64,000 nt of DNA from Eledone cirrhosa (taxonomy: Eukaryota). Below, one piece after another: positions 1 to 64,000 of this stretch. Where the stretch lies: contig OZ024743.1 in the NCBI GenBank assembly GCA_964016885.1, positions 164,238,001-164,302,000 of the forward strand. Reading direction: 5' to 3'. The position numbers and the translations under genes are program-made. How positions within the stretch are numbered: position 1 is the first letter of the stretch; each line of letters begins with the position of its first letter. The notes under the pieces were generated by a model. The model saw only the letters and a program-made list of their open reading frames with translations, was not told where the DNA came from and searched no databases.

Positions 1-26
1 GAGAATTTGCTTCGAAATCACCAGAC

Positions 27-112
27 GTATCTGAGGAACTTGCGAATCCAGAGTCAGGTTCGATCCACAAACAGATCGCACCTCGAGCTGTTCGCCAAAG
101 AAACAATTGTAA
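27..112 (+). ncRNA. Penelope-type type I hammerhead ribozyme with long stem II, interrupted by a Helitron
   Basis: GTAT-CTGAGGA...GAAACAATTGT-A (palindromic stem III ACAATTGT). The stem I partner ATAC re-forms when 113-1367 is removed. Confidence 0.6.
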
Positions 113-1367
113 TCTATATATATAAAACTGAGGATGTCTGTCTGTGTGTATGTGAGTTAGAATCCCTAAAACTCGAGAAGCTCCCAACCGACTGTTTTCA
201 AACTTTACACGTGTAATACTTATGTTTCATGGAGTGTTCTGAGCAAAAGAAATTTAAAATTTTCAATGACCTAGGGACCGCATTAGGTGATTTAGCGATC
301 TCTCTATAATTCTTAGTCTTTCTCTTTTTAGATAGATACATACATATAACGTCGCACCCTTATAATATCTGTCTGTATGTCTGCATTACATCACTTCCCA
401 CAATTCCGCCTGCCTCCGGTTATTCTTCCTTGCTCAAGACAAATCTCACACTCATTCCCCAAACAGTTGGTAAGTGCACACAACTTCTTCCTCACATTTT
501 AAGCAACAGTGTTGCTTATTTACGTACCACCAGACCCTTACTTCTTTGCCAGCCGTCCTTGTGGCAATACTAAGCTTAGCTAAGGCGGTTATATATTTCG
601 CACAACACTAAAAATGAAAACCGATAACTATGTATTAGTCAGTCTCTTCTTCATACCGTGAGCAAAGAAAATCCAACTTTTAGTGGAGCGAGTAAAATAA
701 AGACGATTCTGCTGTGATTCAAAAATCAGGTTTGCAGGTTATATATTTCACACAACACTAAAAATTAAAGCCGGTAAAGAAAAACATCGCTATAATAGCT
801 TCAGTTTTCACAGCGTTGCTTACTTACGTGCCTTTACGAGAACAAAAGTTACTCAGGGAGTCTTATGCACATAAAAAATTCAACTTTTTGATCACCTATT
901 AGGTGAAAAACTGCGTTTTTTCAGCTTTTTAGGGGTATTTTGAGGCGTTATGTCAGACCGATTTCCTTGAAATTGTAACTATGTATTAGTCAGTCTCTTC
1001 TTCATAACGTGAGCAAAAAATCCAACTTTTTTATGGCCTAGGGCCCGCATTAGGTGAAAACCTTCATTTTTTTCAGCTTTTTAGGGCTATTTTTAGGCAT
1101 TACGTCCAATCAATATTTCCGAAATTTCAAGGCATATTATGCACATAAAAAAAATTTATTTTCTTGATGCCCTAGGGCCCACACTAGGTGAAAACCTGCA
1201 TTTTTCCTGCTTCATCAAGGAAAATCTTAAGGATTATCCAGCCATCAGAGTATTTGGTTTATTTACTTTACATATTGTCGAGGCATGAAGTTTTTCCACG
1301 ATTAGGTCTGCCGGCAGCCCGCGTTCCAAAATACCTTATCCCGTGCAACGCCGGGTACCACTGCTAG
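113..1367 (+). mobile_element. Non-autonomous Helitron
   Basis: 5' TC (TCTATATATATAAAACTGA), subterminal hairpin CCCGTGCAACGCCGGG, 3' CTAG, inserted between A112 and T1368 with no TSD; internal degenerate repeats. Confidence 0.85.
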
Positions 1368-1488
1368 TACATAAATTGTGTTCCAATGCTTCACTGATTC
1401 TTCATTTTCCATTTTATCATACTCTGCTCCGAAGGAGCATAGAGTGCTCAACCGGTATACCGCCTATGCACACATCCTAGCAACCATA

Positions 1489-2440
1489 CATCATCATCAT
1501 CATCATCATCATCATCAATGTTTAACATCCGTGTTCCACGCTTGCATGGGTTTGGAAGGGGGTTTTCCCACTTGAGGCAAGAGTGATTGTCTTGCTCGCA
1601 TAGGACTGTCTGGCAGGTTTTCTACAGTTGGATACCCTTCCTAACACCAACCACATTTACGGTGTGGGTCTGGGAGGTTTTTACCGTGTTGCCTACGTGG
1701 CCACATTACAGCGTGGACTGTGTGTTTTTTTGTCGTGACACCTACACGATCTCATTTGTTTCGGCCTGGATGGTGTGGCACCAACATAACTTTACATAGA
1801 AGGGGGTGGTGTGGATGGGGTGGGAGGGTGGGACGGGGGTGTATTTTGTTAGAGATGCCTACTGACTGTAGTAGGTTTTACTATGTATTTAGGTAAGGCG
1901 GGTCTTCTCTATTACTGAGTACCGCCAAAGGTCTCGGTTCAGTGACATTGTCTTGGAGAGGTGTAAGTGTGTGAGGTCGGAGTTTATCAGCTCGTCCCAG
2001 GTTTTTCTAGGTCTGCCTATTCCGTGGCTACCGTCTATCTTTATTGCCCTGCACTTTGTTATACAGCTATCGACTTTCATGCGCATCACGTGTCCATACC
2101 AACGTAGCCTTCTCTCGAGTAAACAACATCTGATCCCTCTTATTCCTAATTTCTCCCTTAATTCGTTTATGCTTTGCCGTTCACGTATTACTATTACACA
2201 TCCAGCGGAGCATGCAAGCTTCGTTCCTCTCCAGTCTGCGTATATCCTCTGCACACAGTGCCCAGGTCTCACTGCCATGCAACATTGCTGTTCGTATGCA
2301 GGCATTATACAACCTGCCTTTCATTTTTAGGGAGAAGCCTTTAGCGGCTAATAGTGGTATAAGCTCTCTGAACTTTTTCCATCCAGTTCTGACTCTAGCT
2401 ACTGTACTTTCAGAGCACCCTCCCCCACTGCTGATTTTGA
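1489..2440 (-). mobile_element. 5'-truncated RTE LINE (3' ORF end, 3'UTR, (ATG)n tail)
   Basis: ORFs 1889..2305 and 2181..2465 give RRLRWYGHVMRM and GRPRKTW; (CAT)n tail near 1490-1517; close to the copy at 35727-37768. Confidence 0.9.
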
Positions 2441-3184
2441 CACACACGCATACAGATTCATACACACATGTGCAGCATTTACTGAATGTGTACCAGCTAA
2501 TCTTTAAAAGTTATAAAAGTCAATGACTAGGCCGTTTTTTTTTTTTGTTTTTTTTTTTTTGCAATCTGAGTCAAACAGAAATTAGCGAGACTAAGTATAA
2601 CAGAAATGGGCATAAATAATTTGTAGACCTTTATCATCAAAAATGTGTGGTCAACAATGGGCAGAAGAATATTTGAGTGGAATATTTGGCATGATTTATA
2701 TTTATATTGTTGGCAAGTAAACTGGTAACCCCACCAAGTTTACTTGGCGAGGAGGGTGATTTTGGACACCCTACAGAATGTGAAACAAAACCTGACAAAG
2801 GGTGCAGGAACTCATATGAGTCAAAAGTCATCCAATAGTGTGTACATATATATATATATATATTGTATGGGTGTGTATTGTATGTATATGTTAATTTAAG
2901 AGTGTTCAGAGCTGTAGTAGATTTCACTAGTTGGCTAGATGGTCTTTTGTGGCATTCCAGTGTCTGTTCAACATGCCATTTCATGAACTGATGAATCACA
3001 ATATATGCTTATTCAAGCTGAGCACCTAGCCTCTCTCAGTTTGAAGACTAACCTGCATGGTGAAAAGCCACATCCTACACAAGGTGCCTTAGATATGTAG
3101 AGTGGTGTGGGGGACCTATCTGGTAACAGATGGAGTGTTAGAACATGGTGGGTAGAGGAAAGTGGTGCATACTAGATGTATGTT

Positions 3185-4480
3185 TCAACCCGTGCACATA
3201 GGAAGGCTGGTCTTCTGTATTACTGCATATCGCCAGAGATCTCGATCCTGTGTCATCGCCTTTGAGGGGTGCAATTGTATGAGGTCAGCTTTTATCACCT
3301 TATCCCGAGTTTTCCTGGGTCTTCCTGCTCTGTAGCTCCCATCAAATTTGAGCGCTCTGCACCTTTTTATGCAGTTGTTATCCTCTATACACATCACATG
3401 TCCATATAACACATTCTCCTCTCCAGCACACTGCATCTGATCCATCTTATGCCCAGTTTCTCTCCCAGTTTGTTTATGCTTTGCCATTCATGTATATTAC
3501 TATTACACCTCCATCAAAGCATGCAAGCTTCATTTCTTTCCAATCTACGTAGGTCCTCTGCACACAGTGCCCTAGTTTCACTGCCAGGCAGCTTTGCTGT
3601 TTGTATACATACATCATACAATCTGCCTTACATTTTGAGAAAAAAGCCTTTTGTAGTTAGTGGCGGTAGTAGCTCCCTGAACTTTTTCCATCTCGCTCTC
3701 ACTCTGGCTACTGTACTTTCAGAACACCCACCTACATTGCTAATTTGATCACCCAGGTAACAGAAATTGTCACCTGTTTCTATGGAACTCTCTAAGAATT
3801 TGATAGAGCTTGTTTCCTGTGAGTGTTTGCTGCTTACTGCTCTTGTGCACTGCCCACATGTAAAAACCTATATTCTTTGCTAGCCCACCTGAGATCCTGC
3901 TATATCTCTTGTGTACCCATAGTTTGCATGTGGAACAGAGGATGGAATTCTACCCACCCCTTTCCTACATACTGAGAAGGGCTATTTCCCAGAAGGGATC
4001 AGGGTCTTGTTTTCCTTACTATTTACTAGAACTTTGGTCTTTACCAAATTGACTTTAAGACCTTTTGATTCCAAGTGGTGCTTCCAGGTCACGAGTTTTT
4101 TCTTTAGTTCTGTCATAGATTCAGCTATGAGAGTTAGATCATCATCATACAGGAGTACCCAAGGACATTCTGTTTTAAACTCTTCTGTTATAGCCTGGAG
4201 AATGATAATAAACAGTAGAGGGCTAAGGATGGAGCCCTGGTGGAATCCAACTTGCAGGCTAAACTCCTTACTATAGTTATTATTACTTTTAACCTTGCTG
4301 GCTGCGCCTCTATATATGGCTTGTACTGACCTCACAAGCCAGTTGTCTACCCTAGTTTCCTAAGTGCCCACCAAATTACAGAACAAGGGACCCTGTCCAA
4401 AGCTTTCTCCAAGTCAACAGATGCCAGATAGAGGTTTACTTTTTGCTAGGTACTTCTCATGCAGTTGCCTCAGCTGGTCG
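3185..4480 (-). mobile_element. Degenerate RTE LINE fragment (RT region)
   Basis: ORF 3982..4335 HQGSILSPLLF...LLYDDDL; frameshifted. Confidence 0.85.
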
Positions 4481-4507
4481 GACCTCTGCTGTCATTATCA
4501 CATCAGA

Positions 4508-4592
4508 GGTCTGATGAATTTTTTATTCCAGAGTCCGGCTAGATTGATATAGATCGAACCATGAGCTTATCAATAGTGAAGCGTGCGTCACT
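4508..4592 (+). ncRNA. Degenerate Penelope-type hammerhead
   Basis: GGT-CTGATGA...GAAG-CGTGC-GTC-ACT; GAAA is mutated to GAAG; stem II insert is similar to that at 48-89. Confidence 0.4.
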
Positions 4593-5360
4593 ACTCAATA
4601 AACACAATGAAGACTTAACAAATTGTCCTTTTATTATTATTATATATATATACACACACACACATACTAAATATGGTGAGTGGTAAAACTTTGGTCAATT
4701 GAGATTATCCTCACAATTGGAAGATAAAACCTCAAATCTAGAGAGAGCCTGTAAGGATGAGAACTACAATATTAGTTGATCCAAATGTTTGTGGACAATT
4801 TTTAGACAATACTACAGGGAGTGGAGCTTCTCTTAACTCTTACCTTAGCATATTTCTAATGAAAGTTATTGCCAATAATTAATAAGGAAAGTAGTTGAGA
4901 ATTTGGAGGGATTTAGTAATGTGCCCAACTTTCTCATTATTAAGCTGATGTTTCCAACATAACTTAAGGTCCTCACAAAATTATGATGGAAAGATTTTTG
5001 ATTAATATTAACACTTCAAAAGAACCAGAGGCAGTTTCAGGCAATTCATTATTAAAGGGTTTTAAATGGGTGATTTTTTTTTTCATAGTAACAGAGCCAG
5101 TTTTGGGCAGGTTAGGATCAAAACGGTTAATTCTTTATTTAACTTGATGAAATGAGGAAGATGGTATCAAAATCAGTCTGAGGGATTATGAATCCAGATC
5201 ATGTTTTTATAGTTTAAGTTTTAACCTGTTTCCCAAGCTTATCAGCTTATTGTATTAATCTCTACAGTCTCAAATAGATTTATCACATTGACAATGAGCT
5301 TAATGGTCTGAGCTACTGATTGAGTTTTATTGGGAGATCAAACTCTGCTCTGTCCACTGT

Positions 5361-5900
5361 AGTTACTTGAGCCAATGATGTTGTCTCTATGTGATTACTT
5401 GAGCCAATGATGGTGTTTCTATGTGGTTACTTGAGCCAATGATGCTGTCTTTACATGTTTGCTAGAGCCAATGATGTCTCTACAAGATTACTTGAGCCAA
5501 TGATGTATCTACATGGTTATGTGAGCCAATGAGGCTGTCTCTATGTGGTTGCTTGAGCCAATGATGGTGTTTCTATGTGGTTACTTGAGCCAATGACGTT
5601 GTCTCTACATGGTTGTTTGAGCCAATGATGCTGTCTTTACTTGGTTACTTTTGCCAATAATGCTATCTCTACATGGTTACTTGAGCCAACAATGAAGTCT
5701 ATATAGTTATTTGAACCAATGATGAAGTTTATATGGTTACTTGAGGCAGTGATGAAGTCTATATGGTTATTTGAGTCAGTGATGAAGTATATATAGTTAT
5801 TTGAGTCAGTGATGAAGTATATATAGTTATTTGAGCCAGTGATGAAGTCTATATGGCTATTTGAGCCAACGAAGTTGTCTGTATGGTTACTTGAGCCATT
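5361..5900. repeat. Minisatellite, 30-32 bp unit
   Basis: About 17 copies of GTTACTTGAGCCAATGATG(N)TCTCTATGTG-like units. Confidence 0.95.
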
Positions 5901-8900
5901 GATAAAGTTGCTATATTGTTGTTTCCATCATAAGAGTATCGCACAAAACCACACTGATAAAGGACCACAGTCAATTAATTACTGATAGTTTTATTGACCC
6001 AGGAAGGGATAAAAGGCAAAAGAAAAGGACAAAATACCATGAGGCCTTTTGTGTGGCTCTCTTCTAGTTTTCCCATTCCACTGCCTCAATAACAGGGATT
6101 CTAACATAGACACAACACGAAAAATTGGGTGTGGTGGGATACTCGTTCGGAGAGGCCCTAGAAAACTGAAAGGCAAAATTGAAATCAATGGGAATTGAAC
6201 TCTGTATGTAAAAAGAAGTAACTAAATAACACAAAACAATTGTCTTTACCAGTTCTGCCAATCTCTACTAATAGAAATTTCTAACAGGCACAAAGCCAGA
6301 AATTCTGGAGGAGAGATTAGTCAATTTAATTTGGCCCCAATAGTTGACTAATTTTAGCGTTTAATTAATTAATTTCATTACCTTATTTCTAATGAAAGAC
6401 ACTGTCAATGATTTTTAAATCATTTTGAAAATAATTAAGAATTTGGAGTATTAAGTAATGAAACTTTCTTATTAAGCTGTTGTTTGGAACATAACTTGAC
6501 AAAGGTTCATATATAGAATTATGATGGGCATTATTTTTTAGATAAATATAAATCCTTTAAAACAAAATGTTGTGTATTGTAGAACCAGGGGTGGTTTCAG
6601 GTGGGTTTTGTATGAAAAGGGTTAATTTAAAATGTTGGTTACTTTACAAAATCATTCCAAATTCTTATTTTTAAAATTACTGTATTTCCCGGCGTCGAAG
6701 ACACTACTTTTTTCCTAAAATAAGTCTCAAAAATCTACCAAGATTGTTTATTATTTTTTTCCAATTTTTGGTTGTCAAAATTAGGGTGCGTCATGTAGGT
6801 GTCACGTAATTGAAACACATAGACAGTAGATTTCATTAGAAATATGATGAAAGAGATAAACTACACAATAAGTGTTTTAAGGCCATTTTCCCTGCTATAG
6901 CAGAGAAAATGGCCTTGCAGGTCCCATGATAAGCTTCTCCAGTTTGCCCTATCAGCTGCATCTCCCTTCACCAACTTTTTAAGTCATCTACTTACTATTT
7001 CTTTCCACATTAATTTCCATTACTCTTCTCAGCTTCCCAGAGTCATCTAATCAACTATCGCACACACTCCAAATCTGGTGTAATGTGTTTGGAGGAGGAT
7101 GGTTGGTTACTGCATTGCAAACCTCTCACACCCCATGCCAACATGGAAAAACAAATGGAATATAAAGTTGATGATGATGGTGGTGGTGATACTAATAAGG
7201 AAAGAAAAACTATGTGTAATGGCAGTTTAAAATAAAAGAAAAGCAACTTATTGCTTCTTTAATTAAAAAGAAAAAGAAAAAAAAACTAAAAAGAACTGGT
7301 TTTGTGACATTGTGAAAGTCCAGTCAAATTGTTCAAATGACAATTAATTACTACATTCATTAATGAAGTTTTGCACTTTTTTCTTTTAGTTCCGTGAAGG
7401 TTGATCTAATTTACTTAATTAAGAAGAAGAAGAAAGAGTTACCTCTTTATTACACACATTTCATATCTTGTTTTAACACTTTTGAAACCAACCCACCCAG
7501 AACCAGCTCTGCTGCAATAAATTAAAAAAACACTCATTTTAAAGAATTCCTGTTTAAATTAAAATCTTCCAACATAATCTATAATATTTATTTCTAATTT
7601 AGGCACAAGGCCAGCAATTTGAGGGAGGGGAAGTTGATTAAATCAACCCCAATACTTGACGACTTTATTTTATCGACCCTAGGAAGACAAATTTGACTGA
7701 GTGTGATGTAAAGAGTGAAACAAATGCCGCAAAGCATTTTATCCAAAGCTTTAACATGCGAATTTCTGTACATGTATGCTCTTGGCTTTCTGGCTTCAGT
7801 AAATATAAATATTGTTTTTAAGTAAATATATTGCAGAATTAATTATGTTGTTCCTATCATTTTCACATCATGAAAGAAATTTTGGTTTTAAATTATAAGC
7901 CATTTTCTACAGTGTGCGCTCTTAGAATAAAGGATATGGAGTATTTGAGAGTTGATTAAGAAAAAAAACCCAACAAAAATTTTTATTTGAAAATCAGATG
8001 TTTGATGGGTTGTTTTGAATCCTGCCTCTGCTTCTCACATCTTTGCTTAATTATGTTGAAGATACATGTTGTTGTATTAAATTAAATGAACCACAAGATG
8101 AAATATGTTGGTGCAAGTTCATATGATTAGCATATCAAAAATGTAATTTCCTTTTGTCATACATTTCTATATATTGATAAACACATTGCACCTATGACAG
8201 CATGTATGCATATACACACAGCACACATGCACACAGACACTGCACCCATGTCGGCAATCATTAAGACTGGCAGAATCTAGCTATCAGCCCAGTAGGAGGT
8301 TATATGGTGGTTTGGGTTGAAAGGTAAAAGATTCAAGAACAGAGCTTTTCTTCTCAAACCAGACCTTCATTAGTTTCTTCAACTACCACTTTAAAATGGT
8401 TTGGATAGACACAGTGGTGCTGCTCTCTAGTATGTCTTATGAAAGGGCCTTAGAATAGTTAAACCATACCTTTGCAACGTAAAGAATTTTAATCCCACTG
8501 AGGTCAAATTTTCCTTTCTTTTTTCAAGGTCAATAAAATAAAATACTAGAGAAATACTGGGTTGATATAAATAACATCCCCTTCCCGCTAAAATTTGCTG
8601 ACATTGTGCCTAAATTAGAAACCATTTGTGTTATTGTTGTTATTGCAGTGAATTGGCAGAATCGTTAGAGCATCAGAAAAGTGCTTCCTGGCATTTACAC
8701 ACTTAATTCAAATGTAGCTGAGGTCAACTTTGCTTTCATTCTTTTGGGGTCAGAAGAATTGAGTACCAGTCAAGTACTGAGGTCAATATAATCCCCCCCC
8801 CACACACACACACACAAAATTGCTAGCCTTATAACCTAAATGAAAAAAGCACTATTATTATTATTATTTGACTATATATCACATCCAACTTTGTTGATGC

Positions 8901-9039
8901 TTTGGGTTGGTTATTTGAGGAATACCAGGCTACAACTAGTAACCTAAGGTAACTCCAGCTTCTACATATCATTCCTTGTTATTTCACTATTGCTGGTAGT
9001 ACAGAACCTTTCTCAATATTCAGACTGTTCCCAGTAGAT

Positions 9040-9570
9040 ATGTCTTCTAGAGTAGTTCAATCTCTGGTGCAAAGTCTGTTTTCAACAGGTAGTTTTCAAG
9101 GTTCTTTGTCCCCATGCCAACAGCACCAATCACCACTGGGACAATTACTCCAGCATTTCAAGATCTCATATTTTAAGTTGGTATAAGATCTTACTTTCTT
9201 CTCTTTTCATTCAATTCTGGTGTCAAAGAGACACACTACATCTATGAGGGTACAGTTACTTTCCTTCTCAATTACAAAAATATCTGATTTTGTCGTGTTC
9301 AATCTTCATCATGATCTTAATTGGGAAGTCCCATAAGAGGACTTATTGTTCTCAAACAATCTCATCACATGGAAATCCATACTTTTTACACAAGCTCCAG
9401 TGCAACACAGTATTTACCTTTTCATGTCTGCCTTCTTTATAATCATTCTGAACTAACTGCTTAAACTCTGAAATGATATGGGCAACTGTCTGTTTTCTCC
9501 CCACAAATTCTGCATTCAGCTTGAACATCTTTCTTGTCTATGTACTTCATTACCCACCTTCTTATGGTTA
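9040..9570 (-). mobile_element. R4/Dong-like non-LTR relic (CCHC knuckle and restriction-like endonuclease)
   Basis: Manual minus-strand translation gives CRICGE..ETVAHIISE...RHEKVNTVLHWSLCKKYGF and downstream IDVVCLFDTRIE; broken frames. Confidence 0.6.
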
Positions 9571-10580
9571 GATCTTGTCATTAGAATGTTGGATAGAATG
9601 CTTTGCAACATTCAGTTATGACTCACTAGGCTCTTGAGTTCAAATTACACCAAGCCAAACTTTGTTCTTCCAAGATTGATAAATATAAAGTACCAATCTA
9701 GTATTGGGGATCAATTCTCTCCCTCTCTCTCTCATGATGAATAAGGATTTCTTGCACAGGTACAAAGTTATAAATTTTATGAATAAATAGTTGATTATAT
9801 CAACCCCAATATTTAACTGCTACATTTTTTTGTGTCTCCGGGAAGACAAAAGACAAAGTTGACAGCAGCAGGATTTGAAGAGCTAGATGCCACATGGTAT
9901 TTTGCTTGAATTCTTATACATTTTGCTAATCCATCATCTGCATAATGATAATAATAATAATGGTTTCTGATTTACACACAAGGCCAGCAATTTTGACAAG
10001 GAGGGGAAGTCGATGAAATCAACCCAGTACGTTACTGGTACTTTATTTTATCAACTTTGTAAGGATGAAAGGCAAAACTAACCTCGGCAGGATTTGAACT
10101 CAGAACATAAAGGGCTGTAACTCTAAGCTGCAAAGCATGTTGTCTGATGCTCTACCAATATTGCCAATTCAAAACACATTACACTTGTATCGAGCAAAAA
10201 ACTTAATATAAAAACGTAAAAAAATAAGAATTTTGAGATTAACAATGAAACCTGTATAATTTTTTAATTAGCAAAAGACTAAATAGAAGTCAATATATAT
10301 AATGTGTGTGTCATCATTTTACATCTATATCCCATTATGATGAAAAACACAAATAAATAACAGATGAATAAAAAAACAAAAAGACGGAAATTACCAAAAT
10401 AAATTATGAGATTAAGGTTTATAGTAATGGTGATTGATGCATGTGCACATGCATACATATGGGCATGTAAGCACATGCACAAATGCACAGTCACTCAAAC
10501 AAAATAAAAACAAATTTTTTTTTTTTTTTTTTTTTTTAATCAGGTGCATGGCTGTGTGGTTAAGGAGTTTGAGTAGAAGG

Positions 10581-10886
10581 TATACTTGGGTCCCAAAATA
10601 TAGGCAGTGGGTTGGAAAATCGGTAATTTTTCATGGTTGTCTCCTCTGATTCTTTTTAAAAAACAGAATTAATCGTTTAGATTACATATTGAGACTCTAA
10701 GTCATGAGATTTCTTGTAATGTTCTTTTTTCGTGATGTTTAATGTATTTTAATGTCTAAAGAAACTTAATTGTCGCTAGAATACTACCACTTAAAATATA
10801 ATTTAATATGCAGGTTGGTTGGAATATGAGCTGGGTCTGAAAAATTAATAAGCAGCGGGGGGGATGATTATTCGAGACCCGAGAGT
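10581..10886. mobile_element. Tc1/mariner (pogo/Tigger-like) MITE remnant
   Basis: Right end TTATTCGAGACCCGAGAGT resembles the terminus at 51813 (TACTCTCAGATCTCGAATAATC); left end is degenerate. Confidence 0.45.
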
Positions 10887-11719
10887 GTGTGATTGTTGAT
10901 AACTAGTGAGAAGAGAATACACGTGTTGCATACAAATATAGACGGCTTTTGACTTTCCTCTATGAATTTGTAAAAATTCAAACTTCCATAGGTTATTTCG
11001 TTTCTACAGGTATTTATGTCCACACTTTGAAAATGTTCTGCATACATTATTATTCATTTATTTTTCCCAACGTATATTTCAGCTATTTTCGAAATAAACC
11101 ACGCTGTATATTCTCCCTCTCTTTCCAACTCTCTACATATTCAAACTCATCCCAATCAATCTATCATTTAGTCAGTGGATGTCTTTGAAATTCTCACACA
11201 TTCTCCTTGTCGAATATGCCTACTTGTATCTGCTTATTTCCCCCCGAATCTTCAGTGACGATATATGCCATGATGGCTAACTATCTCACAATTTTCCTCC
11301 CGCCCACTCGCATTCACCACTATAGACTCTTCAACCAATCAAACCAAAGCAACATATCCTCACACATTACCTGCACCAACAAATTCTACCATTACTAGTA
11401 CTGTCTTTTCTATCCCTGCCCTAAAGAAATTCTTGTTTATCGTTATCTATGGATGAGCTGAGGATGATGGAACATCCCCGAATAAATAAATGAATATGAA
11501 TCCACAAATTACCAAGCTTTAATTCACAGACAGAAAGCATACACACTCCCCCACAAAAATTCACCTCTCCCACCAGTGATGGCAAATCCCCAAAACTCTG
11601 AGTTGGTACCATCAACGTGAGCACAATGAAAGGAAGAGCAGGAGAAATCATAGAGATTTTAGAGTGAAAGGAAATTGATGTATGCTGTGTATGATGATGA
11701 TGATGATGTGTGCAAGAGA

Positions 11720-12270
11720 CTAGATGGAGAGAAGAGTCCGCTAGAGTACTCAAAGGCAAAAATCAGTGCTGCAATTTTTTCTAGGTGGGAAAAAACAACG
11801 GGTTGGGTGGTGTAGGTATACTATTAGCTGACAAATGGGTAGATAAGGTAATCTCAGTGAACAGGGTGAACGCAAGAATCATTAAACTCAGACTAGTCCA
11901 GAATAAAACAATTGCTACAATCTGGGTTGCCAGACGAACTTAATGATAGGTTTTACGAGTCTTTAATGCACACTACTGCCCTCACAAACAACAATGACTT
12001 CCTAATCATTGCAGGAGACTTTAACAGGCACATTGGGAAACACCATGACAGCTTCTATAGGGTCCATGGAGGCTACGGGTTTGGCACAAGAAACGAAGAA
12101 GGCTTCAGACTTCTAGAATTCTGTGACACTATGTCGATATGTAACACAAACTTCAAAAAAACCGACAACCACCTGAACACCTATAGATCAGAGGAACATT
12201 CTAGTCAGATATATTATATCCTTATCAGAGGATGAGATAGATGGACGGTTGTAAACACAAAAGCCTTCTC
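11720..12270 (+). mobile_element. RTE LINE fragment (APE endonuclease)
   Basis: ORF 11912..12235 (AGDFN, GTRNEEGFRLLEFC) is near-identical to part of 28062..29555. Confidence 0.9.
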
Positions 12271-12794
12271 TTCAACTATAGCCACTGGTTGATAAATTGC
12301 ACCCAGACCACTCTAGTGCTAGTTTTACGATAAAATGCACACAGTACATACTGTAAATGCAATAGGCATTAGGAAGAGCATCCAACTGTAGAAACCATGC
12401 TAGACTGAAACGTATGAACAAAATGTGGTCATCCCACCTGTCTAGTTTTAGTATGTGACAACTTGTCCAACCCATGTCAGCATCGAAAATGGACGTGAAA
12501 CGGTGATGATAATTATTATTGTTATTATATTTATGTGTATACATACACATATATGTATTTATATGAGTGTATATGTTTATGTCTGATAATTTTGTAGTTC
12601 AATAGAAAATGAGATTGAAAAAAGTACTAGGGTTGGTAAGACCAACTGAAATCACCTTTGTGACAGTGTGCCAGTATGGCCAATCTAATGGTTGAAACCA
12701 GTAAAAGAATGAAAGAATATATTATTGTTGCTTACTGAAAGATTGATTTTGTCTAATTTGTCTGTTGTGTTTTTTTTTTTTCTAATTTGTTTAG

Positions 12795-12942
12795 CATCAC
12801 ATGGGACATGGCTAGCAGTGTGTGAAGACTATGCCTATCAACTGGAATCAGATGGAGAATATCACAAAGCTGTGACATATCTTGTGGCCTGCCATAGGAT
12901 ATATGAAGCCATTGATCTGTTCAAACGTCACCGTTTGTTCAA
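12795..12942 (+). CDS. GEMIN5: GEMIN5 internal exon 1 of 7 in window (phase 1 to 2)
   Basis: TTAG acceptor, GTAAGT donor. SHGTWLAVCEDYAYQLESDGEYHKAVTYLVACHRIYEAIDLFKRHRLF resembles the TPR-like region of vertebrate GEMIN5 as I recall it ([22 protein letters not shown]). Confidence 0.9.
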
Positions 12943-13519
12943 GTAAGTTGCTGCACTGTTGTTCTTCTTTCTGTTGCGGTTATTGTTGTTGTTCCTGTTG
13001 AGGTTGTTATTGTTGTTGCTTCTGGTGAGATAATTGATTTGTTCTTCCTGTTGTTGTTATTGTTGTTGGGCTATTGGTCTTGTGATTGTTGTTGTGGTTG
13101 AGTAAATTAAACCTTGTGCTGATGGTTTGTTTAACATGGTGGTGGCAGTGGCAACTGTTGTTGTTTAGCGCTGATTGAGAAAGCCTGTGCTAAAAGGCCT
13201 TCCTGCTATAAACAATTGACACCAACCCACCTGAAATAGACATAAACAGTAACAGAAAAGTTTTAACATTTTTTTTAAATATCAATAAATTTAACACTTG
13301 TTTATCACTAAAGTCATGTGTTATCACAGATATAGTAACAGGCTTTCTGTTTAAATATGAATAGGCCATTTTGGGTGAAGCTGTATTATAAGGCCAAAAA
13401 ATTGGAGGGAGGTTTGGGTGGGTTTGTATCAAGAGGGTTGAGTTGGTGTTGAGAACAACTTACATAAAATGATGATTTAAGGTGTTTAGATAAATGTAAT
13501 TTCCGAGTATTTGTGTTTA

Positions 13520-14450
13520 GTTGAATGGTACTAAATCGAAACCACTCAATGTGAGACACAGACTCCACCAAGGTTGCGTACTGTCATCTCTCCTGTTCAT
13601 TATCCATAAGAACAGGATTGACATACGTAGCCGGGTTGGAAACGGTATCATGAGTGGCAAGTGTAAAATCAGATGGCTGGAATTTGCAGACAACATGATG
13701 TTACTTAACTCAATAGAAGGTGATCTCCAACTTGCACTTGATAAGTTTGATGACAAGTGCTGCATGGCTGGAATGAAAATCAGTGCTGCAAAAACTAACA
13801 CACTCATCCTCTCAAGGAAGCCTGCACAGTGCACTCTACGTGTGACTGGAGCTCCACTCAAGCAAATAGAGAAGTTCAAGTATCTCGGAGCTGTGTTCAC
13901 GAGTGATGGAAGGCAGGATGCTAAATTAAGTGCAAGAATTGCAGGAGCTGGTAATGCACCAGCTCCTGCATTCAGTAATCAGAAAAAAGGAGGTAGGCGT
14001 AAAAGCCAAACTTGCTATCTTCAATTCAGCGTTCATGCCAAACCTTACCTATGATCATGAATCTTGGGTAATGACCGAACGAATACAATTGCGAATAAAA
14101 GCGGCCAAAATGGGTTTCCTCCGAAGGATCTTTGGAGTAGCGTTACTCAATAGAGTGCATAGCTCAAAGAGTCACTCCAAGTAGAACCACTACTTCTGTG
14201 AATTGAGAGATCACAGCTCCACTACTATAGGCATGTGAATAGAATGCCTCAGGAAAGAATCGCTGGACAGAGTTTATGGCCAAAACCAACCAGCAGAAGA
14301 CCCAGGGGTAGATCCCAAGCAAGATGGTTGGATAACATCCATGAGCTTGGCTGGTCTCACTTGGGGATCCAGCCGGGTCAGTTGGAGATGGTTGTTTCTC
14401 ACAGGACCCACTAGCGGGCGTGCTTGAGGACTCTGCCCTCACAAACCTCA
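13520..14450 (+). mobile_element. Rex3/Expander-like RTE LINE fragment
   Basis: QGCVLSSLLF, FADNMM, FKYLGAVF, LTYDHESWVMTER; related pieces at 22735-22915(+), 44190-44650(-), 47435-47990(-), 62680-63125(-). Confidence 0.85.
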
Positions 14451-14490
14451 GGATTAAGTTTCACACTTTTTATTAGAAAGAGGAAAGAAA

Positions 14491-14524
14491 TTTCGACGTG
14501 TCGGGCTTAAGCCCTTCTTCAAAG
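14491..14524 (-). ncRNA. Mutated minimal hammerhead
   Basis: Minus strand TTGAAGA-A-GGGC-TTAA-GCCC-GACA-CGTC; two core substitutions. Confidence 0.5.
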
Positions 14525-14826
14525 TGCCCAGCTCACTCTGTAAAGTGGTCATGTAGGTAACACAATAAAAAGCGCCCGGCCCACACCATAAAGTGGTCAC
14601 GTAGGTGTCACGACAAAGGGCACCCAGTACACATTGTAATTGTGGTTGGTGTTAGGAAGGGTAACCAGCCGTAGAAACCAAGCCAAAATCACTCCTGTAT
14701 GAGTGAAACATGGTCACCTGATCTTGCTTGTTTCACAAAGGGACAACTCATCTAACCCATGCTGACATGGAAAAATAGACGTTAAACGGTGATGATGATA
14801 TAAATAAATATGTATATATATATATA

Positions 14827-15143
14827 TGCATGGCTTAGTGGTTAGAGCATTGGCCTTGCAATCGACTGGGTGATGTGTTGTTTCCTTGAGGAAGACACTT
14901 TATTTCACATTGCTCCAGTTTACTCAGCTGTAGAAATGAGATGATAGGGACTGGGATCCCTATCATTCCACTGCAAAGTGATCGTGGAGGTGCCACGGCA
15001 AAAAAGCACCCAGCACTCACTGTAAATGAGGTTGGTGTTAGGAAGGGCATCCAGCTGTAGAAATCAAGCCAGAATCAGTTCCCGTCCCACCCTTGCAAGC
15101 AGGGAAAAAGCGGACGTAAAATGAAATGATGAATGATGATGAT
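14827..15143 (+). mobile_element. tRNA-derived SINE with RTE-derived tail (internally deleted)
   Basis: Same sequence as 32149-32493. Confidence 0.85.
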
Positions 15144-15241
15144 ATTGTTATACTTTGGGTCATGCTGCCAATAAAAACACGCACATCTGTTGGTTTTCAC
15201 TTCAATTTATTATAAGTTTCCGGTTGGTTGGTTGGTTCGAT

Positions 15242-15448
15242 AACCGAAAGGTTGTTTATATATTATCAAAGCTCTTTCGTCACACATTCTGTGACCTCCT
15301 CAGTGACTAGGTTTTTATTTTGTGTCTCTCCTTTGTTCTGTCCTACACAAAAACAAGATGGTGTAGGACAGAACAAAGGAGACATAAACTAAAAACCTAG
15401 TCACAGAATGTGTGACGAGCTTTGACAATATATAAACAATCTTTGGTT
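15242..15448. repeat. Fold-back inverted repeat, ~90-105 bp arms
   Basis: ...CCTTTGTTCTGTCCTACAC / GTGTAGGACAGAACAAAGG... around a ~12-nt loop. Confidence 0.85.
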
Positions 15449-16389
15449 TCTATGGCTGGATGCCCTTACTAATGCAATCTCCTCTCCAGCATACTGCATC
15501 TGATCCCTCTTATGCCCAGTTTCTCTCTCAGTTCATTTACACTTTGCCTTTAATGTATATTACTATTATACATCCATAGAAGCAAGGAAGCTTCATTTCT
15601 TTCCAATCTTTGCAGGTCCTCAGCACACAATGCCCAGGTCTCACTACCATGCAGCATTGCTGTTCATATACTTGCATCATACAGTCTGCTTTTTATTTTG
15701 AGGGGAAAATCTTACTCTAGCTATTGTGCTTTTGGAACACCCTCCTCCACTGCTAATTTAGTCACCCAGGTAACAGACTACTACAGAGCTCTTTGGCAGC
15801 TAGTATCCTGTTGGCTCAACTTACATATACTGTCTTATAAAGAGCCCAGGTCTATCCTTTGAGCTCATTAAATTATAGGGGATTAATGTGAGGCTTTAAG
15901 TCCGTTTTTTTAATTTGATATATATAAATTTAAATAATTTTAAAAGCCATGCAATGCATTGTATGGCTTTTAAAATTATTTAAATCTATATTTCCTATTC
16001 AACAATGCTTGAAGCAAACTACAACACTGATATATATATATATAGGTCCAATTCTTGCTAGCGAGGCAAATGGACTGAAAATGATGATATTTAAGGTGGA
16101 CTGGAGTGGCCTGATTGGATGCTGTGTGATTAGTATTTAAACTGACTAATCATATCACTAATAAGACCATAAGGCAATTATATAGAAACTCTGATATAAT
16201 GAGAGCAAACAAACATTTAATTTTATCCGGATAATAAACAGGGGTCCCTATTCAGAAATATATATGGTGGATCGGCTGGAAAAACGATCGTGTTCACCCA
16301 TGACTGAGTCTAGCTTAGAGCTCTGTAAATTGTATGCTTTTACACTTTGCGTTTTGTAAACCTTTTTACAATTTGTTGGACACCAGGTC

Positions 16390-17770
16390 CGAACACAGAA
16401 GAACCGAACTCCCACTGTCATCGCCTCCGTCTCTCTCGCCCTCCCCATCTCTCTCTATTATGAGCAAATGGGGTCCCACGTGCTGGCTGCCCCAGAATGA
16501 AGAAGGAATTTCCCCAGAGGATGGTAAGGAAGAAGCGCTGGAAGAGCCATTCCATCTCGTGGGGCTCGTACCTGTGGCTCGCCAGCTCGGCGCCTATCAT
16601 GGTAAGTAGGAAGATAGACCTAGGGCCAAGAACACCAGATGTCTCCACTGTTAGGGGCTCGACTGCAAACCTGTTGGAGAACAACCAATACTTGGAGAGT
16701 TTACTCTCCTCAGCCCAAACTGCAGCAAAACCTGGGTTAATTGCTGACTGGACCAGGTTGCCGGTGGAGAATATGTTGCTGCAAGTGGCATCCCAGACGA
16801 GGGGTTTACCACTGTGGAACGTGAAGATGGTCATGCCGTCTGGCCTTTTGCTGTCCCCCCCAGTCCAGCCCCACTGGCTCGAGCTGGGTGAGGAAGCTTG
16901 CAGCATCCAAGCCATGCTTTATGACATCATTGAGAGCAGCATTGCATGGAAGACGGCCAGCACTGTAGCGACAGGAAAGTGGATGGAGACCAAAAGAGTC
17001 CACGGTGGATCCGCAACAATATTTGTGTGGCTCGCAGATATGGAGGCCAAGCCTCAGAGAAACACCGATGTGCAGGCTATCATAGTCCAACTGCGTGCCA
17101 GTAGAGAAGGAGGGTGAGGCATGGAGCCAGGCACAAATGTGGGGTTGCAAGGTTACGCGAAAACATGCATGCGGTGCTGGTTGAGCTGGCACACTAGCCT
17201 GTCTGAAGCCAGGTTGTACTGGATGGCATCCAAAATACTCTGGAGGGACTTGACATCAACAAGGGAAGAATAAGAAGGGACGTCTACTTGGCTAAGTCCA
17301 AGCCGGTTCCACGTCTCACATTCTTCAATCACAGTGGGGTCCATTGCGTTTAGGAGAGCCTTGATGAGGATGCAGCATGAGGTTACCAATGAAAGAAACG
17401 CCAGTGAGATTGGGGACCGGAGGCCAAGGCCACCCTATCTAACAGGTAAAGTGGCCTGTTGCCATCAAAGGTAGCCAAACTTGACATTGCATTTCTCCTC
17501 AGCTGCCGCTCAGATACAAGTGTCGAGGTCAGCAAGGAGAGATGCGTGGCTGTAGCACAGAGCGCTACGAAGAGTATAGAGGAGCTTCAGCATGGCGAAG
17601 CAGTTCCTCAACAGGAAGAGGGCTGGGTGGACATCAATCATGCCAGTCTGCTTGTGAAGGTCTTGAGCTGTTAGAGCCTGGAGCGGGTGGATCAGTGACT
17701 CAAGGATGAGAACATTCTCTTTAGGGGTCACCTGTACCTGGAGGAGAATAGATTGCATGTCCAAATTGGA
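16390..17770 (-). mobile_element. CRE-clade non-LTR retrotransposon relic
   Basis: HPLSCR...ALNDVIK...LEP and KRPDGMT...GKPLVWDATC motifs in ORFs 16806..17192 and 16418..16915. Confidence 0.8.
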
Positions 17771-18179
17771 GGCTGCAAAGCTCTATGAATTAATATCATC
17801 CTACACCTTGTTCTTAAAAACACCCCATGGTGGTAACATTGGTAGTAGTGGTGGTGGCAGCTGTGTTGTTGGTGGTAGTGGTGCTCTTTATTGAAGACAT
17901 TGCTCAAAACAAAGAAGAATAAAATGTTTTGACTAATGATACAATGAAATACCAGCCACTTTGTTTATAAATTTGTGATTCTTTGTGACATAGTTGCCCA
18001 TTGTTGCGATGGTTATTACTGACAGAGCAATTGCAAACCAAATGTGAATAGATGCATAAACAATTCCAGCTGGTTTCAGTCATATTGCTATAAAATTTGT
18101 TGTTACTTTCTTAGTTGAGAAGGCTTGTTGCTTTGTGGTTAGAAAGTTGGGTCCTTAATTATAATGTCGGAGCCTCTCT

Positions 18180-18990
18180 CTGCAGAAGGGGAAAGTAGTG
18201 GGATCAGTGGTATTTACAGTAGCCAACCAAAATATCTGAACAGTGGATGAGGAATCAGTCAAAAGTCTTGGAAGATGGTATGTCGACACTCTGAAAGTTA
18301 CGAAAAGGGAAGCCGAAACCAAGCTCATGGCAGAAAATGTCTGCAAATCATGAATCAATGTGGCCTTTCTGGCAAATATAAGGTGTGGTGTTTGATCCCA
18401 AAGCTTCTCTGGCCTCTATTGATATACGATATTAGCTCTAGTACAGTGGAGGACAAAATCAACAAATACACAAGGAAGTGACTTGGTGTCCCACCAGGTC
18501 TCACTGATGTAGCACTCTACAGTCGCCAGACCAAACTATGCTACCCCTCAAATCCATCGTTAAGGAGTTCAAAGTCGGAAAAGCAAGGCTCTTGACCATG
18601 CTTCAGAACTTGGAAGACAAGGTTGTAAGGTCAATCTGGCCCAAGCTTAAGACAGGCAGATGGAAAGTCCAGGAGACAGTACATGCAGCAAAAGAAATCC
18701 TTAAGGTCAGAGATATAATGGAGCACACTCAGGCTAATAGGTGTAACAAAAATGGAACAGTGGTCAGAGGCCAGGGGAAAGATGGGGAGAGATCTGATTT
18801 TAACAGGAGTTAAAGAAGGAAGAGGATTCTAGAAGACTCTGGAAGGCAGTTCAGCAGAACCAATAGGACCAGTGGATGACATGGGAAGGTATACTCCAGA
18901 AGTATCTCAGTTGGAATGACATGTGGCATATGGCACCCCTCAGAATCAGTTTTCTCCTCAGATCTGTCTATGATCTCCTTCCCTTAATGC
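18180..18990 (+). mobile_element. Hero-like non-LTR relic
   Basis: GLSGKYKVWC, PKLLWPLLIYDI, LPLKSIVKEFKVGKARL, LKTGRW; frameshifted. Confidence 0.65.
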
Positions 18991-20879
18991 AGTAAGGAGT
19001 TCCAGCTGGATCTGCTCAAAGGGGAACAAAAACAACCTCCAGACCACGTGAAAGGCATCGTGTTTTTATTTTAACACATAAGGGAAGTAACTCTGAGTCA
19101 CTCATTGTTTGTAGTGTTGGCAACAGTATGTTGACGTCTCATCATTGACTGCCAACATTATTTTCCAATTCAAGTTAGTGTTTAAATATAAGTTTGAAAG
19201 TAGAGGCAACAGAAAGAAGTTCCTGTTAGATCCTGTCAACCAAAGCTTCATACGGTTTAAATACACAAGTCTTCAATTTCCAAATGACTAAATGTCAGCA
19301 GAAGGGCACCCAGGAGTCATGACCTAGATGTGATCCAGCCCCCTTAGTGTGTAAGAAGTTAAGGGGCGAAAAACTTGCTTGAGGGGGTTTTCTTCTTTGA
19401 AGACCTGCTGTACAGTTCTCCTGAGAGTTTCTTACCACTAATGTCATAAGTAAAATCCTCAGTGTATCCTTGAACAAGACACTTTATTTCATGTTGTTCC
19501 AGTACACTTAGCTGGTAAAAACAAGTTACAATGACCGGTGCCAAGCTGTATCAGCTTATGCCTTTTCCTTTTCCTTTGAATACCATTATATATATAGTGT
19601 GTATGACAACACTGGGAGTGGGAGCTCATATTTTAGTGGGGAAATTTTATTCTATTTTGTCAGTTTACCAAATAGAAAAGTTAATAAAAGGATATATGAA
19701 AATTCTGCAGTAGACAAGTAATGTGCCATTCCAGATAGCATTTGCCCCTCATCACATAAACGAGACCAAAATAATTATTTAACTGGCCCTACAAGTCTTT
19801 TAAAGTTTATAGAAAAGGACACTTCATTGTTTAAAATTTAAACTATGAAGTGTCCTTTGCTTGAATGTTAGATATAAACACTAACCTCTATATATCATCA
19901 TCATCATCGTTAAATTGGTTTTCATACTATGAGACCAGACGGATCAAATGACACTGTCTTGCTCTTACAGTTCGATCTTGATTTGGTTTTCTACAAATAC
20001 CCATCCTAATGCCAACGCCCTTACAGGGTGCATTTTTGACATGGCAATATGAGGTGGGGCATGCCTGGCTTTCTGTGTTGGCATAGTGGGGAGGTGCATC
20101 TGTCTTTGTGTGTTGGTAAGGGTTGAGCTGGGACAGTAGAAGGTAGTTGTACCATGCTGAAAAAAGTTGCTTGAGCAAGGTGGAGATGGAAGTGAGGGTG
20201 GGAATTGAATGTGGAAGGGGTGGAGCCTGTCTATCTTTGTGTGATGATATAGGTTGACCTGGGTTAGGAGGGAGTGTCTTTCTATCCTGGAAAGTGTTAG
20301 ATGTGCTAAGTGGTGGTGGAGGGGAAAATCTAAGATGCGGAAAGATGTACAAGGGAGATTGATATTTTAGGTGGGAGCCTAATAACTGTCCCACTTTTAC
20401 ACCTCTTCACTACCATCCTCTTCCTGCTCATTTCATTTTGTATGCATGAGAAGTTGGGTCTTTTGTAGTACGGCATATCACCAGCCATCTCGACCCTGCA
20501 TTATCAGTTTTATAGGGTTTAATTACCTGTGGTCAGCTTTCACATCATCCCAAATTTTCGTAGGTTTTTCTCTTCTATAGCCTCCATTATGCACCACATC
20601 TCCTAACCATCACAGTCTTTTTTTCTGTACACTACATCTGACATCTCTTATGCCCAATTTCTCTCTCAATTCATTAATGCTTTGTCATTCACTTATTACA
20701 TGTCAATTGGAGCATGCATACTTCATTTTTTCCCAATCTTCAGAGGTCCTCTGCACACTAGGCCTGAGTCTCACTTCTATACAGCGTTGTTGTTTGCACA
20801 CAAGCATTATATCATCTGCTTTTCACCTTGAGGGAAAAACCTTTCGTAACCAGTAGTGGTAGAAGCTCCCTGAACCTTT

Positions 20880-21089
20880 ATTATAAGGGCTCGACGGAGA
20901 TCGATAGCCAGCACCTAACACCCCTTTAACAACAGAAAATTGAAAAATAAAAGCGGCAGTTAGTATCTTTAGACCGCAAGGAATATATAAATGCAAGTTT
21001 GAAGTCAATCGGTGTAGAAATATGGATTTGTATAGACTTTGCAAAAATGAGGGGACACACGCAGACAACATCAGTTTTATATATATAGA
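20880..21089 (-). mobile_element. Helitron 5' fragment
   Basis: Minus strand starts TCTATATATATAAAACTGA, as at 113. Confidence 0.6.
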
Positions 21090-21779
21090 TTGTTGCTGTA
21101 GTCATTGTCAGTTATATAAACAAAATGAAAATAATAAAGGATACAAATATTTAGTGTTTTTGGTTTCAGTGTTTTTATTAAATATTTTGTAATACTATTT
21201 ATCATTTCATTCCCCAAACCATTCACCGTATACCCCTCCCCCTATATCTGGCTGGTTTCACTGATTTTCACAACAGTGTATGATTGGGAAATAGAAGTAG
21301 GGAAGAGAAAAGAACAAACAAAAAAAGGAGTAGTAAAAGAAATTACAAAACAAACAATGAATACCCTTGAATTATATATATATTTGTATGTGTGTGTGTG
21401 TATATGTATATGTATGTATGTATGTATGCATGTTTCTCTCACTTTCTCTTTCTATATATATTTTTGTATGTATCTCTCTGTCTATATTAGGTGTATGTGT
21501 GTACTTTTTCTCTCCTCTTCTCCACTAGACCCACCCCTTTCCAATATAAATTGAGTCATAGCATGTAATCTGGGATATAAGCTATTGAAAAGGGTGGTGG
21601 GGTAGGAGGAAGCAGAGGTGGTTTTACTATGTATACACCGTGCACCTGTTGTGCATCATTTCAATAACATTTCCTGGGATGCAAGCAAAAATTTAGAGTA
21701 TATACAGAAATTGGAAGGCAATTCCTATTTAATTCTCTGCGATCAATAGTATATCCAAACGCTGCTATCTTATGATAGA

Positions 21780-22232
21780 TTTTGTAAGGAACTATCTATG
21801 TTTATTGTTATAGTAAGGTCTCTTTAAGTATATTATAGTAGGGTCTATCTATTGATGCTATGGTAGGGTTTATCTATTGATTTGATAGTAGGGTCTATCT
21901 ATTGATGTTATTATAAGGTATGTCTAAGGATATTATAGTAAGGTCTATATTTATGTTATAATAAGGCCTGTCTATGGATATTACAATAGGATCTGTCTAA
22001 TGATGATATAGTAAGGTCTATCTAAGGATGTTATAGTTAGGTCTGACTAAGTATATTATAGTAGGGTCTATCTATTTATGTTATAGTAGGGTCTATCTAT
22101 TGATGTTATAGTAAGGTCTGATGTTATAGTAGGGTCTATCTATTGATATTGTAGTAGGGTCTATCTATTGATGTTATAGTAGGGTCTATCTATTGATATT
22201 GTAGTAGGGTCTATCTATTGATGTTATAGTAG
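21780..22232. repeat. Minisatellite, 25 bp unit
   Basis: Tandem ATGTTATAGTAGGGTCTATCTATTG. Confidence 0.95.
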
Positions 22233-23223
22233 GTTCAGACGTAGTATATCGCTGTTTACACTATGCAACATACCCTTCCCTTTTTTTTAAGAAGGTGGGG
22301 TGTAATGAAAGAAATTTGACTGCTATCTCCAGCAGCCTAAGCAGCTTTATATAGCTTCCCTCATTGCTTTTGTTTCTATTAATGATTGAAGTGAGTTCTG
22401 TTTAAGCAAGATCAACTCAGGCTTAAACTATGATCAAAAGCACTCCAGCCATGACCATTCCTTCATCCCTTATTTTATTTTATGGCTTGGTGACTACATT
22501 ATCTGATGTGTCTTTTATCTGTTTTAACCCTTTCAAATAATTTCGAAAATATTCATGAATCTGGATTAATATAGTAATATAACTAACTTTCTCATTATTC
22601 AGTTGGTGTTTGGAATATAACTTAACAAAGGTTCTTCTATAGAAATTATGAGATTTTTAGATAAACAGCTTTGTATAATAGAACCAAGAGGTGTTTCAAG
22701 CAACTTGGTATTAACAAGATTTAGATTGCAGAGTTGCAGGAGACCCATGGATAGACCCCAACCAAGATGGTTGGATAATATCCATGAGCTTGGCAGGTCT
22801 CTCTTGGGGATCCAGCTGGATCAGTTGGAAACAGTTACTCATGATAGGACCCTCTGAAAGGAGTCTTTGAGGACTCTGCCCCCATGACCCCCTCAGGAAT
22901 AAGTGGGCGAAGAAGAAGAGTTGTGCATTTAAGGAAATTTGGCTGCCATTTCAAACAGCCCAACTGACCACTCAGAGTTATCCTCATTGCTGTTAATGTA
23001 CTATTTGAACAAGATCAAGACAGAATTATTCTCTGGTCAAAAGCACTCGAGACATATTTTCTGGCTTAGTAATTACCTTTTCAATGTTTAGAATTTTTAT
23101 AATTTTTTTAATAGATATTTCAGTTGTATTTTAAGGGAGATTTGGCTGCTATTTCTTACAGGTTGAATGACTATGGGTAAGTCAGTTTGTTGAAATATGT
23201 TCTCATCTTTTATCTGTTTACAG

Positions 23224-23343
23224 AGAAGCTGTAACCTTTGCTAAGGTGCGTCTCTCACCTGTTGACCCCGTGTTTGAAGACCTGTACAGTATGTGGGCCC
23301 AACAGTTGGCCAAGGAAGGCAATTATGAACAGGCAGCAAAATG
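23224..23343 (+). CDS. GEMIN5: GEMIN5 exon 2 of 7 (phase 2 to 2); absent from the ORF track
   Basis: ACAG/GTAAGC. EAVTFAKVRLSPVDPVFEDLYSMWAQQLAKEGNYEQAAKC matches recalled GEMIN5 [21 protein letters not shown]..W...LE.DGHY.VAAKC. Confidence 0.95.
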
Positions 23344-25160
23344 GTAAGCTCATATCTTTTAACCTTTTCATTACTATATTTCTAATTAAAGACTGCTTCA
23401 AAACATTTGGAAAATAATCAAGAATCTGAAGGGATTTCATAATATAAAGACTTCCTTATTGTTTATGTGGAGCATAACTTAACGAAGCTACTTATATTAA
23501 ATTATGATGGAAGGTTTTTTGATAAATCTAAATAGCTTTGTATCGTAGAACCAAGGGTGGTTTCAAGTAGTTTTGGTATCAAAAGGGTTAATCTATGTGT
23601 GGTTGTGGTAGGGAATTTAGTAATGTAAAGATTTCTTTATTCTTTATGTGGTGTTTAGAGCATAACCTAACAAAGTTATCATTATCATCATTTTAATGTT
23701 CGCTTTCCCTGCTAGCAAGAGTTGGAGTGGTCTACATAGACCAAGTCAGTACTGAAGCAGGATTACTGATCTCCCAGACAGGCCAGGGATCTGCATCTCA
23801 CTTAAGTATGGCCTCACATTTTACCGAGAGGTTGTCATGTCTTTGACAGAACTGAGGGCCCTTCCAAACCTTTGTTTGGCATACTTTCTATGGCTGGAAG
23901 CCCTTCCTATCACCAACCACTTTACAATGCGTATTGGGTGCATTTATTGCATAGATCACCAACACTAAAGTGCTTGACGTACCATGGCACAACTGAAGGG
24001 TCCCTCAACCATCCCCCACCACCACCACCACCATTTTTCCTCCCTCTCTCTCTCATGAAAATGAGAACACTCACTACTGGAAATGGGAGGTGAAGTGATG
24101 GAGAGAATAGCTAAGGAATGATAGGGGGCAGGGAGTAGCTACTAGGATGCAATAGTGAGGGTATCTAAGGGATGAATACAGGAAGAGGCATGTATGGAGG
24201 ATAGCTGCTAAGGGGTGGAGCATGGAGGGGGAATAAGAGAGTGGCTACTAGAGTATGATAGTGAGGGAGTCAAGAGAATTTTAAGGGGGCTGGGAGAGGG
24301 CATAGGGTGTGTAGTGATGTTTAAAATAGTTGTTAGTGCTAGTGGAAGGAGTATAACGGAGCAGTCCTTAGTCATTTCTGTAGAAAGGTTTGATTTGTTA
24401 TGGTCAGTCTTCACAACATCATTCCATGTCTTCCTGGGTCTGCTTCTTCCAAGGGTCCCAGCCATAGGGGTTTCTCTTCATTTTTTAATGCAGCATCCAT
24501 GTGCATACCAATAGTTTTATATTATAGAAACTGGGGTGGTTTCAGGCAGTTTTAGTATTTAAAGGTTAATCCTTTATCTGTGGCATATGTGTGTCTACCT
24601 CCATTTATCTACATGTGTGGCTTAGTTGTTAAAGTTTTCAACTCACAATAGTAAGATCCTGAGTTTGATTCCGAGTGACATGTTGCATTCTTGAAAAGGA
24701 AACTTTATTTCACATTTCTCCAGACTGCTCAGTTGGCAAAAATGGGTTGCATTTGTAATTTATGAGCCATCCTTGTCACACGTGGTGGCATGCTGAATCT
24801 TCTTGAGAATTATATTAACATTACTTATGTCTATGGAATGCTCAGTCACTTGCATGTTAATTTTATGAGCAGGCTCTACCATTGATCAAACAATTGAAAC
24901 ACTCACCATTGGAACTGATGGTTGTCCAACACACAGACACTGACGCATATATACATATGTGTCTACCTTTGTATTTGTATGCGTATGTGTGTGTATATAT
25001 AAGTAATATAGCTGAAATAGACATACATTCTGAAGGTGTAGCTTGTAGTATGTACACATACACACATATGTAGACATACAATCGTATGTATATGTATACA
25101 TATAAGTCCAAACACGCATTCAAACATGTAATGAAATATAAGTATGCACACATACATATA

Positions 25161-25195
<35 letters not shown>

Positions 25196-25224
25196 AGTGT
25201 AATTTTCTACACAAAACGAAGGTT

Positions 25225-25729
25225 ATAGAGAAAATTGAGGTTGGTAATGGCACATGGAATATATAAGAGACAGAATACTTTTTTGTGAAAAAACATAATT
25301 TTATAAGGTAAGGAAATAATAAAGGGTATAAAAAATGACCGGTTTCGATGGGTCTGCAAAAGCCATCTTTTCAAATGTTGATTAATATTAAGAAAAATTA
25401 ATAATACGAAGAGTTAAAATTTGAGACTTGAAAATTCAAGTATAAAATTCATTGTGGGATTTCATAGCAGTTTTCATCTAGGTAGCAACAACAGGTTGAC
25501 TGCTGTGTCCCTTTCTGGTAGTGAATGAGAAGTTATTTGGGGTGTGGGTTATTTTATAAAGGTCAGATTTAGCAATCGCCAGCTGCTGGTCAGTGAGGGG
25601 GTGGAAGCAATATACACACACATATATCTTCCTGTGATGGGTAGGAGAGTGGAGCGTGATAGAAAAGGATTTAGTGCACTTACACCTATATATACACACA
25701 TACCTTCATCCACACATACATACATATAC

Positions 25730-25766
<37 letters not shown>

Positions 25767-25768
25767 CA
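25225..25768 (-). repeat. Left arm of a ~540-bp inverted repeat (Penelope pLTR-like, degenerate hammerhead at 25336-25377)
   Basis: Reverse complement of 31546-32090; about one substitution seen outside the microsatellite. Confidence 0.95.
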
Positions 25769-25929
25769 CACATACATACACACACACATACATACACACA
25801 TACACACACACACACACATATATATATACACATACACACACACACATATATATATATATTGTGTGTGTGTGTGTGTATGTTTGTATGTGTGTATGTATAT
25901 ATATATGTGTGTGTGTATGTATGTGTGGG

Positions 25930-25993
<64 letters not shown>

Positions 25994-26135
25994 ATATATA
26001 TATATGTGTGTGTGTGTGTGTATGTGTGTATCTGGATGTATGTGTATGTATATATATATGTGTGTGTGTGTATGTGTATATATATATGTGTGTGTATGTG
26101 TGTATGTATATGTATGTGTGTGTGTATGTATGTGT
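25690..26135. repeat. Compound (TA)n/(CA)n/(TG)n microsatellite
   Basis: Directly visible. Confidence 0.95.
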
Positions 26136-26439
26136 CATCATCATCATCATCACCGTTTTACGTCCGTTCTTCCACGCTAGCATGGGTTAGACGGGTTGTC
26201 CTGTTGTGGGCAGTGTCTGGTCGGCTGACCATGCCTTGCTCATACAGGAACTGATCTGGCTTGATTTCTACAGCTGGATGCCCTTCCTAACACCAACCTC
26301 ATTTACAGTGAGTGCTGGGTGCTTTTTCGTGGCGCCTACACGTCCACTTTACAGTGTGGGCTGGGTGCTTTTTTGCCGTGGCACCTCCACGACCACCTTG
26401 CGGTGGGGGGGGGGGGGGGGGGCATATTGTTTATATGCT

Positions 26440-29400
26440 TCAGCATGTACCCATGGGAGGTCGGGTACCCTGTATTACTGCGTGACGCCAGAAGTCACGG
26501 TCGTGTGTCATTGACTTTGAGAGGTGTAGTTGGGTAAGGTCGGCTTTTATCACCTCATCCCAAGTCATCTTGGGTCTCCCCACTCCGCGGTTTCCATCAA
26601 CTTCTAGTGCTCTGCACCTTTTTATGCAGCTGTCATCCTTCATACGCATCACATGTCCATACCAGCGTAACCGCCTCTCCTGCACGCAGCATTTGATTCC
26701 TCTTATGCTCAGTCTCTCTCTCAATTCATTTATGCTTTGTCGTTCACGTATATTACTGTTACACATCCATCGGAGCATGCAGGCTTCGTTTCTCTCTAAT
26801 CTACGTAAGTCTTCCACCTTCAGCGCCCAGGTCTCACTACCATGCAACATCGCTGTTCGGATACACGCATCATACAGTCTGCCTTTCATTCTGAGGGAGA
26901 AGCCTTTTGCAGCTAGCAGTGGTAGTAGTTCCCTAAACTTCTTCCATCCCGTTCTTACCCTAGTTATTGTACTTTCTGAGCACCCACCTCCGTTGCTAAT
27001 TCGGTCACCTAGGTAGCAGAAGCTGTCTACTGTTTCTACAGGGCCCTCCCAGAGATTGGTGGTACTTGTTTCCTGTGGCTGTTTGCTTGCTGTTTCAGCA
27101 CAGCTGCTGCATGTGAATCCTACATTCTTAATTAAGCTTCCTGAGATCCCGCTACATCTCTTGTGTACCCATTGTTTGCATTTGGGGCAAAGAATGGAGT
27201 TCCTACCTACACCTTTCCTACATACTGAGCAAGGCCATTTCCCTGAGGGGATCTGGGTTCTGTTTTCTCGTCTACTTATAAGGACCTTAGTCTTTGTCAT
27301 GTTGACTTTGAGGCCCTTTCTCTCTAGTCCCTGCTTCCAGGTTTGGAATTTATTCTCTAGTTCTACCATAGATTCAGCTATGAGTGCGAGGTCATCAGCA
27401 TACAGGAGTTCCCATGGGCATCCGGTCTTAAACTCCTCCGTTATTGCCTGCAGGACTATGATGAACAGGAGAGGGCTAAGAACAGAGCCCTGGTGGACCC
27501 CAACCTGTACGCTAAATTCCTCGCTATACTCATTGCTAATCCTAACTTTGCTGACTGCTCCCCTATACATGGCTTGTACCGCTTTCACAAGCCATTCATC
27601 TACTCCTAGTTTTCTAAGAGCCCACCAGATTACTGCACGTGGAACTCTGTCAAAGGCTTTCTCAAGGTCGACAAATGCCAAGTAGAGTGGCTTACTTTTA
27701 GCTAGGTACTTTTCCTGTAATTGCCTCACAAGGAAGAGCGCATCAGTGGTGCCTTTCCCTGGTACAAACCCGAATTGCATCTCGTCTATATTCACCCGGT
27801 CCCTAATCAGCTGTGCTATAACTCTTTCTGTTACTTTCATGACCTGGTCCATCAACTTTATACCTCTATAGTTTCCTCTATCTAGTGCATCGCCTTTACC
27901 TTTGTAGCAGTTGACAATGATGCTACTGCACCAATCTTTTGGTATGGCCCCCTCTAGTATTACCTGGTTAACGATACGTGTGGTTATAGTGTGACCTACA
28001 GACCCAGATGCCTTCAGCATCTCGGCAGCTATACCCGATGGACCGGTTGCCTTCCCTATCTTCATATCTCTGATTGCCTTACTACGCTGCCGCTGACTTG
28101 TACTGCTGGTCCCTCTATAGGGTCTACGTGGGGTAGGGTCTCTTCTTCCCATGCATTCTCCTCATTTAGTAATCTATCATAATGACTCTTCCATGCATCT
28201 TTCTTCTCAGCACTTGTGAGGGCAAGCTCACCTTTATCATTCCGGATACACTTCTCTCCAATGACATCACAACTATCTCTGACACACTGCCTCGCAATCT
28301 TGAATACCTCCTGTTTCTGGTCCTCACGTTGTAAAACATGCTTGAATTTTCTATCCTCTGCTTCCCTCCTAGCTAAGTATACTTGTCGCCTAGCTTCCCT
28401 CTTGGTCTCTATGTAATGTACCCTGCTCCCCCCGTTCTTCCATTCTTTCCATGCCTGTCTCTTGGCCTTGACTGCTTCATCTACCTTATTGTTCCACCAC
28501 CAAGTCACTCTCCTCCTGCTTGAGGTCTTACTCCAGCCACAAACCTCATCCGTCGCCTCTAGTAAGTTATTTTTTAGGAACTCCCAGTTCTCTTCTACGT
28601 TAAATGTCTCTATCTGTTCTTCTTTACTGTCGTAGGCGTTGAGTAAAATATCTTTAAATCTGTTACTGGTTGAGGGGACTTTCAGCTTCCAGATCTTTCT
28701 TCTCCAGGTTGGCCTCTGTTTCAGGGCTCGTCTAGTTCTGACCGTGAGGTCGCTGACAACTAAGCTATGTTGGGATGTACATTCCTCACTAGGGAAGGCT
28801 TTTGTGTTTACGACCGTCCATCTGTCACGTCCTCTGATGAGGATAAAATCTAACTGACTAGAGTGCTCCCCTGATCTATAGGTGATCAGGTGGTTGTCGG
28901 GTTTTTTAAAGTTTGTGTTACATATCGACATGTCATTGGCGTCGCAGAATTCTAGAAGTCTGAATCCTTCCTCATTCCTTGTGCCAACTCCATGGCCTCC
29001 ATGTACTCTATTGAAGCCGTCGCAGTGTTTACCTACGTGTCCGTTAAAATCTCCTGCAATGATTAGGAAGTCCTTGTCGTCTGTTAGAGCAGTAGTGTGT
29101 ATTAGGGACTCGTAAAACCTATCCTTAAGTTCGTCTGGCAGCCCCGATTGGGGTGCGTAAGCTGATATTATTGTGGTAATTGTCTTATTCAGGACTAGTC
29201 TGAGTTTAATGATTCTTGCATTTACCCTGTACACTGAGATTACTTTATCTACCCACTTGTCAGCTAATAGTATACCTACACCACCCATCCCATCGTCATT
29301 TCCCACCCAGAAAAATTTGTAGCACTGGCTTTTTCCTACAAGGACTCTAGCAGACCCTCCTCTCCATCTAGTCTCTTGCACACAGCATACATCAACTTCC

Positions 29401-29555
29401 TTTCGCTCTAGCATTTCTACGATTTCTCCTGCTCTTCCTTTCATTGAGCCTACATTGATGGTACCAACTCGGAGTTTTGGGCATTTGTCGACACTCGTAG
29501 GGGAGGGTCTCTGGGTTGGCGCTTCACGTGGGTGCTTGGTAGCTCGCAGATTCAT
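26440..29555 (-). pseudogene. RTE ORF (APE endonuclease, RT, PHD-type finger), ~1040 aa, one frameshift near 28081
   Basis: ORF 28062..29555 (NVGSM, QETRW, AYAPQ, GDFNGH, SQH) and ORF 26440..28152 (NYRGIKL, DLEKAFD, QGSVLSP, YADD); no internal stops. Confidence 0.92.
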
Positions 29556-29795
29556 ATTTCATCTATTGATTCAGAGTTGCTCGTGTATTCCCAGCTCATC
29601 CATCCATAACGGTGGGAAAATTGAGGGCTAGAAGAACAGTGGTGGTGGGGTAATGGCAGGGTGTGTTGGGATGCGCCAGAGGAGGAGAGAGTTAGTTAGG
29701 CAGGTAGTAGCAGCAGCAGTGGAAATGGCATGCTAGGTTTGATTGGTCGAATAGACTATGGTGGTGTGTGGGGGTGGGGGGGAGGGAAATTGTGA

Positions 29796-31546
29796 GGTAG
29801 GAACTGAGGGTCGCATGGTAAATATCCAAGTTAATACTACATCAGTAAAATTAACAATAATAACGTCATGAAAAAAGCTACTAAGAGAAACCCTCGAAAA
29901 TTTATCGCTAATACAGCAGGGAAAATTTAACGCTAATACAGCAGGGAACATCATAATATTAACGACAATATGTAGGCTAAAATACCTTCGTAGATTAGAT
30001 GGATGGCTGGCTGGGAAAATTGGAATCAGCTCTAGTGGTACATTTTAGCAGAGAAGAATGGGAAAGTGTCTTATCTCTTCAATATTTTCAGATTGAATGA
30101 ATTAGGTTAAAGACAGGGTAGTAAGCCTTAAAGAAGTGCATAGAGAGGGGGGGGGGGGTAGGAACTGAGGGCCGCATGGTAAATATCCAAGTTAATACTA
30201 CATCAGTAAAATTAACAATAATAACGTCATGAAAAAAGCTACTAAGAGAAACCCTCGAAAATTTATCGCTAATACAGCAGGGAAAATTTAACGCTAATAC
30301 AGCAGGGAACATCATAATATTAACGACAATATGTAGGCTAAAATACCTTCGTAGATTAGATGGATGGCTGGCTGGGAAAATTGGAATCAGCTCTAGTGGT
30401 ACATTTTAGCAGAGAAGAATGGGAAAGTGTCTTATCTCTTCAATATTTTCAGATTGAATGAATTAGGTTAAAGACAGGGTAGTAAGCCTTAAAGAAGTGC
30501 ATAGAGAGGGGGGGGTAGGAACTGAGGGCCGCATGGTAAATATCCAAGTTAATACTACATCAGTAAAATTAACAATAATAACGTCATGAAAAAAGCTACT
30601 AAGAGAAACCCTCGAAAATTTATCGCTAATACAGCAGGGAAAATTTAACGCTAATACAGCAGGGAACATCATAATATTAACGACAATATGTAGGCTAAAA
30701 TACCTTCGTAGATTAGATGGATGGCTGGCTGGGAAAATTGGAATCAGCTCTAGTGGTACATTTTAGCAGAGAAGAATGGGAAAGTGTCTTATCTCTTCAA
30801 TATTTTCAGATTGAATGAATTAGGTTAAAGACAGGGTAGTAAGCCTTAAAGAAGTGCATAGAGAGGGGGGGGGGGGTAGGAACTGAGGGCCGCATGGTAA
30901 ATATCCAAGTTAATACTACATCAGTAAAATTAACAATAATAACGTCATGAAAAAAGCTACTAAGAGAAACCCTCGAAAATTTATCGCTAATACAGCAGGG
31001 AAAATTTAACGCTAATACAGCAGGGAACATCATAATATTAACGACAATATGTAGGCTAAAATACCTTCGTAGATTAGATGGATGGCTGGCTGGGAAAATT
31101 GGAATCAGCTCTAGTGGTACATTTTAGCAGAGAAGAATGGGAAAGTGTCTTATCTCTTCAATATTTTCAGATTGAATGAATTAGGGTCATGAAAAAAGCT
31201 ACTAAGAGAAACCCTCGAAAATTTATCGCTAATACAGCAGGGAAAATTTAACGCTAATACAGCAGGGAACATCATAATATTAACGACAATATGTAGGCTA
31301 AAATACCTTCGTAGATTAGATGGATGGCTGGCTGGGAAAATTGGAATCAGCTCTAGTGGTACATTTTAGCAGAGAAGAATGGGAAAGTGTCTTATCTCTT
31401 CAATATTTTCAGATTGAATGAATTAGGTTAAAGACAGGGTAGTAAGCCTTAAAGAAGTGCATAGAGAGGGGGGGGGGGTAGGAACTGAGGGCCGCATGGT
31501 AAATATCCAAGTTAATACTACATCAGTAAAATTAACAATAATAACG
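29796..31546. repeat. Tandem array of ~357-361 bp near-identical units
   Basis: Unit starts at 29797, 30158, 30515, 30876 and 31478; a deletion junction near 31186; units differ mainly in poly-G length. Confidence 0.95.
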
Positions 31547-32083
31547 TGTGTATATGTATATATATATATATATATATATGTATATGTATATGTATGTATG
31601 TGTGGATGAAGGTATATGTGTATATATAGGTGTAAGTGCACTAAATCCTTTTCTATCACGCTCCACTCTCCTACCCATCACAGGAAGATATATGTGTGTG
31701 TATATTGCTTCCACCCCCTCACTGACCAGCAGCTGGCGATTGCTAAATCTGACCTTTATAAAATAACCCACACCCCAAATAACTTCTCATTCACTACCAG
31801 AAAGGGACACAGCAGTCAACCTGTTGTTGCTACCTAGATGAAAACTGCTATGAAATCCCACAATGAATTTTATACTTGAATTTTCAAGTCTCAAATTTTA
31901 ACTCTTCGTATTATTAATTTTTCTTAATATTAATCAACATTTGAAAAGATGGCTTTTGCAGACCCATCGAAACCGGTCATTTTTTATACCCTTTATTATT
32001 TCCTTACCTTATAAAATTATGTTTTTTCACAAAAAAGTATTCTGTCTCTTATATATTCCATGTGCCATTACCAACCTCAATTT

Positions 32084-32090
<7 letters not shown>
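31546..32090 (+). repeat. Right arm of the ~540-bp inverted repeat (degenerate hammerhead at 31939-31980)
   Basis: TTGAAAA-GATGG...CCATC-GAAACCGGTC; ends in (TA)n. Confidence 0.95.
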
Positions 32091-32147
<57 letters not shown>

Positions 32148-32148
32148 T

Positions 32149-32493
32149 GGAGGCACATGGCTTAGTGGTTAGAGCATTGGGCTTGCAATCGAAAGGTTGT
32201 GAGTTCAATTCTCAGACCGGGTGATGTGTTGTTTCCTTGAGCAAGACACTTTATTTCACATTGCTCCAGTTTACTCAGCTGTAGAAATGAGATGATAGGG
32301 TCTGGGGTCTCTATCATTCCACTGCAAAGTGGTCGTGGAGGTGCCACGGAAAAAAAGCACCCAGCACTCACTGTAAATGAGGTTGGTGTTAGGAAGGGCA
32401 TCCAGCTGTAGAAATCAAGCCAGAAACAGTTCCCGTCCCACCCTTGCAAGCAGGGAAAAGTGGACGTAAAATGATGATGATGATGATGATGAT
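32149..32493 (+). mobile_element. tRNA-derived SINE with RTE 3' tail
   Basis: A box TGGCTTAGTGG, B box GTTCAATTC, central TCCTTGAGCAAGACACTT, 3' part matching the LINE 3'UTR, (ATG)n tail; a 5'-truncated copy lies at 33736-33950. Confidence 0.9.
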
Positions 32494-35007
32494 ATATATA
32501 TATAAATACATGTGCATTTCTGTGTATGTGTATGTTCTTTCTCAATGTCAGTAAATTTGTATACATGTGTCTGTTTGTGCTGACATTTGTAAGTGTGTAT
32601 GTTGTATACATGTGTCTGTGTTTGTGCTGACATTTGTAAGTGTGTATGACTAAAAGTTTCATGCTTTCGCATATGAAGTTGGGTATGCATTTGTATTGTG
32701 TATCTGTATGTTTGATCGTTCGTGTTGTGTGTCATCTATAATTGCAATAATTTTTTTTCTTCTGTATATATGAAGTATGTGTGTTAGTATGCATATATAA
32801 GACAGCAAACTGGCAGAGTCATGAGAACGTAGTCGTTTTATCTCTCTACTATCTGAGTTCAAATACCGCCATGGTCAACTTTGCCTTTCATCCTTTCAAG
32901 GTCGATAAAAAAAAAATGCCAGTCAACTACTAGGGTCGATTCTTCCTCTATATCTCTTTCTCAATTCTACTCCCTCACTCTCTCTCTCCTTTGAAAGAAA
33001 TCTGCTGTGTTCAGATCTGGAGAGGAGATGGGCTCCACCAGGTTTTAAAATGCCCTAGAAATGCTGTATGTTAATACACTGCCCCTATGACTCCATCAGG
33101 AGTTATGGGACTTTACCTTATCTCATCATTTTCTAAGCATATATATGTGTGTGTGTTCATTGTTGAGTGTGCATTTGCAATATGTACGTATGTTCATTTG
33201 TAATATATCTGTTTGTCGATCGCAACCTCTCAAACGGAATCAAAATTCGTTTACTGAAGACATTTGTCTGGTCAATGCTTCTTTACGGCTGCGAATCGTG
33301 GATTTGAGTCTACTGAGATGTATTTCTATCGCAGAATACTCAGGATCTCGTACTTCGACTGAATAAATAATGAAGAGGTTTTGAAGAGAGTGCAGATGGA
33401 ACGTGAGATACTGCTTACTATTAAAAAGAGACAACTAATGTTCCTAGGACATACCATTAGAAAAGGCATGCTGGAAGGTCTTTCCATTAGCGGAAAAATT
33501 CCTGGGAAGCGTGCCAGAGGTCATCAAAGGAGGTCCTTCTTTTGACAATTGCAACATCAAAGTTGCAGAAGTATAGGATCTTGCCCGAGTTCAAACTACG
33601 TAGAATGTTATGGTTTGTCATACTGTGATGGCACAAGAAGAAGAATGCCTTTATTACAAACTGGTTTTTTGTTAGTTCCAGAGTAACAAACATAGATAAC
33701 CATTTATATGTGTGAGTATATAAATATAAACACACAGTTTACTCAGCTGTAGAAATGAGTTGATAGGACTGGGGTCCCTGTCATTCCACTGCAAAGTGGT
33801 CGTGGAGGTGCCACGGAAAAAAAGCACCCAGCACTCACTGTAAATGAGGTTGGTGTTAGGAAGGGCATCCAGCTATAGCAATCAAGTCAGAATCATTTCC
33901 CGTCCCACCCTTGCAAGCAGGGAAAAGCAGACGTAAAATGATGATGATGATACGGTCACACAAGTATAAATATATTTACACAAATACACACACAGACACA
34001 CACACACACACACATACAAGTGATATAAACCCACACTCACACAATAATAATAGCCAATATGTGTAGACAATTCACTACACATATACTCACACAAGTGTAA
34101 CACATCTTAGAACACTGGTCGCTGTTTTCTATAGTTTGTTTCTATAGGTTGTTTTCTTCCTTCCTCAGTCATTACATAGATATGTGTGTATGTAATAATT
34201 ATGTTGTCTAATGTGACTGTATGTGTAGAAGTGTGTGTGTGTTTGTAATTGTATTGTCTATGTATTTTTCCCTTCCAAAGTGTGACTGATAAATATATAT
34301 AAACAAACACACATTGGCTTTTATTATAATTGATGATTGTAAAGTTGTTAGTGATAGGGTGTCCATCCAGATGACTTCTGCCGAAAAGAAAGCTGCAATA
34401 TTAAAAATAGTTGCAGAAATAGTTATAGAAAGTGCCAGCTCGGAAAAGGGGATGTAAAATGGTGATGATGAATATTGTTTTGATATTGTGAAAATTCTCG
34501 GTATTCTCATGATCGGTAGATTGGCAAAAATGTTAGAGTATAGAACTAAATAGCTTGCCGAATTTAGATGGAATTCCTTACATTCAGTTCAAGCCCAGCA
34601 TGAGTCAACTTTGCCATTCATTTTTCTGAGTAGGTGGGGACATTCAATAAAATAAAGTGCCAATGAATTACTGGGATCAAGTTAATCATTGAAACCCTTC
34701 TCCCAAATTTATGGCCTATATTAGAAACTATTATTATTACAGGGTAGTGGGTTGGCAGAATCATGTGAGGGTCAGACGCCATGCTTTGTAGCATCGAGTT
34801 ACGTCCCTTTACGGTCTGAGTTCAAATCCTGCTGAGGGATTGAGTTTTATTCCTTTGCTTTTCATCCTTACGGTGTTGATAAAATAAAGTACCAGTCACG
34901 CACTGGGGTTGATTTAATCAACTTTCTCCTCCCCCCAAAATTGCTGACCTTGTGCCTACATAAGAAACCATTATTATTATTATTTATATTTAATGTCTTT
35001 GAAACAG

Positions 35008-35218
35008 CTACCTTGCAATCAAGCAGGTGCAAGATGCAAGTCGGTGCCTTACCAAACGAACAGACCATGTATGTATGCGTACAGCTGCTCATATCAGCCT
35101 CTTAGCAATGGAGAAACAAAATGGACTGTTGCTGGCTCAGCGAGTCATCCACCAATACCTCCAGAAAATGCAATATCAAGAAGCTTACAATTTCACTGAA
35201 GAACATAGTAACTTGAAG
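35008..35218 (+). CDS. GEMIN5: GEMIN5 exon 3 of 7 (phase 2 to 0)
   Basis: ACAG/GTATGT. YLAIKQVQDASRCLTKRTDHVCMRTAAHISLL...HSNLK matches recalled [30 protein letters not shown]. Confidence 0.92.
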
Positions 35219-35726
35219 GTATGTCACTTTTCTTTTGGAAATTCCACCTTCTCCCATAAAGTACCTTTGCTTCTGGTAGCTGCTGGGTTCATTATTATTA
35301 ACTCTTTCATTAACCCTTTAATTAAAAAGCCAGTGAAAGCCAGCTCTCGTTCAATGAAAAAACAACACCCATTTTAAATAAGAACCTTACATTAAGTTAC
35401 TATCTTAGTAACGAAGTAATTAATAATGTTAGTAAATCTCTCAAAATTCTTCATTAATTAATTAAAATAGACTGTATTTAATTAGAAAGGGTTAACGAAT
35501 TTTGAGCTAGTTTTTGAAAACATTGTGACAATATAATAATATTAATTGATTAAAAACCTAAACAATGTGTGAAAAAGAATTAAACATTGAGTTTTATTCC
35601 TAAATTTTTCATTCTAAAAGACTAATCAGTGAATATAAGATCTGTATTCTTTTAACTATCGAAGTTTGAAAAAGCATAAGCTTTAGTTGAAGTCATCCTA
35701 AAAACTGTTAGAAGTTGAAGGAACAG

Positions 35727-37768
35727 ATCATCATCATCATCGTTTAACGTCCCTGTTCCACGCTTGCATGGGTTTGGACGGGGGTTTTCCCACTTGAGGC
35801 AAGAGTGGTTGTCTTGCTCGCATAGGACTGTCTGGCGGGTTTTCTACAGCTGGATGCCCTTCCTAACACCAACCACATTTACAGTGTGGGGCTGGGAGGT
35901 TTTTACCGTGCTGCCTACACGGCCACATTACAGCGTGGACTGTCTGGCGTGTTTTCTACAGCTGGATGCCCTTCCTAACACCAACCACATTTACAGTGTG
36001 GGACTGGGAGATTTTTACCGTGTTGCCTACACGGTCACATTACAGCGTGGACTGTGTGTTTTTTTGTCGTGACACCTACACGATCTCGTTTGTTTCGGCC
36101 TGGATGTTGTGGCACCAACATAACTTTGCATTGAAGGGGGCGGTGTGGATGGGGTGGGACGGGGGTGTATTTCGTTAGAGATGCCTACTGACTAGTAGGT
36201 TTTACTCTGTATTTAGGTGAGGCGGGTCTTCTCTGTTACTGAGTACCACCAAAGGTCTCGGTCCAGTGACATTGTCTTGGAGAGGTGTAAGTGTGTGAGG
36301 TCGGAATTTATCAGCTCGTCCCATGTTTTTCTGGGTCTGCCTACTCCGTGGCTACCGTCTATCCTTATTGCCCTGCACTTTGTTATACAGCTGTCGTCTT
36401 TCATGCGCATCACGTGACCATACCAACGTAGCCTTCTCTCGAGTAAACAACATCTGATCCCTCTTATTTCTAATTTTTTCCTTAGTTCGTTTATGCTTTG
36501 CCGTTCACGTATATTACTATTACACATCCAGCGGAGCATGCAAGCTTCGTTCCTCTCTAGTCTGCGTATATCCTTTGCACACAATGCCCAGGTCTCACTG
36601 CTGTGCAACATTGCTGTTCGTATGCAGGCATCGTATAACCTGCCTTTCATTTTTAGGGAGAACCGGTGGTGGATTGGCAGTATCGGTGGAGGGTCGGACG
36701 CCATGCTTTCCAGCATAGTTACGTCCCTTTACGATCTGAGTTCAAATCCCGCCGAGGTTGACTTTGCCTTTCATCCTTACGGGGTCGATAAAATAAAGTA
36801 CCAGTAATGCACTGGGTAATTGCTGGCCTTGTGCCTAAAGTAGAAACAATTATTAGGGAGAACCCTTTAGCGGCTAATAGTGGTATAAGCTCTCTGAACT
36901 TTTTCCATCCAGTTCTGACTCTAGCTACTGTACTTTCAGAGCACCCTCCCCCACTGCTGATTTTGTCACCCAGGTAACGGAAGCTGTCCACTATTTCTAT
37001 AGAACCCTCTGCGCAATTGAAAGAGTTAGTATTTTGTGGGCACTTGCTGCTACTTATTGCACCAGAGCACCGGCCACATGTAAAATCTGTGTTCTTAGTT
37101 AGCTTACCTGTGATCCCACTACATCTTTTATGCACCCATACTTTGCATTTGGGACATAAAATGGAGTTTCTACCTACGCCTTTCCTACACACTGAGCATG
37201 GCCATTTCCCGGAGGGGACCGGCGCCTTATTTTCTTTCCTACAAACTAGAACTTTAGTCTTAGCCAGGTTAATTTTAAGGCCTTTTGATTCTAGGCCGTG
37301 CTTCCATGTTTGGAATTTCTTCTCTAGCTCGGCCATTGATTCAGCTATGAGCGTTAGATCATCTGCGTATAGGAGTTCCCATGGGCAGCTGGTCTTGAAC
37401 TCCTCTGTTATAGCCTGAAGGGCAATAATAAATAGTAGGGGGCTAAGAACAGAGCCCTGATGGACACCAACTTTTACGCTAAACTCTTCACTATATTCGT
37501 TGTTAATTCTAACCTTGCTGACTGTTTCTTTATACATGGCTTGTATAGCTCTCACAAGCCATTCGTCAACACCTAGTTTTCTAAGAGCCCACCAGATAAT
37601 GGAACGGGGGACTCTGTCGAAGGCTTTCTCCAAGTCGACAAAAGCTAAGTATAGGGGTTTACTTTTAGCTAGGTACTTCTCCTGTAGTTGTCGTACAATG
37701 AAAAGAGCGTCTGTGGTACTTTTGCCTGACACAAACCCGAACTGCATTTCATCTAGATCAATTCTCTC
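35727..37768 (-). mobile_element. 5'-truncated RTE LINE (RT, PHD finger, 3'UTR)
   Basis: ORFs 36719..37813 and 36213..36716; (CAT)n tail. Confidence 0.92.
36665..36852 (+). mobile_element. Nin-domain tRNA-derived SINE inserted in the LINE
   Basis: GCCTTTCATCCTTACGGGGTCGATAAAATAAAGTACCAG core; 12-bp TSD TTAGGGAGAACC (36653-36664, 36853-36864); relatives near 8645, 9960(-), 34742, 38915, 39333, 42525(-), 49289. Confidence 0.9.
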
Positions 37769-39857
37769 GATGTTAGGATATATTTTGTTTTTTCTCTCCT
37801 TAAACTCGTCCACCCATTAATCAAGGCTAAAACTTTTCTGTAATATATATGGTATCTACCTTTCAAATTCTATATCTCGCATATAGGAGAGAAAATGAAA
37901 AATACCCTAACATCTATGAACTGCTCCTTCAACTTCAAACAGCTTTTAGGATAACTTCAACTAAAGCTTATGCTTTTTCAAACTTCAACCATTTAACCAA
38001 TGTTGAAAAGTTTCCACCATGGAAAAAAAAAAGGTCTTATATACACACATAATGAAACACACTGCCTGTAATTTTCAAACTATCTTGAAAATAATCTATG
38101 AGATGGAGGGAATTAGTAATAAACTTAATAAACTTTCTCATTAAGCCAATGCTTGGAACATAACTTAATAAAGATTCTTAGATAAAATTATAGTGTAACA
38201 CTTTTTTTATCACTTAGTCACGGGTAAAAGGGCATTGCCCATGACCCTTTTGTTGTTAGTGGGGAGAAGGAAATTCTTCTCACACTTGAGACTTGTGTCT
38301 AAATGCTCTTTGCCCAAAATATTAGAATTCTTTTCTTTTAATCACACACAAGCAATATCTATTTACTTTCTTCGACTTTAACTTTCATGCTATCTGATGT
38401 TTCACAAAGAATAAGAGTTTACTTGATGAAATATATATTCAGATGAACATTTCTTTGTCCTCCTTTCCATTGCTCAACAAAGGGTTGAAATGACACTTCA
38501 GTTATGTCAAAACATGACAACTACCCTAATGCTGGTGCCACTATGAAATGCACTCAGTACACTCTGTAAAGTTGTTGGTGGTAGGAAGAGCATCCAGCTG
38601 CAGAAACCATGTCAAAAAGGAGTCAAGAAGATTTTTCAGTTATATCGAGAGCATAACAACATCTATAGTGTGAGTATCACAATAAAATACACCCAGTACA
38701 CTCTGTAAAGTGATTAGTGAAAGGAAAGGCATTCATCCATAGAAAAATTGCCTAACAAAAGGTTGTAATGACTCTTTAGTTTGTCAAGGACATGGCAAGG
38801 GCAATTCGAAACCTGAGAGTAAGTACTAGGATTGATTTAATCAACTTTCTCCTTCCCTTCAAATTGTTGACTTTGAGTTAAATGTAGAAACAATTATTAT
38901 TATTAATTGTTATGGGTGATGGATTGGCAGTATCGGTAGAGGGTCGGACGCCATGCTTTGCAGCATAAAGTTATGGCCCTTTATGATCTGAGTTCAAATC
39001 CCGCCGAGGTTTACTTTGCCTTTCATCCTTACGGGGTCGATAAAATAAAGTACCAGTCATGCACTGGGGTTGATTTAATCGACTTTCTCCTCCTCCAAAA
39101 TTGCTGGCCTTGTGCCTATATAAGAAACCATTATTAATTGTTGCAGTTACAGTGGGGTGGTGATTTGATAGAATCTTCAGAGTGTTGGCTAAAGTGCTTT
39201 GTGGCATTTGCTCTGGCTCTTGTCATCCTTACAGGGTTGATAAACTAAAGCACCAGTAATGCACTGGTGTCAATATAATTGACTTTCCTCTTCCTTTCAA
39301 ATTTCTGGCCTTGTGCCAAATGTAGAAACAAAGGTGGTGTGTGGCAGTATCACTAGAGCATCTGACATGCTTTGTGGCATAGAGTTACGCTTCTTTACAT
39401 TCTGAGTTCAAATCCCACCAAGATCAACTTTGCCTTCCATCCTTACAGGGTTGATAAAATAAAGCACCAGTAATACACTGGAGTCAATTTAATCAGCTTT
39501 CCTTTTCTCAACAAATTCCATTTATAGAATCCTGCAACTACTTTCTAACTGCATGTTTGTCTCTTATGTTTTTGTTCTTATACAGAGTGGGGTGAGGCAT
39601 CTTTCTTTCCATCTCCTTTCATTTTTTTCTATATCCTTTGATGTTTTTCTTAGATTTTTTTTTTTATTTTATTCTATTTTTGTTTGGCTCCACCAAGGAG
39701 CTAGGTGTTGTGTACACGTGTGACTATATATGTGTGGGTGTGTTAATTTTTTTCATTGTATTAATATTATATTTTGTTGTTTTTGTAGTAGCTGTTGCAA
39801 CTGTTAATGTATTTTGATTTAATATATATATACACACATATATATATATTTTTGGGG

Positions 39858-40366
39858 GGTCGTTTTGGAAGCCTCAACAATGCAGATGGGTAAATCTCCG
39901 GGTAACAGAATCCAGTGGTGAATAGAGAGATGTAAGGGAATGTAGAATGAGATGTATAGTGTGTAGAGCAACATAGGAAAGAGCGTAAAAAATAAAAATA
40001 ATAACACAAGATAGAGTTACCTTGGGAGAGATTTAATTGTCCCTATATTTCGGATTCGCATCCATCAACTGGGGGTTTTCCGGGAGGAAAGTTATGTCGG
40101 AGGCCATGTACCGTTCCTCTCCAACAGATAACTTTCCCCCCAGAAAACCCCCCGGTTGATGGATGCGAATCCGAAATATAGAGACAATTAAATCTCTCCC
40201 AAGGTAACTCTATCTTGTGTTATTATTTTTATGTTTTACGCTCTTTCCTACGTTCCTCTACACACTATACATCTCATTCTACATTCCCTTACATCTCTCT
40301 CTTCACCACCGGATTCTGTTACCCGGAGATTTGCCCACCTGCATTGTTGAGGCTTCCAAAACGACC
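39858..40366. repeat. Fold-back palindrome, ~245-bp arms, probably a Penelope pLTR inversion
   Basis: GGTCGTTTTGGAAGCCTCAACAATGCAG... / ...CTGCATTGTTGAGGCTTCCAAAACGACC with scattered mismatches and a short loop. Confidence 0.9.
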
Positions 40367-41014
40367 AAAAAAAAAAAAAAAAAATGTTTATTATTCCACA
40401 ATGCTTCAAGCAAACTTCAATACTCTCTTATACATATATATATATATGCGTGTGTGTGTGTGTGTGTGGTAGTTTTAACAATATATATCATCATCATCGT
40501 TTTTACATCAGTTTTCTCCACACTTGCATGGGTTGGACAGGTCCTTCTCAGCACAGCATCTCTCCACTCGCCATGTTTCTTTGTCATCCCCTCTGTGAGT
40601 CTCAGCAATTTGAGGTCAGCTCTCATTACCTTTGCCCAGGTCTTTCTTGGTCTACCTCTACTGTGTCTTCCTTCCACTGTCACTTCTTCAATGGATCATC
40701 ATCTATGTGCATTACATGTCCATACCAATGCAGTCTTCCCTCCTACACATCACCTCGTATTTCTGATGAGACCCCAACATGACTATATACTCAATGTGTA
40801 TATAATCACATTTTACGCAGTATCAGTTAAACTCTTTATTGTATATGTACAGATGTGAATTTAACATATACTTTGGCTACTTAGTGCACAATTTAATATA
40901 TAGTAGACCACCCGTGACCCGTTGGGTCACGTTCACTTAGAAATATTTTTTTAAAATAATTAAAATATACACAGACTTGTATATAATGTAAAATGAAATT
41001 GGAAGGCCCATATA

Positions 41015-41722
41015 TCGCTATCACTTCTTTCCCTCATGGCTTTATGATAGATAAAAGGCTATGGGCACTATGGATCGATGTTCTGTTTATGATGCACCGA
41101 AACATCCGCAGCCCGTAGTAAACAGCTGACGAAGGGAAACTTTCCATTTCTTGTTTGTGTCACCTTACCTTCTAACACTCGTTATCAGTAACCTCACAGC
41201 CTCGCTTTCCTCAACCAATATTTTTGTATTTACTGCTGTCACCTCCTCTCTACCTGTCTCACCCGATTTGTTGTTCCAGGTCGGGCTTATGTCCTGCCAC
41301 ACTTTTGGATCAACTCCCTCCCTTTCTCTCTCTCTATCCCTCTTACTCACCCCTTCTCACTTCCGGTTTCTCCGTCTCTATCTCTCTCTCTAAACTAACT
41401 TTACTGAGAATAGCCACGGAATTACCTGCTCCCCTGTTATGGCCACCGGGCTTAGACCCATCAGCTTGGTATAACTTGATCTATTTTCTCTTCGGTTACT
41501 CACATACATGTGCCATTGTCCTGTGTTCCCCCTTCTGTCGGTATGTTTACTTCATTTTTTCCTTTTTTGTTTTCTTTCTTTCTCTCTTCGCTATCACTTC
41601 TTTCCCTCATGGCTTTTTGATAGCTAAAAGGCTATGGATCGATGTTGTTTATGATCCATAGTAAACAGCTGACGAAGGGAAACTTTCCATCTCTTGTTTG
41701 TGTTCCCTTACCGTCTAACACT
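41015..41722 (+). mobile_element. Non-coding retrozyme-like repeat, 573-bp period plus terminal direct repeat
   Basis: 41015-41179 recurs at 41588-41722, followed by (TA)n; homologous to 57991-58564(-). Confidence 0.8.
41077..41139 (+). ncRNA. Candidate non-circularly permuted hammerhead ribozyme
   Basis: GATGT-T-CTGTTTA ... CC-GAAACATC ... TAAACAG-CTGACGA-AGGG. Confidence 0.65.
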
Positions 41723-41844
41723 ATATATATATATATATGTTTTGCAAGAGATGTCAACATGAATGGACCTATTATTTTTATCTAAATACACTTTTTCCAA
41801 TTCCATCCCGCCCGTCCCCTTAATCTATTTTATTTCTCATTCTT

Positions 41845-41880
41845 TCTTCTGATGAAGGACTAGCGTCCGAAACGTTAAGA
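41845..41880 (+). ncRNA. Minimal type I hammerhead with intact core
   Basis: TCTT-CTGATGA-A-GGAC-TAGC-GTCC-GAAACGT-T-AAGA. Confidence 0.85.
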
Positions 41881-41976
41881 CCCTCTTCTTGCTATATCAA
41901 GCGTTAACCTTCCATATACTGTACCGATTGTGTTGTTATTTCTGTTTACCTTTTACCTATATATATATATATATAT

Positions 41977-42172
41977 AGTTTTAATATAGATGAGATTCTA
42001 CAGGATTAGAACTGTTTCATTCTTTAGAAATCAGATTCCTGATGATTTCTAAAGAATGAAACAGTTCTAGTCCTGTAGAATCTCATCTATATTAAAACTT
42101 TTATACTCTGCAATGTATTGAGTACCTTACTTACTGTGGTTACCTCCGATTCAACCCAGAATAACGTACCTA
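41977..42172 (+). mobile_element. Short Penelope-like pLTR remnant with a 57-bp-arm palindrome between (TA)n tracts
   Basis: 41977-42033 and 42043-42099 are inverted with 1 mismatch; CTGATGA...GAAACAGTTCTAGTC motif; related relic near 62190. Confidence 0.75.
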
Positions 42173-42239
42173 TATATATATATATATACTAGGTAGGGGC
42201 AACATTTTCATTACTGCTACAAACCATAAAAGTATTTAA

Positions 42240-42460
42240 CCCTTTAGCATTTACATTACTCTATATATACTATTGTATTTTCACAGTAAACACTTTATAT
42301 CACATAATTATCTCACATAATATCGAATCTATGAGATTTTGATACTGTTTATTTTGAGAACAATACCTTAACATGAATATGAGTGACTGTTTACAGCCAG
42401 TTTGAACAGAAATAGATGAGGAAATTCTGACTGGATATGGCCAGTTTAAATGCTAAAGGG
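42240..42460. mobile_element. piggyBac-type MITE
   Basis: TTAA-CCCTTTAGCATTTA ... TAAATGCTAAAGGG-TTAA; a second TTAA/CCC family recurs near 4845, 6380, 23360, 35311, 44065, 46710. Confidence 0.8.
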
Positions 42461-43898
42461 TTAAGAATCAAACTTCATGTAATTCCAGCATGCTCTATGA
42501 CTGTGGTTGGTACAGAGCACATAAATAATTGTTTCTACTATTGGCACAAGGCCAGAAATTACCCAGTACATTACTGGTACTTTATTTTATCGACCCCGTA
42601 AGGATGAAAGGCAAAGTTAACCTCGGCGGGATTTGAACTCAGAATAGCAAGGGCCGTAACTCTATGCATCAAAGCATGGCGTCCGACCCTCTACCGATAC
42701 TGCCAAATAAATAATATTGCAGGAAAGCAAAGATGAAAAATTATCAATTTATTCTTCTGAGATGTTTTTACAAAGACAAACAAAATAATTTTTTTTTTAA
42801 TAGTAAAAAAAACCTTGCTCAAGCTTCATTAATTATGTATATGAGATGTATTTATATATATATATATATATATCTGATTGTTGACGCAAGGAATTAATGA
42901 CTAATTTTGTTTTTAAGATATATTAAAAATAAACTAAAAGGAAATAATTATATCTGGTATTAGAAATAATATAGAAATGTTCTAAAAGTATATATTAGAA
43001 AATACAAGTAAAGTGTATCAATCTTTTAGAAATTATCAACCATAATAATATGCCACGTATGTTCGTATGTTTATATATATATCTGTCTATAACTCTATAA
43101 AATTTACATAGACTGCATTTCCTATGTTGCTTCAATAAGAAGTTCGCTTTCCAGTCACAATAAACAACTAAATCATAATTGTTATTTAATTTTTTTTTTT
43201 TTAGATATTATGTTTAGAAATTTGTTTATAATTTAAAAAATGTATTTGAGCCAAATTGGTGCAAAGCTATTAGTAGATTATTTATTAATTCATATAAAAT
43301 GTGTTTATGTTAATCATAACATAAGGAATTTTACACTTCAATAGACTTTTATTACCAAAATGTTATTTTGTAAGAAGTTATTCCCATGAGTCAGTGTTCA
43401 GATTGTGATATATAAATATATGTATTGTATATATGTATAATGGAGCTTGAGCAAGATTTGTTTACTATTTTTTGTTGTCTTGTGTGTGTAGAAAGAGGAT
43501 AAGACTCTGCAACCATCAGAGAAATGGCTGTACTCAATATGTAAATAAATAAGCAGAAATTCCACACAGTGAAGTCTGTGAACACACAAGATATATCAAA
43601 CCACCTGAAACCACCACTGTTTATAGTATTAAGCTGTTTATTTTAAAGCATTAATATTTATCTAAAAATCTTCTATCGTGATTTCATGTAAGAATTTTTG
43701 TTATGTGGTGAGGGGGATGTTGATTTCATTGACTCCAATATGTGATTGGTACATTATTTTATCAACCCCAGAAGGATGAGTGGGATTTGAACTCAGAAGA
43801 AATATCATTACAATATTTTATCCAAAGCTCTACCAATCCACCAACTTAGTAATGAGAAATTTTGCTATATTAATAAATCATTGTGTATATATTTTCAG

Positions 43899-44049
43899 GT
43901 GTTTACTCTGGTTATCAGCATGCATGAGTTGATGATGACAGAACTATTGTCACTGATGCCTAGTGTGGTATATGTTAAAGATCCTTCTGTCTTTGTTCTT
44001 CACAAAAGAAATCTGACGTCATTAACAGGATCCAAAACTCTACTGCCAG
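43899..44049 (+). CDS. GEMIN5: GEMIN5 exon 4 of 7 (phase 0 to 1)
   Basis: TTTTCAG/GTAAAT; VFTLVISMHELMMTELL...LLP; phases fit both neighbours. Confidence 0.85.
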
Positions 44050-44824
44050 GTAAATTAATTATATTAACCCTTTAATTACCATATTTCTAATGAAATATAT
44101 TCTATTTCAATTAATAAAGAATTTTAAGGGATTTACTAAAATTATTTTAAAAGTTCTTATATCAAATTAGAGTGTTCTATGAGAAGCAACCGTCTCCAAG
44201 TGATACCAACCATGCTTATGGATGTTATCCAACCATCTTGTGGTCTACCTCAACATCATTTGCCAGCTGTCTTTGCCCAAAACATCTGTCCAGCAATTCT
44301 TTCTTTAGACATTCTAACCACTTCTATAGTACCAAAGTTGTGATCACTCGGTGGAGAAGTAACGGCTCTACCTGGCACAACTCCCTGATCTCTGAACTAC
44401 TTACTCTATCAAATAACGTTACTCCAGGGATACCTTGAACGCACCCTTTTTCGGCCACTTTTATTCACGATCATATTCTTTACCCAAGATCCATAACCAT
44501 AGGTAAGGGTAGACACAAATACCAAATTGAAGATAGTGAGTTTGACTTTTATACCCACCTCCATTCTTCTAACTGAGCGCTGAGGTACATTATTGCATTT
44601 AATTTCACCTCCTGCCTTCCATTACTCATGAAAATGATCCCAAAATACTTAATAGAAAGGGTATAAAACACACTTTATTTCAATTAATTACCAAATAATT
44701 TTGAGGGCTTTATTAAAATTATCAATTATGTTATTACTAAGATTTTAACTTAACATATAGTTCCAATATAAAATTATGCTGGACAGTTTTAATTTAAATG
44801 GGTAGTTGTGTTTCATAGGAGCTG

Positions 44825-45880
44825 TCAGTAAAGTGAGTGTAGGAAGTGATTTTAGTGAGGAATTCAAGGTTCAGTTCTTAGCCCACTGATGTTCATCATA
44901 GTTCTTCAGGCCATAACAGAGGAGTTTAAGACCAGCTGCCCATGGGAACTTCTCTATGCAGATGAATTGATCCTTATAGTCGAATCCATAAAAGAATTAG
45001 AAAATAAGTTCCGACTATTGAAACGGAATTTGTAGTCAAAAGGTCTGAGAGTAAACTTAGCCAAAACTAAAGTGCTAGTGAGTAGGAAAGAAGATAAGAC
45101 CCTGATCTCTTCAGGGAAGTGGCCCTGCTATATCTGTAGAAAGGGAGTACTCGATATGTTGTACACAATGTAAATCTTGGTATAACAGATAAATTAACTA
45201 GAAGAGAAAACTTTGTATGTTGAAGATGCACAGGCATAGTCAAATGGAAGAACAGCAGTGATATAAACCTCTTCAGAAAGGGTCCATAGAAGGGGCTGAC
45301 AGCTTCTGCTATCTAGGTGACTTAATCAGCTGTGGAGGAGGGTGCTCTGAGAGCATAATAGCTAGAATAAGGATAGAATGGAAGAAGTTAAGGGAGCTAT
45401 TACCACTGTTGACAACAAAAAGTTTCTCCCTACATACAAAAGGATGACTGTATGACACCTGTGTGTGAAGTGTGATGCTGCATAGTAGTGAAACATGGAC
45501 TGTGACTGCAGAGGACATGCTTAGACTGGAGAGAAATGAAGCAACTACGCTTCGTTGGATGTGCAATATAAATGCGAGTGAAGAAGATGGGTTTAAGATG
45601 AATCCAGAGTGGTGTGGAGAGAAGACTACGTTGGTATAGACATGTGATGCACATGGAGGATAATGGAAGGGTGAAGAAGTGCCAGGAAATGCCAGCAGAT
45701 GGAAGCCGCTGTAGAGGTAAACCAAGAAAGACCTGGGCAGAGGTGGTGAGAGTTGACCTCAAATCACTAAGACTCACAGAGAGGATGACGAAAGAACACA
45801 GTGAGTGGAGAGATGCTGTGCTAAGAAAGATCCATCCAACCCATGCAAGTATGGAAAAACAGACGTAAAAACGATGATGC
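44825..45880 (+). mobile_element. Degenerate RTE LINE 3' fragment nested in a TTAA MITE
   Basis: CPWELLYADEL, RRLRWYRHVMHM, tail ACGTAAAAACGATGATG. Confidence 0.85.
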
Positions 45881-48104
45881 TGAGAACCAGAAGCAGTTTT
45901 GCCTGGATTAGCATCAAATGGGTTAATTCATAATCAACTTTAATCTTAATCTAATCTCATCCTTATGTTGCTCCCCCTCTAGTATAGTCTTGTGTCACTT
46001 TTTATTTGTTTATTCTATTATTAGATTCAGATATTAGACTGCTACCATACTGGGTACTGCCTTCAAGGAATTGGTTGATTATATCAACTTCAGTAGTTGT
46101 TTTTGCAATCCTGGTACTTATTTTATCGATTGCTGTTTGTCCAACCTGGTCAGCTCATGGCTACAATAAAAGACACTTGTTTAGGGTGCTACACAGTGAG
46201 ACTGAACCAAAAGCTTTGTTTCAAAGCAAATTCCTCAACCACACTGCCATGCTTGCAGGTGTTTTAAATTTGGAATTTTCTGATTTACTAAACTTCTCTT
46301 TCTCTGTTTATCTAGTCATTTGATTATTACAAACCCTAATTACTCTCCCCACACACATATATGAATACAATATAGGGTAGAGTGGACTAATCAGTCTGGC
46401 CACACATATAGCAACCTCTCTAATTCTGATACCACAATAAAATACACCCAGTACACCCTGTAAAATGGTAAGGTTGGTGCTACCATAAAATACACCCAAT
46501 GCAATCTGTAATATGGTTGGCATTAGGAAGGGTATCCAGCCATAGAAACCATGCCAGACATGATTTCAAGATGGACATCTCATTATATTTTTGTCTTTTC
46601 TTTTGTAACTCCCAAGTAATTAAATGGTTGCATGAAGCATTCTGGATTGCTGGTTACTTGCTGTCTTGACAAGGGTAACTTCCAATAAAAGAAAAAAAAG
46701 TAAATATCATTAACCCTTTTGATATGAAGCCACCCCTGTTTATACAATAAAACATTGCTTGTTTTAAAATATTTCTACTAATCTAAAAAAAACATTGTCA
46801 TAATTTTATGTAAGAACCTTTGTTATTCTCCATACATAAGCTTAATAATGGGGGAGTTAGTTCTATCACTTCCTAAATCCTTCCAAATTCTCAATTATTT
46901 TCTAAATGATTTGAAAAGCATAGGCAGTGTCTTTCATTAGAAATATGGTAACTAAGTGATTAACATTTTCATTGTTCTCCTGAAGAGAGAGAAAAGGGAA
47001 TTGTTTATACTAAAAGCCAAAATGTATACTTGAAGCTGGGTTTAAATTAAGTGAACTAAACTCTAGAAAGAAAAGAAAAACAAATGATGTATGTTTTGAA
47101 GTTATTACAATGTTTCAGCTAATTATGAAGAGTCATTAAGAGAGCAGGGCTGTCAACAATAGCTTTATGACTGAAAGAGTTAAAAGTTAATTCTTTGTAA
47201 ATTGAAGTTACATTGAGATTAATCATTTAGAGTGGTAATTTCCAATGGAACTGTATATCATCATCACCATTATACGTATGTTTAACATGCTGACATGGGT
47301 TGGATAGCTTGTCATGTTCTGCAGAAATGTCATGAGTAGCAGAAAAACTGCCTGCCGAACAGTTTTCTGCTAGCATATGTAGTGTGCATATTTCTATTAT
47401 ATGCATATAGATATATGTAAATTGACAATATCTTCTTCTTCGTCCACTTATTTCTGAGAGGGTCGTGGGGGCAAAGTCCTTCTCAAACACTCCTTCCAGC
47501 TGCATCCCAAAGCGTGATCAGCCAAGCTCATGGATGTTATCCAACTATCTTGCTCAGGGTCTACCTCTGGGTCTCTTACCGGTTGGTTTTGCCTGTAAAA
47601 TCTGTCCAGCGATTCTTTACTGAGACATTCTAACCACATGCCCATAGTATCGGAGCTGTGATCTCTCAATTTGGAGAAGTAGTGACTCTACCTGGGGTGA
47701 CTTTCTGATCTCTGAGCTATGCCCTTTATTGAGTAATGTTACTCCAAAGACCCTTCAGAGGTATCCCATTTTTGCCGCTTTTATTTACAATTGTATTCTT
47801 TTGATCATTACCCATGATTCGTGATCTTTGGTAAGAGTTAGCAGGAAGATAGCGAGTTTGGCTTTCACACCTAATTCTTCTGAATGCTGAAGCTGGCGCA
47901 TTACTGCATCAGCTTTTGTAATTATTCCACTTAATTCAGCCTCCTGCATTCCATCACTCATGAACACGGCCCCAAGATACTTGAAGGAAGGAAAGGGATA
48001 CACACACACACGTCTCTAACTTAAAAACAATGACACACACACATACGTCTCTAATTTAAGAATGCCGATAAACTCACATGCACGCACATACACACACTGT
48101 CCTA

Positions 48105-48795
48105 TTACCACTTAAGAGCTTTGGCCCAGGCAAACATCCCCTCAATTTTGGAACCATCTGGGTTGTCCAGAATTGATGGGAAAAGACTTGACGGTCTTAC
48201 TCTGTGCTCCTGGTCAAGAGGCAGATGCCTTATCTGGGACAGCACAGTTAGTGACTCTTTTGCTTCTTCCCACATCCTGGATGCAGCGTAAGGGAGAGAG
48301 CTACAGCATCTGCAGTTGAACGGAACAAAATCTTATAATACCTTGTCCTGTCAGCTAACTACATTATCCAGCCTTTGGTGTTCGAGACGTTTGGGAGAGT
48401 CGAGCTACTGACAGCGAGGTTCTTATCTTCACTGGCAGCTCGCAAAACAGAGGTAACTGGTGATGCTTGTGAGGGCACTTGGTTGTTCCAGCACCTCAGC
48501 CTCACCATCACCCCAGGTAACGCTGCGAGCCAGCTGGCTTGCTTCAAAAATTATTAGAGAGGTTTCCCAGTGGTCCTTGCGATATTGTTATCTTTTGCTC
48601 TGGTAGCTGTTCGTTTGTCCACCCCTTTCGCCTGCATTTTGTTCTATGTGGTCTAAAATGTGTTTTACCTGCTTGTGTGTTTTTTCTCTTTCTTTTTTTC
48701 CTTTCCCTTTCCTCTGTATATATTATATTTGTCTGTGTTTTCGTTCTGTAACCATTATATTAAATTTTTATACAAATGAGTTTTAAAAAAAAAAA
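48105..48795 (+). mobile_element. CRE-clade 3' fragment with A-rich tail
   Basis: LEPSGLSRIDGKRLDGLT...GRCLIWD; FETFGR...WLFQHLSLTI.PGNAAS. Confidence 0.75.
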
Positions 48796-49031
48796 GTTAA
48801 ACTGTGTTGTTAAATGAAAAGTTGTACTTCATTTTACTCTCGAACGCTGCTATCATGACTGTATGTGTGTTTGTGCAAATGTATATGTATGAATGTATGT
48901 CCGTGAGCATGTATTTTTGTAAGTTTTTCTGTGTTTGCGCGATTATAGTTATATACTCATACATATAGATGTATGTATATGCACACACATACACATACGC
49001 ATCAGTGTATTGAAAAAAATCCTAATATCTT

Positions 49032-49091
<60 letters not shown>

Positions 49092-49520
49092 TCATAATCA
49101 CTCTATCTATCTGTATCTTCCTCGCTCTGTCTATATATATGGCAGTTGAAGTGGTGTTGGTGGCAGCGAAATACCGGAAGTGTAGAAATTTGAAACTTTT
49201 AAAAGAAGTAAATTTTAAATAAGAAATAAAATTATTTATATTTAATCAAGAGTTACGAAATTTAGTTCATAAATCTAATATTCATTCATGGCAGTATCGG
49301 TAGAGGGTAGGACGCCATGCTTTGAAGCATAGAGTTACCTCCCTGTATGATCTGAGTGCAAATCCCGCCGCGGTTTACTTTGCCTTTCATCCTTCCGGGG
49401 TCGATAAAATAAAATACCAGTAATGCACTGGGTAATTTCTGGCCTTGTGCCAAAAGTAGAAACAATTATTTATTCAAAGTAATCCAACTTATTTTACTAA
49501 CTGGATTAAAAGATATAAAA

Positions 49521-50123
49521 CGTGAACGACAAAGCATAAAGGAATTGAGAGAGAGACTGAGCATAAGAGGAATCAAATGCTGCGTGCAGGAGAGGCGGTT
49601 ACGCTGGTATGGACATGTGATGCGTATGAAGGATGACAGCTGCATAAAAAGGTGCAGAGCACTAGAAGTTGATGGAAACCGCGGAGTGGGGAGACCCAAG
49701 ATGACTTGGGATGAGGTGATAAAAGCTGACCTTACCCAACTACACCTCTCAAAGGCAATGACACATGCCCGTGACTTCTGGCGTCACGCAGTAATACAGG
49801 GTACCCGACCTCCCATGGGTACATGCTGAAGCATATAAACAATATGCCCCCACTCCCCCCACCGCAAGGTGGTCGTGGAGGTGCCACGGCAAAAAAGCAC
49901 CCAGCCCACACTGTAAAGTGGACGTGTAGGCGCCACGAAAAAGCACCCAGCACTCACTGTAAATGAGGTTGGTGTTAGGAAGGGCATCCAGCTGTAGAAA
50001 TCAAGCCAGATCAGTTCCTGTATGAGCAAGGCATGGTCAGCCGACCAGACACTGCCCACAACAGGACAACCCGTCTAACCCATGCTAGCGTGGAAGAACG
50101 GACGTAAAACGGTGATGATGATG
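49521..50123 (+). mobile_element. Young 5'-truncated copy of the full-length RTE
   Basis: Nearly identical to the reverse complement of 26140-26748. Confidence 0.95.
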
Positions 50124-51341
50124 AAACCGTTTGCTGTCCCGCACTCCTCCCTTTATTATAGTATAGATTAGGTGACCAGGTCTTGCTCATGTGTTCCATT
50201 GTGGCATGGTTTCTATGGCTGAATGCTCTTCCTAATGTCAACCACTTGCAACATGGACTTTTAAATCTAGCATATTCCATCCTTCTCCAGGTTGGAACAC
50301 AGCTGATTTCTTCTAGAGAAATAGAGAGAAAGCAAAGGACATATGGAGGAAGAATCCACCCAGTATTGAACTGGTACTTTATCAACCACGTAAAGATGAA
50401 ATACAAAGTTGACTTCAGCAAAATTTAAACTCAATAGTGCAAAGAATCAGAACAAATATGGCAAAGCACTGTATTCAATGTTCTAAAAACTCTGCCACTT
50501 CACTGCCTATTTTTAGCTGTATCCAACAGTATATTATCTTTTGTTTCTCTCCCTTTTTAAAGAAAATCTGATTTTAAATGGATTTGGCTGCTAATTCTAG
50601 CCATTTGAGCAACTCAGTAGATGTTCCTTATTAGCTTTTAAACTGGATGTCCTTCATATCACAACCACTTAACAAAGTGTACTGATACATTTTATTGTGT
50701 CACGGACACGAGAGAGGTTGTCATGTTCTTAACCAGGCTAAAGAGCCATCTCTACCCTTTTGGGCATGGTTTTATGGCCAGATGCATTTTATCATGTCAC
50801 CAGCACTAGAGAGGTTGTCATGTTCTCCATAAGAACAAAGATCCTTCTCTGCACATATTATCAACTATTCAGAGAAAGAAGAACCATTCCTCTAAGATAG
50901 AGGAGTTAAAGGGGGAGGACACCATGACTTGTGGGTTCCTGCCTTCTCTAAAGAAACCAAAAATAAGCTCTGGTCTTCTGATTCTCTTGGGGTTATTAGA
51001 AAGGTTACTTTCATAAAGTTAAATTCTACTGGAGTAGCCTGTACATATTGATCAAGAGAGATCAATACCTATTGGCTACTGCAGGAGCATTTAATATTGT
51101 TGAACAATAAACATCCCAAGATATTTTGCTATGTTCATAAACAAAAGAAACATGGCCTTTAATCTCTTTTGTGATGAACTGACTAGAAAGGGGAATGGAA
51201 AACAAAGTATTTTCTGCTAACATTAGAGATGTACACATACAAAAGCAGAGTCATGGTTAGAGTGTTGACACTGTGGCTTCAAAATATTCATACTATTTTC
51301 ATAACTTGTGGTTTTGAGAGTGTTTTTTTTTCTTCTTCTAG

Positions 51342-51544
51342 ATTTCATCCTGGATAACAATGATATTGATCCTCTTTGTCCTTGGAAACCATACCTCATC
51401 AATAAACACACATTCTTCAACCATGTGTTGCGTACTTGGCACCAATGTTTGGATGTAGATCTTGAAAGTAGTAATGTGGAAGATATGTACAAGATTTTCA
51501 GTACCCTTATTTCTGGCAGGCAAAGTTTTGTTAATATTGATCAG
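51342..51544 (+). CDS. GEMIN5: GEMIN5 exon 5 of 7 (phase 1 to 0)
   Basis: Long pyrimidine tract then CTAG, GTAAAG donor; DFILDNNDIDPLCPWKPY...VNIDQ; phase-compatible. Confidence 0.82.
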
Positions 51545-51769
51545 GTAAAGACATTTATATATTTCTCTCTGTAGAATCATTTTTTTCTTCTTTTTTTTTC
51601 TTTCTTTTATTTTTATTTTGTGAGGCAGATCGTATTAGTCAGAGAAGAACAGTGTCAGTGACTATTTTGCTGTGTCTCAAAGCCAGGTGGTGTAGTAAAG
51701 GTGTAACAAACTACATGGGTTGTTATAGTAGAAAAGAGCACATGAAGATGTCAAGTATTCCTCAGAGTG

Positions 51770-52156
51770 GAGTCCTAGTCAGAAATACTTGAGAATAGTC
51801 AGCTTTCACATGTACTCTCAGATCTCGAATAATCATTGTTGCCGTCCCCGGTGCTTATTAATTTTTCAGATTTTTTAATGGTTAAATAGGTGGTATTTGA
51901 AGTCAAGTTTAGATGTTTAGTTTATATCTGGCTTGGGTTGAGATTAGTTACGCTTTTCTGAGTGGGTTTTGTTTATGGAGTATGGTCATCACAGATCTTA
52001 TTTGTATGTCTGTCATCACCATCATCATCATCATCATTAAAAAATCATTAAAAAATCTGAAAAATTGATAAGCACCGGGGACGGCAACAATGATTATTCG
52101 AGATCTGAGAGTACATGTGAAAGCTGACTATTCTCAAGTATTTCTGACTAGGACTC
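51770..52156. repeat. 111-bp inverted duplication
   Basis: 51770-51880 versus 52046-52156, 1 mismatch. Confidence 0.9.
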
Positions 52157-52276
52157 TATATATATATATATATTTAGTAGTTAAGCAAATCAAGACCACA
52201 AGTTCACATAGAAGACATTAGTCGAAAAGTATCAACATTAAGTGCAGTTTAATATAAAAAGGGGGGTAATAATATC

Positions 52277-52401
52277 AGTTTACAATTGTTTCACTACTCC
52301 ATATAATGTTTCTGGATCAATCAATGGTAATATCGTTATTGATTTGGTGCAGAGAAAGATAATTAACATAGAATAATATTATGGAACAGCTCCTCAGAAC
52401 T
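52277..52401 (-). ncRNA. Type I hammerhead with long stem II (pLTR copy 1)
   Basis: AGTT-CTGAGGA-GCTGTTCCATA...TATGGAGTAGT-GAAACAATTGT-A-AACT. Confidence 0.8.
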
Positions 52402-53930
52402 TAAAGTTAGATAATGAAAATATTAATATGTATAAAGTAGAAATAAAATAAAATAAAATAAGAGGGTTACATGTTCGTAAATAATCGTCGGATTAGCAGG
52501 TCCCTAGATGGGGTCCCTTGGCACTGGAAAATTCAAGTGTATGTTATAAAGAACCGCTACATATCTGTCGAGGCTGAAAGTAAACAATGCCGCCAAACGC
52601 ACAAGATGGCTTCTTGTAGGGAAATTACCTTATTGTACAGAGATGGGTTTCAAGGGAGGCAACTCCTTGAATATCCAAAATGTGACAATGAGATATGTAA
52701 CTAAGATAATGTCAAAGAGGTAGCTTATAGGTAAAGTTATAATGAGATATGTGACTAAGATAATGCAAGGGAGGTAACTTATAGGTGTTTACGTGGTGGA
52801 CTAAATTTGTTTTAGTTTGTTAGTTATAGGGAGGAGCATGATTAACTGATAGGCTAAGTTGGGTCAAATATTCTGTTAGTGAAGGAGCTCGCTCTGCGGT
52901 GGTGGCAGTTGATCACTAACTCATTCCTGTCATTTATGGAGGGGGGGGGGCCTTGACAGAGTTATGTGATAGCCCTTGGTGAGACAGAGATCGCAACAAT
53001 TTCTTCTCCCGTTAAACGCTGGAGATCTAGCCAAGTTAGTGAGTGTTCAATGTTGGCCAGTTTAAGGTTTTTAATGAGCCTAGCTAGAGAAGTAGAGCAT
53101 CTATGGCCAGGGTCACGGAAGGAAAAAGAGTGCGTGTTATATTGAACCTTAAATGGGTTAGATGTAGAGCCAATATACGAGCTAGTAGATGAGGCCATTC
53201 TAACTGTGCACCTATCAGGGGTGACATCTAGGAAATTCACTACGTTATGATTAGGTTCGATGGTAATCGATAGACCATTATTTTTAAAGAATCTATGTAG
53301 TTGCTTTTTGAGCAAGTCAATGCTGCGATTCGTGCAGTTGTGGACTGCAAATAGGGCGTCGTCCCTATATAATCCACCTTGCAAAATTGGGAGCTCAGCA
53401 CTAATGTTATGTAAGAGGTAGATTCCAACTAAGTCCGTGACTTGCGCAGAATCGCTAGAGCCCATCGTGATGTCAAAATTATCGGTTCTGTCTTTTCTTG
53501 TCCAGAACGAACCATTGAACTCAATAATGGTCTGCCTAGCCATAAGAATGATGTCAATCTCTTTATAAGTTATGTCTGACTTAGTGCGAGCTAAGGTTAA
53601 GCAGTGCCAGGGATATGGAAGCGTAGTAACTGTCAATGTCGAATTGGAGAAACCTCATCGAGTCAATGGACCCAAGATCTGAGAACCATCTAATGACCTG
53701 GCCGGTGTTAGACCACAGTTTATAGGTTATACCGTCTTGCATTCCAGGGATGATTCTATCGAGAATTCAGCTTCGACAGATATGTAGCGGTTCTTTATAA
53801 CATACACTTGAATTTTCCAGTGCCAAGGGACCTGCTAATCCGACGATTATTTACGGACATGTAACCCTCTTATTTTATTTTATTTTATTTCTACTTTATA
53901 CATATTAATATTTTCATTATCTAACTTTTA

Positions 53931-54055
53931 AGTTCTGAGGAATTGCTCCATAATATTATTTTATGTTAATTATCTTTCTCTGCACCAAATCAATAACGAT
54001 ATTACCATCAATTGATCCAGAAACATTATATGGAGTAGTGAAACAATTGTAAACT
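53931..54055 (+). ncRNA. Type I hammerhead with long stem II (pLTR copy 2)
   Basis: AGTT-CTGAGGA-ATTGCTCCATA...TATGGAGTAGT-GAAACAATTGT-A-AACT. Confidence 0.8.
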
Positions 54056-54303
54056 GATATTATTACCCCCTTTTTTATATTAAACTGCACTTAATGTTGA
54101 TACTTTTCCACTAATGTCTTCTATGTGAGCTTGTGGTCTTGATTTGCTTAACTACTGAATATTTCCAGCTCTGTACACCTAACCTCCGCATGAACCCAGT
54201 TTGCCAACTGTTTTCCACTGCATATTGCACATCGAGCACCCACCTCTAAGCTTTGGCTTCTAATACTTTCGCCAATCTCTCCAAGATTGGTTTACTCTTG
54301 AAC

Positions 54304-54345
<42 letters not shown>

Positions 54346-54546
54346 CATCACCGTTTAACATCCACACTGGCATGGGTTAGACAGGTTAGGTCAGGTGACC
54401 ATGTCTTGCTGTTTCTAACTTGGTTTCTATAGCTGGATGCCCTTTCTAATGTCAACCTCTTTACACTGTGTACTAGGTCCTTTTTATCATGACAACTACA
54501 CAACCACTTTATGTATATAAGCAGTAGCGCTAACAGTATAATTCAT

Positions 54547-54918
54547 AATAGAGGTGTATTTGAAGGCATATACAATATGTTTATGTATAATAAACATATA
54601 TATGTCTTGTATGGGTGATCTTAAGCAGTGATCTTATCACAACTATCTCAGTGTCTTTGTGAGAATGCTATGCTAGTGTTACTGCTAATTAATTCTAGAC
54701 AGTGAAGCTCGCGCTATATGCAAATGAGTATCTCCAACGTGTTTTATATGCAAAAAGTATATAAACAACAGTTTATTCTAATCTCAGTACCAAGTGGGTA
54801 GACATCACTGATGTTAAATAAAAAAAATTTGAAACACAAGTGTCTAGAATTCTCACACGGTTACTGATCACATTATACATAAACATATCGCATGTACCTT
54901 CATACACACCTCTGTTAA
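54547..54918. mobile_element. MITE with ~47-bp imperfect TIRs
   Basis: TAATAGAGGTGTATTTGAAGG...ATGTTTATGTATAAT versus ATTATACATAAACAT...CCTTCATACACACCTCTGTTA. Confidence 0.65.
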
Positions 54919-55256
54919 TGTATATACATATTTGTTTGTGTGTGTGTGTGTGTATATATGTGTGTGTGTATGTATGCATATATAATTACACAGAGATATA
55001 CAGAAATCGCAAGAAATACACATAAGAATGAATGCCTATTGGATGAGGTGAACATAGTGCATCTTAATTAAGACATTATTTGAAGTTAATGAGTAAATTG
55101 TAATCAATACCACAATAGAGGAAATTTCCTTTTAATATTTACTGATTATTGACCTTTTTTTTATTACATTCATAACAAGCTAATAATGATAGTCATCTGT
55201 CAGATTGATTATTCAGTTCATGATTGTAAGGCAATGAGTTTGATTTATATATTTCA

Positions 55257-55480
55257 TGTAAAGTGGTAATGCTGGTGTCACAATAAAATGTACCTAGTAC
55301 TCTCTGTAAAGTGGTAGTGTTGATGTCACAATAAAATCTACCTAGTACACTCTAAAGTTGTAGTACTGGTATTACAATAAAATGCACCCTGTACACTATG
55401 TAAAGTGGTAAATACTGGTGCCATGATAAAATGCACTCAGTACACTCTGTAAAGTGATAGTGCAGATGTCTCAATAAAAT
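55257..55480. repeat. ~47-bp minisatellite resembling an RTE 3'UTR module
   Basis: About 5 copies of TGTAAAGTGGTAGTGCTGGTGTCACAATAAAATGCACC.AGTACACTC. Confidence 0.8.
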
Positions 55481-55553
55481 TTGTCCATAAGTTCATGGGT
55501 GGTGTGGTGGTGGCAGCACTATATTATTTATTATTTTTATGTTTCTGTTGCAG

Positions 55554-55716
55554 CTTTTGATGCAGAACTGTATGGACCTGACTTTGTGCATGTTGTCTCT
55601 TCTGCAAGCAGAAACAACTGCATCAATTAAACATTTGCTGCAAGCTATGGTAAACCTTCATGATGCAAGTCAATTCCAGTTGTTGCAAATCATTTCACAA
55701 CTGTGCCTTCCACAAG
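55554..55716 (+). CDS. GEMIN5: GEMIN5 exon 6 of 7 (phase 0 to 1)
   Basis: TTGCAG/GTAAGC; LLMQNCMDLTLCMLSLLQ...LCLPQG. Confidence 0.85.
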
Positions 55717-55728
55717 GTAAGCCAACCC

Positions 55729-55825
<97 letters not shown>

Positions 55826-55929
55826 AAAACGACAGACAGTCTACCTAGAAACTTTCTTTAAAATTTTAATTCTGTGAAAACACTAAACATATTTCAATAG
55901 CCCAGTTTCATCATGATGCAAGACTTAGG

Positions 55930-56083
55930 TGATTGCAGAATTAGTTCTATAAGATGACAGGATTACAGCGATCACAGAGAATAGAGGACAGATTTGGTTC
56001 AAGGATGGATTCCAATTCAGTGTTATTGTAAGAGCAAACCATCCCCGTAATCCTGTTATCTTATATAACTAATTCTGCAATCA
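55930..56083. mobile_element. Small MITE-like inverted repeat (~38-bp arms)
   Basis: TGATTGCAGAATTAGTTCTATAAGATGACAGGATTAC / GTAATCCTGTTATCTTATATAACTAATTCTGCAATCA. Confidence 0.65.
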
Positions 56084-56325
56084 GTTTGGCCTTCTGTTGT
56101 TTTTAATGAATAATTAACTCTGTTCCAACACAGCCATGTGATACCACGTCTGCGATGGGTGATTTGCATAACGTTGAGTGCATCATCATTTACTAACCGG
56201 AGTCACCAGTACTACCCATTGGTAAACAACATAACATAAATGGTGTATATATATATATGTGTGTGTGTGTGCATAGAACAATGAAAAAAAGACAGAAATC
56301 AAATGTAGGTAGTTAATTAGTTCAT

Positions 56326-56456
56326 TGTTTTACAATTGTTTCAGAGGTTCGATTGATCGTGGAAGATCGATGTATTGGCTAGCATGGTAGTGGTTAAGCC
56401 ACTACACATTTCTAGTCTCAAAATTCTTGTTCAATTGGCCACCTTCTTCAGAAACA
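56326..56456 (-). ncRNA. Type I hammerhead with long stem II (Penelope pLTR relic)
   Basis: TGTTT-CTGAAGA-AGGT...ACCTCT-GAAACAATTGT-A-AAACA. Confidence 0.7.
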
Positions 56457-56714
56457 TTAAACTGTGATTATATTTGCTGCATATAAAGAGGTGGAGGCAT
56501 GTAATTTGTGTCCCAATGATTGCTGTAATAGGAGAGAGGGGGATGTGTGAGATAAGAGTAGTAGACATAGAAAGTATATAAGGGTGTGTAAAGAAAAATA
56601 GATAATAAAAATAATAACAAGAAGAAGAAGAATCGTGGTTGTAATTCTTGTACTTATAATAATAATAGCAGTAATGATAGTAGATAGGATATGGGTATTG
56701 TGAAATGGGCTACT

Positions 56715-57947
56715 TGAAAAGGACTCCAACGACCAGATTCAGTTGTCATTTGGCCATATCATTGACACAGAACAAGAACTGATTGCCAGAGTGTTTCCAA
56801 ACATTCAGATCAGACAATGTGATCCAAAATGTCTCTGGGAACGAGCAATCTTAGCGCCGAAAAATATTGCTGTAAAAGAAATCAACAGAAGGCTGCTGGT
56901 CATGTTACCGGGATAGAAAAGGTGCTACAAACCAGTTGACACAACCACTTCCCAAGACCAGGTTGTAAACTACCCAACTGAAATATGATGCCCAATGTCC
57001 TAGAAGCTGCAATCACTGTCAGGAAAATTTGCTGGTGACAATTGTTTCATTCCCAGAATAACTCTGAAGCCAACTGATTTGCCATTTGAATTTCAAAGAC
57101 TTCAATTTCCTATCAGACTCAGTTTTGCCATGACCATCAATAAATCTTAGGGGCAATCATTGAAAGTCGTTAGGTTGAACCTGGCAGATCCTGTCTTTGG
57201 CACTACAAAGGTTGGGAACCCTGATTGTCTCTTCAGTGTAGCACCACAGGGCAAAACCAAGAATGTTGTATATCTAGAGTCTTTGGAATGAGCAATATCG
57301 TAATTCCTGATTCAATGACAATAGATCCTAATTCATTAATCATATAGTTTGTAAGGAATTCTGAAGTTGCAACTTTACTGCATAATGTTACTTTGGAAGA
57401 ATATGCAGGCATTTCAGGGTACCTATGCTGTATAAAGTAATATAAGTGAGATCTTTTATAGGAGCTAGCTAGGTCTGTTTAAAATAGCAGCCAAATTTAT
57501 GTATGAAGCAAATGGAAAGGTTCTATGTGATACCTCGAAAGCAAATGCTTCACTCATTCATATACCAATGCTAAATTTATTTTTTTATTTTATTTTATTT
57601 ATGGTTTTCAAACTAGCCTTCACATGTTAAATTTCAGAAGTTCTGATTGTGCCCCCAAAAAAGATAAATATAAAATCTAAATGTATTTTTTTACCATGCC
57701 CTTTTTCACTGACAACATACCTAATGATCCATCTATGGCTGAAGCGTTATGTATGTTGACTGGACAAAACTAATAATGTTTATCTATATGAATCGCTTTG
57801 AACAAACGACAATGAATATTCTGCTATAATTCCTACTTTAGTTAAAATTCAGCAATCGTATTTCATTGGTCAAATATTTTGTAATATGTGCCAAAATATA
57901 TTGTAACTTTGATAAGATACCTGGGATTCACTGGGTATCTCTGCTAG
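56715..57947 (+). mobile_element. Helitron 3' fragment with PIF1-type helicase pseudogene
   Basis: ERAILAPKN, FIPRITL, FQRLQFPIRLSFAMTINKS*GQSL, KTKNVVY; terminal hairpin then CTAG-T. Confidence 0.9.
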
Positions 57948-57990
<43 letters not shown>

Positions 57991-58564
57991 ACATTAAATA
58001 TGGATTGAGAGGGACGAGGGTGTGTGGTTACTGATAACAAGTGTTAGAAAAAATAACACAAACAAGAGATAGACATTTTCCCTTCATCAGTTGTCTGCTA
58101 TTGGTCACAGATGTTTCAGCTCATTATACACAATACATCTATCCGTAGCGCACCCATAACTTATCAACAAGTTATGAGGGAAAAAAAGACGAAAAAGAGG
58201 CGATATCAGAGAGAGAGAAAGAAGAAAGAGGAAAAAAAAACATACTGATAGAAGGGGAAACACAGGACAATGGCACATGTAAGTAAGTAACCCAGGAGAG
58301 AGAGAGGTCGAAGTTAAAAAAAAGCAGTTGGGTTTAAGCCCAGGGGGCCTTATTAACAGCGAGAGAACACGTCTGTTGTTGATGAGAGGGGGAGAAAGGG
58401 AGGAGGAGAGAAAAGAGTTAATCCAAGAAGGTGGTCTGACCAGGAATAACAAAAACAAGCGAGATCGATAGAGAGGATGGAGCAGAGGTCAGAGCAATAA
58501 ATATGGATTGAGAAAGACAAGGCTGCGTGGTTACTTATAACGAGTGTTAGAAAAGAGAACACAA
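57991..58564 (-). mobile_element. Second, diverged copy of the retrozyme-like repeat (503-bp period)
   Basis: Terminal direct repeat about 57997-58061 and 58499-58564; ends at an (AC)/(TA) microsatellite. Confidence 0.78.
58077..58142 (-). ncRNA. Candidate non-circularly permuted hammerhead, copy 2
   Basis: AGATGT-A-TTGTGT ... CT-GAAACATCT ... AGACAA-CTGATGA-AGGG. Confidence 0.6.
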
Positions 58565-60219
58565 TATGTATATTCTTGTTCTTTTTCTTCTTATTATTAT
58601 TATTCTCCTCTCTCACCTTCTTCACTTATTCCTGTAGTGAAGAAAGTCATGCAAGCATGAAAAAAACACATAAAATGATGGTGACAATGATATATATATA
58701 TGCACACACACACATATGATCATCATCATCATTGTCATTTTAACATCCACTTTTCTTTCTAGCAAGGAATGCATAGGTCCATATAGTCAGGATTGCCTTT
58801 GACTCACATGGATTCACGTGTCTGTTTAACATGCCACTCAGTGATGACACGTAATATAGACTCATTCAAGCTGAGCACCTAGCCTCTCTCAGTTGGAAGA
58901 CCGACCTGTGTAGTGAAAAGCCACATCCTACACGAGGTACCTCTGGTGTAGCTATCATACGATAGTCTAGCAAAACAGGTCGGATCTAGAGGAGTAAGCC
59001 TTGGTAAAAATCCTCCTCGTCTCATTGTAAGCAATAGCTCATGCAACAATTATCAGTTTAATTAGATGACCTCGGCATTGTGAACACCTGTGGCTTCGCA
59101 GAGGATCAACTATTAATTTGACAATGAATTGACACAACTGCTCCAGTTAGTGGAGAAATCTATGTGTATGCAGGTGTGGTAAGTCACATATATTCTAACC
59201 ATTAGAAAAAAAGCAAAATGAATGCTTCACCTTCAAAAGAGTAGTGACTCATGAAGAGGATAATTAAGGATGGTTTTCTGAAGAGAATCGGAAAGAAAGT
59301 ACAGTTAAATAAGGTACTCAATATGTTAGAGAAGAAGCATATATATTTTATATAGAAATGACTTCTACACAACTAGAACTTTCATACAAATGCTATAATT
59401 TAGAATTGGTAGAGTAGTGGACAAAATCATCATCATGAACGTCACTTAATATCTATTCTCTGTTACTAATCCACTCTCTGCTATTTAATCTGAGCTACTG
59501 CCCTTTCGGATGAGCCAGGGACCACATCTTATATTCATTTCCACAGTTTACAGGCTGCATTTTATCATGGCACCAACACTAGGGAAGTTGTCATGTCTTT
59601 GACATAACTAAAGAGTTGTCTTGTCTTTTTGTTTCGCAAATCTCGTTTGATTGGATGACATTCCTATCACCAACCACTTTACAAAGTGTACTGGGTATGT
59701 TTTATCATAGCACCAACACTAGAAACGTTGTCATGTCTTTGACATAACTAAAGAATCTTCTCGACTCTTTGTTTGGTATGTTTACTTTGGTGATCTTACA
59801 ATATTTTAATTTCCTTTCAGTCTTCTGAGTTCAATTTTCACCAAAGTTCACTTAAAACTACACATATATATAAAAAATTGACATAAAACGATGATGATGA
59901 TATGTGATTTGTGTAAATGTATATAAATGTGCATCTAGGTCTGTGTGCATCTAGATCTTGATAAACTATGTCAGTCTTAAGTTCTAAGATGTCCATATGT
60001 TCATACTGGAGTCTTGCACAGAGTCAAAGCATCAATCATTGGTTAATGAAATGAGGTTTCGGGTCATCTAATGCCACTATCATCTGCTCTGTTTCATGAC
60101 CTTGATTTTTATCATTCTAAAGCAAAAAAGCTTTCTGGAACTGGCGCCTAGCCAGTGTGAAGGTATGTGACCTTGTGGTTAGAATGTTGTTCATCTTTTT
60201 ATTTTGCTTCCTTTTTCAG

Positions 60220-61424
60220 GTCCAAAATACCTATTAAAACTGCAACAAGAAGTAACTGCCATTAGAGTATTAATAACTATTGACAAAACTGGTGATGACC
60301 TCTCCAAGCTGGACACGACGCTCAAGATGAACACTACCAAACGATACCTCTCCGAACTAAAAGATGACAATCAAGTGTTCAATTCCAGTTTACGCTGCCG
60401 TGAATTAGATTGTGTACGCGCCTATTATTATGTCGGTGTGCTACGATATCTCTTTGATAAACAGCAGAGCCTTGAATCTACAACCATTCCATCACAACAG
60501 TCAGCAGTGTCAAATATTCTCCGGGTCAAATCTCGAACTGATGAAGATAATAATCCTTACACACTGTTTGAAACGCCATTGCTTGAGTTTGAAAGCATGA
60601 AACAAACAAAAGATAACAGTCCGATGGAGGAAGTTGACAATAACAACAGCAACAACAATAATAACAACATTGCTGGCAGTGTCGGCGATGGCATCAACTC
60701 AAATCAAAATAACAAACAGAACTGTAACAGCCAGGAGTGTTGTTATGACAATAGGGCAAGAACAGACTTTCAACTAAATTTTCATAAATTTAGATACTTA
60801 TCTAAATGTCTACTATGGGATATACAGGGCAAAAGATTTGCTTTGACAGAGAAATTAGGTTACATTCATAAAGCTATATCTCAGTTGCTTCTTGAACAGA
60901 AGCCCCAAAAGGAAAAGGCTGAGAATGGAAAGTTATGTGAGAAGAACGGTAATTCTAACAATGAAAATTTTCAGAAAACTGAAGACCTGCCTTCCCAGGA
61001 AAATGTGCGTCTTCAAACTCCTGATCTCATCCCTACTTGGCATGAGACCTCTATTCCTAGTCCCATACAGAGTGGAGCAAATAGTCCCACGGAAATTAAA
61101 GAGTTGCCTCTTCCCATTAATGAGATATTAGTTGACGAGCCACCATCCCATATAGCCACTCTAAGTCATTGCCTATCTCCATGTCAAGAGAATGAATCTT
61201 ATAAGGCTGTAACAAAACCACGAAAGGTCCTGTGGAAAGATGAACTCCCAGCTAGCAATCATTTGTGTCCCCTTCACAGGAAGTATGTCAATGTTCCCGA
61301 TGCCTGGTATGAGTATACTGTAGATGAAAAATACACAAAGCCATATATTACAATGGCAATACTACAAGATGAACAGGAGTTGGTGATGTCAGAGCTGAAA
61401 CAAGGTCCTGAAAACCCAACACAG
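60220..61424 (+). CDS. GEMIN5: GEMIN5 exon 7 of 7, 1205 bp (phase 1 to 0); gene probably continues beyond the window
   Basis: TTTTTCAG/GTAAGA; open frame 60204..61436, in phase with exon 6; assigned by continuity, not by a recognisable motif. Confidence 0.8.
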
Positions 61425-64000
61425 GTAAGAAACTAAACAGTCCAAATGTTTATATATTGTTATTGTTATTTAACCCCAAGATAGTCATGATCTGACAGAC
61501 CTGTATTGAAAGGTATGCCAACACATTTGATGTATATGTTTACAGCTATAGAACTATGTGTATATATATATACATACATACACACTCATATATATATTTA
61601 TAGTTACAATTTGCTTACAGACCAAAGAATTTAAGTGTTCAAAGTATTTAATTACTGTCAATTGTTTCTTCCCACAGTGACATACCACATGTACCAAATC
61701 ATTTTATTTAACAATTTGTCATTAGTGAGTATAGATTATGAGTGTCACCAGAGTTCAATTGAAATACCAATAGAAGTCTCAGGAAAAAATAGAACAGATA
61801 ATATATATAAATAAAATGATTTGCTACATGTGGCATATCACTGTGGGAAGAAACACTTATCAGTTATTAAATGCCTTGAACTTTTAAATTCTTTGGTTTG
61901 TAAGCAAATTGTAACTAGATAATGGTTCTGCTTGACCCTATCATTGCATTGGGCTAACAGACACCTAGTAAATGAGTAAAATTTAATCTTGATATTACTA
62001 TTATATACATATGTACATGCACACACATTTAATAAAGGGCATAGAACCTGACTTTCAATCTATCTATCATGTTGTAATTGTTTGTTTTTATATTTTTTAC
62101 ACGACTGTATGTAAAATCCCCGGCATGTTTTTGTATTGTCCCCTTTTCTTGTGCGCCCTTGTGGCTAATAAAGAAATATATCTATCATGATTTCATATAA
62201 ATGAAACAGTTCTAGTCCTGTAAAAGTAATTGTGTACCTTTTTTAACTCTGGGAACCTCCCAATACCCATCTGAAATCCTCCCTTTATATATATATTTTT
62301 TTTCCATTGTCTTTGTCCTGTGCACTCCCTATTTTGAATTTATATTCTAAAGACTTAGCCAGGTGGGCTTTTTTTTTAAACTATCATATAATAGACATCA
62401 CACCACCCGGTCTGTTTTCCCCTATTCTCCCTTACCTTTTCTGTCTGCACATTGGACAACAGTCCTTATTCTCTTTTGTTTTACTATTTCTCCCCTTTCT
62501 ATATTTTTCTCCTTTGGCTAAGCCCTTGTGCACTCTATATTTGTGTATTTGCCTAAAGGCATAACTTGTCTCTACCTGTTTTGTTATGTCATTGGAATGA
62601 ACGGTGCCAACCTTAATACAGCAAGACCGTGATGATTTCCAGAGGTTGACTGGAGGAGATGTGATTGTCTTTGTCCTCCTTCTTCTTCACCCACTTATTT
62701 CTGAGAGGGTCATGGGGGAAGAGTCCTCAAACACTCCTTCCAGTGTGTCCTGTCAGAAACAACTGTTTCCAACTGATCCAACAAATCCCCAAGCGAGACC
62801 AGCCAAGCTCATGGATGTTATCCAACCATCTTGCTCAGGCTCTACCCCTTGGTCCCCTGCCTGTTGGGTTTGCCCATAAAATCTGTCTAGTGATTCTTTC
62901 TTAATCACATGCCCATAGTACCGGAGCTGTTGTGTCTCAATTCGGAGAAGTTGCAGCTCTACCTGGAGCAACTCTCTAATCTCTTAACTTCGCACTCTAT
63001 TGAGTCCAAAGACCCTTCAGAGAAAACCCATTTCAGTCACTTGTATTCACAATCGTATTGTTTTGGTCATTACCCAAGATTCATGACCATAAGTAAGGGT
63101 TGACATGAATATCGAATTGAAGATAACCAGTTAATACCATTTATCAAACAACTAGAATATTTCTCAATAAAACTAAAAATGAAATTTACAGCTTTCACAT
63201 ATGTAGGTTTAGCTAGCCTCCTATAAGATTGCATCTTATAGGAAGTTTCTTGTGTGTTTTGATTATATGGGGCCTGGACCTATTTTGAAAAGAGTGGGGT
63301 GGGTGGAAGGAAATGATTATCAGATTGAACTTAGGGAACAATGTTTCCTTTGGTCTTTCCACTGCTGATACTATCTGTTAGTCACATCTCCAAGCAGAAG
63401 GAGCAGCATAAAATAAGGCATTTTACTCAAATATTCAACATGCTACCTGATTCAGGAATCAAATCTATGACCATATGATCATGAGTCCAACACTCTAACC
63501 ACTAAGCCACACTCCTTCACCGTTGAAACCAAAAAGATTATCTATGTCAGCATAGCATAGGCATCCCTCAATCTCAGGAGACTATAGAGTTGTGCACTGA
63601 TCTTCTGTGTACAAAGCCTAGATAGATAGTTATGGGGAACAGAGTGTTACCTATGTAGTAGGTCCCCATTTTCCATGTCAATGAAATAATCTAATAAAAA
63701 GGCAAGTGCTGATAAGCATGGGTCCAATGCCATCTCAGATGTTGCCAGGACATTACTGATTACTGCCTCAGTGACTCCATCTCTATATTTTTCTTCAGGG
63801 TTGACTCTTGAAGTTTTTCCCCTGAGTGCGTATAGCTGCAAGGCAGTGGAGGTTTTAAATCAGCGTTTTCTATCACTTACATGACTACCTGCTTAGGTTG
63901 AGGGGCTCTAGCTGCCCAAAGCTTCTGGTTTTAAAGTGCTAGTGACCTGACTTTCACCCCTTCTGTTAGTACATAGAGTTAAAGGCTCTATGTACTTTTA

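Follow-up and report, generated by a model that had tools for sequence, protein, structure and literature searches.

The window analysed here, a 64,000-nt stretch of Eledone cirrhosa DNA, carries on its plus strand at 41015..41721 a non-coding tandem repeat with a 573-nt unit, present here about 1.2 times, which ends at AACAC 46 nt past the second A9 and then gives way to (TA)n. The first unit contains a hammerhead-like motif with the following parts, all on the plus strand: the 5′ strand of a helix that we call X (41028..41034, pairing with 41133-41139); a hairpin Y (41035..41063), flush on X and immediately before G10.1; the 5′ strand of stem II, starting at G10.1 (41064..41068) and decayed to GGCAC, with two nucleotides lost, from the GGCGC of the family; the 5′ strand of an interaction helix (41067..41073), which links the strands of stems II and I; the 5′ strand of stem III, GATGT (41077..41081), ending in G16.2-U16.1; H17 (41082), with a cut predicted 3′ of this base by analogy with hammerheads; the 5′ strand of stem I, CTGTTTA (41083..41089); the 3′ strand of stem II, GCACC (41094..41098; GCGCC in the family); G12-A13-A14-A15.1 with the 3′ strand of stem III (41099..41106; GAAA at 41099-102, ACATC at 41102-06); the 3′ strand of the interaction helix (41113..41119); the 3′ strand of stem I, TAAACAG (41119..41125); the core segment C3-A9, CUGACGA (41126..41132); and the 3′ strand of helix X, AGGGAAA (41133..41139), which begins directly after A9. 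The full hammerhead core (C3-A9, G12-A15.1 and U16.1-H17) is present in this copy, and the segments assigned by an earlier sequence-only reading (GATGT, the site GTT at 41080-82, CTGTTTA, GAAA, ACATC, TAAACAG, CTGACGA, AGGGAAA and TTTCCCT) all lie where that reading had placed them. The copy looks weak because of the lost stem II nucleotides and further stem II substitutions: its stem II energy is −2.4 to −3.7 kcal/mol vs. −9.9 kcal/mol in intact subfamily A, and this decayed family member is therefore likely weak or dead as a ribozyme.

Three further copies of the motif lie in the window. The second copy in the same repeat (41601..41682, plus strand, core at 41669-75) has two internal deletions, one in the stem II/interaction strand and one from the stem I 5′ strand to the stem III 3′ strand; it lacks the GAAA strand, as had been noted for the repeat at 41631, and the upstream stem II strand as well, and is unable to form the core. 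On the minus strand, a subfamily B repeat of about one unit (57996..58552) holds a whole motif at 58076..58184 (X 58177-84/58076-83, Y 58155-76, stem II 58150-54/58118-22, core 58084-90, H17 at 58134), decayed in stem II, the interaction helix and stem I; the core position, the site GUA, the U-A first pair of stem I, the 8-bp stem III and the covarying hairpin described earlier for this copy were all confirmed. Finally, a decayed motif of the same wiring, belonging to a family that we call J, occupies 19296..19410 (plus strand) in the 3′ UTR of a remnant of an RT/RLE-type retrotransposon; its C3 and C15.2 are mutated, and the broken ORF remnant at 18168..18983 (plus strand) is 38-42% identical to an RT/RLE protein that we label P0064. 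Rfam hammerhead models gave no match at 41 kb, at 58 kb or anywhere else in the window (E≤5), and no Rfam family of any kind reached gathering level for the motif.

The strands of the family follow in the order X5′, Y, II5′, Int5′, III5′, UH, I5′, linker, II3′, GAAA, III3′, Int3′, I3′, CUGANGA and X3′. The stems cross, and the nested, circularly permuted three-stem junction of types I, II and III is not found. Stem II of the family forms between the upstream GGCGC and the GCGCY preceding GAAA; the interaction helix is made by the strand right after GGCGC and the bases that immediately precede the stem I 3′ strand; and AGGGAAA, after A9, pairs with an upstream UUUCCCU to give helix X, which passes without a gap into hairpin Y, the last base of which precedes G10.1. 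With AGGGAAA engaged in helix X and the stem II 5′ strand lying upstream, the CUGANGA block is therefore parted from stem II by a four-way junction. In the fold that we propose, stem II would stack on the core and helix X on hairpin Y, which would bring A9 and G10.1 together across the junction. Hammerheads tolerate a single additional base between A9 and G10.1. The pairing of AGGGAAA with TTTCCCT had been listed as a weakness of the hammerhead reading; the pairing itself stands, and it is no weakness, since it is a conserved and covarying helix of the fold.

Searches with variant patterns, followed by retrieval of the upstream DNA (863, 104 and 42 matches vs. 0, 1 and 4 in controls), yielded partners that had been predicted from the pattern matches and were then found: GACGC/GCGTC for stem II, GACG/CGTC for stem III, CTGGGG/CCCCAG and several other sequences for the interaction helix, and TTCCA/TGGAA or CTCCCT/AGGGAG for helix X. 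For the analysis of covariation we chose, from about 120 loci, 34 copies of five equally spaced subfamilies, dropping L036, which was off the spacing pattern. The 35 pairs of the fold are 91.9% paired over these copies, vs. 36-44% in slid controls; by helix, the paired fraction is 94.6% for stem I, 90.0% for stem II, 95.9% for stem III and 93.6% for the interaction helix. Changes on both sides of a pair were seen at 16 of the 35 pairs (X 2, Y 4, II 3, interaction helix 2, III 1, I 4), at least one in every helix, and bear out the covariation claimed earlier for stems I and III; these cells represent a handful of subfamily-level events, and the counts are not probabilities. Of the 65 copies whose stem II has at least 4 bp, 26 show a flush junction (X from the base after A9, Y of at least 3 bp ending at the base before G10.1), vs. 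9, 7, 3 and 9 of 65 when the register is shifted; the 39 copies that lack it are decayed or, in subfamilies C and D, have mismatches near the top of Y. We used this test in place of greedy picks of helix X, which were partly spurious in pyrimidine-rich flanks, and we also rejected another possible helix, of the stem III 5′ strand with sequence past X, as its registers differ between subfamilies A and B and it is not conserved elsewhere. Nested folding of intact copies recovered X, Y, the interaction helix and stem III (z = −3.3, −2.8 and −3.5), vs. folds no better than shuffles for two window copies (z = −1.4 and −1.0). On these results the motif is a real, covarying RNA structure, and very probably a hammerhead fold of S-G-C order with a split core.

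Two simpler hammerhead readings bear on this fold. It is scarcely credible that the upstream GAAA is incidental and that a minimal type I or III hammerhead is built from the bases after A9 (AGG-GAAA...UC-UUGUUU): subfamilies A and B do have, further downstream, another GAAA and a stretch complementary to stem I, but stem II is absent, stem III has 1-2 bp, and no second GAAA exists in subfamily D, in family J, in the retrotransposon family RLE1 described below or in the metagenome copies. It is likewise very improbable, if less extremely so, that the motif is a plain type-SGC ribozyme with a direct 2-bp stem II after A9, flanked by unrelated or inhibitory helices X and Y. Two G-C or G-U pairs are possible after A9 in subfamilies A-H, and in subfamily F, which has an A opposite C11.1 upstream and a G after A9, that G probably supplies G10.1; for this subfamily we infer a junction displaced by one pair, with G10.1-C11.1 retained. 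However, the direct stem II (AGG/CC at the 41-kb copy), which the sequence-only reading had taken as stem II, is 46.5% paired over 5 positions, well below the figure for the upstream strand, and is not the stem II of the family; bases after A9 give 0-2 direct pairs in RLE1 and 0-1 in most copies of families J-M; and the duplex energies of the direct vs. upstream stem II are −0.8 vs. −9.9 kcal/mol in subfamily A and +0.4 vs. −7.1 kcal/mol in RLE1.

The split-core fold is abundant in its host. In the 3.0-Gb genome (1796 contigs), the pattern GTH..GCGCYGAAAC..CTGANGA has 863 exact matches and its reversed control 0; together with the retention of the core between subfamilies, this upholds the non-circular S-G-C strand order proposed at the outset. 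When 3.93 Mb of 2-mer-shuffled sequence was run through a structure parser, the yield was 0 cores. BLAST with two window copies gave 986 and 866 first-look candidates, 40 of each of which were scored, and from these subfamilies A (29 copies) and B (30 copies) were gathered without use of the motif for selection. The column majorities of A and B differ at 17 of 110 ungapped columns and at 0 of the 11 core positions among these. Among the differences are N7 (C/U), H17 (U/A) and two compensated pairs of stem I, where C-G at 1.1 becomes U-A and U-A at 1.5 becomes C-G; six others fall in the region of the upstream hairpin, and two turn a C opposite G into U. An intact core is kept by 19 of 29 A copies and 20 of 30 B copies, and H17 is G in one of the 59. 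In hammerhead numbering, position N7 is free and H17 is any base except G. The conserved blocks are those given in Eckert 2023 (PMC10085705). Conservation of the core in subfamilies C-H and families J-M is not independent evidence, because these were found with patterns that demand the core. Two further tests were set aside: the lower decay at the core within subfamilies (2.2% vs. 5.8% elsewhere), which is confounded by top-hit selection and base composition, and a core test on alignment A2, the rows of which had been preselected for the core.

The nearest known relative is the type-SGC hammerhead HRIMA-1 (Eckert 2023, PMC10085705), which has the S-G-C order, a short I-II linker, all core bases and an additional helix that connects the remaining strands of stems I and II. 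In that paper, however, the stem II strand of type SGC directly follows CUGANGA and the blocks are assumed to be uninterruptible, whereas here this strand lies on the 5′ side, across the X/Y junction. An uninterrupted block C, with a stem II strand right after A9, is not found in the family; in subfamily F, only G10.1 may follow A9. The opening of the backbone between A9 and G10.1 contradicts the assumption of uninterrupted blocks as set out there, and the wiring is a hammerhead variant beyond the six block orders listed there. The novelty had been expected to lie in the family and its host; it does lie there, but is not limited to them, given this wiring and the tie to RLE retrotransposons described below, and the correction of stem II makes the motif more novel than first thought. 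A literature search that excluded most subscription journals, Repbase Reports and bioRxiv supplements returned no description of this wiring or of a hammerhead or other ribozyme in HERO elements.

Scans outside the host genome gave mostly chance matches. A metagenome scan returned at least 119 loci, 2 of the 119 among the matches listed passing the full strict parser; a viral scan returned at least 120 loci, 0 of the 120 among the matches listed passing it, and tighter viral scans found none. Stem I of at least 4 bp follows in 52 of 65 looser-pattern loci of the host genome vs. 10 of 119 loci from metagenomes and 3 of 120 from viral sequences among the matches listed. The complete wiring does occur, in unrelated sequence, in two groups of metagenome contigs (L148/L230 and L149/L161/L222), whose helix X measures 11 and 9 bp; a single mismatch in stem I keeps each of L149 and L161 from passing the strict parser, and L230 is truncated at its contig end. 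In L161 and L149 the motif follows the end of an ORF with a PD..D/ExK motif, and a search of the host genome with this ORF gave 149 matches; no relative turned up when prokaryote genomes and viral contigs were scanned by protein. A further locus, L471 (JBOFCM010000172.1), filed as a bacterial MAG, carries a motif of the same wiring that is 74% identical over 111 nt to the 3′ UTR of RLE1; the motif lies beside telomere-like repeats, and the contig is likely a eukaryotic contaminant.

These protein matches place the motif in a second setting. The autonomous carrier (L371-L391) has a single ORF with a reverse transcriptase followed by CCHC and PD..D/ExK RLE motifs; PF00078 and a weak zf-RVT domain were detected in it, and the CCHC and PD..D motifs were read from translations. 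The best PDB matches of protein P0064 are R2 proteins. The marker GAAACA..CTGANGA lies within 300 nt downstream of 16 of the 30 best RLE protein matches, vs. 0 in antisense and 0 of 90 background tiles; of 40 weaker matches picked from the remaining 119 for reaching the C-terminus, only 6 carry the marker in exact form inside the 300 nt, and one of these looks unrelated by eye. Many other RLE loci show decayed forms of the motif, and the motif of family J lies beyond the 300-nt range of the test. A second pattern (297 matches, 3 in the control) led to families J, K, L and M; of 20 loci fetched, 7 contain remnants of an RLE ORF. In RLE1, the youngest RLE family, helix X starts 5 nt past the stop codon and the helices are X 12 bp, Y 8, stem II 5 (GGGTC/GACCC), interaction helix 5, stem III 5 and stem I 5, with the site GUA and the core CUGAAGA. 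From its placement in these loci, the motif is tied to RLE non-LTR retrotransposons, on the sense strand and just past the ORF.

Two features of the related families may be added. In family K (L408, L411), the Y loop TTGGCCA is complementary to TGGCCAA downstream of X, a possible additional pseudoknot; in family L (L412, L413), the first copy is followed by short tandem duplications of the ribozyme region itself.

The RLE1 protein is close to those of known fish elements. It is 85-88% identical to several fish proteins, and over 347 aa it is 65% identical to Tetraodon AAN12398, which clusters with BAC82599, and 58% identical to Takifugu BAC82598. We take BAC82598 and BAC82599 to correspond to the HEROFr and HEROTn records. 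These are given as AB097130 and AB097131 in PMC2790886, and HERO elements are described in PMC4640811 as mostly non-specific, with some microsatellite targeting. HERO-clade RLE elements resemble the RLE1 carrier in their single ORF with RT, CCHC and PD..D/ExK motifs and in the microsatellite flanks of some; the window family, in contrast, is ORF-less and shares with them the ribozyme wiring only, and possibly a junction motif. RLE1 (L371-L391, L421-L430) stands apart from the other RLE families of the host, which are far more diverged, and it is possible that RLE1 arrived by horizontal transfer. The HDV-like ribozyme of R2 (PMC13708176) offers a parallel, a ribozyme within an RLE non-LTR element, as is predicted here; that ribozyme, however, is of another class, lies at the 5′ end and makes an RNA end, whereas the present motif lies at the 3′ end and is whole in the DNA copies.

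The layout of the repeats bears on how they move. No RLE protein match was found in the 120 window-family loci, and the family is non-coding; 9 of these loci are tandem (periods of 553-791 nt, plus 1030 and 1081) and 15 inverted. In 137 motif copies, the first (TA)4 after A9 lies at 25-60 nt in 23, at 76-115 nt in 73 and further away in 38, and the family has two classes of 3′ end about 40 nt apart, with (TA)n flanks. RLE1 copies end 39 nt past A9; among the 14 ends listed, (TA)n adjoins 4, and 2 lead into the element's own 5′ end, and at L421 a 611-nt 3′ piece lies head-to-tail with a full 3.6-kb RLE1 copy. The junctions of RLE1 and the window family have 18 of 19 aligned bases in common (2 of 3000 shuffles, post hoc). 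DNA copies retain the uncut motif, and their ends lie 39-46 nt or more past A9 rather than at the predicted cut. Since DNA copies hold an uncut ribozyme, the cut cannot set the inserted 3′ end, and a religated or nicked-circle template suggests itself.

The explanation that we favour, and consider fairly probable as a whole, is a self-cutting split-core S-G-C hammerhead that acts in the processing of tandem RNA, with a circle template copied by the reverse transcriptase of a retroelement. In intact copies the self-cut would fall just 3′ of U16.1-H17 (41082 in the copy at 41 kb, which is likely crippled), a prediction that we hold to be quite probable by analogy with SGC ribozymes, which have the same interaction helix and cleave according to Eckert 2023 (PMC10085705). 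The cut would divide head-to-tail tandem transcripts into unit-length RNAs, the ends of which would be held paired via X, stem II, the interaction helix and stem III by roughly 20-30 bp, and which may religate or serve as a nicked circle; for type I retrozymes, circular RNAs and RtcB ligation are reported in PMC7229834. The reverse transcriptase would start about 40-46 nt past A9 and may run beyond one unit, and such copying of a circle could explain why DNA holds partial tandem copies and a ribozyme that is uncut. We regard the circle template as a plausible prospect, somewhat short of even, and the broader proposal that the motif helps these elements process their RNA as likely. End-to-end template jumping is a property of R2-type enzymes, and Zebulon has a tandem structure.

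One rival keeps the hammerhead-shaped fold, and makes it mainly a 3′ UTR recognition structure for a retroelement protein, with cleavage absent or too slow. The uncut motif in DNA copies and the fixed end 39-46 nt past it fit such a role, and R2 proteins recognise a 3′ UTR module (PMC13708176). On the other hand, between families every helix differs in sequence but the catalytic positions stay fixed, with variation at N7 and H17 like that of hammerheads that cleave; we therefore consider a pure recognition role distinctly unlikely.

A somewhat better-placed, though still unlikely, rival accepts cleavage and gives it another role: the cut would limit or end the RNA of the element, removing read-through or a poly(A) tail, only uncut RNAs would be copied, and Penelope-like elements would move the window family, with the motif merely accompanying it. 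The partial tandem (9 of 120) and inverted (15 of 120) loci, the two 3′ end classes and the (TA)n flanks match the description of Penelope-like elements (PMC8557442), which have partial tandem and inverted copies, (TA)n targets and a 30-40-nt tail, and animal retrozymes are linked to Penelope elements in PMC7229834 and bioRxiv 10.64898/2026.07.22.740005. Against this, RLE1 also stands head-to-tail, ends 39 nt past A9 and abuts (TA)n in 4 of the 14 ends listed, and its junction motif is the one common to the window family. The type I hammerheads of Penelope elements are canonical C-G-S without pseudoknots. Penelope-type ORFs (RT/GIY-YIG) lie near some copies of the window family, but past (TA)n breaks or other inserts in the copies inspected among the matches listed. 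The window family likewise resembles metazoan non-LTR retrozymes (PMC7229834; Li et al. 2026, bioRxiv), with non-coding tandem units, one hammerhead each and many dispersed copies; those retrozymes, however, have type I hammerheads and units of about 150-450 bp, vs. a pseudoknotted split-core motif in units of 553-791 nt in the window family. The layout fits both Penelope-like elements and retrozymes, and we lean slightly towards the window family being a non-autonomous passenger with RLE elements, rather than Penelope-like elements, as its mobiliser.

Within our favoured explanation, the widest reading, a seventh natural hammerhead topology, its catalytic CUGANGA block parted from stem II by a mobile four-way junction, serving as an active ribozyme 3′ on HERO-clade retrotransposons across animals, yielding end-clamped circular templates from tandem transcripts and adopted by a non-coding parasite, is offered tentatively, as one more apt to fail in some part than to hold throughout. 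If it were true, the three-block rule for enumerating hammerhead permutations would be broken, which would explain why descriptor and Rfam searches have missed such RNAs; non-circular hammerheads would no longer be confined to anonymous metatranscriptome contigs and would stand at high copy in animal genomes; a clade of R2-like retrotransposons would gain a previously unreported 3′ ribozyme; and the copying of circular or nicked templates, an open question common to Penelope elements and retrozymes, would become testable. A ribozyme with its products clamped together would also be a candidate tool for RNA circularisation.

Ordinary type I hammerheads abound around these repeats. A further pattern (1478 matches, 28 in the control) was discarded as a false positive, as it found mostly an unrelated type I hammerhead family (7 loci read). 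This family (L101-L107; contig C1, e.g. 130881000-130890900), which makes up most of the 100 listed among the 1478 matches, is abundant, tandem or inverted, and has a long stem II and a TATA-palindrome stem III, with one array of 1322-nt period. The same (TA)n runs, in the flanks of L002, L008, L013, L021, L026, L032 and L055, contain several further nested families of repeats with type I hammerheads, some of these families standing behind RT/GIY-YIG-like ORF ends. In the window itself, an ordinary Penelope-type type I hammerhead at 41845-41880 (plus strand; CUGAUGA, 5-bp stem II, palindromic ACGU stem III) sits in a different small repeat directly after the element and is unlisted by Rfam at E≤5. 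The window also contains a 361-bp tandem array at 29796-31427 (about four near-identical copies, plus a 242-bp variant) and long inverted repeats at 40046-40176 and 42000-42077, the latter with CTGATGA and GAAAC and belonging to a dispersed family also present in L012, L050 and L055. Near 27400, the minus strand reads like an RT motif, presumably that of an RTE-type LINE.
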